Shown here: positions 1-64,000 of the stretch, in pieces
Numbering within the stretch: position 1 is the first letter of the stretch
How the letters are laid out: every line of letters begins with the position of its first letter
Origin: Acidimicrobiia bacterium
Lineage (GTDB): Bacteria > Actinomycetota > Acidimicrobiia > Spongiisociales > ZC4RG35
Direction: 5' to 3'
NCBI GenBank assembly: GCA_035513335.1
Contig: DATKCE010000031.1
Coordinates: 20,971-84,970, forward strand
DNA: 64,000 nt
The notes under the pieces: model-generated
What the model saw: the letters and a program-made list of their open reading frames with translations, nothing else
Told to the model about the DNA's origin: nothing
Database searches by the model: none
Position numbers and translations under genes: made by a program

Positions 1-12
1 GCATGCGGGAGG

Positions 13-201
13 TCAGGACTCGGTCGGGACTGCGGGCTCGTCGACCTCGGAGTCGGCCTCGGAGTCGGCCTCGGCGACGGCGCCCTTGCCCATGAGACGG
101 GCCTTCCACGCCTTGAAGGCGACGAGTACTCCTGCCGCTCCACCGAGAAGCGCCTGCAGGATGAGGCTTCCCGATCCGGCATCGAGGTATGCAAACAACA
201 T
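13..201 (-). CDS. small hypothetical membrane protein (one N-terminal TM helix, acidic C-tail)
   Basis: 62-aa ORF; hydrophobic N-terminus LILQALLGGAAGVLVAF followed by KAWKAR; repetitive acidic tail. No family recognised. Confidence 0.3.
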   Translation of the reverse strand: MLFAYLDAGSGSLILQALLGGAAGVLVAFKAWKARLMGKGAVAEADSEADSEVDEPAVPTES

Positions 202-276
202 CTTGTTCCTTCCCAGGGACGAGCGGACTTGACGCTAGCCACCATGATCGTCCTACACGAGTGACATGCCAACCCC

Positions 277-1251
277 TCAGACCCGATAGTGAGTCGTCCC
301 CTCGTGCTCGGAGGCGCGTATCCGCCCGATGAGGCGGAGATGCTCGAGATGGGACACCGTCTCCAGGAAGGCGAGGCGCGCCCCTACCGGGTCGAGGTTG
401 GGGCGAAACGACTGGGTCATCACGTTCCAGGCCGTCGTCTCGGAAGTGCGGACCAGGTCGGTCATGTCCCGTAGACGGCGATCGTGGTGGAGGAGGATCT
501 GTCTCGCCCTCTCGTCGCCTTGGTCGATGAGGGTGCCGTGGGCCGGGTAGGTCCGGCCGATCTCCAGCGCTATCAGCCTACGGAGGGAGTCGAGGTACTC
601 ACCCAGGGGGTCACCGATGTCAGTGTCATACATGATCACCGGGGAGATCCGGGGGAGCACGTGGTCTCCCGAGAAGAAGACTCCCGTGCGGGTGTCGCGC
701 AGGCAGATGTGGGCCGGCTCGTGGCCGGGCGTGTGTAACACCACCAGAGACCGACCCGTGCCCAGCGGGATCTCGTCGGCATCGGCCACGAGATGGTCAG
801 GCGGATCGATCAGCGGCATGTAGTCGGGTCGTCGGGTCCGGGTCGTGGCTTCGATCACCTGGTCGGGGACGCCGTGGGAACGGGCGATACCGGTCAGTCT
901 CCTGGCATACCCCGGGGTGTCGTTGTAGCGATCGACGAGTTTGGCGGCTCGTTCGTGCATGACGAAGCGGCATCCCAGCTCCCGCACCAGACGCGAGGCC
1001 ATGCCGACATGGTCGGGATGGAGGTGGGAGACGACAAGTGTGTGCACGGCAGACTCGTCGAGACCCAGGGACGTCAATCCCTCCCGCAGCGCGGACCGGC
1101 CCGGTTCCCAATCGGTGCCACAGTCGATTAGGAGCAGCCCGGTGTCGTCTTCGATCGCATAGGCATTGACCCAAGCCGGAGATTGGAAGGGAAGGGGCGC
1201 TGGGATCAGGTGGATCCCATCACCGAGTGACTGTGGCGATGGGATGGTCAC
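277..1251 (-). CDS. MBL-fold metallo-hydrolase
   Basis: HxHxDH motif (VVSHLHPDHVGM); later His/Asp ligands (HTPGHEPAH, GDHV). Probable GTG start overlaps the stop of the upstream membrane-protein gene (GTGA). The 549-aa track ORF merges two genes and is rejected. Confidence 0.8.
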   Translation of the reverse strand: MTIPSPQSLGDGIHLIPAPLPFQSPAWVNAYAIEDDTGLLLIDCGTDWEPGRSALREGLTSLGLDESAVHTLVVSHLHPDHVGMASRLVRELGCRFVMHERAAKLVDRYNDTPGYARRLTGIARSHGVPDQVIEATTRTRRPDYMPLIDPPDHLVADADEIPLGTGRSLVVLHTPGHEPAHICLRDTRTGVFFSGDHVLPRISPVIMYDTDIGDPLGEYLDSLRRLIALEIGRTYPAHGTLIDQGDERARQILLHHDRRLRDMTDLVRTSETTAWNVMTQSFRPNLDPVGARLAFLETVSHLEHLRLIGRIRASEHEGTTHYRV

Positions 1252-1922
1252 GCGGTCTTCGTCCCCGCCGTGCGTTTCTGCGCCCACCAGCTGCAGCCGA
1301 GAGCGACGATGAGGGTGGCGCCCACGACAGCCCCGGACCAGATCGCCATCCGGCCATATCCACCGACCTCTGCATGATCGAGGAACGGGTACGGGTAGGA
1401 GTCGCTGATTGCTCCGCGCACCAGGGCGTAGCCGAGGTAGAGCACGGGCGGGACCGTCCAGGACACGGCGCTTCTCACGCCTAGGAGAGCGGTGGGCGGG
1501 TGGGCCAGCCAATCGGCGAGGACCGCCGCCGGGCCCACCACGCGCAGGCTCCAATCGATCCATGGCTCGGTGGCCCCGGGGACGATTCCGGGAGAGGCCT
1601 GGAGCCAGACGAAGAGTATGACGGTCATTGTCATGGACACGGTGACGAGTCCCCGGAAGATGGCGAATCGCATCGACCCGCCGAGAGCGGGGCGGATGGC
1701 GTACATGAACAGCATCGCCATCGCCAGGATGTTGCTCAGGACGGTGAAGGAGCCGAGGAACTCGGTCGGCGGTGCCTGGCTGCGGCTCATGCCGACCGCC
1801 AGCCGACCGACCAAGGCCACACCGAGCAGGGAAGCCAGGGCGAGGCGAAGGGAACGAAGGGACGTCTCGCTCATGGGGCGGGGATGGTAAACGCGGATGG
1901 CGGCCCCAAACGGGGCCGCCAT
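1248..1922 (-). CDS. polytopic integral membrane protein, function unknown
   Basis: 224-aa ORF with ~6 hydrophobic helices; in a different frame from the MBL gene; 4-nt overlap suggests co-transcription. Confidence 0.55.
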   Translation of the reverse strand: MAAPFGAAIRVYHPRPMSETSLRSLRLALASLLGVALVGRLAVGMSRSQAPPTEFLGSFTVLSNILAMAMLFMYAIRPALGGSMRFAIFRGLVTVSMTMTVILFVWLQASPGIVPGATEPWIDWSLRVVGPAAVLADWLAHPPTALLGVRSAVSWTVPPVLYLGYALVRGAISDSYPYPFLDHAEVGGYGRMAIWSGAVVGATLIVALGCSWWAQKRTAGTKTA

Positions 1923-1944
1923 CCAATGGATAGGGGGTTTGGGG

Positions 1945-2226
1945 TCAGGCTGAGGGCGACTTCTTGGCGCCGCCGTAGATCAGGACCGCCACCGCCGCCA
2001 CGGCCACCTGGACGATGAGCCTGATCCAGTCGATGCCTGGGGTGTCGCTCCCTCCAAGGGCCTCGTAGGCGAATCCACCGACGATGGCGCCGACGGCACC
2101 CAGCACGATCGTCATCACGATCGAGACGTTCTGTTTCCCTGGCAGTACGAGACGTGCCAGAGGCCCGATGATGATCCCGGCCAAGAGACCCCAAATCAGA
2201 GTGCCCAATACATCTCCCACTTCCAC
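1945..2226 (-). CDS. GlsB/YeaQ/YmgE family stress-response membrane protein
   Basis: 93 aa with Gly-rich TM segments (WGLLAGIIIGPLARLVLPG ... GAVGAIVGGF) typical of this small family. Confidence 0.8.
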   Translation of the reverse strand: MEVGDVLGTLIWGLLAGIIIGPLARLVLPGKQNVSIVMTIVLGAVGAIVGGFAYEALGGSDTPGIDWIRLIVQVAVAAVAVLIYGGAKKSPSA

Positions 2227-2475
2227 CTCCTTACCGGCCGACAGGATTGGGTGACCCTACCGCGACGTGGACGTCGGGTGCCGGTCTCTTCGCGATATGC
2301 GGATGAGACGCGCTCGACTCTCCGTTATGCTTTGTCGTGGCGTCGGGAGATCCGGTGCCACGCCTGGCTTGTGCGCTCCCACCCGTCGGAGACTGCACAT
2401 GGCGATCGGCGGCTTTGGCCGACGATCGCGCAGACAGTCGGTGCAGTGAGTGTGACGGGATCCAAAGGAGCGAAA

Positions 2476-2730
2476 ATGGCAACCAATCTCTTCGTAGGGA
2501 ACCTTCCCTTCTCGACGAGCTCCTCGGAGCTGGAGGAGCTCTTCGGTCGATTCGGCGCAGTGTCCCGCGCCCAGGTGATCACCGATCGCGACACGGGGCG
2601 TTCCCGTGGCTTCGGTTTCGTCGAGATGGACTCCGACGACGAGGCGCAGCAGGCGATCGAGGCTCTGGACGGCTCCGATATCGACGGGCGCCAGATCAAG
2701 GTCAACGTGGCCCGGGAGCGCTCGCGCTGA
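2476..2730 (+). CDS. RNA-binding protein with a single RRM domain
   Basis: RNP2 LFVGNL and RNP1 RGFGFVEM motifs; 84 aa from ATG at 2476 inside the longer track ORF. Confidence 0.85.
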   Translation: MATNLFVGNLPFSTSSSELEELFGRFGAVSRAQVITDRDTGRSRGFGFVEMDSDDEAQQAIEALDGSDIDGRQIKVNVARERSR

Positions 2731-2743
2731 GCCTCTGACGGGC

Positions 2744-2968
2744 CTAACCGTGCTCGACGGGGTCCTTGATCCCGAAGGTGATGTCGAGTGTCACCGAGAA
2801 CACGGTGGGGGCTCCCGAAGAGTCGACCTCCCCGCCGACTTCGACGATCTCGAAGCGGTGGATGTCGGAGATGGTGCTGGCGGCGCGCGCCAGGACGGTA
2901 CGGACGGCATCCTCGATCGAGCCTCCGGCTGTGCCCGACAGTCTGATCGTCTTGGTTATCGATGACAT
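2744..2968 (-). CDS. dodecin family protein
   Basis: 74-aa ORF resembling dodecins (small flavin-binding, beta-alpha-beta-beta). Confidence 0.6.
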   Translation of the reverse strand: MSSITKTIRLSGTAGGSIEDAVRTVLARAASTISDIHRFEIVEVGGEVDSSGAPTVFSVTLDITFGIKDPVEHG

Positions 2969-2981
2969 GTGGAGCGAGAAG

Positions 2982-3869
2982 CTAGCGGGTCGGAGCTATC
3001 GCTGAGGCGACGGAGGCGGCACCACCGCCGAGCAGCAGCGTGTAGTGGTTGACCCCGGGGAGGTACTCCATGCTCACATTGGGGTTCGAGGCGACCAGGT
3101 CCTCGGCGGCTTTGCGGGGGATCATCCCCCCGGGCTGGTCGAGGGTCCCTCGCTCCACCACGATGACGTGGGTGGGAACTTCGAGGGCGGCTGCCGCTCG
3201 GTTCGCCTCGGTCCCCACGGTGATCTCCCGGGCCCCGACCTCGATGGCGGTGGCGTTCGCCGTCACCTCGAAGCGGTCTTCTTTGGGTACGAGCTCGTGG
3301 CCGAGGGCTTGTCTCATCGAGTCGTCCCAGTGGCTCTCGAAGGCAGGGTGGCTCTTCCAGTGGTCGAAGAACGCGTCTTCGCTGTCGAAGCCCATCTCGA
3401 GTCGTCGTAGCGAGGGGCCGACGATCGAGTCGATGATCTCCTCGGGATCGGCGTCGGGATCGCGCGGGATGGGCAGCCCGCCGTCGACCAGGACCATCCG
3501 CTCCACGCGGTCGGCATGGTTGGCCCCAAACAGGGCAGCGACCCAGCCGCCCATCGAGTAACCGGCGACGATGCCGCGAGCGGTGTCGAGGTGGTCGAGC
3601 GCTCGGGCGATGTCGTCGGCCACGGTGGTCAGATCGTATGGCGGCGGGGCGTCGGCGCTGCCGGCGCGGCCCCTCACGTCGAGGGCGATTATCCCCAACC
3701 CGGGAGGCAGGTGCTCGATCACCGCCCCCCACCAGCGGGAGTTGCCGGAGAGCCCGTGAAGCAGCACCACAGTGCCGGCGTCCTGCGTCGATGGCCGGTA
3801 CCACGCATTGATGTGGCCCCCCGGGATCGGGATCGAGACGTCGCGCATCCATCGGAATGTAGCCGTCAA
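2982..3869 (-). CDS. alpha/beta hydrolase fold protein
   Basis: HGLSGNSRWW oxyanion region and nucleophile elbow GYSMGG; 295 aa. Confidence 0.8.
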   Translation of the reverse strand: MTATFRWMRDVSIPIPGGHINAWYRPSTQDAGTVVLLHGLSGNSRWWGAVIEHLPPGLGIIALDVRGRAGSADAPPPYDLTTVADDIARALDHLDTARGIVAGYSMGGWVAALFGANHADRVERMVLVDGGLPIPRDPDADPEEIIDSIVGPSLRRLEMGFDSEDAFFDHWKSHPAFESHWDDSMRQALGHELVPKEDRFEVTANATAIEVGAREITVGTEANRAAAALEVPTHVIVVERGTLDQPGGMIPRKAAEDLVASNPNVSMEYLPGVNHYTLLLGGGAASVASAIAPTR

Positions 3870-4915
3870 CCGTGGAGCTGCTCGCCTCCGACGTAGGTGG
3901 CGACAACGTCGAGATCCTCGTTCAGGACGACCACGTCGGCCCGGCCACCAACCTCGAGGCTTCCCCTCCGTCCCAGTCCCAGGGCCCGGGCCGGATTGCG
4001 AGTGGCACAGAGCAAAGCCTCGTCGAGGCCGGCCGAGGTGGACGCGACCAGATGGGCCATCGCCCGGGTCAGTGTGACGACACTCCCGGCCAGGCGCCCA
4101 TCGCTGGTGCGGGGCCCGTCATCACCCACCGTGATCGGCCCGTCCCCCAGCGGATATGTGCCCGGCCCCAACCCGAGCGCCGCCATGGCGTCGGTGGCCA
4201 GGATGGTGCGCTCGGGCCCGAGCACCCGCCAGGCGACCTCCAGGATCGCCGCGGCCACGTGGATTCCGTCGGCTATGAGGAGACAGTGTGATGACGAGGT
4301 CAGTGCGGCGCCGACGACTCCCGGCTCGCGGTGTCCCATTGGGCTCATCTGGTTGAACAGATGAGTGACCGTCGAGGCGTAGCCGGCGAGGGCTTCCCTG
4401 GCAATGTCGTGGTCGGCAGCGGTGTGCCCGAGGGAAACGACGACACCGGATTCCGCCAGAGCCATGCCCACCTCGGTGGCGCCGGGCAGTTCCGGGGCGA
4501 GAGTGACCATGCGGACCAACCCGGAGCTCGCCCAGCGCTGCGCCGTGAGCAGGTCAGGTTCGACTATGTGCTCCGGGTTGTGGGCGCCGTGCATGCGTGG
4601 CGATATCCACGGCCCCTCGAAATGCAGCCCGAGGACCTCCGCTCCCCGGTAGTCGGATGGTCGTCGGTTGGCGACCACGTCCATGGCGAGATCGGTGACT
4701 TCGTTCGGTGAGGTGACGATCGTGGGAGTGAACCCGGTGACTCCGAGCTCGGGGAGTAGCCGACCGACCTCCCAGATCGTGGTGGGATCCTGGGTGAAGT
4801 CGTGGCCGAAAGCGCCGTTGATCTGGAGGTCGATTAGACCCGGTGCGACGATGTGCCCGCCGGCGTCGACCGTCGGCCCTCCCAGGCGGTCAGCGACGAG
4901 AACTCCATCTGCCAT
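3866..4915 (-). CDS. nagA: N-acetylglucosamine-6-phosphate deacetylase
   Basis: amidohydrolase signature GLIDLQINGAFGHDF plus downstream metal-ligand His/Asp. Start taken at Met31 (MADGVLV) of the track ORF; 4-nt overlap with the upstream gene. Confidence 0.85.
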   Translation of the reverse strand: MADGVLVADRLGGPTVDAGGHIVAPGLIDLQINGAFGHDFTQDPTTIWEVGRLLPELGVTGFTPTIVTSPNEVTDLAMDVVANRRPSDYRGAEVLGLHFEGPWISPRMHGAHNPEHIVEPDLLTAQRWASSGLVRMVTLAPELPGATEVGMALAESGVVVSLGHTAADHDIAREALAGYASTVTHLFNQMSPMGHREPGVVGAALTSSSHCLLIADGIHVAAAILEVAWRVLGPERTILATDAMAALGLGPGTYPLGDGPITVGDDGPRTSDGRLAGSVVTLTRAMAHLVASTSAGLDEALLCATRNPARALGLGRRGSLEVGGRADVVVLNEDLDVVATYVGGEQLHG

Positions 4916-5035
4916 GTGCAGGTCTCGCCGTGAGCCCGAGGCGAGCCGTCCGCCCTGGATGGTGGTCACGGTGCCGAGTGTGGGCCCGGGGCGGAGGGGG
5001 CGCAACTAGACCTGAACCTGTCCTATCTTCTGGGC

Positions 5036-5917
5036 ATGCGGATCGTGGCGGTCCTCGTTGCGACAGTGGCCCTGGCGGCGTGCACAGCCGGCTCCGATGC
5101 GGGACCGGTGACTTCGACGGTGACAGGCGAGACGACGATGGCTCCCACCACCACGACCACCACCGCCCCGGCGACCACCACCACTATCATTCCCACTACC
5201 ACGACCACGAACCGGTTCGCCCGCCCCGAATGGTTGGGCACACGTCCCCTTCCGCTACGTCCCGATGGCCACGGCGAGACCGAGCCCACACCGGACGAGC
5301 TGGTGGACCGTCGACTGGCCACCATCGACCTGCTGGATCCGCCCGCGTCGTCGCGGTTCGAGAGCACCATCGAGCTGCTACCCCCCGATGTCCTGGTCCG
5401 CTCCAGCTGGCGGGACGATTGTCCCGTGGGGGTGGATGACCTGCGCTACCTGACCGTGAGCCACTATGGCTTCGACGGGGAGTTCCACACCGGAGAGATG
5501 ATCGTCAACGTCGCCGTGGCTGAAGACGTGGTCGACGTCTTCGCCAGACTCCACGAGGCGCGATTTCCCATCGAGCAGATGCGGGTGATCCGTGCGGACG
5601 AGATCGACGATCATCCCACCGGAGACTGGAACGAGACCACGTCGTTCGTCTGTCGACCCGCGGTGGGCTCGTCGAATTGGTCACAGCATGCCTTTGGCCT
5701 GGCCATCGACGTCAATCCCTTCCACAATCCCTATCTCAAGGGAGATCTGGTGATCCCGGAACTGGCCTCGGCCTACACCGACAGGGACCACGTGAGACCG
5801 GGCATGCTCGTCGATGGTGACGTCGTGGTGGAGGCCTTCGCCGAGATCGGCTGGACCTGGGGCGGCGACTGGAACAGCCTCAAGGACTGGATGCACTTCT
5901 CCCTGACCGGCCGGTAG
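5036..5917 (+). CDS. peptidase M15 family (D-Ala-D-Ala carboxypeptidase-like) lipoprotein
   Basis: Signal peptide with lipobox LAAC; Thr-rich linker; zinc-ligand motifs SQHAFGLAIDVNP and WGGDWNSLKDWMHF typical of the VanY/M15 family. Confidence 0.8.
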   Translation: MRIVAVLVATVALAACTAGSDAGPVTSTVTGETTMAPTTTTTTAPATTTTIIPTTTTTNRFARPEWLGTRPLPLRPDGHGETEPTPDELVDRRLATIDLLDPPASSRFESTIELLPPDVLVRSSWRDDCPVGVDDLRYLTVSHYGFDGEFHTGEMIVNVAVAEDVVDVFARLHEARFPIEQMRVIRADEIDDHPTGDWNETTSFVCRPAVGSSNWSQHAFGLAIDVNPFHNPYLKGDLVIPELASAYTDRDHVRPGMLVDGDVVVEAFAEIGWTWGGDWNSLKDWMHFSLTGR

Positions 5918-5926
5918 GAAAACGAT

Positions 5927-5963
5927 GGGGGGGGGGCAGCTGTCGCCCGACCGGCGTCTGTTT
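5927..5963. repeat. upstream copy of the imperfect direct repeat flanking dnaE2 (G10 tract + CAGCTG-N4-CCGACCGGCGTCTGTT)
   Basis: G10 at 5927..5936, then CAGCTGTCGCCCGACCGGCGTCTGTT; matches 9451..9476 at 22 of 26 positions. Confidence 0.6.
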
Positions 5964-6068
5964 GAGCGAGCCATCGAGCTGGTGGCGCTGGTACTGAACT
6001 GAGCGGTGTTCCCGCGGCGCGGGCACGAGGTGTCTTGGGACCATGCTCAAAGTCGGGCGACACTATAC

Positions 6069-6082
6069 CGAACATATGTTCG
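6069..6082 (+). promoter_or_regulatory. LexA/SOS box (Cheo-box type) overlapping the dnaE2 start
   Basis: perfect 14-bp palindrome CGAACATATGTTCG (GAAC-N4-GTTC core); one mismatch from TCGAAC-N4-GTTCGA; encloses the in-frame ATG at 6076. Confidence 0.6.
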
Positions 6083-9000
6083 ATATAGTGGGGTGGGTGG
6101 CCCGATACGCCGAGCTCCACTGTCATACCAACTTCTCCTTCCTCGACGGGGCATCGCACCCGGAGGACCTGGTGCAGCGGGCGATGGACCTGGGCTATGA
6201 GGCGCTGGCGGTGACCGACCACAACGGTTTCTACGGAACCTCGCGGTTGTGGCAGGCGGCCAAGGAGACGGGGCTGGCGGTCATCTACGGGGTGGAGATC
6301 TCATTGGAGGCCGACCCCGGCGGTGACCCCAACCCCGTCTCTGGTGCCGAGGAGTGGGACCGGAAGCGTCATGCCCGGAGCAAAGGTGGCCAGGGCCGGT
6401 TGCGGCGGGGTCGATCGATTCGCTCCCACGGTGTCAAGCCGACCCGTCTACCCGAATCGGATCACCTGGTGCTGCTGGCGGGGTCCCCCGACGGCTACCG
6501 GACTCTCTCTCATCTCGTCACCAAGGCGCAGATGCGGGGAGAGAAGGACCATCCGGTCTACACCTGGGACGACCTCGCCGTGGCCGCCACCAACCGGGAC
6601 GTCCACGCCCTCACGGGCTGCCGTCATGGTGCGGTACCCAAGGCGACCTCCGAAGGCCTGGTCGCGGTGGTGAGGGAGACCTCCCGGCTGCGTGAGATGT
6701 TCGGTCCCCGGCTCCACATGGAGTTGTGGCATCACGGCATGCCCGAGGACGACTCCCGCAACGACATGATCTGGGAGGTGGGTCGGAAGCTGGGTGTCTC
6801 GACGGTGGCCACCAACCAGGTGCACTATCACGACCGCTCCGACGCCGACCTGTCCGAGGTGCTGGCCGCGATCGGCGGCCGGAGGACACTGGCCGAGGCC
6901 GATGGGTTCCGGCCGGCCACAGACGAGCGCTACCTGAAGCATCCCAAGGAGATGGAATGGCGATTCTCCCGCTATCCGGGGGCGGTGGAGCGCAGCGCAG
7001 AGCTGGGCCGACGGCTCGCCTTCGACCTGGCCCTGGTGGCCCCCCGGCTTCCGGACTTCCCCATGCCGGGGCATTTCCGCGACGAGATGGGCTATCTCCG
7101 CCATCTCACCTGGGAGGGGGCGAGAGAGATCTATCCAGGATCGGGCCACGGCGTCGCCCCGGCCGCTCGCCGCCGTCTCGAGTACGAGCTCGACATCATC
7201 GAGAGGCTGGGGTTCCCCGGTTACTTTCTGGTGGTCAAGGATCTCGTCGACTTCTCCAGGGAGCAGGGGATCTATTGCCAGATCAGAGGGTCGGGGGCCG
7301 ATTCGGCGGTGTGTCATTGCATCGGGCTGACCCGGGTCGATCCGATCAGGCTCCAACTCCCGTTCGAGCGGTTCCTCTCGGAGGAGAGGGGAAAACCACC
7401 CGACATCGACGTCGACTTCGAGGCAGACCGTCGCGAGGAGGTGATCCAGTATTGCTACCGGCGTTACGGAAGAGAACGGGCGGCGATGGTGGCCAATGTC
7501 ATCACCTACCGAGCCCGGTCGGTGCTCCGTGACGTGGCCAAGACGTTCGGCTTCACCCAGGCTCAGGTCGACGGCTTGTCGAAGTACGTCGACAGCCACG
7601 ATCCGGCCCAATTGCGTGACATGGACATCTCGTTGCCCGAAGGGATCACCTCCGAGATGATCTACGACATCTGCTGGCGGCTCGACGGCTTTCCCCGACA
7701 CCTCGGCATCCACTCCGGGGGAATGGTGATAGCCGACCGGCCCCTCTGGCAGGTGGTGCCACTCGAGTGGGGGCGGATGGAAGGTCGCACGGTCATCCAG
7801 TGGGACAAGGACGACTCGGCCGCGGTGGGCATCGTCAAGTTCGACCTGCTCGGCCTGGGGATGCTCAACGCCCTCCACCTGGCCACCGACCTGGTCGAGG
7901 AGACCCATGGTGTCGAAATCGACCTGGCCCGGATCGCCCAAGAGCCGGCGATATACGAGTCGATGACTCGAGCCGACACCGTTGGCCTGTTCCAGATCGA
8001 GTCGCGTGCCCAGATGGCCACCTTGCCCAAGATGAAGCCGAAGACCTTCTACGACCTGGCCGTCGAGGTGGCACTGATCCGGCCGGGCCCGATCCAGGGT
8101 CAGTCGGTCCACCCTTACCTGCGGCGACGCAATGGTGAGGAGCCGGTTCGCTACCCGCATCCGACCACTGAGCCGATCCTGGAGAAGACCCTCGGCGTGC
8201 CCATCTTCCAGGAGCAACTCATGGAACTGGCCCGGGTCTGCGCCGGTTTCGACGGCTCCCAGGCCGACCGGCTCCGCCAGGCCATGACTCACAAGCGATC
8301 AGCCGAGGCGATGAGCAGACTGCGCGACGAGGTGTATGCCGGGATGGCGTCGAACGGGATCACCGGTCCCGCGGCCGACGAGATCTGGGAGAAACTGCAG
8401 GGTTTCTCGAGCTTTGGCTTCCCGGAGAGCCACTCGGTGAGCTTCGCCTACATCGTGTACATGTCGGCTTGGCTCCGCTTCCACTATCCGGCCGAGTACC
8501 TGGCAGGTCTGCTCAACGCCCAGCCCATGGGCTTCTACAGTCCGAATTCCCTGGTCCAGGATGCGCAACGGCACGGAGTGGTAGTGCTCGCGCCATGCGT
8601 CAACCTCTCTTGGCACGATTGCACGATCGAACCGGTGGACACCGATCCCGACGACGTGGTCTCTCATCTCGGCCAGGAGTGGCGGCGGGGGAGGGGCCAC
8701 GTCGCCGACCCGCTTCGCCCTGCGGTGGCGGTACGCATGGGTCTCCGCTACGTCCGCAACCTGGGGGAGAGGGAGATCACCCGGATCGAGGCGGCCAGAA
8801 TCCTGGGCGGCGAGTTCAGCTCACCGGAGGACCTGGCCTCTCGCTCCGGTCTCGATGTGGCGGCGCTGGAGGGTCTGGCCGCGTCGGGAGCGCTCGGATC
8901 GGTGGGTCTGGGCCGACGCGAGGGTCTGTGGGCCGCTGGTGCGCTGGCCGAGATCGACCCTGAGCGGCTCGCACTGTCTCCGGGGGTGGATGCGCCCACC

Positions 9001-9414
9001 CTGCCGGGGATGACCGATGAGGAGAGCCATCGGGCCGATCTCTGGTCGACATCGGTGTCCACACGGCATCCGATGAGTTTCGTTCGGGATCGGCTCGATG
9101 GCTGTCTCACCGCGGCGGAGGCTCTCGAGGTGCGTCACAACCGGGCCCGGGTCAAGGTGGCCGGAGTGGTCACCCACCGACAGCGGCCCGGGACGGCGCG
9201 CGGTGTCTATTTCCTCAATCTGGAGGATGAGACCGGTCTTCTCAACATCGTGGTGCTCCCCGACGTGTGGGCCCGGCACCGTCGCGTCGTGCGCAAGAGC
9301 CCCGCCCTGGTGATCCATGGCCGTCTCGAGTACCACGACGGGGTCACCAACATCGTCGCCCGTGCCTTCGAACCGATCGGGGTGCAAACGGTCCGGTCAC
9401 GGGATTTCAGGTGA
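6076..9414 (+). CDS. dnaE2: error-prone DNA polymerase (DNA polymerase III alpha-subunit paralogue)
   Basis: PHP-domain start YAELHCHTNFSFLDGAS, polymerase core and OB-fold C-terminus. Track ORF starts at 6043; ATG 6076 and GTG 6088 are alternative starts. A basic low-complexity insert (EADPGGDPNPV...RSKGGQGRLRRGRS) lies in the PHP domain. Confidence 0.9.
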   Translation: MFDIVGWVARYAELHCHTNFSFLDGASHPEDLVQRAMDLGYEALAVTDHNGFYGTSRLWQAAKETGLAVIYGVEISLEADPGGDPNPVSGAEEWDRKRHARSKGGQGRLRRGRSIRSHGVKPTRLPESDHLVLLAGSPDGYRTLSHLVTKAQMRGEKDHPVYTWDDLAVAATNRDVHALTGCRHGAVPKATSEGLVAVVRETSRLREMFGPRLHMELWHHGMPEDDSRNDMIWEVGRKLGVSTVATNQVHYHDRSDADLSEVLAAIGGRRTLAEADGFRPATDERYLKHPKEMEWRFSRYPGAVERSAELGRRLAFDLALVAPRLPDFPMPGHFRDEMGYLRHLTWEGAREIYPGSGHGVAPAARRRLEYELDIIERLGFPGYFLVVKDLVDFSREQGIYCQIRGSGADSAVCHCIGLTRVDPIRLQLPFERFLSEERGKPPDIDVDFEADRREEVIQYCYRRYGRERAAMVANVITYRARSVLRDVAKTFGFTQAQVDGLSKYVDSHDPAQLRDMDISLPEGITSEMIYDICWRLDGFPRHLGIHSGGMVIADRPLWQVVPLEWGRMEGRTVIQWDKDDSAAVGIVKFDLLGLGMLNALHLATDLVEETHGVEIDLARIAQEPAIYESMTRADTVGLFQIESRAQMATLPKMKPKTFYDLAVEVALIRPGPIQGQSVHPYLRRRNGEEPVRYPHPTTEPILEKTLGVPIFQEQLMELARVCAGFDGSQADRLRQAMTHKRSAEAMSRLRDEVYAGMASNGITGPAADEIWEKLQGFSSFGFPESHSVSFAYIVYMSAWLRFHYPAEYLAGLLNAQPMGFYSPNSLVQDAQRHGVVVLAPCVNLSWHDCTIEPVDTDPDDVVSHLGQEWRRGRGHVADPLRPAVAVRMGLRYVRNLGEREITRIEAARILGGEFSSPEDLASRSGLDVAALEGLAASGALGSVGLGRREGLWAAGALAEIDPERLALSPGVDAPTLPGMTDEESHRADLWSTSVSTRHPMSFVRDRLDGCLTAAEALEVRHNRARVKVAGVVTHRQRPGTARGVYFLNLEDETGLLNIVVLPDVWARHRRVVRKSPALVIHGRLEYHDGVTNIVARAFEPIGVQTVRSRDFR

Positions 9415-9450
9415 TATGGCCGGCCAGTCGTACACCTACAGCGGGCGCGG

Positions 9451-9484
9451 CAGCTGCGGGCCGACCGGCGTCTGTTCTGGGGGG
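9451..9484. repeat. downstream copy of the imperfect direct repeat flanking dnaE2
   Basis: CAGCTGCGGGCCGACCGGCGTCTGTT followed by CTGGGGGG (G6), starting 37 bp after the dnaE2 stop. Confidence 0.6.
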
Positions 9485-9579
9485 TGATCTCAGATTGCTA
9501 TGACGCTGTCTCGGTGTGAATGCCCGGCAGCATCCAGGCTGAGGGTCTGGCAGGCAAGCGCCAGAAGTCGGCCCGCCAT

Positions 9580-10200
9580 CTAACGACAGTTGAAGATGTC
9601 CCAACCGCCCCCGTGGTAGACCTCCCACGCCGCGGCGGCGGTCGATGCCTCCGGGTCGATGGCATCGATGCCCCCGAACCCGGCCTTGGCGGCCCTCTCG
9701 TCCCAATAGCGTGGGAGATGGTTGTACAAGCCCACCCCGCCGGTGCGGGCATCGACGGCGTCGGGGTCGAAGCGTGACTCGCACCAGGCGATGCGCACGG
9801 CGCGGTTCACGTCCTGGGGCTCGAAGTAGAGACTGGCCAGGGCCCGGACCTCGACCTCCGACAGCCAACCGACGGTTGGTGACGTGATGGGGGTGGAGGA
9901 CGACTCCGCTTCCTCGTCCACGACGACGCTCTCGGCTTGGGAGTCGGCCGTGTCAGCGGACTCTGCGGTGATGGCCACCGCGGCAGTGGTTCCGTCATCG
10001 CCGAGCAATGCGAAGTTGAGCCCTGCATAGGCACCGGCGGTGTGTCCGATGGCGGCGGCCACAGCATCGGCCTGCACCTCGTCGGGATCGGCTCCAGAGG
10101 TACCGAACGCGGCAAAGCCGGCGATGGCCAGCAGTGCGACGGCTGCCCACCCAGCGACAAATGAGAGACGTTTAGAGCGCATCCAGTTTCTTGACTCCAT
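9580..10200 (-). CDS. secreted transglycosylase-like (lysozyme-like SLT domain) protein
   Basis: N-terminal signal anchor; C-terminal IAWCESRFDPDAV ... GLYNHLPRYW resembles SLT/lytic transglycosylase folds. Ala/Thr/Asp-rich linker. Confidence 0.55.
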   Translation of the reverse strand: MESRNWMRSKRLSFVAGWAAVALLAIAGFAAFGTSGADPDEVQADAVAAAIGHTAGAYAGLNFALLGDDGTTAAVAITAESADTADSQAESVVVDEEAESSSTPITSPTVGWLSEVEVRALASLYFEPQDVNRAVRIAWCESRFDPDAVDARTGGVGLYNHLPRYWDERAAKAGFGGIDAIDPEASTAAAAWEVYHGGGWDIFNCR

Positions 10201-10272
10201 GTGGGTCGGGGACCCACATCCAGGGGGTTAGACCCTACCGAACTGTGGATAACTATGCATCCGCGATCCGGT

Positions 10273-11409
10273 TCAGACGGTTTTCAGCGCCGAGCCCATG
10301 CGCTCCACGATATCGACCAAGATCCCGGTCTCGGTGGCGAAGTTGAGCCGGACGTGCTGGTCGCCGCCACCGCGAAAATGGGCCCCGGCGCTCGTGGCGA
10401 CCCGAGCCCTGTCGACCAGGAAGCGGTAGGGATCGTCGAGCCCATATTCCTCCATGTCGAGCCAGGCGAGATAGGTCCCCTCCGGCGGGGTGAAGCCGGC
10501 TCGGGGGAGATGTTCGGCCACCAGCGCGCTGAGCAGGTCCCGGTTGGCCGCAAGCCGTTTCCTGACCTCCTCAAACCACTCCCGTCCCTTCGAGTAGGCC
10601 GCTTCGGTGGCGATGAGCCCGAATGTCCCTACCCCGACCATGTGGGGGGCGAAGTAGTCCTTCCATGCCTCGCGGTCGGCTTCGTTGGTGAGCACCACCT
10701 GGGCGCACTTGAGTCCCGGCAGGTTCCATGCCTTCGATGCGGCCGTGACCGTGACGGTGTTGGCTGCGTCGAGCAAGGCGACGGGGACGTGGGTCCGGTC
10801 ATAGGTGATGGCGCCGTGGATCTCGTCGGCGATGAACCGGGCGTCGTGTTTCGCCGCCAGCGAGAGCACATCCTCGAGCTCTTCCCGGGTCAGCACCCGA
10901 CCCGTCGGATTCCAAGGATTGCATATGACGACCGACCCGGCACCGGCTTCGAAACCTCGCTCGATCGCACCCAGATCGATGGTGTAGCGCCCGTTCTCGT
11001 CGACCCGGCTCGGGGCCTCGATGATCTCGCGACCGGCCCGTTCGACCATCGAGAAGAAGGGGAAGTAGACCGGTGTGTGTAAAACCACCGGCGACCCGGG
11101 CCGGGTCAGGTGGACGATCGCCCTCCTGATCCCCTCGATCACGTCGGGGGCGGGTAACACCCAGGTGGGGTCGACCGTCCAGTGGAACCAGTCGGACCAG
11201 AAGTCGACGGCTGCCTCGGCCATCGACTCCTCGGCATCCGGGTACGGATAGCCGGTGATGCCATCGTCCACCGCCCGGTGGAGTGCCTCGCTCACCGCCG
11301 GTGCCAGGCCGAAGTCCATCTCCGCTACCCAGGCGGGAAGGACGTCCTCGTCGTAGTAGGTCCACTTGAGACCTCCGATCCGACGAAGACGATCACTCAT
11401 CGTGCTCAT
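10273..11409 (-). CDS. MalY/PatB-family PLP-dependent C-S lyase (cystathionine beta-lyase-like aminotransferase)
   Basis: aminotransferase class I/II fold; PLP-lysine region TVTAASKAWNLPGLKCAQV; 378 aa. Confidence 0.85.
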   Translation of the reverse strand: MSTMSDRLRRIGGLKWTYYDEDVLPAWVAEMDFGLAPAVSEALHRAVDDGITGYPYPDAEESMAEAAVDFWSDWFHWTVDPTWVLPAPDVIEGIRRAIVHLTRPGSPVVLHTPVYFPFFSMVERAGREIIEAPSRVDENGRYTIDLGAIERGFEAGAGSVVICNPWNPTGRVLTREELEDVLSLAAKHDARFIADEIHGAITYDRTHVPVALLDAANTVTVTAASKAWNLPGLKCAQVVLTNEADREAWKDYFAPHMVGVGTFGLIATEAAYSKGREWFEEVRKRLAANRDLLSALVAEHLPRAGFTPPEGTYLAWLDMEEYGLDDPYRFLVDRARVATSAGAHFRGGGDQHVRLNFATETGILVDIVERMGSALKTV

Positions 11410-12487
11410 CCCGCGACCCTATGCGATCCACCACCCAAGACCACTCGGCTCTTTCCGGGTCGAGCAGCGAGAAGTGGTCACACGAGGTGTGGTGATGCTC
11501 GATCCCTTGACGTGCGGCGAAGGCCACGGACCTCGCCACCGGGACGATCTGGTCGTCGTCACCGTGGACCAGGACCGTCTCTACCCCCGCCGGGTCGGGT
11601 TCGGGGGGTGCTCCCTGCCCCAGCATCTCCTGACACTGCACGGCTCCCACGTCTCCGGCCTCCACGGCGGCGGTGAGGGAGAGAAGAGGGCCCAGGGCGA
11701 TGTGGACGTCGACCGGCACCCGTGCTCGTGCCGCCGCCCACATCAGCAGGTAGGCACCAGCCGAGTGACCCACCAGGATCAGGCGGCGCAGGTCGGTCTG
11801 CAGTCGCGGCGCGGAGTCGAGGGCGGTCAGGACGTCGTGACCCGACCCTGGCCAGCCGCCGCCGTCTCCCAGTCTGCGGTACTCGATGTTCCAGGTGCTG
11901 TATCCCCGCCGGGTCAGATCCACGGCGAGACTCTCGGTGAGGTCTCTGGCGAACTCGTGCTTCCACACACCTCCGTGGGCGAGCACTACGAGATCGTCCC
12001 CTCCCCGGCGGAAATCCCCGATGTTGTCGTGATGCGGCCCGTATCGCACCGTCTCGAAGGCTCCTGCCGCCCGGTTGACCAGATGCCGGATGGCGGCCCG
12101 ATAGCCGGCAAACCCCCGCCCGTAGATGCAGAGGTCGCAGACGTCGGTCACGAACGACACCGCTCGCCACGGTTCACGCCGGCGGATGTTCGAGATGTGC
12201 ACCTCCACGACCGGTGCGCTCACCGCGGCGATGGCGTCGGCGATGGCGCGCGAGGTGTGGGTGAAGGCGCCGGGGTTGATGACGATGCCGTCACCGTCGA
12301 AGGAGTGGATGGCCTCGATGATGTGCTCCTCGCCGTTGGATTGCATCGTGTCGATCCGCGCTCCCATCTCCTCTCCCCACTTCGCTATCTGATCTTCCAG
12401 CTCGGCCAGAGTGGTGGACCCGTAGACCTCGGGTTGGCGGGTTCCCAACAGGTTGAGGTTGGGGCCGTTGATTGCCAGGAGACGCAT
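11393..12487 (-). CDS. aroQ: fusion of type II 3-dehydroquinate dehydratase with an alpha/beta-hydrolase (esterase-like) domain
   Basis: N-terminal ~145 aa match AroQ (MRLLAINGPNLNLLGTRQPEVYG, GIVINPGAFTHTS, VEVHISN). C-terminal ~210 aa carry HGGVW and GHSAGA esterase motifs. Confidence 0.75.
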   Translation of the reverse strand: MRLLAINGPNLNLLGTRQPEVYGSTTLAELEDQIAKWGEEMGARIDTMQSNGEEHIIEAIHSFDGDGIVINPGAFTHTSRAIADAIAAVSAPVVEVHISNIRRREPWRAVSFVTDVCDLCIYGRGFAGYRAAIRHLVNRAAGAFETVRYGPHHDNIGDFRRGGDDLVVLAHGGVWKHEFARDLTESLAVDLTRRGYSTWNIEYRRLGDGGGWPGSGHDVLTALDSAPRLQTDLRRLILVGHSAGAYLLMWAAARARVPVDVHIALGPLLSLTAAVEAGDVGAVQCQEMLGQGAPPEPDPAGVETVLVHGDDDQIVPVARSVAFAARQGIEHHHTSCDHFSLLDPERAEWSWVVDRIGSRDEHDE

Positions 12488-13248
12488 CAGGCCACCTCGG
12501 AGAGATGCTCGGCGACGAGTCGCTCGGCGTGATGGGCGATCTCCGGGGGGAGCTCGGCTTCGACCACGGAGAACCTGCGCCGGAACCGGTCCTCGATGCT
12601 CTCCATGACCAGCTCAGGGGTGAGGCCGGGGGAGCGGTCGGCCAGGGAGCCCGCGGTGCGGGGATCCCAGTCGAGGCCGAGCGCCCGGTAGACGGGGATC
12701 AAAACGTCGCGGATCCTGTCACCGTCGTCGACGACCACGACACCGCCGATGTGCGCCGCTCTCCTGACCAGACGCTGACCCAAACCCATCACCTTCACCT
12801 TCCCGCCAACGTTCACCGACCACCGGCCGGGGCAGTATTCGCCGGGGAGTTCACCGATTCTGGCGTCGATCCCGAGCGACTCGAAGGCCTCGGCCATCAA
12901 GGTGGCGACCATCTCGAAGCGATCGTGGATCCTGGTCTTCGGATCGGCCTCGGGGAGAGCCAGGGAGAAGGCGATGGTCAACTCATGGAACACCGCGGCC
13001 CGTCCCCCGGCCAGGCGCTCCACGGCGGCGAAGCCATGGGCCCGGGCGGCCCTGACCGCGGTGTCGTAGCCGGGGGTGACCCGATCGGCGCGGCCGAAGG
13101 CCACCATCGCTCCGGAGACGTGGAGGCGGAGCGTGGGGCCCATCTCCCGGGCCGAGACCGCAGCCAGGATCGAATGACTCAACGCCACGTCCATGGGCCC
13201 CTGGCGGCTCTCGCGGATCAAAGCGAGCGAATTCACCGGATTCAGCAT
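12487..13248 (-). CDS. lipoate/biotin protein ligase family protein (BPL/LPL catalytic domain)
   Basis: 253-aa ORF with LplA/LipB-like catalytic-domain fold; start overlaps the aroQ-fusion stop by 1 nt. Confidence 0.65.
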   Translation of the reverse strand: MLNPVNSLALIRESRQGPMDVALSHSILAAVSAREMGPTLRLHVSGAMVAFGRADRVTPGYDTAVRAARAHGFAAVERLAGGRAAVFHELTIAFSLALPEADPKTRIHDRFEMVATLMAEAFESLGIDARIGELPGEYCPGRWSVNVGGKVKVMGLGQRLVRRAAHIGGVVVVDDGDRIRDVLIPVYRALGLDWDPRTAGSLADRSPGLTPELVMESIEDRFRRRFSVVEAELPPEIAHHAERLVAEHLSEVA

Positions 13249-13333
13249 ACGGAGGGGGACAATGAATCATTGGGCACGACCCCCTGGAACGGAGACTACG
13301 TGTCGAGTCGTTGTGTGTTTGTGACAGATCGGT

Positions 13334-14110
13334 GTGAGATTGGGCTCTGAGACGCCCTCGAGGCTCTTCCCGGTGCTCTCGATGGCGCTCGCCGCCGCCC
13401 TGGTTGCGTGTGGCGGCTCTCCGCTGGAGTCGATCGGTCTGCGCAGCTCGGAGTGGATCAACGAGCCCACGGTCCCGACGACGGTCCCGGTCGTCACCAC
13501 CACGCCTACGGTGGTGGCGATCGATCGGCTGCAGTGGGCCAACGACGACATCGACACCGAGAACCTCGGAGATCACACCGCCCTGCTCGCAGAGGTTTTC
13601 TCCCGGCGTGAGGGCGATCGCTTCATCCAGGCCAGCCGCTACGAGATCGCCGTGGTGCTTCCGGAGCTGACCTTCCCCGACAGGGCTCCCAACGGGGCGG
13701 AATGGGTCTCGTCACAGCTGGTGTTCGATAACGACGGGTCCCTTGCGGACGACCCGACCGCCGCTTTCGGCATCTGGTCGGCCGAGCCCTACTCCCGTTC
13801 CCGCTCCGTGGCGCAGATGCTGGTCCTCCGGGTGGCAACCGACATCGAGGCGGCGAACCAACTCGCCAGTGGTGAGGGTGACCTGAGTTGTGAGCGGTTC
13901 GCCGACCGGACTGTGGCACAGTGCGAAGTCCTGACGATCGGCGATCGACCCAGCTGGCTGCTCTCTCAAGCGGGTGGTTCGACACTGGTCTGGTACGAGG
14001 GGCCGCATCGTTACGAGCTCTTCGGTCGCTCGTTCGTTCCCTCCGGGGTGCTCCGCGACATAAGTGCCGGCATGGTCCCCTTCGGTTCGATTGTGGGGGA
14101 GGCGTCGTAA
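13334..14110 (+). CDS. putative lipoprotein, function unknown
   Basis: lipobox LVACGG after a hydrophobic stretch; alternative start at 13382 (MALAAAL). Confidence 0.55.
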   Translation: MRLGSETPSRLFPVLSMALAAALVACGGSPLESIGLRSSEWINEPTVPTTVPVVTTTPTVVAIDRLQWANDDIDTENLGDHTALLAEVFSRREGDRFIQASRYEIAVVLPELTFPDRAPNGAEWVSSQLVFDNDGSLADDPTAAFGIWSAEPYSRSRSVAQMLVLRVATDIEAANQLASGEGDLSCERFADRTVAQCEVLTIGDRPSWLLSQAGGSTLVWYEGPHRYELFGRSFVPSGVLRDISAGMVPFGSIVGEAS

Positions 14111-14140
14111 GGTCTAGGGCTCCTCTCCAGGAGACGAGTC

Positions 14141-16033
14141 ATCTTCCACAGTGGTGGCTGGTGGAGCTACCTCAAATACGACGAGGAACAAGACCGGCCT
14201 GACATAGACAGGGACCTGCTGAGACGGGTCTGGGCCTACGGCCGTCCCTACAAGCGCGGGCTGGCCGGGATCCTGGCCACCATCGTCGTCATCTCCACGG
14301 TCTCGGTCATCCCCGCGATCCTGATTCGGGAGCTCCTCGACGTGGCGATAGACGACCGGGACGTTAGGTACCTGACCATCCTGGGCTTGGGCATGGTGGC
14401 GGTCCCCTTGGTGAACGCCGTCGTCGGCATCGTCCAGCGGTGGCTCTCCTCGAAGGTAGGTGAGGGGATCATCTTCGACCTCCGCCGTCAGCTCTACGCC
14501 CAACTGCAGAGGATGTCGCTGCGCTTCTTCACGGCCACCAAGACGGGTGAGCTGATGAACCGGCTCAACTCCGACGTCGTGGGGGCCCAACAGGCGATCA
14601 CGGGCACCTTCGTGACCATCGTCTCCAACGTGGTGTTGGTGACCGTGATCCTCATCGTCATGTTCGGCGAAGAGTGGCGTCTCACTCTCCTCGCCATCGC
14701 CGCGCTGCCCCTGTTCGTGATCCCCGCTCGACGGGTGGCCAAGGTGCTGCGGCGCATAACGCAACAGCAGATGGAGCACGAGGCGCGGATGTCGGGGATC
14801 CTTCAAGAGTCGTTCAACGTCTCCGGTGCCCAGCTGATCAGGCTGTTCGGCCGCTGGGACGAGGAGATGGCCCGATTCTCGAACGCCGCCGACAGCGTCC
14901 GCGACTACGGGATCAGGCGAGCCACGGTGGGACGAGGGTTCTTCGCCGCCCTCGGCCTGGTTTCCGCCGTTGGCACGGCCGCCGTGTTCTGGGTCGGAGG
15001 TCTGATGGTCATCGACGGTGACATCTCGAAAGGGACGATCGTGATGTTCGCCACTCTGCTGACCCAGCTCTACGGGCCTCTGTCGGCCATAACCAACTCC
15101 AGAGTCGAGTTCGCCACCTCCCTGGTGTCCTTCGAGCGGGTGTTCGAGGTCCTCGACCTCGACACCGACATCGCCGTTCCGGCCGAGCCCGAGCCACTGA
15201 GCGGCTCGGGCCGGGTGGAATTCGATCGCGTCTCCTTCCGCTATCGGGGTGACGGCCCTGAGGGCTTGGAGGCGGTGCAGAGGTTCAGCTGGCACTCCCG
15301 TGGGGAGGGCCCGGGGGTTGTTCCGCAGCGGTCGTCGCGAGATTGGGCGCTCGAGGACGTGAGCTTCGTCGCCGAGCCGGGGACCCTGACCGCGCTGGTC
15401 GGGCCTTCGGGCGCAGGCAAGACGACCATCTCGTATCTCGTGCCCCGTCTCTACGACGTGACTCAGGGAAGGGTGCTCATCGATGGGGCCGACGTGCGAG
15501 ACGTGGCACTCGAGGACCTGTCCGCCACGGTAGGAGTGGTCACCCAGGAGACCTACCTCTTTCACGACACCATCGCCGCCAATCTCCGGTACGCGCGCCC
15601 CGATGCCGGCCATGCGGAACTGGTGGCGGCGGCGACTGCGGCCAATATCCATCAGATGATCGAGCGATTGCCCGAAGGCTATGAGACCGTGGTCGGGGAA
15701 CGTGGGTACCGCGTGTCCGGCGGGGAGAAGCAGCGCATCTCCATCGCACGGGTGGTTCTCGCCGACCCGAAAGTCCTCATCCTCGATGAGGCGACCTCAC
15801 ATCTCGATTCGCGTTCGGAGTCGTTGATCCAGGAGGCTCTGGAGGCGCTCATGAGGGGACGGACTTCCATCGTGATCGCCCATCGGCTGTCCACGGTGAG
15901 GGCCGCCGACCAGATCCTGGTCATCGATGAGGGCCGGATCGTCGAGCGGGGCAATCACGAGCAACTGGTGGCGCGCAACGGTCTCTACGCCGAGTTGAGT
16001 CGAACTCAGTTCGCCGGCGGTCTCACCGCCTGA
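14141..16033 (+). CDS. ABC transporter, fused permease/ATP-binding (exporter type)
   Basis: 6-TM exporter domain, then Walker A GPSGAGKTT, ABC signature LSGGEKQR and Walker B ILILDEATS. The track ORF starts at GTG 14342, but the in-frame upstream sequence encodes the expected TM1. No ATG/GTG/TTG exists between the stop at 14108 and 14342, so the 5' end is uncertain. Confidence 0.8.
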   Translation: MFHSGGWWSYLKYDEEQDRPDIDRDLLRRVWAYGRPYKRGLAGILATIVVISTVSVIPAILIRELLDVAIDDRDVRYLTILGLGMVAVPLVNAVVGIVQRWLSSKVGEGIIFDLRRQLYAQLQRMSLRFFTATKTGELMNRLNSDVVGAQQAITGTFVTIVSNVVLVTVILIVMFGEEWRLTLLAIAALPLFVIPARRVAKVLRRITQQQMEHEARMSGILQESFNVSGAQLIRLFGRWDEEMARFSNAADSVRDYGIRRATVGRGFFAALGLVSAVGTAAVFWVGGLMVIDGDISKGTIVMFATLLTQLYGPLSAITNSRVEFATSLVSFERVFEVLDLDTDIAVPAEPEPLSGSGRVEFDRVSFRYRGDGPEGLEAVQRFSWHSRGEGPGVVPQRSSRDWALEDVSFVAEPGTLTALVGPSGAGKTTISYLVPRLYDVTQGRVLIDGADVRDVALEDLSATVGVVTQETYLFHDTIAANLRYARPDAGHAELVAAATAANIHQMIERLPEGYETVVGERGYRVSGGEKQRISIARVVLADPKVLILDEATSHLDSRSESLIQEALEALMRGRTSIVIAHRLSTVRAADQILVIDEGRIVERGNHEQLVARNGLYAELSRTQFAGGLTA

Positions 16034-16540
16034 TCCTGGATCTCCCCGGCGAGGGCCTCGCCCCATCGGTCGATGGAGTCCCAGTCGCGGAAATCGCCCT
16101 CGGGAGCCCGTAGGGCGATCACGATCGCCTTCTCGCCCAGGCTCCGCGACGGCCTGTCGATCTTGCCGGAGAACACCTTGTGATCGCGGGCGCCGGTCAG
16201 TTCGCGAACCTCCAAGGTGTCCACGGGGTGCTCATCCGGCTTGGGCGGATCGCCCACGGGACCGCTGGAGAAGATCCAGCACGGTGGGGGTTGCTCCATG
16301 GCCGCCCTCTCTGGGCCAGCCCCAATGCGTCCGAGGTCCAGCGTCCGGCATATACCGCGCTCCCCAGGACGATTGCGTCGAATCTGTCGAGGTCTCCCAC
16401 ATCGTCGGGTCTCTCCTCGATGGCCGGCAACCGCCCCGGTCCAGGGCGCGGGTGATGCGAGCGGCGATCTCGGCCGTGGCACCGTGCTTGGACCCGGCTG
16501 ACACCAGCACGGTGGCCTGCGCCCCATGTGGAGAGGTCAA
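16006..16540 (-). pseudogene. flavodoxin-like fold protein (NAD(P)H-dependent oxidoreductase family) disrupted by two frameshifts
   Basis: N-terminus in frame A (TVLVSAGSKHGATAEIAARITRAL), middle in frame B (FDAIVLGSAVYAGRW), C-terminus in frame C (CWIFSSGPVGD ... GDFRDWD). Frame switches near 16430 and 16300. Confidence 0.5.
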
Positions 16541-16764
16541 TCGATCCCCCTCCCGGCGTCCGGCTCATTGCCAGAACGTATGGCGCCTCCTATCGAGCCG
16601 GCCACGATGACGGCTCCGAGCAGGATGACGAACACGGGCCCGACGAGGCGGAGGTCGACGGAGGAGATGTCCCACCATCCCAGACCCACTGCGGTCAGGG
16701 CTACCCCGGAGACCGCCAGGATCACGCCCCAGAGAAACGTACCCACATGAAGTCGTTCATTCAT
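16537..16764 (-). CDS. small membrane protein (2 TM), last gene of the PspC/LiaF operon
   Basis: 75 aa, two hydrophobic helices; 8-nt overlap with the upstream LiaF-like gene. Confidence 0.45.
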   Translation of the reverse strand: MNERLHVGTFLWGVILAVSGVALTAVGLGWWDISSVDLRLVGPVFVILLGAVIVAGSIGGAIRSGNEPDAGRGID

Positions 16765-17440
16765 CAGTCACTACCACCTTTCCGGCAAAGACCCTCAGGT
16801 CGAGCCTCAGACCCTCGTTCTCACCGCTGAGCCCGGGTGATCGGTACGACTCGTTGATCCCGACGCCGTCGGTGAATCGTTCGAGGACCTCCACCTGCCC
16901 CGCTCCGACCTGTGTCTCCACGGATACGTCTGCTCCCGCCGGCACCCGGACGATCAGCTCGCCCATTCCGACACTTGCGCTCAGACCGGCGGGAACGTCG
17001 ACATCGTCGATCTGTCGCAGGTCGAGGGTCAGCTTCCCCATGGCGAGGTTGTAGTCGGCACGGATGTCGTCCACCGAGGTGATCTCCACCGTTCGGTCTC
17101 CGATGCCGCCCTGGAACCCCTCGAACGGGGCGGCGGCGGTCAAGAGGGTGACCAGCCCGAGAATCGTTCCGAAGACGATCAACCCGCCCTGGGCCCCCTG
17201 GCGGGCGAGGAGCATCAGAGCCAGTCCCGCCACCGTGGTGGCGATTCCGAGGACCGCGGTGACGCTGAGATCGATCAGCGCAATGCGCTCCAACAGCCAG
17301 AGGACGCCGATCAGGACCAGGATCCCGCCACCCAAGATCTGTGGGAGCTGCCGGCCCGGTCTCTCAGATGACGTGGGCCCGGCTGGGGGCTTGTCAACGA
17401 GTGTCACGATTGATACCTCCCAGAACCAATGCCAGACCAC
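16757..17440 (-). CDS. LiaF-like / DUF4097-type cell-wall-active-antibiotic response protein
   Basis: N-terminal TM helices then a beta-rich C-terminal domain (repetitive VxVxxGxG pattern) typical of LiaF/toastrack; overlaps the PspC gene end. Confidence 0.65.
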   Translation of the reverse strand: MVWHWFWEVSIVTLVDKPPAGPTSSERPGRQLPQILGGGILVLIGVLWLLERIALIDLSVTAVLGIATTVAGLALMLLARQGAQGGLIVFGTILGLVTLLTAAAPFEGFQGGIGDRTVEITSVDDIRADYNLAMGKLTLDLRQIDDVDVPAGLSASVGMGELIVRVPAGADVSVETQVGAGQVEVLERFTDGVGINESYRSPGLSGENEGLRLDLRVFAGKVVVTDE

Positions 17441-17864
17441 CGATGACGAGGATGGCCGGCCAGAAGTACTGTCCCAGCCAAGGCGCCATGGTGTTCACGA
17501 GGGCGATGGTGCCCACGAACATCAGGACGATCCCGATCACGACGGCCCCGCTCACTTGTGCGGCCGGCGCCGGATTGACGGACTCACCGGCGGGCTGCTC
17601 GGGAACGATCAGCCACATCAGCAGATAGATCAGAACGCCCGACCCACCGCCGAATGCCAGCACCACGAATCCGATCCGAAACCAGACCGGGTCCAATGCG
17701 AAGTAGTCGCCCAACCCGCCACATACCCCGGCGATGACCTTCTGTTCTCTGCTTCGATAGAGACGTGGCTGTGACTCGGTGGCGGCTACTTCGCCGGTCT
17801 CGACCGGCTCAGACGTTGTCGGCATGAGTGGACTCCTTTCGATGTCCGGCACAGCGGAGGCCAA
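17394..17864 (-). CDS. PspC domain-containing membrane protein
   Basis: PspC motif LYRSREQKVIAGVCGGLGDYFALDPVWFRIGFVVLAF followed by TM helices. Confidence 0.8.
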   Translation of the reverse strand: MASAVPDIERSPLMPTTSEPVETGEVAATESQPRLYRSREQKVIAGVCGGLGDYFALDPVWFRIGFVVLAFGGGSGVLIYLLMWLIVPEQPAGESVNPAPAAQVSGAVVIGIVLMFVGTIALVNTMAPWLGQYFWPAILVIGGLALVLGGINRDTR

Positions 17865-18039
17865 ACCTCCAACTCACCGTCACCCCTGATTGGACCGGCT
17901 TTGCCGCGCCAGGGACAGGGCCATTGGTCATCATCGGTGGGGCCCAACGAGGGGGCTCGGCGCTGGAGGGTCATAACCGGTGCCGAGACCAGGATGAACG
18001 GCTCCGGGAGCGACGTGGCGAAGGCCAGCACCAGAGTCC

Positions 18040-19062
18040 CTAGGCGAGGAACCAGCTGGCTTCCCGGTAGGTGTCCAGGTCGAGGTGGCGAGGCTCGGAG
18101 ACGGCCTCCGCCATGTCGACGGGGACGATGCGTTTGCCCCGGAGGGCTACCATCACCCCGCTGCTCCCCTCCATTGCCAACTCGGTCGCCTGTACCCCCA
18201 TGCGCGTGCCGAGCATCCGGTCGAATGCGGTGGGAGTCCCGCCACGCTGGAGGTACCCCAGGATCGTCGGTCGGGTCTCGTACGTGGTGAGACGCTCGAT
18301 CTCGGACGCCACTTCCTGGCAGACCCCCCCGATCCGGGTGAACCCGTAGGGATCGATGCCCGTCTCCGAGATGGCGCCTCCCGGGTCCGGCGTCCCCTCC
18401 GCCACCACCACCACGGAATAGTCATGTCCCGATTCGTGACGGTTGACGATCCTGCGGGCCAGGTCTTCGTAGTCGACCTCCACCTCTGGCACGAGGATCG
18501 CCTGGGCCCCTCCGGCCATTCCTGCCGCGGCGGCGATCCATCCGGTGGTGCGACCCATCACCTCGATCACCATGATCCGGTTGTGTGACTCGGCCGTGGT
18601 GGCCAGCCGATCGATGGCGTCGACGACGATCTGGACTGCGGTGTGGAACCCGATGCTTACGTCGGTACCGCCGATGTCGTTGTCGATTGTCTTCGGGACT
18701 CCGACGATGGAGAGACCCTCCTTCTCCAGGCGGATGGCCGTCCGCAGCGACCCGTCCCCTCCGATCACCACCAGGGCGTCGATCTCGTGCCGTTCCACCG
18801 TGTTGCGAATCGACTCGTGGCCGTCGCCGTGCTCGTAAGGGTCCTTGCGCGATGTTCCCAAGATGGTGCCACCCTTGCCCACCACGCCCCGCACGTCGTC
18901 TCTGGTCATCGGGCGGGTTGCCCCCTCCATGAGGCCGGCCCAGCCCTCCTCGATACCGACGACCTCCCGTCCCTCGGCCGTGGCCCTGGTCACCACGGCC
19001 CGGATGGCGGCGTTGAGGCCCGGGCAGTCACCTCCTGCGGTGAGGACTCCGATCGAGCCCAT
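18040..19062 (-). CDS. pfkA: 6-phosphofructokinase
   Basis: GGDCPGLNAAIRAVV, VIGGDGS, PKTIDNDI and MGR motifs; 340 aa. Confidence 0.9.
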   Translation of the reverse strand: MGSIGVLTAGGDCPGLNAAIRAVVTRATAEGREVVGIEEGWAGLMEGATRPMTRDDVRGVVGKGGTILGTSRKDPYEHGDGHESIRNTVERHEIDALVVIGGDGSLRTAIRLEKEGLSIVGVPKTIDNDIGGTDVSIGFHTAVQIVVDAIDRLATTAESHNRIMVIEVMGRTTGWIAAAAGMAGGAQAILVPEVEVDYEDLARRIVNRHESGHDYSVVVVAEGTPDPGGAISETGIDPYGFTRIGGVCQEVASEIERLTTYETRPTILGYLQRGGTPTAFDRMLGTRMGVQATELAMEGSSGVMVALRGKRIVPVDMAEAVSEPRHLDLDTYREASWFLA

Positions 19063-19187
19063 CAGTTATTCGTCTGCGTCACGGGTGAGCGATTGTAGGA
19101 GTTGTGCGGTTGCCGCTCGGATCTCGCGACACAACAGGGGCTTTTGGCCCTGGACGACTCGGGTCGGGGGTAGTATGTTCCGAGACT

Positions 19188-19321
19188 GAAGAGCCCGAGG
19201 TGTGAGAACGGGTACCAGGTGACTGCCTGGTTGAGACCGAGACCATAGGATTTTCGGGACCGTAGAACCTGAACCGGCTGATACCGGCGTAGGAACTCAT
19301 TCATCGGGCTCTTCTTTTTTT
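19188..19321 (+). ncRNA. candidate structured small RNA / leader element, unassigned family
   Basis: 11-bp long-range helix GAAGAGCCCGA (19188..19198) with TCGGGCTCTTC (19304..19314), enclosing hairpins ACCAGG-6nt-CCTGGT (19214..19231) and CCGG-6nt-CCGG (19274..19287). Followed on the plus strand by T7 (19315..19321). Local GC clearly below the window average. No long credible ORF. Confidence 0.3.
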
Positions 19322-19418
19322 CTCTTCTCCCCTGTGCCGGTCTCGGTCCTGTCTGATCGGGCTTCCGCCCCGAGGGGATCGGGTCCTGCGACCGTAGCCT
19401 TCACGCCGGGGGATGAGC

Positions 19419-19880
19419 TCAGTCGCCGGCCGGAATGTCGACGTTGAAGGCGTCGAACAAGAGCTCTGCCCCTGACTGGCGATGAAGAGTCAGCCGTACG
19501 AGGAGAGCGTTCACCCGGCGCCGAAGCATCTGCGTGGACCAGTCGGCGCTCATGCTCGTTGCTCGATGACAAGCCGACTCCAGAGACCGATGCTCGTCGC
19601 GAAGAGTCTCCACCGCGGCGTGCAGGTGTGGCGCCCGGTCGAGGATTTCGGTGAACAGGCCGTCCTCCGCCTCGACCTGGGAGGTGTGGTCACTCAGTGC
19701 CGCTTCCAGATGTGAGAGGGCGGTCTCGATCTCGATCCTCCAATCGGCGGCGCCACTGGGCCGGGCGACGGCCCGCTCCAGATCTGTCATGGCGTCGTAG
19801 AGCTCCTGGCGCCGGCTGGCCACCTGGTCATGGGTTTCGATCGACGGCCAGGTGATGTCGTCTGCTCGAAATTCGCTCAT
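19419..19880 (-). CDS. hypothetical protein
   Basis: start taken at Met65 (MSEFRADD) of the track ORF; the upstream extension is a Pro/Ser/Arg-rich high-GC artefact. No family recognised. Confidence 0.45.
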   Translation of the reverse strand: MSEFRADDITWPSIETHDQVASRRQELYDAMTDLERAVARPSGAADWRIEIETALSHLEAALSDHTSQVEAEDGLFTEILDRAPHLHAAVETLRDEHRSLESACHRATSMSADWSTQMLRRRVNALLVRLTLHRQSGAELLFDAFNVDIPAGD

Positions 19881-19947
19881 AGCCGCGATGATGCGGCACC
19901 CAGGTCGCCGGAGAAGGGCACAATGGCCCATTCTTCCAGCCGTTCGG

Positions 19948-20322
19948 TCAGGCTCCCCGGGTGAGGTTCTCGAAGAGCAGGGGCTCGGTGGGGGCGAGCA
20001 GGAGGACCTCGCCGTCGGTCGACATCCAAAGATGAGGGCCGGCCTTGAGCCAGGCGCGACGGGGTAGGGCATCGAGGTTGCGTCGTTTCCGAGCCGTGGG
20101 GGGGACGTAGACGAGGACTTCCGGCGCCGGAGCGCCCAGAGCCTCTATCGAACCTGCCAGGTCGTAGCTACCGAACAAGGCAGCCATGGCCTCCGCAGGG
20201 TCCACGGCTCCGCGGTCGGAGAGCCAGTCGACCGACCCGCACCCTTCGCATGCCGCGACTGCAATCCTTCCCACCCATACCGGTTTGTGCTCGCACCACT
20301 GGTTGGTGTCCATGTCCGACAA
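19948..20322 (-). CDS. hypothetical Cys-containing protein
   Basis: 124 aa; WCEH ... CEGCGS cysteine cluster near the N-terminus. No family recognised. Confidence 0.45.
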   Translation of the reverse strand: MSDMDTNQWCEHKPVWVGRIAVAACEGCGSVDWLSDRGAVDPAEAMAALFGSYDLAGSIEALGAPAPEVLVYVPPTARKRRNLDALPRRAWLKAGPHLWMSTDGEVLLLAPTEPLLFENLTRGA

Positions 20323-20453
20323 CTTACGACAGGGGTGGGACAGAATTCGTGCCGACCCAAGAGTCCCCGTGGATAGGGGACTTTCGGCCGTAGTGGGACA
20401 CTGCGGCTGGGCCGATGATGTGGAAACAGATGCCCATACCTGAGGAGGATGAC

Positions 20454-20834
20454 ATGGAACTCAGAGAGTTGGTCAGTGGCGAGATCGAGACCATCGCCGT
20501 GGAGGCGAAGGCCATCGATGCCGCCATCCAAATGCAGCGTGCCGGTGTCGGCTCGCTGGCTGTGATGGCCAAGGACGACTTCAGCGGGATCTTCACCGAG
20601 CGCGACGTCCTCCGTCTGGTCGCATCGGGCGAGGACGCGGCCTCGGAGACGGTCGGGGAATGGATGACGATGTACCCGGACTCCTTCCTGCCCGACATGG
20701 AGGTCAGTGAGGCCGCCGAGTGGATGCTCGCCGCCGGGTATCGGCATCTCCCGGTGATGGACGAGGGGCGTCTCCTCGGCATGGTGTCGATCAAGGACAT
20801 CCTCTGGGCGCTCAGCGGAGACGCGGTCGGTTGA
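20454..20834 (+). CDS. CBS domain-pair protein
   Basis: two CBS motifs (GIFTERDVLRLV; RHLPVMDEGRLLGMVSIKDILWAL). Confidence 0.8.
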   Translation: MELRELVSGEIETIAVEAKAIDAAIQMQRAGVGSLAVMAKDDFSGIFTERDVLRLVASGEDAASETVGEWMTMYPDSFLPDMEVSEAAEWMLAAGYRHLPVMDEGRLLGMVSIKDILWALSGDAVG

Positions 20835-20835
20835 C

Positions 20836-21300
20836 ATGGATGAGCTGACCCGTGAAGAGGCCATGGAGGTCCTCGAGCGCGAGTATGTCGCCCATCTCGG
20901 GGTGATCGCCGACGAGGCTCCCTACGTGACCCCGATGTCCTACGTGGTCGACGAGAGTCGGATCCTGTTCCGGACGATGCCGGGAAGGAAGCTGGAAGGG
21001 ATCCGCTCCAATCCGTCGGTGTGTATCGAGGTCTCGCGGTTCGACGGAGAGACCGGGGACTGGGTGAGTGTGATCGTGCGGGGCACGGCGCGTCTCGTCG
21101 AGGACCCGGACACGAGACAGCAAACGGTCGTCCGGCTCTTCGAGAAGTACGAGAAGGTAATGGGATCTCCACTATCCCGCAGTGGCGGACTGGTGCCTCT
21201 CGGGGGTGACCCGCAAGTGATCGAGGTGCCCATCGACCACATCTCAGGTATGTCATCGGGGCGCGGCATGCATGTTCGCACCAAGCCGGGAAGGCTCTGA
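20836..21300 (+). CDS. pyridoxamine 5'-phosphate oxidase-family (FMN/F420-binding split-barrel) protein
   Basis: PNPOx-like split-barrel signature (EVLEREYVAHLGVI ... RILFRTMPGRKLEGIRSNPSVCIEV). Confidence 0.75.
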   Translation: MDELTREEAMEVLEREYVAHLGVIADEAPYVTPMSYVVDESRILFRTMPGRKLEGIRSNPSVCIEVSRFDGETGDWVSVIVRGTARLVEDPDTRQQTVVRLFEKYEKVMGSPLSRSGGLVPLGGDPQVIEVPIDHISGMSSGRGMHVRTKPGRL

Positions 21301-21757
21301 GTTGTTCGTCGAGTACTCGACCAAAGTCGAGGCCACCCTGTCGGATGTGGAGAAGAGCCTCGATCGGCTACGTTCCAGCCTCGAGGAGTGGGCTGACATC
21401 GCCTACCGGGAGGGTGAGCAGCTGAGGGCACGAGTCGGTCCGTCGGCGAGCATCGCCCGCGAGGTGAAGCTGGAGATCGGCGGGGCCGAGATCCATCACT
21501 CCGGGCTCGTCTATCCCATTCATTGGACTGCTAACGGGGCGGGTCTCCTCTTCCCCGAGTTGAATGCGGACCTGATCCTGTCGAAGGCTGGATCCCATGT
21601 AACCCATCTGACCCTGCGCGGGACCTACCAGCCGCCTCTGGGATCCCTGGGCCGGCTCGCCGACCGGGTGGTGCTGGGCAGGGTCGCCGACGCAACGGTC
21701 GCCGACTGGATGGAGCGGCTCGCCAAGGCGCTCAGTTCCGAGGCGGCGCCTCGCTGA
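21272..21757 (+). CDS. hypothetical protein
   Basis: 161-aa ORF; start uncertain (overlaps the preceding gene by 29 nt; TTG near 21304 possible). C-terminus converges on and overlaps the histidine-kinase gene. Confidence 0.45.
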   Translation: MFAPSREGSELFVEYSTKVEATLSDVEKSLDRLRSSLEEWADIAYREGEQLRARVGPSASIAREVKLEIGGAEIHHSGLVYPIHWTANGAGLLFPELNADLILSKAGSHVTHLTLRGTYQPPLGSLGRLADRVVLGRVADATVADWMERLAKALSSEAAPR

Positions 21758-22856
21758 CCGGGAAGCGCACCTCCACGGTCGTTCCCACTCCCGGTTCGCT
21801 CTCTACCTGCATGGTGCCCCCGAGACCGTACGCCCGGGTCCGGATGTTGGCCAGGCCCATCCCCATCGAGGTGTGAGCGGCGTCGAAACCGATGCCGTCG
21901 TCGACGACACTCAGGACCAGTTCCCCTCCCGCGCGCCCCAGTCGGATCTCGACGTTGTCGGCGTGCGAGTGTCGGAGGGCGTTGGACAGGGCCTCGGTGA
22001 CGATGAGGAGCAGCTCGTCGTCGGAATCCCGGCTCTGGAACTCGTCGAGGGTCAGTCGCACGCTCGCCGGGTAGACCGCACCCATCCGGGCGACCAGCGT
22101 TTGGATTCGTTCGTCGAGCCCGGCGGCGGGCCGGGCCGTGTCTCGCAACTCGAACACGTATCGACGCAGCCGATTGACCGCCTCGTCGAGGGTGTCGATC
22201 GACTTGTCGAGGACCTCGGCGATCCCGAGGTCGGCCACTTGTGAGGTGAGGCCCTGCAGACCGAGACCGACGGCGAACAGGTCCTGGATGACGGAGTCGT
22301 GCAGATCGCGGGCGATGCGGTGACGATCCTCCATGACGGCGACGTGGCGGAGTCTCGTCTGGAGACGGGCGGTCTGGACGGCCGCACCGGCTATGCGCCC
22401 CAGGGCCTGGACGACCGCGACGTCCTCGTCGGTGAACCCGCCTTCCTTGTCGGCGAGATAGAGGTTTCCGAACGTCTCGCCACCCACGGACACCGGGACG
22501 CCCAAGAACGTCTCCATGGGGGGGTGGTGCTCCGGGAAGCCGACGGCGTCGGGGTGGTCCGCGATCGACTCGAGGATGATGGTCTTGTTCTCCCGGATCA
22601 CCGTTCCCAGCACACCGCGTCCGGTGGGCAGGTGCCCGATCCGATCGGCTTCCTCCTTGGTTATCCCCTGGTAGACGAAGTCAGAGAGGACCTGATGGTC
22701 ACCGAGCACGCCCATCGCCACGTAGGGGGCGTCCGTGGCGGCCATGACCTCTGCCACCAGGGTGCGGAGGACCCGGCCCAGATCCGCCTCACCTTCGACC
22801 GCGGCTGCCTCGGCGATGAGAGGCGCGATGCGGCTCAGTTCGCGCCTGTCGGTCAT
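21732..22856 (-). CDS. GAF-domain sensor histidine kinase (HisKA_3/NarL-partner type)
   Basis: N-terminal GAF domain; H-box DRHRIARDLHDSVIQ; HATPase_c G-boxes (DDGIGF, GMGLANI). Start at Met23 (MTDRREL). Confidence 0.85.
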   Translation of the reverse strand: MTDRRELSRIAPLIAEAAAVEGEADLGRVLRTLVAEVMAATDAPYVAMGVLGDHQVLSDFVYQGITKEEADRIGHLPTGRGVLGTVIRENKTIILESIADHPDAVGFPEHHPPMETFLGVPVSVGGETFGNLYLADKEGGFTDEDVAVVQALGRIAGAAVQTARLQTRLRHVAVMEDRHRIARDLHDSVIQDLFAVGLGLQGLTSQVADLGIAEVLDKSIDTLDEAVNRLRRYVFELRDTARPAAGLDERIQTLVARMGAVYPASVRLTLDEFQSRDSDDELLLIVTEALSNALRHSHADNVEIRLGRAGGELVLSVVDDGIGFDAAHTSMGMGLANIRTRAYGLGGTMQVESEPGVGTTVEVRFPVSEAPPRN

Positions 22857-22883
22857 GATGCGACGATAACCCCGGCTAGCGTG

Positions 22884-23558
22884 ATGGCCATGGCGCTGCG
22901 AGTATTGCTGGTCGACGATCACGAGGTCGTCCGCGCCGGCTTGAAAGCCCTCATCGACTCCCAGGACGACATGACGGTCGTCGGAGAGGCGGGTACCGCC
23001 GAGGATGGGGTGCGCCGAGTGGGATTCGACGAGCCCGACGTAGTGGTGCTCGACGTGAGGCTGCCCGACGGCAGCGGTGTGGAGGCATGCCGCGACATCA
23101 GGGAGCGCTTCCCTGACGTGAAGGTGCTCATGCTCACCTCAGTCGCCGATGAGGAGGCGTTGATGGCGGCGATCCTCGCCGGAGCCTCGGGATACGTGTT
23201 GAAGCGCATCAAGACCGAAGACCTCATCGGCGACATCCGCAAGGTGGGATCGGGGGAGTCGCTGCTCGACCCGGAGATGACAGACCGTCTGTTCCAGCGC
23301 TTACGGGCCGGGTCGTCCGAGGACTCTCTGCTCGGTCAACTCACCAAACAGGAGCGAACGATCGTCGAGCACATCGCCGACGGCCTGACCAACAAGCAGA
23401 TCGCCGACGAGATGTTCCTGGCCGAGAAGACCGTCAAGAACTACGTCTCCAACGTCCTCGCCAAGATGGGGATGAGTCGGCGCAGCGAGGCCGCCGCCTA
23501 CGTGGCTCGGGTCCAGGCCGAGAAGGAGTCCTCGGACCTGCCTGAGAGTTGGAACTGA
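22884..23558 (+). CDS. NarL/FixJ-family response regulator (REC + LuxR HTH)
   Basis: LLVDDHEVVRAGL ... DVVVLDVRLPDGSG receiver; LuxR HTH LTKQERTIVEHIADGLTNKQIADEMFLAEKTVKNYVSNVLAKMG. Divergent from the kinase with only 27 bp between start codons. Confidence 0.9.
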   Translation: MAMALRVLLVDDHEVVRAGLKALIDSQDDMTVVGEAGTAEDGVRRVGFDEPDVVVLDVRLPDGSGVEACRDIRERFPDVKVLMLTSVADEEALMAAILAGASGYVLKRIKTEDLIGDIRKVGSGESLLDPEMTDRLFQRLRAGSSEDSLLGQLTKQERTIVEHIADGLTNKQIADEMFLAEKTVKNYVSNVLAKMGMSRRSEAAAYVARVQAEKESSDLPESWN

Positions 23559-23559
23559 C

Positions 23560-23967
23560 TCACACCGGCTCCAGGACGATTACCGGGATCTCGTCCCGGA
23601 TGGTCCTCTGCTCGTACTCGGCGAAGAAGGAGTAGTCCGACTTCTGGCGCTCCCAGATGGGCGTCCTCTCGTCGCCGTGCAGGACCCGTGCCCGCACCTG
23701 GATCTCGTCGGTTCCCACCTCGATGGTGGTTTCGGGATGGGCCCGCAGGTTGTGGTACCAGTCGGGGTTGGTGTCGGCGCCGCCTTTGGAGGCGAAGATG
23801 GCATAGCCTCCCTCGACTTCTTGGTACATCAGTGGCGTCACCCGCTCGATTCCCGTCCGGGCCCCGCGATGGTGGAGCAAGAGCAGGGGCCTGCCCTCGA
23901 ACGAGCCGCCCATCTGGCCCCCACCGGCCCGGAACTCGTCTATGACGCGGGCATTCCTGTCACTCAT
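23560..23967 (-). CDS. deazaflavin(F420)-dependent nitroreductase family protein (DUF385)
   Basis: N-terminal motif IDEFRAGGG ... LLLLHHRGARTG typical of the F420H2-dependent reductase family. Confidence 0.8.
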   Translation of the reverse strand: MSDRNARVIDEFRAGGGQMGGSFEGRPLLLLHHRGARTGIERVTPLMYQEVEGGYAIFASKGGADTNPDWYHNLRAHPETTIEVGTDEIQVRARVLHGDERTPIWERQKSDYSFFAEYEQRTIRDEIPVIVLEPV

Positions 23968-23989
23968 GTCGAGGATGGAGTTGGCTGAG

Positions 23990-24499
23990 TCATAGCTCGA
24001 TGATGGGCATCTCCATGGTGTCCTCGATCCGAGCGCCGGGTACCAGCAGGACAGGGAGATGTGAGTTGACCATGACCCTCGCCGAGACGCTCCGCCAAGC
24101 CTCCTCGGTGAAGAGTCGACGGGTGGCCCCCATGACCACCAACTCGGCGTTCACCCGCGACGCGGTCTGGATGATGGCCTCGGCGGGGTCGTCACCGTCG
24201 ACGAAGTGGACGTCGGACTCGATCTCCTCCGCAGCCAAGGAGGCACATATCGGATCGACGGCGCGTCGGCCCCTCTCCTCCAGGTACGCAGCCGCTTTCT
24301 CCTCCTCGGTGGAGCCCTGATCAGGGGCGTCGTCCAGGAACGATCGTCTCACATCGTCGTCGAGGGACTCGAGGAACGACCGGGGCACTCTGATGACGGT
24401 CATCACCGATACCGACGTCTCGTCGCCGATCAGCTGTCGGCAGAACTCTGCGGTGGGAGCCGCGGGCAACACGCCAGTCGTGGCTATGAGGATCCGCAC
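23990..24499 (-). CDS. universal stress protein (UspA family)
   Basis: Usp fold with the C-terminal ATP-binding motif VVMGATRR ... VNSHLPVLLV. Confidence 0.85.
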   Translation of the reverse strand: MRILIATTGVLPAAPTAEFCRQLIGDETSVSVMTVIRVPRSFLESLDDDVRRSFLDDAPDQGSTEEEKAAAYLEERGRRAVDPICASLAAEEIESDVHFVDGDDPAEAIIQTASRVNAELVVMGATRRLFTEEAWRSVSARVMVNSHLPVLLVPGARIEDTMEMPIIEL

Positions 24500-24537
24500 C
24501 GCGGGAACATTAGGGTTGGCTGACCGGATAGGCAGAG

Positions 24538-25041
24538 GTGAAAGTGGACCCAGATCTCATCAACAACGTCACGTTCAAGATCCCGAACGCATTGGCCCTG
24601 ATCGGTTCGGCGTCGGGGGAGGAGTGGAACGGGATGACCGCCAGCTGGATCACCCAGCTCTCGATGGAGCCGGTGATCATCGGAGTCGGCATCGACAACA
24701 AGGCGGTGACCCATCGCCTGATCTCTGAAAGCGGGTCGTTCACCGTGAATCTCTGGTCGTCGGAGGACACCAGGCCTTTCGTCAAGTTCTCCAAACCCGC
24801 CGAACGTGACGGAGACACCCTCAACGGCCGTCCGGTGACCACCGCTACCACCGGTGCGCCGGTCTTCGAGGAGGCGATCGCCTGGATGGACTGTGAGGTG
24901 AGGCAGGCGATCAACCTGGGGACCCACACCCTGTTTCTCGGTGAGATCGTCGACGCCGCGATCAACGACGCCGACCAACGCGCCGCCGCCATCTCCGACA
25001 CCCGCTTGAAGTACGGCGGCGTCAAACGCGGCGGTCAATAG
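24538..25041 (+). CDS. flavin reductase family protein (FMN-binding split barrel)
   Basis: flavin-reductase-like domain (GMTASWITQLSMEPVIIGVGI ... HTLFLGEIVDA). Confidence 0.85.
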   Translation: MKVDPDLINNVTFKIPNALALIGSASGEEWNGMTASWITQLSMEPVIIGVGIDNKAVTHRLISESGSFTVNLWSSEDTRPFVKFSKPAERDGDTLNGRPVTTATTGAPVFEEAIAWMDCEVRQAINLGTHTLFLGEIVDAAINDADQRAAAISDTRLKYGGVKRGGQ

Positions 25042-25053
25042 GCAGGAGGGGAC

Positions 25054-25830
25054 ATGGACGTATCGGTAGAGGGCAAGGTCGCCCTGGTCACCGGGGCGAG
25101 CCGTGGCATCGGCCAGGAGACGGCCCGGGAGCTGGCGGCCAGCGGCGCCAGAGGCGTCGTCATCACTTCCCGCAAACAGGAGAACGTCGACCAGTCCCGC
25201 GCCGAGTTGATCGACGCCGGCGTCTACGGGGAGAAGGTCTTGGCGCTGGCGGCCCGGGCCGACGACGAGGAGGCGGCCCACGAGGCGGCCCGGGCGACGG
25301 TGGAGACCTTCGGCTCTTGCGACATCCTGGTCAACAACGCCGGCACCAACCCGGCCTTCGGCAACCTCAGGGAGGTTGACCTGGGAGCGCTCGACAAGAC
25401 CTGGGCCGTCAACATGCGGGCTCCACTGCTCTGGGTCCGGGCCGCCCACGCCGCGTGGATGGGCGAGCATGGCGGTGCGGTGGTCAACGTGGCCTCGGTG
25501 GCCGGTCTTCGCCCCAGCCCGCTCATGGGCGCTTACAACGTCTCCAAGGCCGGCCTGGTGCACATGACCCGTCAGCTCGCCCTGGAGCTCGCCCCCGGGA
25601 TCAGGGTGAACGCGGTGGCTCCGGCTGTGGTCAAGACCCGTCTCGCCGGACTCCTGCTGGAAGACGAGCAGACCACTGCCGCCATGCATCCCCTGGGCCG
25701 GGTGGGCGAGCCCGAGGACGTGGCCCGTCTCATCGTCTTCCTCGCCTCCGACGCCTCGAGTTGGATGACGGGGGCCGTCGTCCCCGTCGACGGGGGCGTG
25801 ACCGGGGCCGGTTCGTCCGGCATCTCGTAG
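25054..25830 (+). CDS. SDR-family short-chain dehydrogenase/reductase
   Basis: TGASRGIG cofactor motif; NNAG; catalytic YNVSK. Confidence 0.9.
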   Translation: MDVSVEGKVALVTGASRGIGQETARELAASGARGVVITSRKQENVDQSRAELIDAGVYGEKVLALAARADDEEAAHEAARATVETFGSCDILVNNAGTNPAFGNLREVDLGALDKTWAVNMRAPLLWVRAAHAAWMGEHGGAVVNVASVAGLRPSPLMGAYNVSKAGLVHMTRQLALELAPGIRVNAVAPAVVKTRLAGLLLEDEQTTAAMHPLGRVGEPEDVARLIVFLASDASSWMTGAVVPVDGGVTGAGSSGIS

Positions 25831-26969
25831 TGGCTCATCCCGCGCCCGATCCCGACCTGGCGTTTCGCTATCTGACCGGAGAGACCGGAGACGCGGCGCT
25901 GCTCGAGCACGCCGCCAGGTTGCGCGACGACGGTAAGGGGCGTGTCATCACCTACAGCCGCAAGGTCTTCATCCCTCTCACGACGTTGTGTGTCGACCGC
26001 TGCTCGTACTGCACCTTCGCAAAGTCTCCGGGGGCGGGGGGCGTGTACCTGGAGCCCGAGGAGGTGTTGGCCGTGGCCCGCGCCGGCGACGCCCACGGCT
26101 GTACCGAGGCGCTCCTCACGCTGGGCGATCGCCCCGAAGAGAGATGGCCTCAGGCTCGTGAGTTCCTGGACGCGAAGGGACATCAGACGACCATTCAATA
26201 CGTGGCGGAGATGTCGACCCTGATCCGCACGGAGACGGGTTTGTTCCCCCACGCCAACCCGGGTCTGCTCTCGGAAGACGACTTCAAGCTCCTCCGGCCC
26301 ACCAATCCCTCGATGGGGATGATGCTGGAGAACATCTCACCCCGTCTCACCGAGCCCGGGATGCCGCATCACGGGACGGTCACCAAGACGCCCTCCAAGC
26401 GGGTGGCAACCATCGAGGCGGCGGGGAGGCAGAAGGTCCCGTTCACCACCGGGATCCTGGTTGGGATCGGGGAGAACAACCGTGAGATCGTGGACTCCTT
26501 GTTCGCATTGCGTGATCTCGCCGCGGGGACAGGAACCATCCAGGAGGTGATCGTCCAGAACTTCCGGGCCAAGGCCGACACCCGGATGCGCCACAGCGCC
26601 GAGCCGGTGCCCCGTTGGTTTGCCCGGGTGGTGGCGCTGGCTCGATGGATCATGGGGGCCGGGGCCAACATCCAGGTGCCGCCCAACCTCACCGAGGCCT
26701 ACGAGATCTACCTCGACGCCGGGATCAACGACTGGGGTGGGGTGTCACCGTTGACCATCGATTGGGTCAACCCGGAGGCGCCGTGGCCGCATCTCGACGA
26801 GCTGTCGGCGCGGACAGCGACCGCAGGGTTCGAGCTGCGTCCGAGGCTTCCGGTCTATCCCGAGTACATCGATGAGGAATGGATAGATCCCCGCTTGGTT
26901 GTCGATGTCAGAGCCGCGAGCGACCAAGATGGCCTCGCCGCAATCGGTTCTATGCCAGGAGTGCGATGA
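25830..26969 (+). CDS. cofG: 7,8-didemethyl-8-hydroxy-5-deazariboflavin (FO) synthase subunit CofG
   Basis: radical-SAM CVDRCSYCTF. GTG start overlaps the SDR stop (TAGTG). Upstream track-ORF extension is a GC artefact. Confidence 0.85.
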   Translation: MAHPAPDPDLAFRYLTGETGDAALLEHAARLRDDGKGRVITYSRKVFIPLTTLCVDRCSYCTFAKSPGAGGVYLEPEEVLAVARAGDAHGCTEALLTLGDRPEERWPQAREFLDAKGHQTTIQYVAEMSTLIRTETGLFPHANPGLLSEDDFKLLRPTNPSMGMMLENISPRLTEPGMPHHGTVTKTPSKRVATIEAAGRQKVPFTTGILVGIGENNREIVDSLFALRDLAAGTGTIQEVIVQNFRAKADTRMRHSAEPVPRWFARVVALARWIMGAGANIQVPPNLTEAYEIYLDAGINDWGGVSPLTIDWVNPEAPWPHLDELSARTATAGFELRPRLPVYPEYIDEEWIDPRLVVDVRAASDQDGLAAIGSMPGVR

Positions 26970-28816
26970 CAGTCACGTATTTGAGGATGAGACCCGCCGA
27001 TATGCTGGCCGAGCCCACCGCGGTGAGCCGCCGGCGTGAGGGGACGACCGCGATCGAGATGGCCGGCCCGACATCGACCGACGTGGCGTCAGCGAACAAG
27101 GCGGGTGTCCTGATCGCATCGAGCACCATGGGGGATGTCGACCCCGCTGGCTGGGTGCTAGCACCCGCCGGGGCCCTCCAATTGTCCCCCGAGCCCTGGC
27201 GTCTCACGGTTCTCGACGAGGGCACCAGGGAGGAAGTGCTCGATGCGCTGGCCCGGACGGGGGCCGCATTCCTCCGAACCACCCGCTCCCACGTCGCACG
27301 GGCTGCCGGGCTCACCGGTCTTCCTTCCATTCGGACTTCGGTGTCGGTGTTCGTCGACGACGTCGACCAGGCCTTGGCTGCGGTCGGCGATGGCGCAACC
27401 GATCTCCTGCTCCGTGACTGGAGTCAGGAGAGGATCGGAGAGTTGAGGGACGCCCTCGGCATCCCGCTCGCCGAGCGCACCCTGTTCCCGATCGGTGTCG
27501 AGATCGACGATGCGCGGGCGGCCCTTCCGAAGGGCGTTTTCACCGCCTGGCTGTCACAGGTCGACGGCTCTGGTGCGGCGCGACCCAGGTACGAGTGGGC
27601 ACCGGGCAGGGACATGGCGCCCCCGGTGCCGGCCCGCCGTATCTCGGCGGAGTGGAGCGATGCGGTGTGGGTCGATGGTCCGGCTCCCGAGGGCCTGGCC
27701 GGCGCCGGGGACCTTCTTCCTGTTCTGGAGCGCTCGTTGGATGGGACGCCGCCGACGGTCACCGAGATCGAGCAGTTGTTCCGGGCGCGCGGTGACCAGG
27801 TGGATGCGGTGGCTCAAGTCGCCGACGTCCTCAGGGAGCGATCGGTGGGCGACACGGTCACCTATGTCGTCAACCGCAACATCAACTACACGAATCTGTG
27901 CTACTTCAAGTGTGGTTTCTGCGCCTTCTCCAAGGGCCCCAAGTCGCTGAACCTGCGTGGCGAGCCGTATCTGATGGGCCTCGATGAGATCGTCGCCCTC
28001 GCCCGCCAGGCCTGGGACCGCGGGGCTACGGAGGTGACCTTGCAGGGCGGGATCCACCCCGACTTCACCGGCAACTTCTATCGGGAGGTGGTGGAGGCGA
28101 TCAAGACCGAGATGCCCGGCATGCACATCCACGGATTCACCCCGCTCGAGGTCTGGCAGGGGGCGGAGACCCTGGGGATCGGTGTGCGCCAGTTTCTCAC
28201 CGAGCTGCGTGACGCCGGGCTGGGCACACTTCCCGGTACCGCCGCCGAGATCCTCGACGACGACGTCAGGGCCCATCTCTGCCCGGACAAGATCCGCACT
28301 TCGCAGTGGGCGGAGGTGATGATCACCGCCCACGAGCTGGGGCTGCGGGCCACTTCGACGATCATGTTCGGGCATATCGACCATCCCCGCTCATGGGCCA
28401 AGCATCTCGAGGTGATCCGTCAGATCCAGAGACGCACCGGCGGATTCACCGAGATGGTCCCGCTGCCTTTCGTGCACATGGGGTCGCCGATCTTCCTGCG
28501 GGGACGGTCGCGCCCCGGTCCGACCTGGGACGAGGCGGTTCTCATCCATTCGGTGTCCCGGATCGCCTTCGACGGTCTCATCGACAACATCCAGGCCTCC
28601 TGGGTGAAGCTGGGCCTCGACGGTGGCGCCCGTCTCCTCGAGGCCGGCTGCAACGACCTGGGTGGGACTTTGATGGGCGAGATCATCACCCGCTCCGCCG
28701 GGGCCGAGCACGGTCAGGAGGTCACCCCCGCCGAGTTCGTGGAGGTCATCGAGTCGGTGGGCCGCACGCCCGCCCTGCGCAACACCACCTACGAGATCCT
28801 CGACCGGGTGGTCTGA
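26966..28816 (+). CDS. cofH: FO synthase subunit CofH with a ~270-aa N-terminal extension of unknown function
   Basis: C-terminal ~350 aa: radical-SAM CYFKCGFCAF and CofH-like downstream motifs. ATG overlaps the cofG stop (ATGA). N-terminal 270 aa match no family recognised. Confidence 0.8.
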   Translation: MTVTYLRMRPADMLAEPTAVSRRREGTTAIEMAGPTSTDVASANKAGVLIASSTMGDVDPAGWVLAPAGALQLSPEPWRLTVLDEGTREEVLDALARTGAAFLRTTRSHVARAAGLTGLPSIRTSVSVFVDDVDQALAAVGDGATDLLLRDWSQERIGELRDALGIPLAERTLFPIGVEIDDARAALPKGVFTAWLSQVDGSGAARPRYEWAPGRDMAPPVPARRISAEWSDAVWVDGPAPEGLAGAGDLLPVLERSLDGTPPTVTEIEQLFRARGDQVDAVAQVADVLRERSVGDTVTYVVNRNINYTNLCYFKCGFCAFSKGPKSLNLRGEPYLMGLDEIVALARQAWDRGATEVTLQGGIHPDFTGNFYREVVEAIKTEMPGMHIHGFTPLEVWQGAETLGIGVRQFLTELRDAGLGTLPGTAAEILDDDVRAHLCPDKIRTSQWAEVMITAHELGLRATSTIMFGHIDHPRSWAKHLEVIRQIQRRTGGFTEMVPLPFVHMGSPIFLRGRSRPGPTWDEAVLIHSVSRIAFDGLIDNIQASWVKLGLDGGARLLEAGCNDLGGTLMGEIITRSAGAEHGQEVTPAEFVEVIESVGRTPALRNTTYEILDRVV

Positions 28817-28872
28817 ACCGTTCTGTGCGGGTCTACGGCGCGTCACGCGCCACAAACCCGCACAGAACGGTT

Positions 28873-31800
28873 TCAGCCCCGGTAGGTGAGCCCCCGTGGG
28901 GCGGTGGCGAAACCCCATTCGCTCAATTGTGCCGCCAGCGGCGAGGCCGAGGCCGGCTGTCCGTTGACGGTGACCAGGGTGAGACGGCGGTGACGGCCCG
29001 CCACCTCGGCCAGCGACCTCGAGATCTCGCCGAAGCGCTCCGGGGTGAAGTCGAACAAGGTGAGGCCGCGGCGTCCTTTGTCGAGGTACCCGACCAGCGC
29101 GCCGTCCAGCAGGAGCACATAAGCGCCGGCATCGCGGGCGAGACGGACGTCGTCGACCTCGGGCCAGGGGAGCACGCCGCCGTAGGGGTTGGCCGGATCG
29201 GTGGCGGCGAGTACGGCGAGACCCGCCACCGACTCGCTGCGGAGGCGATCGACAGCTCCGGGGAGGGCGAACTGAGACCCACCGAGACCCTCGACGAAGT
29301 AACCGCGTCGGATCCGACCGGTCTCTTCGAGGTGGGCGTAGACCGGGTACAGGGCGCTGAACCCACCGGGGAACCCTTCGGCGAGCACCGTACGCCGTGT
29401 CACCACGCCGTGGCGGTCCAGCAGGAGCTCCGCCCAGGCGGCGTGTCGCTCGGTCTCGGTCGCCGCCGCTCTGACCAGGGACCCGGTCAGCGACCAGCGT
29501 CCCTGGGCGTGAGCGGGGAACCGGCTCGACATCGGGCGTCTGCCCCCGGTTCGCCCTCTTCGTCGGGAGACGTAGGCGCGCACCGGGGCGAAAGTGTCGT
29601 TGGTGACATGACCGGCCCAGACCAGGTCCCACAAAGAGTCGAGGACATCCTCGGGGTCGCCGCCCCCAGCGGCGTCGTAGATGTCGTGGAAGAAGCTGGC
29701 ACCACTCGACTCCAGGGCATCGAGGATGGCGACGCCGACGTCGTCGGGTTCGGTGTCGGAGTCGGGGCCCGACCACAGGGTGGCCAGTGTCTCCCGGGGG
29801 TAGAGGGCCACCCGACCGTCCTTCTGTCCGAGGCCACCGGCGCCCACCCAGACCAGGTGGCCGGCCAACACGAGGTCGTCGATTCCCGTCCCGGGGTCGG
29901 CCACTCTGGCGGCGAGCACGTCGCGCTCCAGTGTTGACGCCGGGATTGCGGCTCCGGTGAGCCGGCGAATGGCGTCGGCGAGGGCATTGCGGCCCCTCGG
30001 CGGCTCCGGGCCGACTCCCTGCCAGGCGATCTCGAACCGAGCCAGAGCACTGGCGTCGACGGGCTCGATCTCGGAGCGGAGCCGGGCCAGGGAGCGGCTC
30101 TTGAGCCGCTTCAGGACACCCTCGTCGACCCACTCCCGGCCCTGGCCGTTGGGCCGGAACGCGCCCTGGACCACCCGTCCCGACTGCTCTAACCGTCTCA
30201 GGGCGGTCCCGACGACGCCGACGGGGAGACCGAGCGCCGCCGCCGTGTCAGCGGCGAGGAAAGGGCCGTGGGTGCGGGCATATCGGCCCACCACATCGCC
30301 CAGCGGATCGTCGACCGGCTCGAGGAAGGTGTGGGGCACTCCGGGCGGTGGCTGGACCCCGAGCCCGTCGCGGAGCCGGGCCACATCCTCGATGGCGGCC
30401 CACTTGCTCTCGCCTCCCACGGTGATGACAACGACACGACGCGAGGCGGCCAGGGTCTCGAGGGCGCTGGTCACGTCGACACCGTGGCTGCGCACCTGGA
30501 TGTCATCGATGGTCAGGGGACCGAGATCGCGGAGCAGGTCGTGGACCCCGTCAGCATGCCTGACCTGGCGGTTCTCGGTGAGATGTTGCAGCTCCAGCTC
30601 GACCGCTGCCACCACCTCCGGGTTGAGCAGTTCCCGAAGCTCACCCTCTCCGAGGAGGTCGCGGAGCAGGTCGCGATCGAGGATGAGGGCGGCTGCGCGC
30701 CGCTCTGCCAGGGGTGCGTCGGCCTCGTACATGTATGCGGCGATGAACGAGAACAGCAGCGACGAGGCGAACGGGCTGGGGCTGTGCGTGTCGACCGGGA
30801 CCACCCGGATCTCCCGGGAGCGGATCGCCCCCAGCACTTCCTGGAGGGCGGGCAGATCGAAGTCGTCCTGGAAGATCTCCCGGTAGACCTCCAAGAGGAT
30901 CGGGAAGGAGCCGAATTGCTTGGCGACACCGAGCAGGTCGGCGGAGCGTCGCCGCTGCAGCCAGAGCGGGACGCGCTCCCCGGGGCGTCGGCGAGGGAGA
31001 AGGAGGGCCCGTCCCGCTGCCTCCCGGAATCGGGCGGCGAACAGGGCGGTGTCGGCGAGATGCTCGAAGAGCAGCGGCTCGAGCTCTTCGGGCTCGAGGA
31101 TCAGGTCGTCGGATGTCGGTGGCTCGTCGGAATCGGGGAAGCGGAAGGCGATGCCATCGTCGGACCAGATCACATCGACGTCTGTCCCGTAGCGGGAGCG
31201 AAATCGGTGTCGCAGCGCCATGGCCCAGGGGGCGTGGATCCGGGCGCCGAATGGGGAGAGGAGGACCACGCGCCAGTCGCCGATCTCGTCCCGGAACCGC
31301 TCGACGACCACCGTCTGGTCCGTGGGGAGCACCCCGGTGGCCTCCCGCTCCTCGTCTAGGTAGGCCACCAGGTTCGCGGCGGCGTGCTCGTTGAGGCCGA
31401 ACTCCGACCGGAGCCGCTCGGTTGCCTCGTCGCCGTCGAGGCCGGCGGTCTCGCGAATGAACCGGCCCACCGCGCGTCCGGTCTCCAGCGGGCGTCCCAG
31501 CATGTCGCCATGCCAGAAAGGCATCCTCGCCGGGACCCCGGGTGCGGGGACCACCTCCACCCTGTCGTGGGTGATCTGGGTGATCCGCCAGGCGCTCGAT
31601 CCGAGTAGGAAGGTGTCGCCTTCGCGGGATTCGTAGACCATCTCCTCGTCGAGCTCGCCGACCCGGCTCCCGTCGGGCAACGTCACCCGGTAGAGACCGC
31701 GATCGGGGATGGTCCCGGGGTTGGTCACCGCGAGCTGCCGCGCCCCGGGCCGGGCGGTGACCTCCCCGGTGGCCCGGTCCCAGGTTATGCGGGGCCGCAG

Positions 31801-33243
31801 CTCGGCGAACAGGTCGGAGGGGTAGCGGCCCGCCAGCATGTCCAGGGTCTCGTCGAAGACGGCCCGGGACACGCCGGCATAGGGTTTGGCCCTGCGGACG
31901 ATCTCGTAGAGACGGTCGGCGGTGGTGTCCCCGGAGACCACCTGGGCGACGATCTGCTGGCTGAGCACGTCGATGGGATTGGCCGGGATGCGGGTCGTCT
32001 CCACCTTTCGCTCCGCCATCTGGGCGGAGATCACGGTGGCCACAAGCAGGTCGCCGCGGTACTTGGGGAAGATCTTGGCTCGGGATACCCCTCCCACCTG
32101 ATGACCGGACCTGCCCACCCGTTGCAGCCCCGACGCCACCGAATTCGGGGACTCGATCTGGAGCACCAGGTCGACGGCTCCCATGTCGATGCCGAGCTCC
32201 AGCGACGATGTCGCCACCACGGCCTTGAGCTCGCCCTTCTTCAGCGCCTCTTCGATCTCCAGTCGCTGCTCCCGGGCCACCGAGCCGTGATGGGCCCGGG
32301 CGATCTCGGCGCCGGCGAGGCTGTTGATCTCCGAGCACACCCTCTCGGCGAGACGCCGGGAGTTGGCGAAGACGATGGTGGAGTTGTGAGAGTCGATCTG
32401 GCTGAGCAGTTCGGGGTAGACGGCGGGCCAGATCGAGCGGGTGGGGGTGTTGTCGGGGTCGAGGGGGTCGGGCTCACCGGGCTCGTTCATGTCCGCAACG
32501 GGCACCACGACCTCGACCTCGAGATCACGGTGCTGAGGCACGTCGATGACGGTCACCGGGCGCGGGGTCCACACCTCGTCGGTGACGGTGCCCCCACCGA
32601 GGAAGTCGGCGATGATCTCCAGCGGGCGTTGCGTGGCGGAGAGGCCGATCCGCTGCGGAGAATCGTCGGTGATCTCCTCGAGACGCTCCATGGAGAGGGC
32701 GAGGTGGGCTCCCCGTTTCGACCCGGCTACGGCGTGGACCTCGTCGACGATGACCCAGCGCACCGTGCGAAGGACCGACCGCACTGCCGAGGTCAGCATC
32801 AAGTAGAGGGACTCCGGGGTGGTGATGAGGATGTCCGGGGGGTTGCGTTCCATCCGTCGCCGCTCCTCGGCGGGGGTATCGCCGGTGCGCAGGAAAGTGG
32901 CCAGCTCGGGAAGTGGGTCGTCTCCCAGACGTTCGGCGGCATGACGGATGCCGGTGAGCGGAGCGCGCAGGTTGCGGTCCACGTCGTGGGCCAGTGCCTT
33001 GAGAGGGGATACATAGAGAACCCGGCAGCGTTCCGACCTTTCGGGGGTGGGCTCGCTGAGGAGGCGGTCGAGGGTCCACAGGAACGCCGCCAGGGTCTTG
33101 CCCGACCCCGTGGGGGCGTGGATCAGGGTGTGCTCGCCCTTCGCGATGGCGGGCCAGCCCTCGGCCTGGGCGCGAGTCGGGGCGGCAAAGGAAGCCTCGA
33201 ACCAGATGCGTGTCGCCGGGGAGAAGCTGTGCAGCGCGTCCAC
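28873..33243 (-). CDS. lhr: ATP-dependent DEAD/DEAH-box helicase Lhr (large helicase-related)
   Basis: 1456 aa; Walker A HAPTGSGKT; DEVH box; helicase C domain; long Lhr-type C-terminal extension. Confidence 0.9.
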   Translation of the reverse strand: MDALHSFSPATRIWFEASFAAPTRAQAEGWPAIAKGEHTLIHAPTGSGKTLAAFLWTLDRLLSEPTPERSERCRVLYVSPLKALAHDVDRNLRAPLTGIRHAAERLGDDPLPELATFLRTGDTPAEERRRMERNPPDILITTPESLYLMLTSAVRSVLRTVRWVIVDEVHAVAGSKRGAHLALSMERLEEITDDSPQRIGLSATQRPLEIIADFLGGGTVTDEVWTPRPVTVIDVPQHRDLEVEVVVPVADMNEPGEPDPLDPDNTPTRSIWPAVYPELLSQIDSHNSTIVFANSRRLAERVCSEINSLAGAEIARAHHGSVAREQRLEIEEALKKGELKAVVATSSLELGIDMGAVDLVLQIESPNSVASGLQRVGRSGHQVGGVSRAKIFPKYRGDLLVATVISAQMAERKVETTRIPANPIDVLSQQIVAQVVSGDTTADRLYEIVRRAKPYAGVSRAVFDETLDMLAGRYPSDLFAELRPRITWDRATGEVTARPGARQLAVTNPGTIPDRGLYRVTLPDGSRVGELDEEMVYESREGDTFLLGSSAWRITQITHDRVEVVPAPGVPARMPFWHGDMLGRPLETGRAVGRFIRETAGLDGDEATERLRSEFGLNEHAAANLVAYLDEEREATGVLPTDQTVVVERFRDEIGDWRVVLLSPFGARIHAPWAMALRHRFRSRYGTDVDVIWSDDGIAFRFPDSDEPPTSDDLILEPEELEPLLFEHLADTALFAARFREAAGRALLLPRRRPGERVPLWLQRRRSADLLGVAKQFGSFPILLEVYREIFQDDFDLPALQEVLGAIRSREIRVVPVDTHSPSPFASSLLFSFIAAYMYEADAPLAERRAAALILDRDLLRDLLGEGELRELLNPEVVAAVELELQHLTENRQVRHADGVHDLLRDLGPLTIDDIQVRSHGVDVTSALETLAASRRVVVITVGGESKWAAIEDVARLRDGLGVQPPPGVPHTFLEPVDDPLGDVVGRYARTHGPFLAADTAAALGLPVGVVGTALRRLEQSGRVVQGAFRPNGQGREWVDEGVLKRLKSRSLARLRSEIEPVDASALARFEIAWQGVGPEPPRGRNALADAIRRLTGAAIPASTLERDVLAARVADPGTGIDDLVLAGHLVWVGAGGLGQKDGRVALYPRETLATLWSGPDSDTEPDDVGVAILDALESSGASFFHDIYDAAGGGDPEDVLDSLWDLVWAGHVTNDTFAPVRAYVSRRRGRTGGRRPMSSRFPAHAQGRWSLTGSLVRAAATETERHAAWAELLLDRHGVVTRRTVLAEGFPGGFSALYPVYAHLEETGRIRRGYFVEGLGGSQFALPGAVDRLRSESVAGLAVLAATDPANPYGGVLPWPEVDDVRLARDAGAYVLLLDGALVGYLDKGRRGLTLFDFTPERFGEISRSLAEVAGRHRRLTLVTVNGQPASASPLAAQLSEWGFATAPRGLTYRG

Positions 33244-33307
33244 GCTGCGAAGGTATCAGGCGTTGGTGACAAGTTCCGACCTTGGGGCGAAGTCGAGGGC
33301 GGTGGGG

Positions 33308-34081
33308 CTACGACCGCCGATGAGGTCGTCGGGAGTGACAAGCCACGAACCCACCGAAGGTGAAATCGACTTCCCGGCCATCGGGGAAGAAGTCCGTCGT
33401 CTCGGCGATCAGCCACGCCCGCAGCACATCTTCTGACTCGTCGCCTCGTTCCATCACCGTTTGGAGGTTGCTCTGTGTCAGCAGGTACTTGGCCAGCCCG
33501 GTGGGGTCGAGGCGCACCTGGTGCTGATACCGCTCCATGGCCGTGTGGCGCCACGAGCCCAGATCGTCGGGTGGTCGCCACCATCGGTCTCGGGATGGCG
33601 GATAGCGGTTCAGGTAGGTCTCCCGAAACCACCCAGAGAAATCCTCGACATCTCTCATATGCGCGGTAAACCAGTGGTCGTGGACCACGAGCCAGGCGTC
33701 GGAGGTAGCCACCCTCTCGGCTTCGGTCAGGAAGCGCTCCTGGTCGAACCAGTGCACGGCTGAGCCCACACCGATGAGATCGCAAGAGCCGTCCTCGAGC
33801 GGCATGTCCTCGGCTGCACCGATCCGATAGATCACGTTGGGGGCCGACCTGGCGTGCTCGACCATCGCAGGCGATGCCTCGACCCCGATCACCTCCTCGG
33901 CCAGGGGAGCCAGGGCCATCGTCGATATCCCCGTGCCGGAGCCCACATCGACCGCGCGTCGAAAGCGAACCTCTTTGCCGAGAAGCTTTCGGATGATCCC
34001 GGTCACCCGGTCGGAGTAGTCGGGCCGGCCCGCCGCATAGATCCGCGCTGCCGTCTCGGTGGCGAAGGGGTTGGGGGGCAT
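33308..34081 (-). CDS. class I SAM-dependent methyltransferase
   Basis: motif I VDVGSGTGIST; start at Met59 of the track ORF (MPPNPF). Confidence 0.8.
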   Translation of the reverse strand: MPPNPFATETAARIYAAGRPDYSDRVTGIIRKLLGKEVRFRRAVDVGSGTGISTMALAPLAEEVIGVEASPAMVEHARSAPNVIYRIGAAEDMPLEDGSCDLIGVGSAVHWFDQERFLTEAERVATSDAWLVVHDHWFTAHMRDVEDFSGWFRETYLNRYPPSRDRWWRPPDDLGSWRHTAMERYQHQVRLDPTGLAKYLLTQSNLQTVMERGDESEDVLRAWLIAETTDFFPDGREVDFTFGGFVACHSRRPHRRS

Positions 34082-34145
34082 CGACACCAAAGGTATCGCC
34101 CGTGCCCGACGGGTTTGTGGTTGCGGCTCGGTACCGTTGGTGACG

Positions 34146-34643
34146 ATGCGATTCCTCACCCTGTTTGCTCTCGTCGCTCTCGCCGAGATGCTCACCTTCT
34201 TCTGGGTCGGCGACCGGATCGGTCTCGGCTGGGCACTGGGTCTCGCCCTCGCCACCGCATTGGTCGGGTCCTATCTGGTCCGCAGGGCCGGTCTCTCGGT
34301 GTGGCGGCGGATCCGACACAAGTTGAACGGTGGCGAGTTGCCGGGACGCGAGCTGAGCGACGGAGCTGCCATCCTGGTGGCAGGAGCCTTTCTCATCTCC
34401 CCGGGATTCATAACCGACACCCTCGGCTTCCTCCTGCTGCTGCCGGCCATCCGCTACTTCATCCACCGATCCGTGACGAAACGGTTCCGCAAGCGGGTCA
34501 CCGTGTTCACCTCTGACTATCAGACGGTGACGAGGGAGCCGATCCGTGGAGAGGTGATCGACATCGACCCGGACGAGGTCGACCCAGGCCGAGTCAGGCG
34601 GATAGCTCGGCGGGGAGGGCGTCGACCACGGCCAACTCCATGA
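34146..34643 (+). CDS. fxsA: FxsA-family cytoplasmic membrane protein
   Basis: MRFLTLFALVALAEMLTFFWVGDRIG ... PGFITDTLGFLLLLP characteristic of FxsA; basic C-tail. Confidence 0.7.
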   Translation: MRFLTLFALVALAEMLTFFWVGDRIGLGWALGLALATALVGSYLVRRAGLSVWRRIRHKLNGGELPGRELSDGAAILVAGAFLISPGFITDTLGFLLLLPAIRYFIHRSVTKRFRKRVTVFTSDYQTVTREPIRGEVIDIDPDEVDPGRVRRIARRGGRRPRPTP

Positions 34644-35181
34644 AGATGTCGACTACGGCAGGGTCGAACTGGGTGCCGGCGTTCTTGTTGATCTCATGCA
34701 CAGCGAAATCCACCGGGAGGGCCGGCTGGTAGGCACGCTTCGATGTCATGGCGTCGAAGGCGTCGGCCACCAGGACGATCCGGCTCAACACCGGGATGGC
34801 ATCGCCTGAGAGCCCAAACGGATAGCCCCCACCGTCGTAACGCTCGTGGTGATAGAGAATCGCCTCGGCGATCTTGGGGTCGAGACGGTTGCGGGTCATG
34901 GCGAAACCCAATTCCGGGTGTCGCTCCATGAGGTCACGCTCAGTAGGGTCCAGCGGCCCCGGCTTGCCCAGGATCCCCGGGTCCATGTGGATCTTGCCGA
35001 CGTCGTGGAGCACCCCGGCCAGGGCGAGGCGATCGATGTCTTCCTCCCCCAGCCCGAGACCGCGTCCGAGGTCCACGGCGAGGTTGGAGACGCGGTGAAC
35101 GTGCCCGTGCAAGTCTTCGATGACGTCTTCCATCACCTTGATGAGATAGTTGTCGGAGAGGTTTCTCATGCCATAGCCCAC
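34594..35181 (-). CDS. HD-GYP domain phosphohydrolase (likely c-di-GMP phosphodiesterase)
   Basis: HD motif GVLHDVGK and HHERYDGGGYP HD-GYP signature. Confidence 0.85.
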   Translation of the reverse strand: MGYGMRNLSDNYLIKVMEDVIEDLHGHVHRVSNLAVDLGRGLGLGEEDIDRLALAGVLHDVGKIHMDPGILGKPGPLDPTERDLMERHPELGFAMTRNRLDPKIAEAILYHHERYDGGGYPFGLSGDAIPVLSRIVLVADAFDAMTSKRAYQPALPVDFAVHEINKNAGTQFDPAVVDIFMELAVVDALPAELSA

Positions 35182-35355
35182 GGGGTGAGTCTCGTCGGGA
35201 CTAGTCCGTCTGTGGATAAGTCGTGCGTCTCATTTGCCTGTCGTCTGTCAACCATCGATTCCGTAAACGTCGTGCTGGCCGCTCCGGATACTGCTGCATG
35301 GCGAATTGGGTCCAGAGACCTGGTCCGCCTCGTGCCCCTTCCCGCGGGCCGGGCC

Positions 35356-36141
35356 CTACTCCCGCTTCTCGAGCTTCTCGACGTAATCGGCCACCGCGGT
35401 CTCGTGCTCCGGCGTCGTGTGGGCGATCGCCTGCAATGCAGCGGAGAATTCGAGAAACCCGTCGAGATCCATGGAGCGGGCCTGACGGAGGAGACGCTTC
35501 GCCAGCACAACCGCCGGGCGCGGCTTGGAGGCGATCGTCCTCGCCACCTCGTCGACCCGGCTCTCCAGCTTGTCTCCGGGAACCACCTCGAGGAGGACTC
35601 CGTATTTCTCCGCCTCCGCGGCGGTGATGAATCGTGCGGTCAGAGCCAGCTCGGTGGCCCGCTGCCACCCGACCACCCGGGGGAGGAGCCAGGCGCCACC
35701 GTCACCGGGGATGATCCCCATCTCGATGAAGGTGTGGGCGAAGCGGGCGTTGCGGGAACCAAACCGGAGATCGCAGCCGAGGACCAGGTCGAACCCGGCA
35801 CCAACGGCGGGGCCGTCGACCGAGGCGATGGTGACCAGGTCGGTCGTGGCCAGGAACCGGGTCAGCTGCTGGATGGTGTCCCGGTACTTCTCGATCAGCT
35901 CAGCCGGTGACCCGGAGAACAGTCCCTCGCGTGCCGCCATGTCCTTGACGTTGCCGCCGGCGGAGAAGGCAGGGCCTTCGGCGTCGATGACCGCCACTGT
36001 CACCTCGGCATCGGTCTCGGCCTCGTCCAGGGCGTCGAGCAGGTCCTCGACCATGTCCACGCCGGTGATGGCGTTTCGGATCTCGGGCTCGGCCAGCGTG
36101 ATCGTCATCACACCGGCGTCGGTCTTCGTCTTGATACTCAC
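35356..36141 (-). CDS. enoyl-CoA hydratase/isomerase (crotonase) family protein
   Basis: crotonase fold with AFSAGGNVKDM and GPAVGAGFDLVLGCDLRF. Confidence 0.9.
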   Translation of the reverse strand: MSIKTKTDAGVMTITLAEPEIRNAITGVDMVEDLLDALDEAETDAEVTVAVIDAEGPAFSAGGNVKDMAAREGLFSGSPAELIEKYRDTIQQLTRFLATTDLVTIASVDGPAVGAGFDLVLGCDLRFGSRNARFAHTFIEMGIIPGDGGAWLLPRVVGWQRATELALTARFITAAEAEKYGVLLEVVPGDKLESRVDEVARTIASKPRPAVVLAKRLLRQARSMDLDGFLEFSAALQAIAHTTPEHETAVADYVEKLEKRE

Positions 36142-36899
36142 AGCAGCCCTCTCTCCGCGGCCACTTCGACGAATTCCTTGACGCGTAAGGGGTCGGGCCG
36201 GTTGTCCGGGCTCTGTCCCACCTTGATGCTCGATCCCACGATGATGCTGTCGACGGCACTCAGGACCTGGTCGATGTTGCCGGAATCGACGCCCGAGCCG
36301 GCGACGATGCGGGTTCGGGGAGCCACAGCCTGCCTAACCAAAAGCGCCTCCTCTACGTCCAGGGCCGTTCCGGTGCCGGGACCGGAGACGATCACGGCAT
36401 CGGCCAGGCCACGCTCAACGGTGTCGACGGCGGCCTGGCTGATGTCGGTGCCGGGCGGAGGTGTGGCGTGCTTGACCATGACATCCGCCCAGATCTCGAC
36501 GTCGGGGGCGAGCGTGGCGCGTGCTCTCTGGAGCTCGGCCGCCTTCCCCACGATCGGTCCCTGGTCGGTGTACATGAGGCCGGTGAGGACGTTGACCCTG
36601 ATGAAGCGGGATCCCGTGGCTGTCGCGATGACGAGGGCCGCTAGGGCATCGTTGCGCAGGACGTTGACCCCCACCGGGACACCGAGTCCGGCTACCTCGT
36701 GCACGGCCCGGGTCATGGTGGCGATGGTCTCTGGGGGCACCGAGTCCGCGTAGAAGGGGGCGTCGCCGAAGTTCTCCACCATCAGGGCGGGGAAGCCGGC
36801 GTCGACGAGGATACGGGCGTCCGCGGCGGCGGTGGCGATCACTGCGTCGATGGAGCCGGTGAAGCGTGGCGCGCCGGGGAGCGGCAGGAGGTGAACCAT
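36138..36899 (-). CDS. BtpA/SgcQ-family TIM-barrel protein
   Basis: MVHLLPLPGAPRF start (Met219 of the track ORF) and a BtpA-like beta/alpha barrel. Confidence 0.75.
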   Translation of the reverse strand: MVHLLPLPGAPRFTGSIDAVIATAAADARILVDAGFPALMVENFGDAPFYADSVPPETIATMTRAVHEVAGLGVPVGVNVLRNDALAALVIATATGSRFIRVNVLTGLMYTDQGPIVGKAAELQRARATLAPDVEIWADVMVKHATPPPGTDISQAAVDTVERGLADAVIVSGPGTGTALDVEEALLVRQAVAPRTRIVAGSGVDSGNIDQVLSAVDSIIVGSSIKVGQSPDNRPDPLRVKEFVEVAAERGLL

Positions 36900-36925
36900 C
36901 CCCACGAGTTGGGGAAGCGGTTCGA

Positions 36926-37657
36926 TCACAGGAAGGTCTGGGCCAGCTCGATCGCCTTCTCGGCGTGCTCGCCGGTGACTTTGAGTCTGGTGTCCTTCGG
37001 ATCGATGCGGCACACGGCGATGCGAGCCCAGTCGGAGGCAGACCCCTTGATGAGCTGGTCGGTGTCTTGCGGCCCGTAGACCCACTTGGAGTAGCCGGGG
37101 CCGATCACCTCGATGCGGACCGGCTCGTAGTGCTCGCCGGCCTGTTTGAAGGCGTAGGGGAGGGTCTTCCAGCCGAACCAGCACACGTGACGGATTCGGG
37201 GGGTGTCCTCGACCTCGATGCCCAGCGTGGCGTAGATGTCCAGCCCATGCATCCAGGTCTCGGTGAGCCGGAACGTGGCGAATGTCCGTGCGCTCATGTC
37301 GCCCGCCATCCAGGGGATCCGGTCCTCGGCATTCATGTGCGAGAGGGGCTCGACGACCTTGGCTCGGCCGCCCCGCCACCACTCGATGACATCCTGGGGG
37401 CGCATCTTGCGCCCTTTCTTGATCGGACGTTGCCGCAGAGGCTCGATGTCGGCCGCGGCCTGCCATTCCCCGATCTTGTCGCCGTTCTGGAGTGCATCGG
37501 CGCCGAGGTCCTCGAAGTCGGCGAGGTGGGAGATGGTGTCCCGTACCGTCCACGGCTTGTTCGGGGTCACCAGGTCCCAGACCTTGATCGGGATCCTCTG
37601 CAGAGACTGATCCAGGAACTGTTGTTCAGCTACTAGGTCTGAAAGGATGTCGCGCAC
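36926..37657 (-). CDS. maleylpyruvate isomerase N-terminal (DinB_2) domain protein, Actinobacteria-specific family
   Basis: N-terminal WTVRDTISHLADFE motif typical of mycothiol-dependent maleylpyruvate isomerase-like / TIGR03083 proteins. Confidence 0.65.
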   Translation of the reverse strand: MRDILSDLVAEQQFLDQSLQRIPIKVWDLVTPNKPWTVRDTISHLADFEDLGADALQNGDKIGEWQAAADIEPLRQRPIKKGRKMRPQDVIEWWRGGRAKVVEPLSHMNAEDRIPWMAGDMSARTFATFRLTETWMHGLDIYATLGIEVEDTPRIRHVCWFGWKTLPYAFKQAGEHYEPVRIEVIGPGYSKWVYGPQDTDQLIKGSASDWARIAVCRIDPKDTRLKVTGEHAEKAIELAQTFL

Positions 37658-37706
37658 CCGGCAATTCTAGTAGCGAATCTGTGGAAATCCCCAAGACGAG
37701 CGTCTC

Positions 37707-38810
37707 TTACCAGGGTCTTTCTGCTTGCTCCTCGCTCATGCTGGCCGGAATCTCGGTGGTTTCGGGCAGGCTGGCCAAGTCGTTGAGACGATCGATCAGC
37801 TGGCGGAGACGGCCGAACTGCCGTCGGTCGAAGTAGAGGGTGATCCGCTCCATGTCGAGGGCGTCGTCGTCCTCGATCTCTGCCTCGTTCGGCCCGGTCT
37901 TCTCGATCTCGCCTTCGACCACTATGTCGGCGAACTGCTCGTTGAGCTCGACCAGTTCGTCGTCCGTGGGAGCCTGACGGAGCCTGAGGATCAGTCTGCC
38001 CGCGGTGAAACGCTGGGAGTGATAGTTGGAGTAGAACTTGAAGATCTCCTCGCATGCCGCGTCGAGGTCGGTGGTCTGGAGGAAGAGATTCAGATCCGCC
38101 TCCGAGATCAAGCCCATGGCGAGGAGCTTGTCGGTGATGAACCCGATGAGTGGGCCCCAATAGCCGGTGCCTTCGGCTTCGAGGAGGACTATCGGGTGGA
38201 GGTCGGACTTGCCGGTCTGGAAGAGTGTGATCAGCTCGAACGCCTCGTCGAGGGTGCCGAACCCGCCGGGCATGATGACGAAAGCTTGGGACTCCTTGAC
38301 GAATCCGAGCTTGCGAGTGAAGAAGTACTTGAAATTGACCGTGCGGTCGTCGTCGATGTAATCGTTGGCCGTGGCCTCGAACGGGAGCCGGATGTTGACC
38401 CCGTAGGAGTTGTCGATGCCCGCTCCCTTGCTGCCGGCTTCCATCAGGCCGGGACCGGCACCGGTGATGACACCCCACCCGTGAGTGGCCATCGTGGTGG
38501 CCAGTTTCTCGGTGAGCTGGTAGTTGGGATCCCCCTCCCGGATCCGCGCCGAGCCATAGATGGTGACCTTGGGCTCGGGGTGACGGCTGAACACCAGGTT
38601 GGAGTAGCGCATCTCTTTGACCGCGGTGTTGATCAGCTTGAGGTCGCCACGTGAAGCGCGGTCCCTGTGCAACTTCAGGACGGTGATGATCAACTCCGCG
38701 ATGAGATCCTGGTGGTCGTTTTGCGAGGAATCGGCGATGAGGCTGCGAAGGCGCTCGTTCAACTCCTCGTTGCCGAGGTCATATGCCATCGATGGCACCG
38801 TACCCGACAC
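37707..38810 (-). CDS. LOG-family protein (cytokinin riboside 5'-monophosphate phosphoribohydrolase-like), long form
   Basis: GGGPGLMEA and PGGFGTLDEAFE LOG motifs; C-terminal acidic extension. Confidence 0.85.
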   Translation of the reverse strand: MSGTVPSMAYDLGNEELNERLRSLIADSSQNDHQDLIAELIITVLKLHRDRASRGDLKLINTAVKEMRYSNLVFSRHPEPKVTIYGSARIREGDPNYQLTEKLATTMATHGWGVITGAGPGLMEAGSKGAGIDNSYGVNIRLPFEATANDYIDDDRTVNFKYFFTRKLGFVKESQAFVIMPGGFGTLDEAFELITLFQTGKSDLHPIVLLEAEGTGYWGPLIGFITDKLLAMGLISEADLNLFLQTTDLDAACEEIFKFYSNYHSQRFTAGRLILRLRQAPTDDELVELNEQFADIVVEGEIEKTGPNEAEIEDDDALDMERITLYFDRRQFGRLRQLIDRLNDLASLPETTEIPASMSEEQAERPW

Positions 38811-38813
38811 GGC

Positions 38814-39845
38814 TCACTGCGAGGAGAAGGGCTTCTCCGCGGGTCCCTTGCGGACCACGGCGTTCCAGACGGTCTCGTAGTGGTCGCGGTCGAAACGATC
38901 GACCTGGGGTAGCACGAACTCCTCCCAAGCCTCCCGGAGGGGGTCGTCGCGGTCGGCGTAGATGAGCAGTCCGGTGGGGAGACGATCGAGCACCGAGCGC
39001 AACGAGAGCGGGGTCTCGACCCGGGTTCCGGTGTCGGTTTCGTCGAAAGAGGCGTTGATCTCCACGGTCAGGCGGGCGATCGCCTCGACGTAGGCGTCCC
39101 CGAGGCTGGGATAGCGGCGCTCCAGCATCGCCCTGACCTGCTCTTCGGCCGGGAACGATTTCTCCCATATCGCCCATCGATCGGCGAAGGCCTTGTTGAG
39201 GGTCTGGGTGCCGGCGTAGTCACGGATGTCGGTGGGGTTCATTGTGCCGAAGATGCGAACGTCCTCACGCAAGCTCACCGTCTCACCGTTGGGGAGGTCG
39301 AGAGCGGCATAGCGATCGAGCAAGGCGTGGAGGGCGAACAGGGTCTCGGCACCGGCGGCGTTCAGCTCCGACAGGTTGAGCAAGGCGGGGCCGCGCAGGG
39401 CTCGGGTGATGTCCCCGTCCTCCCAGCGGGACTCGGTCCCGCCCTTGCCGTCGCCATGGAGATGGGTCGACCCGATCAACGTCACGTCGCGGACCTCTCC
39501 GGTGAGGGGGATGCGGAAATAGGGGAGTGACATCGCGGCGGCAAACTGCTCTATGTCGTGGTCCTTCCCGGTACCCATGTGGCCGCGAACCGCGACGTGC
39601 AGCGGCACCAGGCCCTCCGCTCCGGTGCGACGAGCCTCTTCCACCTGGGCGAAGCGGTAGAGCATGCCCAGGTCGACATAGTGAGGGTCGGGTTCGGGGA
39701 TCTTCCGACGCCTCAGCTCGGCGTCTTCGATGTCGTCGGTGATGTCGAACGTCTCCAGCTCGATGGACGGCCCTTCACCGCTGGGATCTTCGAATACGAC
39801 TGTCTCAGGCAATTGCTGTCTCCTTGTCTTGAAAGTCCGTGGCAC
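38814..39845 (-). CDS. AAA_5 (MoxR/CbbQ/NorQ-type) ATPase with non-canonical Walker motifs
   Basis: P-loop region VRGHMGTGKD (Asp where Thr/Ser is expected); Walker-B region LLNLSELNAAG (Ser for Asp); sensor FGTMNP; paired with the downstream VWA gene. Confidence 0.75.
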   Translation of the reverse strand: MPRTFKTRRQQLPETVVFEDPSGEGPSIELETFDITDDIEDAELRRRKIPEPDPHYVDLGMLYRFAQVEEARRTGAEGLVPLHVAVRGHMGTGKDHDIEQFAAAMSLPYFRIPLTGEVRDVTLIGSTHLHGDGKGGTESRWEDGDITRALRGPALLNLSELNAAGAETLFALHALLDRYAALDLPNGETVSLREDVRIFGTMNPTDIRDYAGTQTLNKAFADRWAIWEKSFPAEEQVRAMLERRYPSLGDAYVEAIARLTVEINASFDETDTGTRVETPLSLRSVLDRLPTGLLIYADRDDPLREAWEEFVLPQVDRFDRDHYETVWNAVVRKGPAEKPFSSQ

Positions 39846-41892
39846 GCAGCCACCAGGTGTCCATGCCCGAGTAGGCGAGACTGCGCCTGAGGGCGCCGCG
39901 TGCTCCTTCGATCATGGCGTTGGCCAGCTGGTCGGGCTCGTCGACCACCTGGTGGCGTCGGTATGCCTGGTCGACGGTGTGGTCGCCGATCCCGATACCG
40001 ATGACGGTAGTGCCGGAGGCTTCGATGGACTCCACCGAGGTGGTCAGCGCATCGACCGACCCGCGGGTCATCCCGTCGGCGAGCACCATCAGGATGCGGA
40101 CGTCGGCTCCTAGCCGCCCCATCCGCTCAGCGGCGTGGACCACATTGAACTCGTCCACGTTGGCCGCTTTCTCGAACAGGGACACCGGAGGAGCGGAGCG
40201 CGCGTCGCGGCGGGCGAGGGTGGCTGCGCGTCGCGGGTTCATCGCCGTGAAGAAGAGACCGGCCAGTGTGCTCTGCGAGTCCCGCCAGCGACGGTCGAAG
40301 GGCTTGACCATATAGTGATTCACCGTCGAGGTGAGCCGGTCCGCCGCCGACCCTTGCGAACGTTTCAACCCCGCAGTCGCCGCCGACCGACTCCGGACAT
40401 AGCTCTCCTCGGAGTCGTCGGGCCGGGCGGCAAACCCCCGATTGAACAGAGCCACCTCGAAATCGATCTGGAGCTCGTTACAGAGCCTGGCCATGCTCCA
40501 TGCGCCGAGGACCGCGGCGGGCATCGCCCATTGAGTCCCGGCGTGAGCCTTGCGGCCGGGGCTTAGCATGGATGCCGACCCGTCGACGAGGAGGGAGACC
40601 GCATAGCGTCGCCTGGTCCGTGATGCCCTGCGCTCGTAGAGACGCTGATAGAGCCCGGCGCCGATGAAGAGCGCGGCGTGTGGCGAGACGTCGCCCTGGT
40701 CGAAACCGGAGCGCAAACCTCGGCGCTGGTTGGCTGCGAACAGAGGGAACAGCTCTCCGGAGACGTGGCGCTGGTCGACAGCCCATCGTTTGGATGCCTC
40801 GGCGATGGCTTCGGTGCCCTCCGCGCCGAAGCCGGCGAACGCGGCCGGGATCGGGGTGACCACGAGCTTTCCGCCCTGGCCGGTGGGGAGGAATACCTCC
40901 GGTGCCTGGCTCACCCGGAGCAGCTGGTTCGTCGACTCGTCGTCGGCCACGTCCGATGCCCCTTTGCGATCGGAGGGACCTGATCGGGCATCGGCGGCCC
41001 TCCTGGCGTTCTGGTACGACTCGGTGTCGGTGACGATGGGCGAGATGAGGCGGACACTGTCGACCCCCTCCGCCGCCTTCTCCGCGTCCATCTTCTGTGC
41101 CGACTTGCGCTGGGCGCCGCTGGCCGTCTCCGGCACCTCGGTCATCAAGCCGTTGGCCCTGGCGATGGCCTCCAGTTCGAGGGCGAGTTGGGCGACGTAC
41201 CACGGGTCCTCCGAGGCCGCCGCCTCTTCGCAGTGGCCGGTGGCGTCGGCCAGGGCTACCGCCGCCCTGGCATCGAAACGCTTCTCGAGGACTTCGCGCT
41301 CGACATATCCGGCGGTGAGGAGGAAACACCCCAGCACGAACTGGCTGAGGGCCCCCGACCGGGCGATCGCCTGGCTGAGAGAGGACAGGTACAGGTCCTG
41401 GAGCACCGAGCGCGCCCCGGGATAGTGGGAGAGGCCGTGGGCCTCCTGACGGGCGTCCTCCAGGGAGAAGAACAGGACTTCCGCCACCGGCCTCTCCGTT
41501 CGCTCCAACGCAGTGAGCAGGTCTACCTCGGCATCGGTCTTCAACTCGCTGTCGACTGGCCAGTCCTCGGGCAGGGTGCGCACCTCGTCGAGGTTGGTGG
41601 ACACCAGGTGCATGACCTCGTGGAGCGCCGACGCCAGGGCCACCTCGTCAGGGGTAACGGGGGCACTCCGGTGGTAGGCCGCCTGGAAGATCCGGGGGTC
41701 GCAGGTGATCTCGTCCGGTGAAGACGACGACTCAGGCCCGAGCCGCACCCTCAGATTCGGGTTCTCGGAGAGGCTCCTGGCGAGACGGGTCACGGCAGGG
41801 GCAACTCGCTGATATCGGCCCACCACGGCCTCGATGGCCTGGTCTTCGGGGCCGATCAGGTCGGTCAGGAAAGTCTGTTCGCGTGCGCGCAC
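39805..41892 (-). CDS. VWA-domain protein (CbbO/NorD/CobT-like partner of the AAA ATPase)
   Basis: C-terminal VWA with MIDAS LLVDGSASM ... ILMVLADG; large N-terminal helical region containing an HEVMH (HExxH) motif. Confidence 0.8.
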   Translation of the reverse strand: MRAREQTFLTDLIGPEDQAIEAVVGRYQRVAPAVTRLARSLSENPNLRVRLGPESSSSPDEITCDPRIFQAAYHRSAPVTPDEVALASALHEVMHLVSTNLDEVRTLPEDWPVDSELKTDAEVDLLTALERTERPVAEVLFFSLEDARQEAHGLSHYPGARSVLQDLYLSSLSQAIARSGALSQFVLGCFLLTAGYVEREVLEKRFDARAAVALADATGHCEEAAASEDPWYVAQLALELEAIARANGLMTEVPETASGAQRKSAQKMDAEKAAEGVDSVRLISPIVTDTESYQNARRAADARSGPSDRKGASDVADDESTNQLLRVSQAPEVFLPTGQGGKLVVTPIPAAFAGFGAEGTEAIAEASKRWAVDQRHVSGELFPLFAANQRRGLRSGFDQGDVSPHAALFIGAGLYQRLYERRASRTRRRYAVSLLVDGSASMLSPGRKAHAGTQWAMPAAVLGAWSMARLCNELQIDFEVALFNRGFAARPDDSEESYVRSRSAATAGLKRSQGSAADRLTSTVNHYMVKPFDRRWRDSQSTLAGLFFTAMNPRRAATLARRDARSAPPVSLFEKAANVDEFNVVHAAERMGRLGADVRILMVLADGMTRGSVDALTTSVESIEASGTTVIGIGIGDHTVDQAYRRHQVVDEPDQLANAMIEGARGALRRSLAYSGMDTWWLRATDFQDKETAIA

Positions 41893-41975
41893 AAGCCGTT
41901 CATTGTCTCATGCCTCGTCAAGCGACTCACATCGACCCTTCTGCTTTCGCCGCCGATACCTATACCCTGCGCCGC

Positions 41976-43232
41976 GTGCACTACGACTTCACCACTCTTC
42001 CCAACGGCCTGAGGGTGATCACCGAGCCGATGCCGTCTCTCAGGTCGGTGGCGATGGGCTGTTGGATCGACACCGGCACCAGGGACGAGAACGGGAACGA
42101 GGCCGGAGTCTCTCACTTCCTCGAGCATCTGTTGTTCAAGGGCTCGGAGAAGCTCTCCGCCCGCGAGGTCAACGAGACCCTCGACGCCATCGGAGCGGAA
42201 TCCAACGCGTTCACGTCGAAAGAGGCGACCTGCTACTGGACGCGTCTGCTCGACCAGGACCTGGCCGTCGGGTTGGACGTGTTGGCCGAGATCATCCAGC
42301 GGCCCGCGTTCCGGGTCCGCGAAATCGACTCGGAGCGCCAGGTGGTGGTGGAGGAGATCAACATGAACGAGGACGACCCGTCCGACGTCGTCTTCGAGAA
42401 CTTCACCACCGCCGTGTTCGCCGGCCATCCTCTCCAGGAACCGGTGCTCGGGACCCGGGAGTCGATCCGGGCAATGACCCGGGACGACATCCATGGCTAC
42501 TGGAAGCGTCGCTACGGGACCGGCTCGTTGGTCGTGGCCGCGGCCGGCTCGATCGACCACGAGAACGTCGTCGAGATGGTGGCTGAGCGTTTCGGCGACT
42601 GGTCCGGTGATCTGGTGGACCATCAGAGTCGGCCGGCCCAGGTCGTTCCCACGGTGAACCTGACCAGACGCGAGACGGAACAGGCCCACCTGGTTCTCGG
42701 CGGCCCCGGTCTGGCCCGGAGCGACGAGCGTCGTTGGGCCTTCGAGGTGCTCAACCACGTCATGGGCTCGGGAATGTCGTCGCGGCTGTTCCGTGAGGTA
42801 CGTGAGGAGCGGGGGCTTGCCTATGCGGTGTACGGGTTCAAGCTCGCCTACTCCGACAACGGGGCCTGGGGTGTCCACGTCGGAACCACCCCTCATCAGA
42901 CGGACACCGCCCTGAACGTGATCCGCGACGAGCTCACCAAAGTCGTGGAGGAAGGGATCACGCGCGAGGAATTGGAGCGGGCCAAGGGCTCGATGCGGGG
43001 CGGTCTGGCACTGTCCCTCGAGGACGCCAACAGTCGGATGGTCCGTCTCGGCCGTGACGAGCTCGCCGGGATGCCCCATCTGTCGGTTGACGAGCGTCTG
43101 GAGAAGCTGGACGGCGTCGATCTCGACATGGTCAGGTCGGTGGCTACGGACGTCTACGGCGGCCCCGTCAGGGTGATGGGCGCGGTCGGCCCCTTCGAGG
43201 AACACGAGCTAGACCAATACTTGGAGGTTTGA
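41976..43232 (+). CDS. M16-family zinc peptidase (insulinase-like)
   Basis: HxxEH inverted zinc motif HFLEHLLFKGS. GTG start at 41976 (VHYDFTTLPNGLRV) preferred over the track start. Confidence 0.85.
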   Translation: MHYDFTTLPNGLRVITEPMPSLRSVAMGCWIDTGTRDENGNEAGVSHFLEHLLFKGSEKLSAREVNETLDAIGAESNAFTSKEATCYWTRLLDQDLAVGLDVLAEIIQRPAFRVREIDSERQVVVEEINMNEDDPSDVVFENFTTAVFAGHPLQEPVLGTRESIRAMTRDDIHGYWKRRYGTGSLVVAAAGSIDHENVVEMVAERFGDWSGDLVDHQSRPAQVVPTVNLTRRETEQAHLVLGGPGLARSDERRWAFEVLNHVMGSGMSSRLFREVREERGLAYAVYGFKLAYSDNGAWGVHVGTTPHQTDTALNVIRDELTKVVEEGITREELERAKGSMRGGLALSLEDANSRMVRLGRDELAGMPHLSVDERLEKLDGVDLDMVRSVATDVYGGPVRVMGAVGPFEEHELDQYLEV

Positions 43233-43384
43233 GTCGATGGCGGCCCGACTTTGCCGGGCTGCCTCCAGGGCAAATGGTTTAGACGTCTGGGGGAGTCACC
43301 CAAAGTCGGCGATCTGAGACCTGAGTTCGTCCGGCAAACAGGCGCCGGTCGGGCCGCAGCTGCCGCGCCCGCAGGAGGTGCCGT

Positions 43385-43735
43385 TCAGTTCCCGAAGCTG
43401 AATTCCATCGACATGGGCTTCTCGCCGATGTTGACGGTGCCGGCCAGGGGGTCGGCGGGACGCTCGATGACCAATGCGCCGCCGAGATCGTGGATGCCGT
43501 CGGAGGAGGGCCAGCCCAGGGTCTTCACGGTGGAGACGTTGCCGGCCAGCGAGGTCCAGAGGATGGAATGGTGCGATTGGGTGAGGCGGATGAGAGTATC
43601 CGCCTCACCAATCGGCGACATGCTCTCGCCGGGTCCCCCTGCCGTGAAGACGGCGACAGCGCCCCCGGCTGCCGACAACGTCATCAGAGCGGCCAATCCC
43701 AGCCCGACGAGACGGTGTGTGATCACTCTCTGCAT
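43385..43735 (-). CDS. secreted hypothetical protein
   Basis: 116 aa with N-terminal signal peptide; no family recognised. Confidence 0.45.
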   Translation of the reverse strand: MQRVITHRLVGLGLAALMTLSAAGGAVAVFTAGGPGESMSPIGEADTLIRLTQSHHSILWTSLAGNVSTVKTLGWPSSDGIHDLGGALVIERPADPLAGTVNIGEKPMSMEFSFGN

Positions 43736-43768
43736 GCTTTGACCACGGTACGTGTGCGGAGGTCGGAT

Positions 43769-44143
43769 TCAAATGGCCATTTCAACTAGAGACGAAAGGA
43801 CTAGTCCATAGCCCAGGGCGAGGATGACGGTGGCGAAGACCCCAAAAAGGACCCCGCGGGACCTCGATTCGGAGAGCCGGGCGACGAGAAAGCCGATCAC
43901 CACCCAGATGGTCACGTCGAGCGGCCAGGCCACCACCAGGTCGCCGAAGAAGACGCCGAACACGGCAGAGATGGGCAGCCCGGCATATAGGAGGGTCAGG
44001 GCCACCGTCTCGCAGCCATCGGCACACTCCGGCTGGTTCACCAGGCTGAGACCGACCGCCATGAAGACGAGAGCGACGGTTACGAGGACCGCCGCGGCGA
44101 TGACGGCATCGCGGCAACCTGGAGGCTCGGGGCTCTTGGACAC
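43769..44143 (-). CDS. hypothetical membrane protein
   Basis: 124 aa, 3-4 hydrophobic helices. Confidence 0.45.
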   Translation of the reverse strand: MSKSPEPPGCRDAVIAAAVLVTVALVFMAVGLSLVNQPECADGCETVALTLLYAGLPISAVFGVFFGDLVVAWPLDVTIWVVIGFLVARLSESRSRGVLFGVFATVILALGYGLVLSSLVEMAI

Positions 44144-44224
44144 GCCGGGATCGTATGACCGGTCGGTCTCCTAGTCTGGGTCGGACACCCATTAGGTTGT
44201 CGCCACCAACGCAACAGGAGACCC

Positions 44225-44677
44225 TTGACCTATCGCGACATCCTTCTCGTCCTCCACATCGCCGGAGCCGGGACCTGGCTGGGAGCCAATGTCGTCCAGG
44301 CCGTCGTGCCTCCGGCGGCGGCGATATTGGGCGCTACCACACTCGCCGGCTGGTACCGCCTCACCTCGGTGCTGGCCCGACGTCTCTACATGCCGGCGAC
44401 TCTGCTCATCCTGATCACCGGGGTGCTCCTGGTGCTCCAGGACGCCCGCTACGGGTTCGGGACCACGTTCGTGACCATCGGCTTCGGCATGATCGTGGTA
44501 GGCGCCCTCCTGGGGGCGCTCATGTTCGGGCCGGGAGGAGAGACGGCGGCCGAGGCGGTCGAGTCGGGTGATGGCCCGGCGATCAGGCTGGCCGTCACCA
44601 GGATCACCAGATGGGGGCTGATCGACACACTCCTACTCATGCTCACGATCACGGTCATGGTGTTACGTCTCGACTGA
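44225..44677 (+). CDS. DUF2269-like integral membrane protein
   Basis: 150 aa, four TM helices. Confidence 0.55.
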   Translation: MTYRDILLVLHIAGAGTWLGANVVQAVVPPAAAILGATTLAGWYRLTSVLARRLYMPATLLILITGVLLVLQDARYGFGTTFVTIGFGMIVVGALLGALMFGPGGETAAEAVESGDGPAIRLAVTRITRWGLIDTLLLMLTITVMVLRLD

Positions 44678-44694
44678 CCCGTACCATCGCCTTC

Positions 44695-46017
44695 GTGGTC
44701 CCGCGACGAAGCCTCCTGTTGTCTATCGCCCTGGTGGCGGCGTGCACCGGCGAGCCCGGCGGCGGCGGCGTCAAAATCACCGAGACGATGCCTTCCACGT
44801 CCTCCACCAGCACCACCACGACCTCTCTCACCACGACCTCTCCCACTACGACGTCTCCCACCACGACCACGACCCAACCCCTGGTCAACGTCTCGGGGCG
44901 GGTCGCCAGAGACGACGGCACCCCGGTGCCCAGAGCCTTCGTCGAGATGGGCGAGATGAGATCGCTCACCGGCCCCGACGGTTGGTTCTCCTTCGAGACG
45001 CCCGCACCGGGGACCATGACGGTCTCGAAGCCGGGATGGAGCAGCGCCGAGCTGATGTGGGAGGAGGGGACCGCGTTCTACCGGGCAGTCATCGAGCCAC
45101 AGACGATTCGTGGCATCAGGGTGGGCGCGGAGGCGGCTCAGAGCGACCGGTTGTTCAACGGTCTGTTGTCGCTGGCCGACGATACCGCCGTGAACGCCCT
45201 GGTGTTCGACACCAAACAGGAGGGCGGGCGGGTGCTCTACGACACCAGGGTGTCAGACGCTCACCGGATCGGGGCGGTCGAGGAGTTCTATGACCCGGTC
45301 GAACGGATCGCCCAGGCACATGAGCGCGGCCTCTACACGATCACACGGATCGTCACCTTCGAGGACGGCCAACGCGCCGCCGCCTTCCCGGAGGACAGAC
45401 TGGTGGGGCCATGGCTGGACCCGTCAGCACCGGGGGCGCGCTCCTACAACCTGGAGCTGGCCGAGGAGGCGTGTGACATCGGGTTCGACGAGATCCAGTT
45501 CGACTACGTCCGATACCCGTCGGGAAGCACCGCCGAGCGGTCCGGCCAGCGGGACCTCACCCAGGATCAGCGTGTCGACGCGATAGGCGGGTTCCTGCGG
45601 GAAGCACGCCAGCTCCTCCATCCAATGGGCTGTGCGGTGAGCGCGGCGGTCTTCGGCATCGTCGTCTCCTCCTCGAACGACCAGGGCATCGGTCAGATGC
45701 CCGAGGCGGTTTCGACTCAGGTAGATGTGCTCAGCCCGATGGTCTATCCGAGTCACTATTCGCCGGGATGGCTCGGGTTCGAGGACCCCAACGACCACCC
45801 CTACGACGTGACCGCCGACGCCCTGGCCTCCGCCAGTCGGCGTATGGCGGACGGAAGTGAGCTGCGGCCATATCTGCAAGCGTTCTGGTGGTCGAACCAG
45901 CAGATCCGGCGGTCGATCCAGGCTGCCGAGGACGCCGGCACCGGCTGGTTGCTCTGGAACATCATGAGCAACTTCGACCGGGCGGCAATACCCACCGACG
46001 CCGATCTGGGCGGCTGA
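44695..46017 (+). CDS. putative glycoside-hydrolase-like (DUF4015-type TIM barrel) lipoprotein with a CarboxypepD_reg-like domain
   Basis: GTG start gives signal peptide with lipobox LVAAC; Ser/Thr-rich linker; C-terminal domain matching the uncharacterised GH-like family. Confidence 0.65.
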   Translation: MVPRRSLLLSIALVAACTGEPGGGGVKITETMPSTSSTSTTTTSLTTTSPTTTSPTTTTTQPLVNVSGRVARDDGTPVPRAFVEMGEMRSLTGPDGWFSFETPAPGTMTVSKPGWSSAELMWEEGTAFYRAVIEPQTIRGIRVGAEAAQSDRLFNGLLSLADDTAVNALVFDTKQEGGRVLYDTRVSDAHRIGAVEEFYDPVERIAQAHERGLYTITRIVTFEDGQRAAAFPEDRLVGPWLDPSAPGARSYNLELAEEACDIGFDEIQFDYVRYPSGSTAERSGQRDLTQDQRVDAIGGFLREARQLLHPMGCAVSAAVFGIVVSSSNDQGIGQMPEAVSTQVDVLSPMVYPSHYSPGWLGFEDPNDHPYDVTADALASASRRMADGSELRPYLQAFWWSNQQIRRSIQAAEDAGTGWLLWNIMSNFDRAAIPTDADLGG

Positions 46018-46093
46018 TCAAGGGACTCCCCAGCCTTTTCGCGCATCGAACGAGCGGATAGGGCGCCATTCCGTGCTCAAAACGGAGAGAGCC

Positions 46094-47746
46094 TCATTCG
46101 CTGCTCCCGGTACGGACATCGGGGGCGCCCATTCGAGCCGCATCGGCGGTGTGGTCGTCGGGTTGTCGCTGCGAGTCGAGCTCGGCCCGGACTCTCGCCT
46201 CATAGTGGACGATCTCACGCTCGGTGGTGTCTTCGTCCCAATGCAGGATCTCGCCCATCACCGCGGCCACGGTGGGCGAGGCGGCGACACCGCGGTGGGT
46301 GGTCTCGATGGAGAGGCGGGTGCGTCGGGTGAGCACGTCGTCAAGGTGGAGCGCCCCTTCGTGGGTGACGGCGTACGCAACTTCGGCCACCAGATAGGGA
46401 GCGTCTCGGACGACACGCTCCCCGTAGTGGGGGTTGGCCGCGATCGATTCGCCGATGTCGGTCTTCAAGCTCCCATATCGGATGTGGATCCGCTCGTCGA
46501 GGGGAGCCGTGGCCCCGACCAGCGGGATGGTGGCGGTGGGCGATGGTGAGAGCTCGCCGTCCAGATAGGGAGCAACGGCATCTACCGCGTCGGACGCCAT
46601 CACCCGGTAGGTAGTGTATTTGCCTCCGGCGACGGAGACCAGACCGTTGCCCCGGTCGATGACAGCGTGCTCCCTGCTCAGCTTCGAGGTCTCATTCGAC
46701 TCTCCCTCGAGCAAGGGCCGGAGACCCGCGTAGACACCGACGACGTCGTCGATCGACAGCGGCCGGCGCAGGGCCGTGTTCACCCAAGAGATCAGATACT
46801 CGATGTCCGAGCGGCTGGCTGCGGGATGGGCCCGGTTCAGCGACCACGGAGTGTCCGTGGTGCCCACGATCCAATGGCCGTCCCACGGGATGACGAACAG
46901 CACGCTGGCCTCGGTCCGTAACAAGATCCCCGTTTCGGAGTCGATCCGGTCACGTGGGATCATCAGGTGGATACCCTTCGAGGCCCGGACATCGTTCCGG
47001 TGCTCACCCACCAGCGCTTCGATGTCGTCGGTCCAGACCCCGGTGGCGTTGACCACCGAGTCGGTCTCGATGTCGACGTCACGGCCCGTTTCCAGATCGC
47101 GCGCCCGAACCGTCCGGATCCGTCCCCCGTCCTCGTCGATGCCGACGACCCGGGTGCTGGTGGCGAGGAGAGCTCCATATGCGGCCGCGGTTCGTGCGAC
47201 CGCCAGCGTGTGCCTGGCGTCGTCGACCACCGAATCCCAATAGAGGACGCCACCGAATGCGTCCAGGCCGGGGGAGATGCGGCCGACGCCTTCCTGGCCG
47301 AGGTGGCGATGCCATGGGAGTGGGTTGTCGGCCAGCCGGGCGAGTATCTCGTACCAGAAGACCCCGGCGCCCACGTAGATCCTCTCCCAGAAGCGATGCT
47401 TCAGCGGATAGATGAACGGGGTGGGGCGTACCAGGTGGGGGCAAAGCTCGTTGAGCATCAGGTTTCGCTCCCGAAGGGCCTCACGGACCAGGCGGAAGTC
47501 GAACTGTTCGAGGTAGCGCAGGCCCCCGTGGAACATCTTCGAGGAGCGGCTGGATGTCCCCGAGGCGTAGTCGCGCTGTTCTACCAGGGCGACGCGCAGA
47601 CCCCTGCTGGCGGCGTCGAGCGCGGCTCCGGTCCCGGTGATTCCGCCACCGACGACGACCACGTCGAAACGCTGCGACGACATCCGGTCGAGGTGTTCGT
47701 TGCGCTGGGGTGCGTTGAGAGCGGAGGGATCGTCAGCGGGGAACAC
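46094..47746 (-). CDS. glpD: FAD-dependent glycerol-3-phosphate dehydrogenase
   Basis: FDVVVVGGGITGTGAALDAASRGLRVALVEQRD dinucleotide fold; GlpD-type C-terminal domain. Confidence 0.9.
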   Translation of the reverse strand: MFPADDPSALNAPQRNEHLDRMSSQRFDVVVVGGGITGTGAALDAASRGLRVALVEQRDYASGTSSRSSKMFHGGLRYLEQFDFRLVREALRERNLMLNELCPHLVRPTPFIYPLKHRFWERIYVGAGVFWYEILARLADNPLPWHRHLGQEGVGRISPGLDAFGGVLYWDSVVDDARHTLAVARTAAAYGALLATSTRVVGIDEDGGRIRTVRARDLETGRDVDIETDSVVNATGVWTDDIEALVGEHRNDVRASKGIHLMIPRDRIDSETGILLRTEASVLFVIPWDGHWIVGTTDTPWSLNRAHPAASRSDIEYLISWVNTALRRPLSIDDVVGVYAGLRPLLEGESNETSKLSREHAVIDRGNGLVSVAGGKYTTYRVMASDAVDAVAPYLDGELSPSPTATIPLVGATAPLDERIHIRYGSLKTDIGESIAANPHYGERVVRDAPYLVAEVAYAVTHEGALHLDDVLTRRTRLSIETTHRGVAASPTVAAVMGEILHWDEDTTEREIVHYEARVRAELDSQRQPDDHTADAARMGAPDVRTGSSE

Positions 47747-47770
47747 CCACCTCAGCTTACGATCGGGATC

Positions 47771-48664
47771 ATGAAGATCGGTGTTCAGCTACCCGAAGTG
47801 GAAAGAGAGATCCGTTGGCCCGAGCTGCGTGATGTCGCTCTCGCCGCGGAGGAATGCGGGTTCGACTCGGTGTGGGTCGGCGACCACCTCCTCTATCGCA
47901 ACCCCGACGACGTGACGCGGGGGCCCTGGGAGGCATGGTCGCTGCTCGCTGCTCTGGCCGAGGCGACCGAGCGGGTGGAACTGGGCCCGCTGGTGGCGGC
48001 CACCTCGTTCCACAACCCGGCAATGATCGCCAAGAAGGCGGCGACGGTCGACGAGATCAGCGGCGGTCGGCTCATCCTCGGACTGGGCGCGGGCTGGAAC
48101 CGGGTCGAGTTCGATGGTTTCGGGTTCCCCTATGACAACAGGGTCTCCCGGTTCGAGGAGGCGTTCACCATCATCAGGACCCTCGTCCGTGAGGGGGCGA
48201 TCGACTTCGAAGGCACTTACTACACCACCCGCGATCTCGAGCTCCTGCCACCGTCGAGATCGGACATGGACATCCTCGTCGGGTCCAACGGTCCCCGAAT
48301 GCTGCGGATCACCATGCCCGAGGCCGACATGTGGAACACCTGGCATGTCGACTACGGCAACCGGGCCCCAGGGCTGACGCCGTTGCTGGAGAGGGTGGAC
48401 CGCGTCTGTCGTGAGGTTGGCCGTGATCCGTCGGATGTGGAGCGGACAGCCGCGGTCTACGTCCAACTGTCACGGGGCATTGGCCGCAGCGCGGGGAGCA
48501 GCGAGAAGCCCGAGTCGGTGCCCATCGCCGGCAGCCATGACCAGATAGCCGCGGCGCTGGCGGAGTTCTCCGGCGCCGGCATCGGGCATCTCCAGGTCGT
48601 GCTGGACCCGATCGACGCCGAGGGGGTGGAGGAGCTGGCCGAGATCGTCGGCCCGATTCGATAG
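47771..48664 (+). CDS. LLM-class (luciferase-like) F420-dependent oxidoreductase
   Basis: FDSVWVGDHLL and LGLGAGW motifs of the LLM family; upstream track-ORF extension rejected. Confidence 0.85.
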   Translation: MKIGVQLPEVEREIRWPELRDVALAAEECGFDSVWVGDHLLYRNPDDVTRGPWEAWSLLAALAEATERVELGPLVAATSFHNPAMIAKKAATVDEISGGRLILGLGAGWNRVEFDGFGFPYDNRVSRFEEAFTIIRTLVREGAIDFEGTYYTTRDLELLPPSRSDMDILVGSNGPRMLRITMPEADMWNTWHVDYGNRAPGLTPLLERVDRVCREVGRDPSDVERTAAVYVQLSRGIGRSAGSSEKPESVPIAGSHDQIAAALAEFSGAGIGHLQVVLDPIDAEGVEELAEIVGPIR

Positions 48665-48675
48665 GGTCAGGAGGT

Positions 48676-49305
48676 ATGAGACTCTCGACCAACAGCTTCG
48701 ACGACGGCGATCCGATCCCGGCCCGATATGCCTTCGCCAAGCCCGACCCCGACTCCAGGGTGACACTGTCCGAGAACGTCAACCCACATCTCGAGTGGAG
48801 CGATATCCCGGAGGGGACCAAGTCGTTTGCGCTAATCGCTCACGATCCCGACGTCCCCAGCAGAGGAGACGACGTCAACCAGCCCGACCGCGAGGTGCCC
48901 GAGGACCTTTCCCGGGTCGACTTCTTCCACTGGGTCCTGGTCGATATCCCGGCGAACAAGAGGTCTATCGCCGAAGGGGAGTTCTGCGACGGGGTGGTGC
49001 CCGGCGGCCAGGATGCCCAGGAGGGCCCCCATGGGACCCGACAGGGCCTCAACGATTTCACGGGCTGGTTCTCAGGAGACGAGGACATGGAGGGGAAGTA
49101 CTACGGCTATGACGGCTGCGCTCCTCCGTGGAACGACTCCATCCCCCACCGCTACGTGTTCACGGTCTACGCCCTCGACGTAGAGAAAGTGAACGTCGAT
49201 GGTGACTTCACCGGCCACGACGTCAGGGAGGCTATCGAGGGCCACGTCCTGGCTGAGGCCTCGATCACCGGCACCTACACCCAGAACCCCCGCCTCACCG
49301 ACTGA
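48676..49305 (+). CDS. YbhB/YbcL-family Raf kinase inhibitor-like (PEBP) protein
   Basis: PEBP signature (LIAHDPDVPS ... FHWVLVDIP ... HRYVFTVYALD). Confidence 0.85.
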   Translation: MRLSTNSFDDGDPIPARYAFAKPDPDSRVTLSENVNPHLEWSDIPEGTKSFALIAHDPDVPSRGDDVNQPDREVPEDLSRVDFFHWVLVDIPANKRSIAEGEFCDGVVPGGQDAQEGPHGTRQGLNDFTGWFSGDEDMEGKYYGYDGCAPPWNDSIPHRYVFTVYALDVEKVNVDGDFTGHDVREAIEGHVLAEASITGTYTQNPRLTD

Positions 49306-49375
49306 CCGAAACCGTTCTGTGAACGTGTCGCGTGAATATGTCTCGCGCAGCATTCACAGAACGGGTTCCGGACCG

Positions 49376-49885
49376 TCACTCTTCGGTGATGGTCACCTTG
49401 TTGATCACGGCGTCCTCGCGGGGGCGGTCGGAGGCGTCGGTATCGGAGGTGGCAATCGAGTCGACCACGTCCATCCCCGAGGTCACCTTGCCGAAGATCG
49501 TGTAGCTGTGGGGGAGCCCGGTGTCCTGGTGCATGATGAAGAACTGGCTGCCGTTGGTGTTCGGCCCGGCGTTGGCCATCGCCACGGTCCCACGGGAGTA
49601 GTCTCCCGGCCCCTCGGTTTCGTCACGGAAGCGGTATCCGGGGCCGCCGCGGCCGGTGCCGGTGGGGTCACCGCCCTGGATCATGAAGTTCTCGATCACC
49701 CGATGGAACACGACCCCGTCGTAGAACCCGTCGTGGGCCAGAAAAACGAAGTTGTTGACGGTCAGGGGAGACCGCTGGGGGTCGAACTCGATGACGACCT
49801 CACCGTGGTTGGTGTCGAGGGTCGCCGAGTAGGACTTGGCGAGATCGATGGTCATGTCGGGCGCGGATTCGTACTGCTTGGTCAT
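49376..49885 (-). CDS. peptidyl-prolyl cis-trans isomerase, cyclophilin type
   Basis: cyclophilin motifs FHRVIENFMIQGGDP, GTVAMANAGPNTNGSQFFI. Confidence 0.9.
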   Translation of the reverse strand: MTKQYESAPDMTIDLAKSYSATLDTNHGEVVIEFDPQRSPLTVNNFVFLAHDGFYDGVVFHRVIENFMIQGGDPTGTGRGGPGYRFRDETEGPGDYSRGTVAMANAGPNTNGSQFFIMHQDTGLPHSYTIFGKVTSGMDVVDSIATSDTDASDRPREDAVINKVTITEE

Positions 49886-49953
49886 GGGTTCCTTTTGTCG
49901 ACGATGATCGGATTGCCGTCGTATCCGACCTGGCGTGCCCCGGGTAGGTCAGG

Positions 49954-50532
49954 CTATCCGAAGTATGCGGGCTGGTTTCCCTCGGCCCATTTGATCGAGC
50001 ATCCCATCGAGGGGTATTGCTGGTCGGGGACCGGCTCGCCGGCGAGGACAGCGTCCATCGCCGCACGCAGCTCCCTGCCGGTCACCGGGACTCCCGAGTC
50101 GGGCCGCGACTCGTCCATCCGTCCCCGGTACACGAGCTTGCGGTCCGGCCCGAACAGAAAGAAGTCAGGGGTGCACATCGCGGTGTACGCCGCGGCGACA
50201 TCCTGGGTCTCGTCGAACAGGTAGGGGAACACATAGCCGTGGGTCTCGGCCTCCTCCTTCATCAGCTCCGGCGAGTCGCCCGGGGAGATCTCCGGGTCGT
50301 TGGAGCAGATCGCCACGATGCCGATTCCGGAGTCTTCGTAGTCCCGGCCGATTCGTGCCAGCTCGGGGCGGACGTGCTTCACATAGGGGCAGTGGTTGCA
50401 GATGAACATCACCAGCACCCCCGTCTCGTCCGCGTAGTCGGCGAGAGACACCGTCCTTCCGGTCACCACGTCGGGGAGTGAGAAGTCGGGCGCCTCGGTG
50501 CCGAGCTCGAGCATTGTCGATGTAACAGCCAT
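49954..50532 (-). CDS. thioredoxin-fold thiol-disulfide oxidoreductase / peroxiredoxin-like protein
   Basis: APDFSLPD ... VLVMFICNHCPYV (CxxC-type active site) in a Trx fold. Confidence 0.8.
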   Translation of the reverse strand: MAVTSTMLELGTEAPDFSLPDVVTGRTVSLADYADETGVLVMFICNHCPYVKHVRPELARIGRDYEDSGIGIVAICSNDPEISPGDSPELMKEEAETHGYVFPYLFDETQDVAAAYTAMCTPDFFLFGPDRKLVYRGRMDESRPDSGVPVTGRELRAAMDAVLAGEPVPDQQYPSMGCSIKWAEGNQPAYFG

Positions 50533-50622
50533 GGTCCGAGTCTACGAGCTGCTCAGAGTTCCGAGGGCCCCAGGTGTAGGTGCTCCTCCGCTTCCAGGGC
50601 GTCTGCCGGTAACCTTGTCGAC

Positions 50623-51516
50623 GTGACCGCAGCACCAAACGCACCGTTCGGCCTCCTGGCCACGGCGATGGTGACCCCTTTCGACGACTCCGGGGAAGTG
50701 GACCACCAGCGAGCCCATGATCTCGCCCGTCACCTCACCGAGCACGGCACCGACACCCTCGTAGTCGCCGGCACCACCGGGGAATCACCCACGCTCAGCG
50801 ACCAGGAGAAGGTCGCCCTCTTCAAGACGGTCGTCGATGCCGTCGGGGAGAAACAGACCAAGGTCGTAGCCGGCACCGGGACCTACGACACGGCCCATTC
50901 CGTGGAGTTGACCGAGCAGGCGGCAGAGATCGGCGTCGACGGGATCCTCGCCGTGACCCCGTATTACAACAAGCCGTCGCAGGGCGGTCTCGTCGCCCAC
51001 TTCGCCGCGATCGCCGACGTCGGTATCCCCGTCATGCTCTACAACATCCCTGGCCGAACCAGTCGTATCATCGAAGTCGACACGCTGGTCGAGTTGGCCG
51101 CACATCCCGACATCGTGGCGGTCAAAGACGCGGTCATGGATCTCGAGTTCACCTCCTCCACCGTGAACCTGGTACCCGGCCTCGCCGTGTACTCGGGGCA
51201 GGACAGCCTCACGCTGCCGATGCTCTCCGTGGGAGCGGTGGGTGTGGTCTCGGTGATCTCTCATCTCGCTGGGCCGACGGTCAAGGCCATGCTCAAGGCG
51301 GCGGGCGCCGGCGAATACGAGCGGGCGCGCCATCTCCATCACCAGCTCCTCCCGCTCTGCTACGCCTGCTTCCTCGAGCCGAACCCGTCGCCGGTCAAGG
51401 GGGCTCTGAGCAGGTTCTGGGAGCCGGTGGGAGACGTGCGTCTCCCGCTGGTGGCAGCCTCTGAGGACACCCTCGCCGAGGTGGAGAAGGCAATGGGGGC
51501 GATTCAGCCCTCGTGA
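50623..51516 (+). CDS. dapA: 4-hydroxy-tetrahydrodipicolinate synthase
   Basis: MVTPF, GTTGES and YNIPGRT motifs; Schiff-base Lys region VAVKDA. Confidence 0.9.
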   Translation: MTAAPNAPFGLLATAMVTPFDDSGEVDHQRAHDLARHLTEHGTDTLVVAGTTGESPTLSDQEKVALFKTVVDAVGEKQTKVVAGTGTYDTAHSVELTEQAAEIGVDGILAVTPYYNKPSQGGLVAHFAAIADVGIPVMLYNIPGRTSRIIEVDTLVELAAHPDIVAVKDAVMDLEFTSSTVNLVPGLAVYSGQDSLTLPMLSVGAVGVVSVISHLAGPTVKAMLKAAGAGEYERARHLHHQLLPLCYACFLEPNPSPVKGALSRFWEPVGDVRLPLVAASEDTLAEVEKAMGAIQPS

Positions 51517-53147
51517 GCGTCTCCGTCACGTTCCTGGGTGGGCTCGGGGAGATCGGGCGCAACTGCGCCGCCCTCGAGGTCGAGGGGAAGATCGCCCTCA
51601 TCGATGTCGGTCTCATGTTCCCCGAGGAGGACATGCTCGGGGTCGACCTGGTGTTCCCCGACTGGTCGTGGCTGGTGGAGCGTGAGAAAGACGTGTCGCT
51701 CGTCGTCCTGACCCACGGCCACGAGGACCACATGGGGGCCCTCGCCTACTTCTTGCGCGACATACAGGCACCGGTCTACGGGACCGAGTTGAGCCTCAAG
51801 ATGGCCGAAGGGCGGGTCGAGGAGGTCGGAGTCGAGGCCGACCTGCGCACGGTTCAGCAGAAGAAGTGGGTGAGCCATGGGCCGTTCAAGTTCATGCTCA
51901 TACCCGTGAGCCACTCGGTCCCCGACGCCTCGGCAATCGCTTTCGAGACGCCCGAAGGGGTTGTGCTCCACTCCGGAGACTTCAAGCTCGATCCGACACC
52001 CATCGATGGGCGTCCGACCGACCTGCCTGCTTTCGCCTCTCTCGGCAATCGGGGCGTGCGGCTCTTGCTCGGCGACTCCACCAACGCCGAGAAGGAGGGG
52101 TTCGAGCCTTCCGAGAGCTCCGTTGGGCAACCCATCGCCGACGTGATCCGGGATGCTCCCGGTCGGGTCATCGCCGCCTGCTTCTCGTCGCATATGCACC
52201 GCGTGCAGCAGATCGCCGATGCCGGTGTCGCCGCGGGCCGGAAGATCTCATTCTTCGGCAGGTCGATGCACCGCTACACGACTCTGGCCACCGAGCTCGA
52301 CATCCTCCATGTGCCGAAGGGCTCCGTCGTCGACGTCAAGGAGATGTCCGGTTTTCAACCACACCAGCAGCTGCTGATCACCACCGGTTCCCAAGGAGAG
52401 CCGTTCGCCGCACTATCTCTGATGTCACAGGGCCGGCACAAGTTCGTGGAGCTGGGGGAGGACGACACGGTCCTCATCTCCGCCAAGCCGATCCCCGGGA
52501 ACGAGACCGCGGTGTCGAAGGTGATATCGAATCTGATGCGACGCGGCGCCCGGGTGGTGCACGGCCGCAACTCTCACGTCCACGTCTCGGGGCATGCCGC
52601 CCGGGACGAGCTGCTCACCTTCCTCAACCTGGTGAGGCCGAAGGCGTTCGTCCCGGTCCATGGGGAGTACCGCCACCTCGCCGCCCACGCCGATCTCGCC
52701 CGGACGATGGGGGTCCCGCAAGTGGACGTTCTCGAGGACGGTGACCGGGTCACCGTCGACGGTGACCAGACCTACGTCGAGCGGCGGGCCGTACCCGCCG
52801 GCTACGTCTACCTGGACGGCTCCGCCGTGGGCGATGTCCAGGGAGGGGTGCTTCGTGACCGGTCCCACCTCGCCGACGAAGGCGTGGTGGTGGTGACTGT
52901 TGGCATCGACCACGACAACGGTGACATCGTCTGGGGGCCGGACCTCGACAGCCATGGGTTGATGGACGACCCCAGCGCGGTCCTGGACAAGGCCGCCGAC
53001 GCGGTCCGCTCGGCGATCGAGTCCCACGACTCGGGACGGACCGACCACGCCGAGATGCAGAAGGCGGTCCGCCAGGCGGTTGGCAAGGTGATCCGGGCGG
53101 AGACCGCTCGTCGCCCGGTCATCCTCCCCATCGTCATGGAAGTCTGA
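51513..53147 (+). CDS. rnj: ribonuclease J
   Basis: MBL/beta-CASP with LTHGHEDHMGAL. GTG start overlaps the dapA stop (GTGA). Confidence 0.9.
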   Translation: MSVSVTFLGGLGEIGRNCAALEVEGKIALIDVGLMFPEEDMLGVDLVFPDWSWLVEREKDVSLVVLTHGHEDHMGALAYFLRDIQAPVYGTELSLKMAEGRVEEVGVEADLRTVQQKKWVSHGPFKFMLIPVSHSVPDASAIAFETPEGVVLHSGDFKLDPTPIDGRPTDLPAFASLGNRGVRLLLGDSTNAEKEGFEPSESSVGQPIADVIRDAPGRVIAACFSSHMHRVQQIADAGVAAGRKISFFGRSMHRYTTLATELDILHVPKGSVVDVKEMSGFQPHQQLLITTGSQGEPFAALSLMSQGRHKFVELGEDDTVLISAKPIPGNETAVSKVISNLMRRGARVVHGRNSHVHVSGHAARDELLTFLNLVRPKAFVPVHGEYRHLAAHADLARTMGVPQVDVLEDGDRVTVDGDQTYVERRAVPAGYVYLDGSAVGDVQGGVLRDRSHLADEGVVVVTVGIDHDNGDIVWGPDLDSHGLMDDPSAVLDKAADAVRSAIESHDSGRTDHAEMQKAVRQAVGKVIRAETARRPVILPIVMEV

Positions 53148-53255
53148 CACCTCACCGCATACTCAGGGCGCCAGACTTCGCCGAGCGGGGCCTGAAACCC
53201 TGGGTTCGCTCAATTCACGGCAATTGGCGATTAGGTGGGTATTGTTTTCTGTCAC

Positions 53256-55550
53256 ATGCCAACCCGGACATCCACCCGCAAGGGCTCCGGGCGGAGACGG
53301 GTGTCCTCGAAGAAGAACAAGAAGCCTCAGACGAAGTCCCTCTCGCAGACGCTGGCTGCGGTGCGCGACTCGGTCAGGAACACACTCGGTCGTCAGACCG
53401 ACGACGTCTGGGGTCTCTTACTACTAGTCCTCGCCATCCTGGTGACCCTGGCCTTCTTTGGTCTCGCAGGGCCGGTCGGGGAGGGATTCGAGCGAGGGTC
53501 CCGCTTCCTCTTCGGGGTATGGCGCTACGCCCTCCCGGTCGCGCTGGCAGGGGTCGGCATCGCTTTGATCGTCGGCAAACCGCGGGACGGAGCGCGCAAG
53601 CTGGTCTTCGGTGGCATCACCACGTTCATAGGCACCCTCGCCCTCTTCCACCTCCTCACCGGAGCCGTGGCCTTCCGCTCCTCCCTGGAGCTGGTCCAGG
53701 AGCGTGGAGGGGCCGTCGGCTCTCTGATCGCCTTCCCGATGCGAAGGGTCCTGGGCCACTGGGGTGCCTTCGTGGTGCTCGCCTCCTCGATCGGCATGGG
53801 GGTGCTGATCATGACCCAGACTTCGGTGAGGGAGCTGGCCAACGGCATCGCCGACCTGTGGAGGAACCTGCGCCAGCTCGCCCGTGAGGTCATCGCCGGC
53901 GAGCAGGACGAGCGCGGAGCCCACCTCGCCCGTCCGGTCCAGATCGTCGAGCCGGTCCCGCGGGGGAAGCACCAGCGGCCCGTCGACCAGAGGCCACCCA
54001 AGAAGGAGAGGGGCGAGGCGGAGCCGGTGGCGCCGATCGAGAAGGCCCCCGAGCCCGAGCCGGTGCCGGTGACGCTGGATCTGACCAAGAGCGACTACGA
54101 GCTGCCACCACTGTCGCTCCTCGACGGAGGCACCGGCGGAGAGGTGAACAAGCGGTCCCTGGAGGAGACGGCCCGCCAGCTCGAAGACACCCTGCTCCAA
54201 CACGGTGTCGACGCCCAGCTCACCAAGATCGTGCCCGGCCCCACCGTGACCCGCTACGAGATCGAGCTCGCTCCGGGAGTGAAGGTCAATCGGGTATCCA
54301 ACCTCTCCCACGACATCGCCTACGCGCTGGCCACCCCCGATGTGAGGCTCCTGGTCCCCATCCCCGGCAAGTCGGCCATCGGGGTCGAAGTGCCCAACGT
54401 GAAACGACGCCTGGTCGCCCTCGGCGACATCCTCTCCGCCCCGGAGGCGGCCAAGCCCGCCCATCCCCTCACTGTGGGTCTGGGGATGGACATCTCGGGC
54501 CAACCCAGGCTGCTCAACCTCTCCGAGCTGCCCCACCTCCTCATCGCCGGCGCCACCGGCGCCGGGAAGTCGTCCTGTATCAACTCGATCGTGACCTCAC
54601 TGCTGATGCGGACCCACCCCGACGATGTCAGGGTGATCATGGTCGACCCCAAGCGAGTCGAACTCGGCCAGTACAACGGTGTCCCTCACCTACTCACCCG
54701 GGTCATCACCAACCCCAAGAAGGCCAACGAGGCGCTGAAGTGGGCGGTGGCCGAGATGGACCGCCGCTACGACCTGCTCGCCGACGGAGGGGTGCGGGAC
54801 ATCGAGGGCTACCGGGAGAAGCTAGACGTCGGTGGCCTCGATCCTGAGGGCTTCGACCGCTTCCCCTACGTCGTGGTGATCATCGACGAGCTCAACGATT
54901 TGATGATGGTGGCCGGGCGCGAGGTGGAGGAGTCGATCGTCCGCATCGCCCAGATGGCACGCGCCGTGGGCATTCATCTCGTCATCGCCACCCAGCGTCC
55001 TTCGGTTGATGTCATCACCGGCGTCATCAAGGCCAACGTCCCCAGCCGCCTGGCCTTCAGCGTCGCCTCTCAGACCGACAGTCGTGTCATCATCGACGGG
55101 GCCGGCGCCGAGAAGCTGGTGGGCATGGGCGACATGTTGGTGGTCACAGCCAAGGAGCCGAGACCGCAGCGCATCCAGGGCGCCTGGGTCCGCGAGACCG
55201 AGGTGCACGCCGTGGTCGACTGGGTGAAGAAACAGCGTGAGGCTCGATATCAGGACCAGCAGGTGCTCGAGGCCGCGGCGGCCGCGGCCGCCTCCAGGGC
55301 CGAGGAGGAGGACGACGAAGACGCCGACCTGATCCGACAGGCGATGGAGCTGGTGGTGCGGTCTGAGCTCGGCTCGACCTCCATGCTGCAGCGCAAGCTG
55401 AGGATCGGGTTCGCCCGAGCCGGCAGGGTGATGGACTCCCTGGAGCGGATGGGTGTCGTCGGACCGTCGGTGGGGAGCAAGGCGCGTGACGTCCTGATGA
55501 CGGTCGAGGAGCTCGAAGGGGTGCTCGAGGCCGAATCGGCCGGTGTGTGA
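53256..55550 (+). CDS. ftsK: DNA translocase FtsK
   Basis: N-terminal TM helices, Pro/Glu-rich linker, motor domain with Walker A GATGAGKS, and a C-terminal gamma winged helix. Confidence 0.9.
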   Translation: MPTRTSTRKGSGRRRVSSKKNKKPQTKSLSQTLAAVRDSVRNTLGRQTDDVWGLLLLVLAILVTLAFFGLAGPVGEGFERGSRFLFGVWRYALPVALAGVGIALIVGKPRDGARKLVFGGITTFIGTLALFHLLTGAVAFRSSLELVQERGGAVGSLIAFPMRRVLGHWGAFVVLASSIGMGVLIMTQTSVRELANGIADLWRNLRQLAREVIAGEQDERGAHLARPVQIVEPVPRGKHQRPVDQRPPKKERGEAEPVAPIEKAPEPEPVPVTLDLTKSDYELPPLSLLDGGTGGEVNKRSLEETARQLEDTLLQHGVDAQLTKIVPGPTVTRYEIELAPGVKVNRVSNLSHDIAYALATPDVRLLVPIPGKSAIGVEVPNVKRRLVALGDILSAPEAAKPAHPLTVGLGMDISGQPRLLNLSELPHLLIAGATGAGKSSCINSIVTSLLMRTHPDDVRVIMVDPKRVELGQYNGVPHLLTRVITNPKKANEALKWAVAEMDRRYDLLADGGVRDIEGYREKLDVGGLDPEGFDRFPYVVVIIDELNDLMMVAGREVEESIVRIAQMARAVGIHLVIATQRPSVDVITGVIKANVPSRLAFSVASQTDSRVIIDGAGAEKLVGMGDMLVVTAKEPRPQRIQGAWVRETEVHAVVDWVKKQREARYQDQQVLEAAAAAAASRAEEEDDEDADLIRQAMELVVRSELGSTSMLQRKLRIGFARAGRVMDSLERMGVVGPSVGSKARDVLMTVEELEGVLEAESAGV

Positions 55551-55621
55551 GGGCGTATCGGTGAGCCCGTGACGCGTTTAAGCTCGCGTCCTCAGGGGCT
55601 GATCACCACAAGGAGAGAAGC

Positions 55622-56788
55622 GTGAGCTCACGCAAGTCGGGGCTTGGTCGCGGGCTGGACGCTCTGATTCCGACCGCCGGGCCGACATCGGGCGCCGTGA
55701 CACGGCAGACTCGAGAGAATGACAGGCCAGCGATGTTCGGTCTGATCAATCCCGACGGGTCGGTTCGGGACCGGCTTCCGATAACCGTCGACGAGATGAA
55801 AGCGCTCTACGCCGACATGGTCGAGGCGCGCACCTTCGACTCCAAGTCGATGGCGATGCAACGCCAGGGCCGTCTCGCCACCTATGCCCCGTTCCGGGGC
55901 CAGGAAGCAGCCCAGGTGGGTGCCGCGGCGGCGCTAGGCGACGGCGATTGGGTCGCCGCCACCTATCGGGACGCCGCCCTCAACTGGCGGGCCGGTTATC
56001 CGTGGGAGTTGCTGATCCTCGGTCGCACCGGAGACGAACGTGGGGGAGAGCTCCCCGATGGCGTCAACGTCCTTCCCCCTTCGATAACTGTCGGGGGCCA
56101 CATGATCCACGCCGTGGGGCTGGCATGGGCGGAGAAACTGTCCAACGGCGACCGCATCGCTCTCACCTCCTTCGGGGACGGGGCCACGTCGGAAGGCGAC
56201 TTCCACGAGGCGATGAACTTCGCCGCCGTCTACCAGACCCCGACCGTTTTCTTCTGTCAGAACAATGGGTACGCCATCTCGTACCCAATCTCGGAACAGA
56301 CCCGGTCCGAGTCGATCGCGATCAAGGCCGAGGCATACGGCATGCCCGGGATCCGAGTGGATGGCAACGACGTGATCGCGGTTCTCGTCGCGGTCCGTGA
56401 GGCGGCGGCTCTTGCCCGCTCCGGGGAGGGGCCGAGTCTCATCGAGGCGGTCACCTATCGGCTGGGCCCACATACGACCGCGGACGACCCCACCCGCTAC
56501 CGCGACCAGGAGGAGACGGACGCGTGGGAAGAGAGAGACCCGCTGGTCAGGGTGAGGAGACTGTTGGAGCAGCAGGGGGCGTGGTCGGAAGAGTGGCAGG
56601 CCCAACTGGAGCAACAGGCGTCGCAGCGGATCGAGAGTGCGGTCGAGTGGGCGGAGTCGGTCCCGCCTCCCACGTTCGAAGAGATGCTGAGCCGTGTGTT
56701 CGCCGAGCCGACCCAGCCTCTACGACAACAGCTCCGTGAGGGTGGCGACGGAGGGGGCAGCGGAGGGGGCGAGGTGTCGCGTGCCTGA
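55622..56788 (+). CDS. pdhA: 2-oxoacid dehydrogenase E1 component alpha subunit (TPP-dependent; PdhA/BkdA type)
   Basis: TPP motif GDGATSEGDFHEAMNFAAV ... FFCQNNGYAIS; RBS AGGAGAG upstream. Confidence 0.85.
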   Translation: MSSRKSGLGRGLDALIPTAGPTSGAVTRQTRENDRPAMFGLINPDGSVRDRLPITVDEMKALYADMVEARTFDSKSMAMQRQGRLATYAPFRGQEAAQVGAAAALGDGDWVAATYRDAALNWRAGYPWELLILGRTGDERGGELPDGVNVLPPSITVGGHMIHAVGLAWAEKLSNGDRIALTSFGDGATSEGDFHEAMNFAAVYQTPTVFFCQNNGYAISYPISEQTRSESIAIKAEAYGMPGIRVDGNDVIAVLVAVREAAALARSGEGPSLIEAVTYRLGPHTTADDPTRYRDQEETDAWEERDPLVRVRRLLEQQGAWSEEWQAQLEQQASQRIESAVEWAESVPPPTFEEMLSRVFAEPTQPLRQQLREGGDGGGSGGGEVSRA

Positions 56789-56806
56789 GGTCAACCTCGC
56801 CCAGGC
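56768..56806. repeat. 39-bp exact direct repeat, copy 1 (spans the pdhA stop codon)
   Basis: GGCGAGGTGTCGCGTGCCTGAGGTCAACCTCGCCCAGGC, identical to 56871..56909. Confidence 0.8.
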
Positions 56807-56870
56807 TGTGAGAATTGAGGGGGGGCGACCCCCCTCGGCCCCCCCGCTCGCGATGGCCGCTCGAGTCGCT

Positions 56871-56909
56871 GGCGAGGTGTCGCGTGCCTGAGGTCAACCT
56901 CGCCCAGGC
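56871..56909. repeat. 39-bp exact direct repeat, copy 2 (contains the pdhB GTG start)
   Basis: identical to 56768..56806; period 103 bp. Intervening 64 bp contain G7 (56819..56825) / C6 / C7 forming a G:C hairpin. Confidence 0.8.
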
Positions 56910-57861
56910 GTTGAACGGGGCGCTGGCCAGCGCACTGGAGACCGATGACCGGGTGGTCCTCCTCGGCGAGGACATCGGGCGCACCGGCGGGGTGTTCCGG
57001 ATCACCGACGGGTTACGCGATCGTTTCGGGGAGAACCGGGTGTTCGACACACCAGTGGCCGAGTCGGGGATCGTCGGTTCGGCGTTCGGCATGGCCATCG
57101 CCGGGATGAGGCCCGTGGCCGAGATCCAGTTCATGGGCTTCTCATATCCGGCCTACGACCAGATCATCAACCACGTCGCCCGGATCCGGAACCGCACCAA
57201 CCACCGTTTCACTGCACCGATGGTGATCCGCATGCCATATGGCGGGGGAATCGGCGCCGCTGAGCACCACTCGGAGTCGACGGAGGCGATCTACGCCCAC
57301 ATCCCGGGAATCAAGGTGGTGGTGCCCTCCACGCCATACGACGCCCGCGGTCTACTGTTGGCGGCGATCGAGGATCCCGACCCTGTTGTCTTCCTGGAAC
57401 CGATCCGGCTCTACCGGGCGGTGAAAGAGGACGTCCCCGACATTCACTTCTCGGTGGAGATCGGACCGGTGCGCGTCGAGCGGACCGGCGACGAGATCAC
57501 TTTGATCAGCTGGGGGGCGATGATGAAGGAGACCCGTGCCGCCGCCTCCCGACTCGAGGAGGACGGAGTCTCCGTGGAGGTCATCGAAGTGCACACTCTG
57601 TCCCCTCTCGACCGTGACGGCATTGTCGCCTCCGTGGACAAGACCGGCCGCGCCGTGGTGATCCATGAGGCCGCACTGACCGGAGGCTTCGGCGGCGAGA
57701 TCGCCGCCACCATTCAGGAGCGAGCGCTCTATTCACTCCATGCGCCGGTGCGGCGCGTCACCGGATGGGACACTGTCTTCCCGCTGAAGCGGTCGGAAGG
57801 TCACTACCTTCCCGACGTGGAGCGGATCGTGAACGCCGCCTACGAGACACTGGAGGTTTGA
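56884..57861 (+). CDS. pdhB: 2-oxoacid dehydrogenase E1 component beta subunit
   Basis: transketolase-like fold (VNLAQALNGALASALETDDRVVLLGEDIG). GTG start lies inside repeat copy 2. Confidence 0.85.
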   Translation: MPEVNLAQALNGALASALETDDRVVLLGEDIGRTGGVFRITDGLRDRFGENRVFDTPVAESGIVGSAFGMAIAGMRPVAEIQFMGFSYPAYDQIINHVARIRNRTNHRFTAPMVIRMPYGGGIGAAEHHSESTEAIYAHIPGIKVVVPSTPYDARGLLLAAIEDPDPVVFLEPIRLYRAVKEDVPDIHFSVEIGPVRVERTGDEITLISWGAMMKETRAAASRLEEDGVSVEVIEVHTLSPLDRDGIVASVDKTGRAVVIHEAALTGGFGGEIAATIQERALYSLHAPVRRVTGWDTVFPLKRSEGHYLPDVERIVNAAYETLEV

Positions 57862-59246
57862 TGGCCCGCGAGTTCAGGCTCCCCGACATCGGAGAGGGCC
57901 TCACCGAAGCCGAGATCGTGCGCTGGCTGGTCCAGGTGGGCGAGGAAGTCCAGGCCGATCAGCCGATCGTCGAGGTGGAGACCGACAAGGCCGTGGTCGA
58001 GATTCCCTCACCGTATGGCGGAGTGATCATTTCTCATGGTGGAGCCGAAGGCGACGTCATCGAGGTCGGCGCAGTCCTGGTCACCATCGGCGAGCCGGGG
58101 GAAGCGACGCCGGAGGCGTCTGAGGGGGGAGATGGGGAGGTGGCGCCGGAGGGTGCGGATGCGGACGTAGTCGGGGCCGACTCGGAACCGGAACCGATCG
58201 TCGGCACACTGCGTGGCGACGTCGAGACGCTGACCCCGTCCCGGTCCCAACCTTCGGTGGCGCCCGCGGTGAAGGCACTGCCCGTGGTGCGCAAGCTGGC
58301 CCGCGACAACGACATCGCTCTCGAGTCCATCCAGGGGTCGGGCCCGGGTGGTCGGATCCTGCGTGAGGACGTGGAGGCCGTCATCGTCGCCCGATCCGAG
58401 ACAGTGCCGTCCGGGGGGCATCATGCCGTCGACTACGAGCCGGTGGGGGCGGGGCATGGGGTCTCCGACTTCGATGAAGAGGCTCGTGCCGAGGTGGAGT
58501 CCCAGCCCCCGGAGGAGCCGGAGTCCGCACCAGGGCCGGAGTCTGCGCCAGTCGAGACGAAGGTGGAGGACGGGCGCCGACCCATGTCCCGGACCCGTCG
58601 CACCATTGCCGCTCACATGGCGAAGAGCTGGTCGGAGATCCCCCACGTGACCACCTTCGACGATGTCGACGCCACCCGTCTCCTCGAGGTGCGCCGGGCG
58701 CTCGGTGACCGCCATGGGATGAAGATCCCGATGGAGGCGCTGGTGGTCAAGGCGGTCCTGCCCGCCTTGGAAGAGTTCCCCGAGTTCAACTCGAGCATCG
58801 ACGGGGACGATCTCGTGTTCCACGCCTCGAGAGACATCGGCATCGCTGTCGACACCCCCGACGGCCTCATGGTGGCGGTGATCCGCGACGCCGGGGAGAA
58901 GAGCGTGATGGAGTTGGCGGCAGAGGTGCGCAGATTGGGCGAGGGTGCCCGCGAGCGCACGCTCACCCCCGACCTGTTGAGTGGTCAGACTTTCACCGTC
59001 TCCAACATCGGCGCCGTGGGTGGTGGTCACGGCACGCCGATCGTGCCTCACGGGACCGTCGCCATCCTCTCGGTTGGCTCCGCACGGCTCCGCCCCGTCG
59101 TCTACGACGAGGACCTCGGAGTGGCGCCGGTGATGCCGCTCTCATTGTCCTACGACCACCGGGTGATCGACGGTGCCGTGGGTCGCCACTTCATGTCCCT
59201 CGTGCTCGAGAACCTCGAGGAACCGGCACTCTTTCTCGCGGGCTGA
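57861..59246 (+). CDS. dihydrolipoamide acyltransferase E2 component
   Basis: lipoyl domain (ETDKAVVEIPSP), Ala/Pro/Glu linker, catalytic domain with DHRVIDG. ATG overlaps the pdhB stop (TGATG); RBS GGAGG. Confidence 0.85.
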   Translation: MAREFRLPDIGEGLTEAEIVRWLVQVGEEVQADQPIVEVETDKAVVEIPSPYGGVIISHGGAEGDVIEVGAVLVTIGEPGEATPEASEGGDGEVAPEGADADVVGADSEPEPIVGTLRGDVETLTPSRSQPSVAPAVKALPVVRKLARDNDIALESIQGSGPGGRILREDVEAVIVARSETVPSGGHHAVDYEPVGAGHGVSDFDEEARAEVESQPPEEPESAPGPESAPVETKVEDGRRPMSRTRRTIAAHMAKSWSEIPHVTTFDDVDATRLLEVRRALGDRHGMKIPMEALVVKAVLPALEEFPEFNSSIDGDDLVFHASRDIGIAVDTPDGLMVAVIRDAGEKSVMELAAEVRRLGEGARERTLTPDLLSGQTFTVSNIGAVGGGHGTPIVPHGTVAILSVGSARLRPVVYDEDLGVAPVMPLSLSYDHRVIDGAVGRHFMSLVLENLEEPALFLAG

Positions 59247-59249
59247 GCA

Positions 59250-60200
59250 GTGACCAACGACGACGAGATCCTCTTGTTCGCGGGTAACGGAAGCAAGATT
59301 TTGGGTCAGCGGATCGCTGACGAGCTGAGAATCGATGTCAGCCAGGGGGATACCAGCGTGTTCCCCGACGGGAACCTGTTCGTCAAAGTGGGGGCGAACG
59401 TGCGGGGGCGACACGTGTACCTGGTGCAGTCGACGGTGTTTCCGAGCAACGACAACTTCATGGAGCTGTTGTTCTGGATCGACGCCTTCAAACGGGCGAG
59501 CGCCGAGTCGGTGACCGTTGTCATACCGTATTTCAGCTATGCCAAAGGGGACAAGAAAGACGAGCCGAGGGTCTCGATTCGGGCACGTGTCTGTGCCGAC
59601 GCGATCGAGTCGGCCGGCGCGGATCGGGTGGTGGCGATGGATCTGCATGCTCCTCAGATCCAGGGCTTCTTCCGCATCCCGGTCGACAACCTCTACGGGA
59701 TGCCGGTGCTCTGCGATCAGATCGAAGAACTCGATCTCGAGAATCTCGTCGTGGTCTCACCAGACGCCGGGTTCGCCAGGCAGGCCAGGAGGTTTGGCGC
59801 GACCCTGAGCGCATCGGTGGCCATCGCCGACAAGGAGCGCCGGGGTCACGATCAGCATCCCGAGGTGTTACGGATCATGGGCGAAGTGGAGGCCAAGACA
59901 GCCTTGATCGTCGATGATTTCACCCTCTCGACCGGCACGCTCGTGTCCGCAGCAGAGGAGCTGATGAGGCGTGGCGCCGCCACGGTGTACGCTCTGGTGA
60001 CCCACGGTGTCTTTGCGGAGGGCTCGATGGAGCGACTCGATGACAGCCCTATCGTGAAGTTGTTCGTCACTGACACCGTCGAGAACCAGCCGGTTACATT
60101 CTCCGAGAAGGTCGACGTCGTTTCGGTGGCTCCGCTGTTCGCCGAGGCCATCACCCGCATCCATCACCGGGCGAGCATCAGCGAGCTCTTTCCGGGCTGA
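59250..60200 (+). CDS. prs: ribose-phosphate pyrophosphokinase
   Basis: VIPYFSYAKGDKKD and DLHAPQIQGFF motifs; PRPP-binding loop. Confidence 0.9.
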   Translation: MTNDDEILLFAGNGSKILGQRIADELRIDVSQGDTSVFPDGNLFVKVGANVRGRHVYLVQSTVFPSNDNFMELLFWIDAFKRASAESVTVVIPYFSYAKGDKKDEPRVSIRARVCADAIESAGADRVVAMDLHAPQIQGFFRIPVDNLYGMPVLCDQIEELDLENLVVVSPDAGFARQARRFGATLSASVAIADKERRGHDQHPEVLRIMGEVEAKTALIVDDFTLSTGTLVSAAEELMRRGAATVYALVTHGVFAEGSMERLDDSPIVKLFVTDTVENQPVTFSEKVDVVSVAPLFAEAITRIHHRASISELFPG

Positions 60201-60254
60201 GCCGGCATGCCTAGCCTCGCGGTGACCGGCCCCAGACAGATCTACCGAGGCTGA

Positions 60255-60821
60255 ATGCCCCACGTACACCTCTTCGACTACGACGAGACCACCGGTATCG
60301 CCAGACGCGAGTACGACGCCGCGCTGCGCCGGGCGGGGCGAATCTGGAACATCGTCTCCATCCAGTGCCAGCTCCCCGAGGTGATGCGCGATTCGATGCG
60401 CATCTACCAGTCGATCATGTTCGGGCCGTCACCGCTGACGAGGGCGCAGCGGGAGATGATGGCGGTGGTGACATCACAGGTGAACGAATGCCACTACTGA
60501 ATAGCGGCGCACCTCCACGATCTCCGGGACGAGATCGAAGACCAGCAGATTGCAGACGGGATCGCCGTCGACTGGCGTACGGCCGATCTGGAGCCTGCCG
60601 AGGTCGCCCTCTGTGAGTACGCCGAGAAGCTGACCAGAAGGCCCGCGGATGTCGGGCCCGAGGACATCGACCGGCTCCGCGCCGCGGGCTTCGACGACCA
60701 GGGGATCTCCAGCGCCACCCAGGTCGTCGCCTACTTCAACTACATCAATCGGATCGCAGAAGGGTTGGGTGTGCCGATGGAAGATTGGCTGAACGCGGAC
60801 GGAACTCCCCGCGAGATCTAG
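60255..60821 (+). CDS. carboxymuconolactone decarboxylase / AhpD-core family protein with in-frame UGA (candidate selenoprotein)
   Basis: Reads VNECHY[TGA]IAAH at 60481..60512 where the family motif N-x-C-x-Y-C-x-x-x-H has its second Cys. The frame stays open to TAG 60819..60821 and encodes the family C-terminal half (VVAYFNYINRIAEGLGV). Confidence 0.5.
60518..60537 (+). promoter_or_regulatory. SECIS-like hairpin downstream of the in-frame UGA
   Basis: 7-bp stem CGATCTC/GAGATCG with 6-nt loop CGGGAC (G at loop position 2). Stem starts 17 nt and loop ~24 nt after UGA. Confidence 0.35.
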
Positions 60822-60832
60822 CCTCGCATCTC

Positions 60833-62320
60833 ATGGGCAAAGACAACGACCAGGTCAAGGAGAAGAAGAAGAAGAAGCCGAAGGCGAAGCAGGCGAAGCT
60901 GGAGGACCGGAAGGTCAGCAAGCAGTTCACCGGGAAGTTCGGCAAGGAGAAGGTGGCCTACACCACCATCGCGGCCACGCAGTCATTCGAGAGCAACGAC
61001 GAGCCGGTCTCCTTCTTCCACGTCTCGTATACCAAGGACGACGCCGATCCCGCCACCCGCCCGATTCTGTTCTGTTTCAACGGTGGCCCCGGCTCGTCGA
61101 CCGTGTGGCTCAATCTGGGCTTGTTCGGTCCGAAACGGATGCAGTTCGACGACGACGGATTCAAGGTCGGCATGCAGGGCCGCCTGGTGGACAACGAGCA
61201 ATCCATCCTCGACGTGGCCGACGTGGTCTGCATCGACGCCATGGGCACGGGGTTCAGCCGCACGGCGAAAAAGGGCGAGGAGAAGAAGTTCCACCACTTC
61301 AAGAAGGACATCGAGGCGTTCGCCGAGTTCATCGTCCACTACCTGAACCGCAACGGGCGGTGGGCGTCTCCGAAATACCTCGCAGGGGAGAGCTACGGCA
61401 CCCTGCGCGGTGCGGGGATCGCACATGAGTTGTTCGCCAAGCATCACGTCGAGTTCAACGGGATCGTCTTCATCTCGATGATCCTCAACTATCAGACCTC
61501 GGCCATCGATAGAGAGACGATGCTGGTCCACCCCGGCAACGACCTGCCCTTCGCGGTGTACCTGCCCACCTATGCGGCCACGGCCTGGTATCACGGCAGG
61601 TTGCCGAAGAAGCACCAGGAGAGGCCGTTGCGGGACTTCCTCGACGAGGTGGAGGAGTTCGCCCTCGGCGAGTATTGGTCGGCGCTGGCCCAAGGAGATC
61701 AGCTCGACGAGACCTGGCAGAAGAAGGTTGCCGAGAAACTGGCGGAGTACACGGGTCTCGACGCCGGGTTCATCGACCACTACAACCTGCGCATCCACAT
61801 CATGCGGTTCTGCAAAGAGCTGCTCCGTGATCAGCGGCGCACCGTGGGGCGGATAGACTCCCGCTTTCTCGGCATCGACCGGGTCTCCGCCGGTGACAAC
61901 CTCGAGGCCGACCCCAGCACCGATGCCACCGGAGGCGTGGCCGCGTCGGCGCTCAACCAGTACCTGCGTGAGGAAGTCGGGTTCGAGTCCGACGACATCT
62001 ACAACGTGATGGCGATGGACGTGTGGAAGACCTGGGACTACGAGGACTTCAAGGGCCGGTACGTGGACACCTCGGAGAACTTCCGCGAGGTGCTGTCGCG
62101 GTCACGGGGCACGAAGGTGCTGATCGCCAACGGCTATTACGACCTGGCCACCCCCCATTTCGCCACCGAGTACACCGTGTCGCACATGGGACTCGACCCC
62201 GAGGTGAGGGAGAACATCACCCTGACCTACTACGAGGCCGGTCATATGATGTATGTCCATCAGCCGTCGCTGAAGCAGTTGGCCGCCGACCTCCGCGAGT
62301 TCGTCGAATCAACTTGCTAA
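60833..62320 (+). CDS. peptidase S10-family (serine carboxypeptidase-like) protein with Lys-rich N-terminus
   Basis: FNGGPGSS (S10 GGPG motif) and catalytic-Ser motif GESYG; N-terminal KEKKKKKPKAKQAK encoded by an (AAG)5 repeat. Confidence 0.75.
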   Translation: MGKDNDQVKEKKKKKPKAKQAKLEDRKVSKQFTGKFGKEKVAYTTIAATQSFESNDEPVSFFHVSYTKDDADPATRPILFCFNGGPGSSTVWLNLGLFGPKRMQFDDDGFKVGMQGRLVDNEQSILDVADVVCIDAMGTGFSRTAKKGEEKKFHHFKKDIEAFAEFIVHYLNRNGRWASPKYLAGESYGTLRGAGIAHELFAKHHVEFNGIVFISMILNYQTSAIDRETMLVHPGNDLPFAVYLPTYAATAWYHGRLPKKHQERPLRDFLDEVEEFALGEYWSALAQGDQLDETWQKKVAEKLAEYTGLDAGFIDHYNLRIHIMRFCKELLRDQRRTVGRIDSRFLGIDRVSAGDNLEADPSTDATGGVAASALNQYLREEVGFESDDIYNVMAMDVWKTWDYEDFKGRYVDTSENFREVLSRSRGTKVLIANGYYDLATPHFATEYTVSHMGLDPEVRENITLTYYEAGHMMYVHQPSLKQLAADLREFVESTC

Positions 62321-62324
62321 GGCA

Positions 62325-62348
62325 CCAGGGCCGGTATACCGGCCCTGG
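62325..62348. terminator. bidirectional hairpin terminator between convergent genes
   Basis: perfect 10-bp stem CCAGGGCCGG/CCGGCCCTGG with 4-nt loop TATA, 5 bp after the S10 stop and 39 bp before the opposing stop; flanking U-tract weak. Confidence 0.45.
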
Positions 62349-62386
62349 GGGATCCAAAACGAGTCCCGAGCCTGGGTGCGTGGAGA

Positions 62387-63835
62387 TCAGCCATCCGAGT
62401 GTCTGTCGACGACGGCGAGCACCTCGGGCATATCGAGTTGGGGGTAAGGGTCGGGGGCCATCAGCCCCAGGATCCGCGACTGCGAGCGCGCCGACACGAT
62501 GACCCGGTCCGACCAGCGGTCTGCCAGATCGTCCGGCGGCATGCGACAGCACGATGGGTCGGGACAGGTTGATGTCTTTCGTCTTCCGGTGTCACGACCC
62601 CGGAACCAGCGGGCGTCGTCGAAGCGCACGCCCAGGGTGATGGCGTGAGCCGGCTCACGTCCTGCCTCGACATGCGTCGTGCAGAAGTAGGTGCCTGCGG
62701 GAGTGTCCGTGTATTGATGATGGGTCCCGAACTTGTCCGGGGATTCGAAGGTGACCCGGGCACCCCAGTGTCGGCAGAGACGCTGGGTCTCGATCCCTTC
62801 GTACTGGTCGCGCGGCACCGGCACACCGTCGTTGGCGTAGCCCTTCACCACGACCCCGATCTCGTCGCTGATCAGGAGATGACAGTCGATCCCGAGGTGT
62901 CGAGTCAACAGGTTGGCAGTCCGCCAGGCAGCCATCTCGTACGAGACGTAGAACAGCTCCTTCACATCCTCGACGTCGATGTCGTGGTTCTCCTTCGCCA
63001 CCAGGAGCCGAGCTGCCACGGCATCCTCGGGGGCGAGGACGGCGGCGGCGAAGTAGGCGGTCTCCATCCGCTGGCGGAGAAATGTGTCGAGGTCCGGGTC
63101 GCGCTCGTGGCCGAGGATGAACCCGGCGATGGTCTGGAGAACGGCCTTGCGTGCCTGCCGGGTACGCAGCTCGTTGCGCTGGGCGATATAGATGCGCCGG
63201 TTCCCCGTGTCGATGATGGAGCGGGCGAACGAAGGCATGTCGTCGATCGGGTTCAGCTCGAATCCGATGCTGGCGGTCAGATCCATGAGATTCCGCGAAG
63301 AGAACGGGCCCTCTCCGGTGTAGCCCGACGAGTCGAGGGCGTCTCGGGCGGCTACCTCGATCTCCTTCAAGTAGCCATCGTTCTCCATGAGGTGGTCCTG
63401 GACCGACCCGTTGGCCCTCCTCACTTCGTCAGAACCGGCACTCTCGAGGCTCGACCGCTCTCTGAGGGCATCATGGAGTCCGACGATGTGAGCCAGGGTC
63501 TGGTTGTCCACCCTGGCTGAGGGTTTGATGGTGGGGATGCCGAGACTCTCGAACAGCGAGCTCTCCTGCGCACGAAGCAAGGCGATCTCCAGCGCATCAC
63601 GTCTGCTCGGCGGCGTGCCATCGAACAGCTCTGCCACCTCGACGCCGAGGGCCTTGGCGATGTCGACCAGGAGATTGACCCGCGGCTCCTTCTTGCCGTT
63701 CTCGAGGAGAGACAGGTAGGGGGCAGGCTTGCCAACGAGCTCGCCGAGCTGGTCGAGCGTGAGGCCGACCTCGTTGCGGTGGTACCGAACCCGACGTCCC
63801 AAGACCAATGGTTCCAGCGGCTGAGGTTCGCTCAT
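62387..63835 (-). CDS. XRE-HTH transcriptional regulator with ImmA/IrrE-type (DUF955) and DUF2083 domains (RamB/PrpR-like short-chain acyl-CoA regulator family)
   Basis: N-terminal HTH (LGRRVRYHRNEVGLTLDQLGELVG ... LSLLENGKKEP); central DUF955-like region; Cys-containing C-terminal domain; 482 aa. Confidence 0.8.
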   Translation of the reverse strand: MSEPQPLEPLVLGRRVRYHRNEVGLTLDQLGELVGKPAPYLSLLENGKKEPRVNLLVDIAKALGVEVAELFDGTPPSRRDALEIALLRAQESSLFESLGIPTIKPSARVDNQTLAHIVGLHDALRERSSLESAGSDEVRRANGSVQDHLMENDGYLKEIEVAARDALDSSGYTGEGPFSSRNLMDLTASIGFELNPIDDMPSFARSIIDTGNRRIYIAQRNELRTRQARKAVLQTIAGFILGHERDPDLDTFLRQRMETAYFAAAVLAPEDAVAARLLVAKENHDIDVEDVKELFYVSYEMAAWRTANLLTRHLGIDCHLLISDEIGVVVKGYANDGVPVPRDQYEGIETQRLCRHWGARVTFESPDKFGTHHQYTDTPAGTYFCTTHVEAGREPAHAITLGVRFDDARWFRGRDTGRRKTSTCPDPSCCRMPPDDLADRWSDRVIVSARSQSRILGLMAPDPYPQLDMPEVLAVVDRHSDG

Positions 63836-63918
63836 TTGTAGTCCTCTCTGAAAGATATACTGATCTTATCGTGTTTGTAACCTGCACCTAAAGGGTATAA
63901 ACAAGAGACTAACTTCTT

Positions 63919-64000
63919 ATGAACCAGTTCCAGGAGAGCGAGATCGAACGTCGGGTGCTGACTCCCGACGCGGTCGCCTTCCTGATCGATCTCGAGAACG
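63919..64000 (+). CDS. aceB: malate synthase, N-terminal fragment (continues past window end)
   Basis: MNQFQESEIERRVLTPDAVAFLIDLEN resembles malate synthase A N-termini; preceded by an AT-rich 83-bp divergent promoter region. Confidence 0.5.
   Translation, partial: MNQFQESEIERRVLTPDAVAFLIDLEN

What the first reader, a model, noticed from the sequence alone, without database searches (positions are those of the whole stretch)
56768..56909. Exact 39-bp direct repeat duplicating the pdhA-stop/pdhB-start junction around a 64-bp G7/C7 hairpin insert
The 39-mer GGCGAGGTGTCGCGTGCCTGAGGTCAACCTCGCCCAGGC occurs twice, 103 bp apart. Copy 1 holds the pdhA stop codon (TGA 56786..56788, preceded by GEVSRA). 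Copy 2 holds the pdhB GTG start (56884). In each copy GTGCCTGA is the sequence where an E1-alpha stop overlapping an E1-beta start would lie; copy 1 carries the real pdhA stop and copy 2 the real pdhB start. Between the copies lie 64 bp containing G7-CGA-C6-TCGG-C7, a strong hairpin. The arrangement creates a 36-codon chimeric ORF (GTG 56781 to TGA 56891) starting like PdhB and ending like PdhA. This looks like a duplication-plus-insertion, possibly a small hairpin element with a long target duplication, that uncouples the two E1 subunits. An assembly artefact is also possible.
Basis: seen in the sequence. Interest (0 to 1): 0.65.

Follow-up and report, generated by a model that had tools for sequence, protein, structure and literature searches.

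The report
Junction-duplicating minisatellite between pdhA and pdhB
The exact 39-bp repeat is real, and it is one allele of a strain-variable tandem repeat between the two E1 genes of pyruvate dehydrogenase in a group of uncultured Acidimicrobiia; each unit re-creates the overlapping stop/start signal, so it resembles the MIRU minisatellites of mycobacteria and shows no sign of being a transposon insertion or an assembly error.

Summary
An exact 39-mer lies at 56768-56806 and 56871-56909, with 64 bp between the copies that carry a G7/C6 hairpin and a 36-codon ORF (56781-56891).

It is not an artefact. An independent MAG (L001, 96-97% aa identity) and a metagenome contig (L166, 90%) carry the same 103-nt unit without indels, and L083 carries 2.3 copies of a 97-nt version.

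About 70 other relatives have the normal 1-, 4- or 8-nt stop/start overlap. In the window's small clade the junction is a hypervariable composite minisatellite with two unit types: S1 hairpin units, and units made of a duplicated beta start plus a G/C module. Contigs whose E1-beta genes are at least 99.4% identical carry spacers of 47, 99, 107 or 150 nt.

Every G/C unit with a duplicated start is 1 mod 3 in length, so its ORF begins on the upstream stop and ends on the next start. The peptide itself is not conserved, but the 30-nt hairpin module is.

No other copy of either unit type was found in 1.78 Mb, so a mobile element is unsupported. The closest analogue is MIRU-VNTR. Relay translation and the hairpin's role are inferred, not shown. 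Interest is moderate.

The parts
55733..56788 (+). E1-alpha (pdhA). The probable start is ATG 55733, and the longest ORF starts at GTG 55622. The stop is TGA 56786-56788. The C-terminal tail ...QLREGGDGGGSGGGEVSRA is about 10 residues longer than in relatives.
   Evidence: ORF list. TIGR03181 gives 436 bits against a cut-off of 411. Tail comparison with relatives.
56738..56769 (+). A 12-nt micro-repeat (2.5 copies) that encodes the Gly-rich end of the alpha tail, in the segment that cannot be aligned with L001.
   Evidence: TRF. The window/L001 alignment breaks at 56722-56780.
56768..56806 (+). Repeat copy 1. It holds an SD-like GAGG (56771-56774), the relay start GTG 56781 overlapping the alpha stop TGA 56786-56788 (GTGCCTGA), and a copy of the first 8-9 codons of beta.
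56781..56891 (+). Relay ORF of 36 codons, MPEVNLAQAVRIEGGRPPSAPPLAMAARVAGEVSRA. It starts on the alpha stop and stops on the beta start. The 103-nt repeat unit is 56781-56883.
   Evidence: Homologous ORFs occur in L001, L166 and L083 (two copies). The peptide is not conserved: 4 synonymous to 11 non-synonymous codon differences, against 100 to 31 in beta.
56807..56870 (+). The 64 bp between the two copies, which is the interior of the repeat unit.
   Evidence: Unique in the window. It aligns colinearly with L001 and L166.
56817..56846 (+). Conserved G/C module GAGGGGGGGCGACCCCCCTCGGCCCCCCCG. The hairpin stem pairs 56817-56824 with 56829-56836, with loop 56825-56828, and is followed by a second C7 run.
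   Evidence: nhmmer finds it only at this junction, in the window, L001, L083 (two copies), L086, L166 and L024 (inverted). It is 80-93% identical where third codon positions are 54-66% identical. The hairpin is predicted in all copies, with no covariation.
56847..56883 (+). Unit tail, which ends in the SD-like GAGG (56874-56877) 6 nt before the beta start. It is positionally homologous to the 3' half of the S1-type spacer units of relatives.
   Evidence: The L166 tail matches the L165 S1b unit at 26 of 31 positions, and the window tail is colinear with the L166 tail. It drifts at the neutral rate, 23 of 37 positions.
56871..56909 (+). Repeat copy 2. It holds the SD, the true beta start GTG 56884, the relay stop TGA 56889-56891, and beta codons 1-9.
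56884..57861 (+). E1-beta (pdhB), 325 aa. Its stop overlaps the E2 start by 1 nt.
   Evidence: Relatives' gene calls show the same 1-nt beta/E2 overlap.

Best explanation
The feature is one allele (1.38 copies of a 103-nt unit) of a locus-specific, strain-variable minisatellite that has grown at the translationally coupled pdhA/pdhB junction in one clade of Acidimicrobiia. Shown: the ancestral and still most common junction is a 1-, 4- or 8-nt stop/start overlap. In this clade the junction holds tandem units of two kinds. One kind is the S1 hairpin unit of 45-60 nt. The other is a G/C unit of 97-103 nt, made of a copy of the beta start, a conserved 30-nt G/C hairpin module, and an SD-bearing tail. 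Unit number and type differ between near-identical strains. Inferred: units are gained and lost by slipped-strand mispairing or unequal recombination between the direct repeats, probably helped by the hairpins. The window's allele can collapse in one step to a normal 8-nt overlap, as seen in L161. Inferred: because each G/C unit is 1 mod 3 in length and carries SD + GTG + TGA, ribosomes that terminate alpha at 56786-56788 can reinitiate at GTG 56781 and translate a throw-away 36-codon ORF. They then terminate at 56889-56891 on top of the real beta start. Coupling is thus relayed across the 95-nt gap, which is the same logic as described for MIRUs. The hairpin module is under sequence constraint. 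Its role, most plausibly an intercistronic mRNA hairpin that tunes the alpha:beta ratio, is not established.
For: Exact repeat and ORF geometry. The homologous 103-nt unit is in L001 (94 of 103 positions) and L166 (78 of 103), both without indels, and a 97-nt unit is present at 2.3 copies in L083. S1 units are present at 1.9 copies in L081 and L082, and they are homologous across L001, L084, L081, L082, L164 and L171. About 70 relatives have -1, -4 or -8 spacing, and long spacers are confined to the window's clade. Strain-level polymorphism: L164, L165, L166, L168 and L169 differ by 1-6 nt in 978 nt of beta but have spacers of 47, 99, 150, 47 and 107 nt. All five G/C units with a duplicated start are 1 mod 3 in length (103, 103, 103, 97, 97), although L083 u1 and u2 differ by two compensating 1-nt indels. 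The relay peptide is not under purifying selection (p = 0.0002 against beta), while the module is conserved relative to the rest of the unit (p = 0.0097). Identical SD-like GAGG motifs lie 6 nt before both starts. No promoter or terminator is flagged in the spacer. -8 NTGNNTGA is a recognised coupling motif, and coupling falls with distance (PMC12548453). MIRUs are intergenic units in operons whose ORF ends overlap the flanking genes (PMC3184786).
Against: No expression data exist, so relay translation is inferred from geometry only. Sister lineages manage with 44-158-nt spacers that have no relay ORF (L084, L081, L082, L002, L164), so coupling is evidently dispensable in this clade, and the frame-keeping could be chance (1/3 per independent unit type). 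Only two or three of the units are independent. Whole-unit RNA folds are not more stable than shuffles (z = -0.5 to -1.0), and the hairpin shows no covariation. The origin of the G/C module is unknown. Similarity between the window's alpha tail and the insert is not significant (488 of 2000 shuffles), so an origin by simple tandem duplication of the alpha tail plus the junction is not shown. Whole genomes could not be scanned, so low-copy dispersal cannot be excluded.
Confidence: 0.7

Rival explanations
1. A small non-autonomous hairpin element (MITE- or REP-like) inserted into the overlap, and a long target-site duplication of 26-39 bp regenerated both gene ends.
For: The core module is highly conserved (80-93%) while its immediate flanks are not alignable between distant lineages. 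It is inverted in L024 and sits inside the alpha tail in L086. The allele pair L164 (empty) and L166 (filled) differs by exactly R + 77 nt.
Against: The module occurs only at this one junction in 1.78 Mb from more than 170 loci, including about 120 kb from module-bearing genomes, and not in viral contigs. No terminal inverted repeats were found. The duplication is far longer than transposase TSDs. In L166 the two copies are not identical and are of two different allele types, and the tail of the insert is homologous to the resident S1 spacer. Tandem multiplication in L083 fits a minisatellite better.
Confidence: 0.1
2. This is an assembly artefact: a mis-joined or duplicated junction in a metagenome-assembled contig.
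For: The source is a MAG, and repeats can be mis-assembled.
Against: A 142-bp structure is spanned by single reads. The same architecture, with 9 and 25 substitutions and no indels, is present in independent assemblies from other samples (L001, L166), and a related 2.3-copy array is in L083.
Confidence: 0.02
3. This is a neutral slippage scar with no function. The duplication is real and variable, but beta is simply translated from its own SD. The relay ORF and its frame are by-products of duplicating a GTGNCTGA overlap, and the module is conserved only through mutational or gene-conversion bias.
For: Sister alleles have long spacers without any relay ORF. The relay peptide evolves neutrally. 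An SD-like GAGG precedes the beta start. Fold z-scores are not significant. There is no covariation.
Against: All five units keep a length of 1 mod 3 despite indels. The module is significantly more conserved than the neighbouring unit sequence, which drifts at the third-codon-position rate. R1 stays near-identical to R2 in three lineages (26/26, 25/26 and 24/26).
Confidence: 0.3
4. This is a REP-like intercistronic mRNA hairpin. The conserved G/C stem-loop acts on the transcript as a 3'-5' exonuclease barrier or a ribosome pause, and sets different levels of the alpha and beta segments. The duplication is secondary.
For: The stable hairpin (-13 to -20 kcal/mol) is kept in all seven copies, including the inverted one, which fits an orientation-tolerant structural role. 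It always lies at or just after the alpha 3' end. REP sequences in intercistronic regions have such roles (cited in PMC3184786).
Against: There is no covariation, no Rfam family and no experimental data. L001's copy has a mismatch and a wobble. Many strains lack the hairpin altogether.
Confidence: 0.25

Closest known systems
MIRU-VNTR minisatellites of Mycobacterium (Supply et al. 1997, as summarised in PMC3184786)
   Same: Both have units of about 40-100 bp in tandem within intergenic regions of operons, oriented with the operon. Copy number varies between strains. The units contain G-C-rich internal inverted repeats and carry ORFs whose ends overlap the stop and start of the flanking genes. 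Both hosts belong to the same phylum, Actinomycetota.
   Different: MIRUs are dispersed at about 40-50 loci per genome, whereas these units were found at one locus only. These units are built from the downstream gene's own start region and local spacer. There are two unrelated unit types in one array. Sequence relatedness to MIRUs was not tested.
REP/BIME extragenic palindromes in intercistronic regions (for example the hisJ-hisQ and malE-malF operons)
   Same: Both are short G-C-rich stem-loops between cistrons of an operon and are orientation-tolerant. An effect on differential mRNA stability is plausible here.
   Different: REPs are present in hundreds of copies and are mobilised by RAYT transposases. 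No dispersal or transposase link was seen here, and REPs do not duplicate the start/stop junction.
Rickettsia palindromic elements (RPE) inserted in-frame in ORFs (from my own knowledge, not checked here)
   Same: In L086, and probably L161, the hairpin module is read as part of the E1-alpha C-terminal tail. A palindromic element is therefore tolerated inside coding sequence.
   Different: RPEs are dispersed multi-copy elements. Here a single locus is involved, and the coding capture looks like a by-product of repeat contraction.
Homopolymer contingency loci (phase variation by slipped-strand mispairing; from my own knowledge)
   Same: G7, C6 and C7 runs lie inside a short ORF whose frame decides where ribosomes terminate relative to the next start. 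Run lengths differ between copies (G5, G6, G7).
   Different: No evidence of on/off switching was found. The organisms are environmental Acidimicrobiia, and the gene is central metabolism rather than a surface antigen.

Membership tests
MIRU-like intercistronic minisatellite | Tandem units of roughly 40-100 bp located between co-oriented genes of an operon | tested here: met
   Units of 103 nt (window, L001, L166), 97 nt (L083, 2.3 copies) and 60 nt (L081 and L082, 1.9 copies) lie between pdhA and pdhB.
MIRU-like intercistronic minisatellite | Copy number varies between closely related strains | tested here: met
   Contigs with beta genes at least 99.4% identical carry spacers of 47, 99, 107 and 150 nt. 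The 93% relative has none.
MIRU-like intercistronic minisatellite | Unit ORFs whose ends overlap the stop of the upstream gene and the start of the downstream gene | tested here: met
   This holds for the G/C units. The window ORF 56781-56891 overlaps the alpha TGA and the beta GTG, and the same is true in L083. In L001 and L166 the relay ORF overlaps only the beta start, because an S1 spacer separates it from the alpha stop. It does not hold for S1 units.
MIRU-like intercistronic minisatellite | Dispersed at tens of loci per genome | tested here: not met
   nhmmer with the module and S1 profiles finds copies only at this junction in 1.78 Mb. Whole genomes could not be scanned.
MIRU-like intercistronic minisatellite | Sequence homology to mycobacterial MIRU consensus | not tested
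MITE / transposon insertion with target-site duplication | Terminal inverted repeats and a short identical TSD flanking a discrete element | tested here: not met
   No TIRs were found at the ends of the 64-bp interior. The duplication is 26-48 nt, and in L166 it is not identical and is of two allele types.
MITE / transposon insertion with target-site duplication | Multiple copies at unrelated sites | tested here: not met
REP / BIME | Hundreds of dispersed copies and association with a RAYT transposase | tested here: not met
   There are no further copies in 64 kb of window or 1.7 Mb of loci. RAYT was not searched for.
Known structured RNA (Rfam 15) | Match to a covariance model | tested here: not met
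   There were 0 matches at E <= 1 over 55400-58000.
Intrinsic terminator between alpha and beta | G-C-rich hairpin followed by a T run | tested here: not met
   The hairpin is followed by TCGGCCCCCCC, and the scan found no terminator on the + strand.
Translationally coupled gene pair (-8 NTGNNTGA motif) | Start of the downstream ORF overlaps the stop of the upstream ORF by 8 nt | tested here: met
   GTGCCTGA is present at both 56781-56788 and 56884-56891. The motif is described in PMC12548453. Actual coupling is not testable with these tools.

The most novel reading that the evidence does not exclude
The array is a tunable, reversible translational-coupling device. Unit copy number, and 1-nt slippage in the G7, C6 or C7 runs of the relay ORF, would switch E1-beta between three states. 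The first is relayed termination-reinitiation. The second is an in-frame N-terminally extended beta: G7 to G6 gives a 359-aa fusion starting on the alpha stop. The third is uncoupled translation: G7 to G8 gives a 44-codon ORF ending 27 nt inside beta. The conserved hairpin would be the selected slippage and pausing element. This would be a contingency-type switch acting on subunit stoichiometry of a core metabolic enzyme.
Probability: 0.1. Interest if true: 0.65.

Novelty: new variant of a known kind. Interest (0 to 1): 0.4.

Why it matters
The case shows in natural populations how a tightly overlapped, translationally coupled junction between two subunits of an essential enzyme can tolerate repeated local duplication. 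Each tolerated unit re-creates the SD, start and stop cassette. It extends the MIRU idea of repeat units that preserve stop/start overlaps in operons to another class of Actinomycetota, in a single-locus, locally derived form. The natural allelic series has 0, 1 and 2 units, with or without the hairpin, with alpha reading through the module, and possibly an alpha-beta fusion. That series is a ready-made experiment for testing termination-reinitiation against RNA-unfolding models of coupling. For annotation pipelines, such loci produce spurious small ORFs, and in related contigs they produce N-terminally extended pdhB gene calls.

Tried and rejected
1. Exact-protein look-ups of the window's alpha and beta, and of P0001, found nothing. 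The source record is therefore known only through the P0001 description.
2. Other copies of the 64-bp interior or the hairpin in the window: none beyond chance.
3. Viral contigs scan for the module: 0 hits.
4. Rfam: no match.
5. Tandem duplication of the alpha tail as the origin of the insert. Local alignments of the alpha tail against the unit interior were not significant in the window (488/2000), L001 (1688/2000) or L083 (2180/3000). The idea now rests only on L086 and L161, where the module is read in the same frame as alpha's tail. I do not claim it.
6. Homology of unit interiors outside the module between the window, L083 and L086: not significant.
7. Global RNA structure of the unit: z-scores were not significant. 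Only the larger 156-nt context (z = -2.66) and the S1 hairpin (z = -3.0) stand out.
8. Covariation in the hairpin: essentially none.
9. Occlusion of the beta SD by structure: the minimum-free-energy folds differ between lineages, so no claim is made.
10. L024's relay frame was not used, because that long-read MAG shows an apparent frameshift in beta, which makes its homopolymer lengths unreliable.
11. The NJ tree has no support values and omits L161-L170. It is used only to show that odd junctions cluster.
Full report
OBSERVATION. The 39-mer GGCGAGGTGTCGCGTGCCTGAGGTCAACCTCGCCCAGGC occurs exactly twice, at 56768-56806 and 56871-56909, with none expected by chance. The similarity runs on to 44 nt at 95%. 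It is the only local direct repeat of this size in the 64-kb window. The 64 bp between the copies is unique in the window. It contains G7-CGA-C6-TCGG-C7, whose first hairpin folds at about -20 kcal/mol. The ORF list places FtsK at 53235-55550 and E1-alpha ending at TGA 56786-56788. E1-beta runs from GTG 56884 to 57861, E2 to 59246, and a prs gene follows. Alpha passes the NCBIfam PDH-E1-alpha equivalog cut-off, and beta and E2 match PDH-type families. The beta protein is 100% identical to an NCBI-annotated 325-aa protein of an Acidimicrobiia MAG with a 111.7-kb contig, so the GTG 56884 start is also NCBI's call. The 36-codon ORF from GTG 56781 to TGA 56891 is real. All factual parts of the finding are confirmed.

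WHAT RELATIVES SHOW. I fetched 80 loci from GTDB species representatives and 80 from metagenomes with the beta protein, and 19 more through exact-protein look-ups. In about 70 relatives the alpha stop and beta start overlap by 1, 4 or 8 nt. These are the three spacing motifs known to be enriched in translationally coupled pairs (PMC12548453). Long spacers are confined to the window's own small clade.

Within that clade the junction is extraordinarily variable:
- L001 (96-97% aa identity; an independent MAG from another study) has the same 103-nt unit, with 94 of 103 positions identical and no indels. Its beta-start duplicate is 25/26 identical over the 26 nt from the start codon. In L001, however, alpha stops earlier and a 50-nt S1 spacer precedes copy 1.
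- L083 (87%) has 2.3 tandem copies of a homologous 97-nt unit.
- L081 and L082 (88% and 87%) have 1.9 copies of 60-nt S1-type units.
- L084 and the nine P0021 contigs have a single S1 unit.
- L024 (86%; a long-read MAG) has alpha's stop overlapping a decayed pseudo-start, then a spacer that holds the same G/C module in inverted orientation, then the true start.
- In L086 (84%) the module is read as part of alpha's C-terminal tail (...HEGGRPPSDPP...). The frame is the same as in the window's small ORF (...IEGGRPPSAPP...), and alpha ends in a normal 8-nt overlap.
- L161-L163 (93%), L167 and L170 (89%) have plain 8-nt overlaps.

POPULATION-LEVEL VARIATION. Five contigs from four related JGI samples encode beta genes that differ by only 1-6 nt in 978. 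Their alpha-beta spacers are 47 nt (L164 and L168, one S1 unit), 99 nt (L165, two S1 units), 107 nt (L169, two S1 units including a copy of alpha's last codons) and 150 nt (L166). L166 has S1, then a duplicated beta start, then the G/C module, then a tail, which is the L001 architecture. The L166 unit is again exactly 103 nt and aligns to the window's unit without indels. Its first repeat copy is of the L164 allele type. Its second copy and its tail are of the L165 type, and the tail matches the L165 second S1 unit at 26 of 31 positions. The array therefore behaves like a minisatellite with variant repeats that are shuffled by unequal exchange. It does not behave like a fresh insertion with an identical target duplication. 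This also disposes of the assembly-artefact reading.

WHAT IS AND IS NOT CONSERVED. I compared the window with L166, where beta is 85% identical at the nucleotide level and 66% at third codon positions:
- The duplicated start region is 24/26 identical.
- The 30-nt module is 26/30 identical.
- The remaining unit interior is 28/47 identical, which is the neutral rate. The module is significantly more conserved than that interior (Fisher p = 0.0097).

Across all lineages the module is 80-93% identical where third positions are 54-60% identical. The hairpin is predicted in all seven copies at -13 to -20 kcal/mol, but there is essentially no covariation. There is no Rfam match. The small ORF's peptide is not under purifying selection: 4 synonymous to 11 non-synonymous codon differences, against 100 to 31 in beta (p = 0.0002). 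Yet all five G/C units that carry a duplicated start have a length of 1 mod 3 (103, 103, 103, 97, 97). That is the condition for the ORF starting at one GTGNCTGA to stop on the TGA of the next. The two L083 units differ by two compensating 1-nt indels that change the peptide but keep the stop in place. Only frame 0 is open across each unit.

MOBILE ELEMENT? Profiles of the module and of the S1 unit find copies only at this junction in 1.78 Mb of window plus loci. That total includes about 120 kb from module-bearing genomes. A scan of viral contigs found nothing. No terminal inverted repeats are present. The high conservation of the core, its inversion in L024 and its different contexts keep this idea alive at low probability.

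MOST LIKELY MECHANISM. Shown: this is a strain-variable tandem array at a junction that is normally a stop/start overlap, and the window carries 1.38 copies of the 103-nt unit. Each copy of the 39-mer contains an SD-like GAGG 6 nt before a GTG that overlaps a TGA. Inferred: units arise and are lost by slipped-strand mispairing or unequal recombination between the direct repeats, and the strong hairpins in both unit types probably promote this. One recombination between the window's two 39-mers would restore a canonical 8-nt overlap, with alpha ending ...EVSRA*, the state seen in L161. Inferred: a ribosome terminating alpha at 56786-56788 can reinitiate at GTG 56781, translate the 36-codon ORF, which would also melt the hairpin, and terminate at 56889-56891 on the true beta start. 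Coupling is thus relayed across 95 nt, a distance over which direct coupling would otherwise weaken. No promoter or terminator is flagged in the spacer. Against a required relay, sister alleles have spacers of 44-158 nt and no relay ORF, so beta can evidently be expressed from its own SD. I therefore give the structural interpretation high confidence, and the relay and hairpin functions only moderate to low confidence.

WINDOW-SPECIFIC DETAILS. Compared with L001 (96% nt identity on both sides), the window differs sharply only in 56722-56780. Alpha's early stop and the S1 spacer are replaced by a Gly-rich read-through tail that contains a 12-nt micro-repeat. The repeat also extends 13 nt further left (GGCGAGGTGTCGC). 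L001's alpha end (...SNVQ* followed by S1) is shared with L081, L082, L084 and L164. The window's arrangement is therefore the derived one. It probably arose by a deletion or conversion that fused alpha in frame to the end of an upstream unit. That step is inference.

COMPARISON WITH KNOWN SYSTEMS. The closest described kind is the mycobacterial MIRU-VNTR. MIRUs are 40-100-bp units in intergenic regions of operons, with G-C-rich internal inverted repeats, ORFs whose ends overlap the flanking genes, and strain-variable copy number (PMC3184786; PMC3635867). Four of those features are met here. The dispersed multi-locus distribution was tested on the available sequence and not met, and sequence homology was not tested. 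I therefore say that it works like a MIRU and do not file it as one. REP/BIME intercistronic hairpins share the possible mRNA role but not the copy number or the mobility. Rickettsia palindromic elements resemble the L086 state, where the palindrome is read inside an ORF (from my own knowledge). Homopolymer contingency loci are the model for the most novel reading. In the window, G7 to G6 would fuse the relay ORF in frame to beta (359 aa), and G7 to G8 would give a 44-codon ORF ending inside beta. This reading is untested.

VERDICT. The feature is real and not an artefact. It is a new, single-locus variant of a known kind of element, the intercistronic minisatellite that preserves stop/start overlaps. 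It contains an unexplained conserved G/C hairpin module. It would be moderately interesting to specialists in translational coupling or bacterial repeats, and it is not a categorically new system.

Noticed in passing
window 59247-60248: The prs (ribose-phosphate pyrophosphokinase) ORF at 59250-60200 has lower GC (about 0.59 against 0.65-0.70 around it). It has no counterpart in L001, where the E2 stop joins directly to the sequence matching window 60249. Other relatives have a small CMD-domain gene right after E2 instead. This is a roughly 1-kb indel.
   Followed up: partly
window 55622-55732: The longest E1-alpha ORF (GTG 55622) begins MSSRKSGLGRGLDALIP..., which looks like a ParB-type N-terminal motif. 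It lies in frame upstream of the probable true start at ATG 55733. It could be a relic or a chance match.
   Followed up: no
L087 3840-3960: In this 85% relative the alpha frame runs without a stop into the beta frame (...GDNGLRAEVNLAQ...). This is an apparent in-frame alpha-beta fusion, an internal TTG start, or a sequencing error.
   Followed up: no
L002 9917-9994: This 87% relative has a different 78-nt spacer with an inverted repeat, TTCTGTGAA...TTCACAGAA. It is unrelated to the S1 and G/C units and may be an operator-like palindrome.
   Followed up: no
L024 10001-10200: The beta ORF of this long-read MAG goes out of frame after about 45 codons. This is probably a homopolymer error, so G/C run lengths in L024 are not reliable.
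   Followed up: no
L171 1562-2980: On one of nine contigs encoding P0021, the E1-alpha gene call is 472 aa with N-terminal FHA/Yop-YscD domains, and an FHA-trypsin gene replaces FtsK upstream. This is either a different upstream context or a fusion.
   Followed up: no
L164 9940-10000 and the S1 units of L081, L082, L001: S1 spacer units form a significant long hairpin (UCGAGUGUGCA...UGCACGCUCGA, z = -3.0). Each begins with a GTGCAG(T)GA motif that resembles the beta start GTGCCTGA, so S1 units may be older, decayed junction copies.
   Followed up: partly
window 56746-56761: GGCGACGGAGGGGGC in the alpha tail resembles the alpha-end/beta-start junction of the 89% relatives (GGCGATGGCTGAGGTC in L170). 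It may be a third, decayed junction copy that alpha now reads through. This is at noise level.
   Followed up: no

Follow-up and report, generated by a model that had tools for sequence, protein, structure and literature searches.

A predicted AhpD-like selenoprotein with a conserved in-frame UGA and a putative SECIS hairpin, encoded behind a 2-oxoacid dehydrogenase operon in an uncultured lineage of Acidimicrobiia

The AhpD-like selenoproteins (also denoted 'AhpD-like 1'; COG2128/TIGR01926), in which selenocysteine (Sec) occupies the last position of a CxxU motif, were reported from the Sargasso Sea (Zhang et al. 2005, PMC1088965) and are listed, as a CxxU family, in a 2026 review (PMC13188914) as well as in BSepDB. 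The family is not rare, as the first-pass annotation of the locus analyzed here had it: in the GOS ocean survey, it ranks as the fourth most abundant selenoprotein family (Zhang & Gladyshev 2008, PMC2398784). One relative with cysteines in the active site, AhpD of Mycobacterium tuberculosis, is part of an electron chain that runs from NADH via Lpd, DlaT/E2, AhpD, and AhpC to ROOH. In Deinococcus radiodurans, a mutant of another relative, DR1765, has been reported to be sensitive to H2O2, in a manner that depends on the CxxC cysteines. The gene at positions 60255..60821 of the 64-kb stretch of DNA under study (hereafter, the window) most likely encodes such a Sec form, produced by SECIS-directed decoding of an in-frame UGA. 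We estimate the probability of this reading at roughly 0.92, the least certain step being the onward passage of electrons from the protein to its acceptor.

The coding sequence lies on the plus strand, as do all the features described below unless marked otherwise, and is preceded by a candidate Shine-Dalgarno motif, GAGG (60247..60250), that can be discerned in the sequence 4 nt upstream of the ATG at 60255. The open reading frame that starts with this ATG ends at TGA 60498..60500, after which the same frame continues through 106 sense codons to the TAG stop at 60819..60821, so that the complete gene comprises 188 codons, with the TGA counted as Sec82. The read-through product matches TIGR01926 (the 'peroxidase-related' AhpD-like family) with a score of 150.1 bits, against a cutoff of 81.8, in one alignment that extends across the TGA and pairs residues 7-176 with positions 6-176 of the 178-position profile. 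It also matches Pfam CMD (PF02627) with 44.4 bits (cutoff 23) over residues 41-124, again across the TGA. The first-pass annotation had proposed that a single codon separates the two halves of one AhpD-core domain, and these unbroken matches bear it out. With canonical AhpD of the M. tuberculosis type, the product has only the core in common: its score with TIGR00777 is 17.5 bits, far below the cutoff of 191.95, and that with the TIGR00778 core domain is 43.5 bits, above the cutoff of 27.8. The gamma-carboxymuconolactone decarboxylases, whose members possess the CMD motif and lack the C-x-x-C together with the proton relay (PMC3141380), are a different class again, given that the AhpD-type C-x-x-U and the relay are both present here. 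We regard 60255..60821 as one intact 188-codon gene, and an ordinary member of a well-known selenoprotein family.

As the first-pass annotation had recognized, the TGA falls exactly at the second cysteine of the family motif; the string V-N-E-C-H-Y-[TGA]-I-A-A-H can be read directly from the DNA. The active-site motif Cys79-His-Tyr81-Sec82-Ile-Ala-Ala-His86 (C-x-x-U-x-x-x-H; 60489..60512) aligns with N-R-C-L-Y-C-A-V-S-H of the solved structures 2oyo and 6k40. The proton-relay glutamate, Glu67, corresponds to Glu118 of M. tuberculosis AhpD and to Glu36 of PA0269, and its codon is located at 60453..60455; in the alignment to 2ijc/2o4d, query residue 60 falls on chain residue 29. The five-residue relay would consist of Glu67, Cys79, Tyr81, Sec82, and His86, and its spacing, E-x11-C-x-Y-U-x3-H, is identical to that of the published AhpD relay, E-x11-C-x-(H/Y)-C-x3-H; Glu67, Tyr81, and His86 are invariant in the homologue alignment. 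The Cys forms place a cysteine opposite the TGA (sequences P0003-P0014, L015, and L082, as well as 2oyo and 6k40), several of them retaining cysteine solely at the UGA position (S-T-x-Y-C), and the family is catalogued with the same CxxU and the same HMM.

For the comparison across genomes, we used homologues from 80 species-representative genomes that share 45-96% protein identity and span at least 7 phyla. The homologous codon is TGA in 79 of these genomes and TGC in the remaining one; TAA and TAG do not occur in any of the 80. The TGA carriers come from Acidimicrobiia, Actinomarina, Chloroflexota, Planctomycetota, Latescibacterota, Acidobacteriota, Marinimicrobia, and Gemmatimonadota. In comparisons with close relatives among the Acidimicrobiia, the half of the gene downstream of the TGA shows dN/dS values of about 0.1-0.4 at dS of 0.8-2.5, with no frameshifts, and by this measure is under purifying selection. 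The pattern that would speak against a selenoprotein, namely, homologues that never carry Sec and a hairpin that is not conserved among relatives, is the opposite of what is found: the TGA is nearly universal, and the hairpin is kept, with covariation. Two individual sequences deserve mention in passing. One contig (L083) has CGA (Arg) at the UGA position along with an intact hairpin, and the 'W' that a database entry (L081) displays at this position was verified to be TGA in the DNA.

The predicted bacterial SECIS hairpin (60518..60537) consists of a 7-bp stem, formed by 60518..60524 and 60531..60537, and the loop CGGGAC (60525..60530), and is encoded within the peptide His-Asp-Leu-Arg-Asp-Glu-Ile-Glu. 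The hairpin starts 17 nt after the UGA, with 24 nt between the A of the UGA (60500) and the first base of the loop (60525). The bSECIS model of Zhang and Gladyshev (PMC13188914, Fig. 2) specifies an upper stem of 4-16 bp capped by an apical loop of 3-9 nt, a G within the first two loop positions that is usually followed by G or U, a distance of 16-37 nt from the UGA to the apical loop, and a minimum free energy not above -7.5 kcal/mol. The hairpin conforms to this model in all four respects (6-nt loop and 7-bp stem, C-G-G in the loop, 24 nt, and -9.6 kcal/mol), so that the structure sketched in the first-pass annotation, including the position of the loop G about 24 nt from the UGA, is confirmed as to its geometry; some low-GC relatives reach only -6.9 kcal/mol. 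For the 24-nt minimal element, the free energy of -9.6 kcal/mol corresponds to z = -2.6. The 63-nt stretch that follows the UGA, at -14.4 kcal/mol, is not unusually stable (z = -0.15), and therefore, the support for the hairpin comes from comparison rather than from energy.

The comparative signal is manifest at several levels. The register between the UGA and the hairpin is identical across all 79 TGA sequences, in which 93.9% of the stem cells are paired, compared to 22-46% when the register is slid; compensatory changes between C-G and U-A are found at 3 stem pairs, in 26 cells, and the resulting covariation score was reached by none of 500 shuffles. Codon choice in this region is similarly constrained. 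The stem Leu is encoded by CTC in 73 of 76 sequences, compared to six codons in use at other conserved Leu positions, the Glu by GAG in 76 of 79, the Val by GTC in 53 of 57, and the loop Arg only by CGG or CGT. Even in Actinomarina (32% GC), where CGG accounts for 1.3% of the Arg codons, it is the codon for the loop Arg in 10 of 10 cases. The first three loop positions are C-G-G; across the alignment, G is invariant in column 29 and is followed in column 30 by either G (46/79) or T (33/79), never A or C. The two Cys forms that we examined, L015 and L082, have a hairpin that is either weakened or missing. Part of the conservation of the stem is at the protein level because the stem overlaps the conserved peptide D-L-R-x-E-V; covariation and synonymous constraint, taken together, speak for a function of the RNA structure. 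A scan of the entire window against Rfam at gathering thresholds, a database in which bacterial SECIS elements are poorly represented, returned no match.

Within the 64 kb of the window, we detected no selA, selB, selD, or tRNA-Sec gene, using tblastn with approximate E. coli SelA, SelB, and SelD probes and a search for tRNA-Sec. Among the homologue loci, three from Actinomycetota genomes carry Sec machinery next to the gene of interest: in one (L051), selA (TIGR00474, 513 bits), selB (TIGR00475, 357 bits), and tRNA-Sec are encoded within 1-4 kb of the homologue, and in two others (L061 and L070), selA and selB adjoin it, the selA and selB assignments resting on tblastn followed by curated HMMs. 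A tblastn search with an approximate E. coli SelD probe found selD at none of the homologue loci searched. The full set of selA, selB, selC, and selD has been reported for each of the 84 complete Actinomarina genomes. We infer a capacity for Sec insertion in the source organism. With this gene, the uncultured lineage of Acidimicrobiia is a probable selenium user. We also screened the window for other TGA-interrupted genes, on the basis of GC1/GC2/GC3 signatures and the distance to the next start codon. At a genomic GC content of 66%, antisense frames resemble coding sequence, which makes this crude screen a noisy one; it revealed no second selenoprotein in the window, the only two-sided coding signatures being at the gene boundaries at 59244 (plus strand) and 38816 (minus strand).

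Among the alternatives to Sec insertion, the one that fares best, improbable as it appears to us, is that the UGA is read through without selenium, either by near-cognate suppression, with the incorporation of Trp, Cys, or Arg, or under a genetic code that assigns an amino acid to UGA, with the hairpin acting as a stimulator only. Such an explanation would account for the W at this position in several database entries, for the CGA that accompanies an intact hairpin in contig L083, and for the missing Sec machinery in the window. However, the W entry traced to its DNA (L081) is TGA, and UGA is not a general sense codon in the window because TGA terminates 31 of the 41 confident ORFs there. Moreover, the position is that of the catalytic Cys in homologues, where Trp or Arg would inactivate the enzyme, the loop with its G-[G/U] and the spacing are those of SelB-dependent SECIS elements, and selA, selB, and selC are found in the neighborhood of homologues.

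Still less probable, in our assessment, is a genuine split gene, in which the TGA is a true stop and two polypeptides assemble a single AhpD-like domain. In many relatives, a separate C-terminal ORF has indeed been called, with its start placed at an I, V, or M codon just past the TGA. Here, however, the codon after the TGA is ATA, and no ATG, GTG, or TTG occurs in frame for about 88 codons past the TGA, so that the C-terminal half cannot be initiated. The break lies inside the catalytic C-x-x-C helix, at the catalytic residue itself, and in every case takes the form of TGA rather than TAA or TAG; furthermore, the split product would be devoid of the essential second redox residue that the Cys forms retain. 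A sequencing error, a recent TGC to TGA mutation, or a pseudogene, the alternatives raised in the first-pass annotation, under which an 81-residue N-terminal fragment or nothing useful would be made, can be dismissed almost completely: TGA is one base away from TGC, and the gene callers do split the gene and thus populate the databases with half-length entries, but the same TGA in 79 of 80 independent genomes, the purifying selection on a downstream half free of frameshifts and stops, and the conserved, covarying hairpin after the TGA are all contrary to decay or error.

The genomic context of the predicted selenoprotein gene brings in another facet of its possible function. Upstream, the window encodes the components of a 2-oxoacid dehydrogenase, namely, E1-alpha (55622..56788; Pfam E1_dh), E1-beta (56815..57861; Pfam Transket_pyr and Transketolase_C), and a lipoyl-bearing E2 (57858..59246; Pfam Biotin_lipoyl, E3_binding, and 2-oxoacid_dh). 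Between E2 and the selenoprotein gene lies prs, for ribose-phosphate diphosphokinase (59250..60200; NF002320, 362.6 bits), so that prs and E2 are the upstream neighbors, and the downstream neighbor is an S10-type peptidase. The order E2-prs-selenoprotein is found only here and in L002, among 13 syntenic loci; a spacing of 2-6 nt between the stop codon of E2 and the start of the selenoprotein gene is seen in 11 relatives, and if one locus with a gap of about 340 nt is counted as well, the gene follows E2 directly in 12 of the 13 E2-linked loci. Across the 80 loci, there is no universal gene neighbor, only clade-specific ones: E2 in Acidimicrobiia, DUF3152 and a PNPOx-like gene in Actinomarina, and an Ada-type regulator/methyltransferase in Chloroflexota. 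No ahpC was found adjacent to the gene, and no peroxiredoxin is among the conserved neighbors in these 80 loci. In the papers on the family consulted here, we found no mention of an E1-E2 context. The position next to E2, the sole mildly new point that emerges from this analysis, hints at a lipoyl-E2 electron donor; however, the neighborhood is limited to a single clade (13 loci) and is interrupted by prs in the window, so that it may reflect ancestral gene order with no bearing on function.

Under the preferred reading, that of a Sec-containing AhpD-like protein, the gene product would be a 188-residue thiol/selenol oxidoreductase, made by decoding of the UGA at 60498..60500 as Sec. Judging from the comparative evidence, the hairpin would recruit the SelB-GTP-Sec-tRNA(Sec) complex as the UGA enters the A site, whereupon translation would proceed into the C-terminal half. 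Placed in the AhpD proton relay, where it would replace the second Cys of C-x-x-C, Sec82 is most likely the attacking nucleophile, with Cys79 resolving the intermediate to a selenenylsulfide. Re-reduction by a dihydrolipoyl-E2 domain appears probable because of the analogy with the M. tuberculosis chain and the location of the gene behind the E1-E2 operon. From the protein, the electrons might then reach hydroperoxides directly or be handed to a peroxiredoxin-type partner, which is the step that we regard as the least certain. For the Acidimicrobiia clade, a more specific scenario, drawn by analogy with M. tuberculosis AhpD and DlaT, in which the selenoprotein is co-transcribed with E1-alpha, E1-beta, and E2 and takes its electrons from the dihydrolipoyl arm, is a tentative and somewhat doubtful proposal. 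Should it prove correct, there would be a lipoyl-driven selenoperoxidase or selenol-disulfide relay that either ties central carbon metabolism to peroxide defense or protects the lipoyl cofactor, and this would be the first physiological context for the Sec forms of the family.

A practical consequence concerns annotation: the fragments 60255..60500 and 60501..60821 are to be merged into one selenoprotein gene. More generally, dozens of entries for this family in the protein databases are half-length or contain a 'W', having been produced by gene callers that either terminate at the UGA or change the genetic code. Beyond annotation, the position adjacent to E2 points to a candidate reductant, open to experimental test, for an abundant marine selenoprotein family.

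With respect to the decoding signal, a close counterpart is the prototype of bacterial SECIS elements, that of E. coli fdhF, which is likewise a small hairpin inside the coding sequence, after the UGA, with an exposed G followed by G or U in the loop; the stem sequences are unlike each other. The loop sequence of the fdhF element, GGUC, recurs as a tetraloop in a subset of the homologues compared here (Actinomarina, L018, L019, L023, and L041), and the loop is, presumably, by the fdhF numbering, about 7 nt further from the UGA in our case. Our understanding of Sec decoding is unchanged by this finding. Among solved structures, the closest relatives are 2oyo, annotated as an 'uncharacterized peroxidase-related protein', and 6k40 (D. 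radiodurans DR1765), with E-values of 3e-30 and 1e-28, respectively; both come from other phyla and have Cys in place of Sec, with neither UGA nor SECIS. At these E-values, they suffice to define the fold and the way in which the active sites align. M. tuberculosis AhpD (TIGR00777), which reduces AhpC in a lipoamide-dependent manner, shares with the predicted selenoprotein the catalytic helix-turn-helix and the spacing of the relay, and the genomic link to a lipoylated E2 is reminiscent of the Lpd-DlaT-AhpD-AhpC chain, whereas the present protein belongs to another subfamily, with the catalytic helices in a central rather than C-terminal location, Sec in place of Cys, and no adjacent ahpC. From the catalogued AhpD-like selenoprotein family, with which it shares the HMM, the CxxU with Sec in second place, the predicted downstream bSECIS, widespread Cys homologues, and an environmental or marine setting, the protein described here differs in nothing essential, what sets it apart being its source in an uncultured lineage of Acidimicrobiia and the location of its gene behind an E1-E2 operon.

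The reading frame that the first-pass annotation had described across an in-frame TGA was borne out: from the ATG at 60255 on the plus strand, it reaches TGA at 60498..60500 and continues through 106 further sense codons to TAG at 60819..60821, with the peptide V-N-E-C-H-Y-[TGA]-I-A-A-H across the interruption. Profile searches with the 188-residue read-through product, in which Cys was put in at the TGA, uphold the proposal that this codon separates two halves of one domain: the matches to TIGR01926 (NCBIfam 'peroxidase-related enzyme'; 150.1 bits against a cutoff of 81.8, residues 7-176) and to Pfam CMD (PF02627, residues 41-124) each run across it. In every respect that can be checked in silico, the gene conforms to the AhpD-like selenoprotein family and, judging from sequence, we put the probability that it is a functional selenoprotein gene at roughly 0.9. 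The first-pass observation is confirmed, its interpretation as a selenoprotein is supported, and the annotation should be corrected to one gene, 60255..60821, instead of two fragments.

A DNA scan covering one genome per species (GTDB representatives) yielded 80 homologous loci with 45-96% protein identity. The closest, at 96%, comes from an uncultured Acidimicrobiaceae MAG (L001), which identifies the source of the window as an Acidimicrobiia bacterium. At the homologous codon, 79 of the 80 loci have TGA, one (L015) has TGC, and none has TAA or TAG. Genomes with the TGA carry the labels Acidimicrobiia, Ca. Actinomarina (10 loci), Chloroflexota/Anaerolineae, Planctomycetota, Latescibacterota, Bryobacterales, Marinimicrobia, Gemmatimonadales, Thermoleophilia, and others. 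Many of the 160 relatives recovered by the protein search are half-length: N-terminal fragments end precisely at ...N-E-C-H-Y and dozens of C-terminal fragments start at query residues 83-87, the pattern expected from gene callers that halt at a selenocysteine codon. Close relatives annotated as 'full-length' show W or R at the TGA position, and true Cys forms show Cys, in keeping with the first-pass view that the TGA stands where the family has a cysteine.

Misannotation of the family in public protein sets is systematic, the gene being either split at the UGA (half-length fragments P0022-P0120) or given Trp there (P0001, P0002, P0015-P0019, P0021, and P0023), presumably by pipelines that change to an alternative genetic code; the W of P0001 is an annotation artefact, since the DNA of its locus (L081) reads TGA. 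Arg occupies the position in the protein sequence of P0020 and also in P0010, encoded at L083 (601..1164; Logan SRR14116348), where the codon is CGA and the SECIS-type hairpin is intact (GACCTCCGGGCCGAGGTC); this could be a very recent TGA-to-CGA mutation, a short-contig read error, or an inactive variant. Some loci seem to be mislabelled taxonomically: 'uncultured Klebsiella sp.' is the label of L030 and L038, which carry the same gene variant as the Roseiflexaceae MAGs L031, L042, and L043, and L008, L012, L014, and L015 are labelled Acidobacteria/Acidobacteriota yet have the full Acidimicrobiia order of FtsK, E1, E2, AhpD-like gene, S10 peptidase, and regulator.

Selection downstream of the TGA, the lack of a second start, and stop codon usage together exclude the alternatives. 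A sequencing error or a pseudogene is contradicted by the recurrence of TGA across the loci and by the state of the 106 post-TGA codons, which, compared with Acidimicrobiia relatives (L002-L014), contain no frameshifts or additional stops and show dS of 0.8-2.5, dN of 0.14-0.40, and dN/dS of ~0.1-0.4, a selection regime resembling in kind that of the N-terminal half. A split gene would call for separate initiation of the C-terminal half, which has no in-frame ATG, GTG, or TTG for ~88 codons after the TGA, the codon directly following being ATA. A change of genetic code is dismissed because TGA is the ordinary stop in 31 of the 41 confidently coding ORFs of the window, so that UGA is not reassigned in this organism.

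The hairpin proposed downstream of the TGA is present, with a stem formed by 60518..60524 and 60531..60537 and the loop CGGGAC. For the minimal 24-nt element, the folding energy is -9.6 kcal/mol (z = -2.6); the stability of the wider 63-nt stretch does not exceed that of shuffled sequence (z = -0.15), so that folding energy alone gives no proof of the hairpin's importance. The published bacterial SECIS (bSECIS) model specifies a 3-9 nt loop on a 4-16 bp stem, G as the first or second loop base, with G or U generally next, a UGA-to-loop distance of 16-37 nt, and a minimum free energy of at most -7.5 kcal/mol (PMC13188914). With its 6-nt loop, 7-bp stem, C-G-G loop start, and 24-nt spacing, together with the above energy, the window element agrees with this model on all four counts, in line with the geometrical fit that the first reading had suggested. 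Loop architecture varies within the family: in L018, L019, L022-L029, L033, L035, L041, and L044, Arg-Ser (CGG TCG) replaces Arg-Asp/Ala at +28..+33 after the UGA, closing an additional C-G pair and leaving a GGUC tetraloop, and elsewhere the 6-nt loop is C-G-[G/U]-N-N-N. The tetraloop has the loop sequence of the E. coli fdhF SECIS.

Judged from the aligned sequences, the hairpin has been conserved as an RNA element. When the 48 nt starting at the TGA are aligned without gaps, all 79 TGA-bearing sequences have the stem at columns 21-27 and 34-40, and 93.9% of pair cells contain standard pairs; shifting the 3' arm by 1-3 nt lowers this to 22-46%. Both sides have changed at 3 of the 7 pairs (26 cells), as in GAU...AUC to GAC...GUC or CUC...GAG to UUC...GAA, and none of 500 shuffles matched the observed covariation score or number of double-change cells. 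Because the stem falls inside the conserved peptide D-L-R-x-E-V, synonymous sites were tested as well. At conserved Leu, Arg, Glu, and Val positions in other parts of the gene, four to six codons occur, with third-position entropies of 1.0-1.9 bits. Within the stem, CTC encodes Leu in 73/76, GAG Glu in 76/79, and GTC Val in 53/57 sequences, and the loop Arg is CGG (46) or CGT (33), with no others. The 10 Ca. Actinomarina genomes (32% GC) use CGG for 1.3% of Arg, CTC for 5% of Leu, and GAG for 24% of Glu, versus 10/10, 8/10, and 10/10 within the element, and the Leu codon adjoining it tracks background usage. The element is lost in both Cys-form genes whose DNA was examined: L015 reads GAC TAT CGG GAT GAG GTC (-5.2 kcal/mol), and L082 reads GAC CTC CGA GAT GAG CTC, with a C-C mismatch, no in-register fold, and a loop codon, CGA, that is absent from all Sec forms. 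For the SECIS of this family, such evidence from covariation and synonymous constraint is unusually clean.

Within the 64-kb window, we found no tRNA, no Rfam match, and no selA, selB, or selD. In the Actinomycetota MAG L051, the TGA-bearing homologue (3661..4212) is separated by 0.9 kb from a tRNA-Sec (2649..2742, minus strand, anticodon TCA) and by 1.5-4.4 kb from selB (TIGR00475, 357 bits versus a cutoff of 242) and selA (TIGR00474, 513.5 bits versus 268); selA and selB also follow the homologue, 1-3 kb downstream, in L061 and L070 (Thermoleophilia). Compact Sec machinery and a client gene are hence found in three Actinomycetota MAGs (L051, 2649..8608; L061, 11523..13752; L070, 8269..10826). 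According to a 2026 preprint, each of 84 complete genomes of Actinomarina, an order within the class Acidimicrobiia, carries selA, selC, selD, and a divergent selB. The Acidimicrobiia lineage of the window probably uses selenium.

Upstream of the selenoprotein gene lie FtsK (53235..55550), the E1-alpha (55622..56788), E1-beta (56815..57861), and lipoyl-bearing E2 (57858..59246) components of a 2-oxoacid dehydrogenase, and prs (59250..60200). Downstream are, directly adjacent, an S10-type serine carboxypeptidase (60833..62320), without an NCBIfam match, and further an HTH regulator on the opposite strand; the carboxypeptidase has a strongly Lys-rich N-terminus (MGKDNDQVKEKKKKKPKAKQAKLEDRK...) and adjoins the selenoprotein gene in 13 relatives. 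The E2 gene precedes the AhpD-like gene in 13 related loci, and in 11 of these (L001, L003, L004, L007-L012, L014, and the Cys form L015), the latter starts 2-6 nt past the E2 stop; the gap is ~340 nt in L005, and in L002 prs intervenes as in the window. In L001 and the remaining syntenic relatives, prs is missing from this place (window 59250..60200 compared with L001 8640..10564 and L002 5902..8778), and its position is a recent insertion or loss within an otherwise conserved block. Electrons in M. tuberculosis flow from NADH via Lpd, DlaT (E2), AhpD, and AhpC to ROOH (PMC12028322), and AhpD-type proteins have been described as lipoyl-dependent reductases (PMC8945050), so that the adjacency is a reasonable pointer to a dihydrolipoyl-E2 donor. 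That dihydrolipoyl-E2 might reduce the selenoprotein is a tentative and somewhat doubtful proposal: the adjacency is restricted to one clade, neighbours in other clades are unrelated, and no peroxiredoxin partner occurs among the conserved gene neighbours across the 80 loci. The E2-operon context offers a lead to the family's reductant.

Among solved structures, the nearest relatives are 2oyo ('uncharacterized peroxidase-related protein', E = 3e-30) and 6k40 (the Deinococcus radiodurans AhpD-like DR1765, E = 1e-28), in both of which the TGA aligns to the second Cys of N-R-C-x-Y-C-A-V-S-H. The family alignment shows no variation at Glu67, Tyr81, or His86, and several Cys forms retain the second Cys alone (S-T-R-Y-C), which singles out the Sec position as essential. 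Its counterpart in M. tuberculosis AhpD, Cys133, has been identified by mutagenesis as the attacking nucleophile. On these two grounds, the most likely chemistry would be attack by a selenolate at residue 82 on an oxidised partner or peroxide; Cys79 would then most likely resolve the Sec82 intermediate to a selenenylsulfide. Glu67, Cys79, Tyr81, Sec82, and His86 have spacing identical to the proton relays that define the active sites of M. tuberculosis AhpD (Glu118, Cys130, His132, Cys133, His137) and PA0269 (Glu36, Cys48, Tyr50, Cys51, His55) (PMC3141380). The catalytic relay is common to the window protein and canonical M. tuberculosis AhpD, but the score against TIGR00777, the model for the latter type, is 17.5 bits, short of the cutoff of 191.95. 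The gene belongs to an already known selenoprotein family and is, to this extent, of low surprise. The 'AhpD-like protein' (COG2128, CxxU) was first described in 2005, when 27 sequences from the Sargasso Sea were assigned to this then new family of selenoproteins and its predicted bSECIS was drawn in Figure 3 (PMC1088965); 'AhpD-like 1' ranked fourth in abundance among prokaryotic selenoprotein families in the GOS data, where 299 genes from 37 samples stood beside 902 Cys homologues (PMC2398784); a 2026 review lists it as 'AhpD-like protein', TIGR01926, CxxU (PMC13188914); and BSepDB has a page for it. With that family, the window gene shares both the TIGR01926 match and the CxxU motif.
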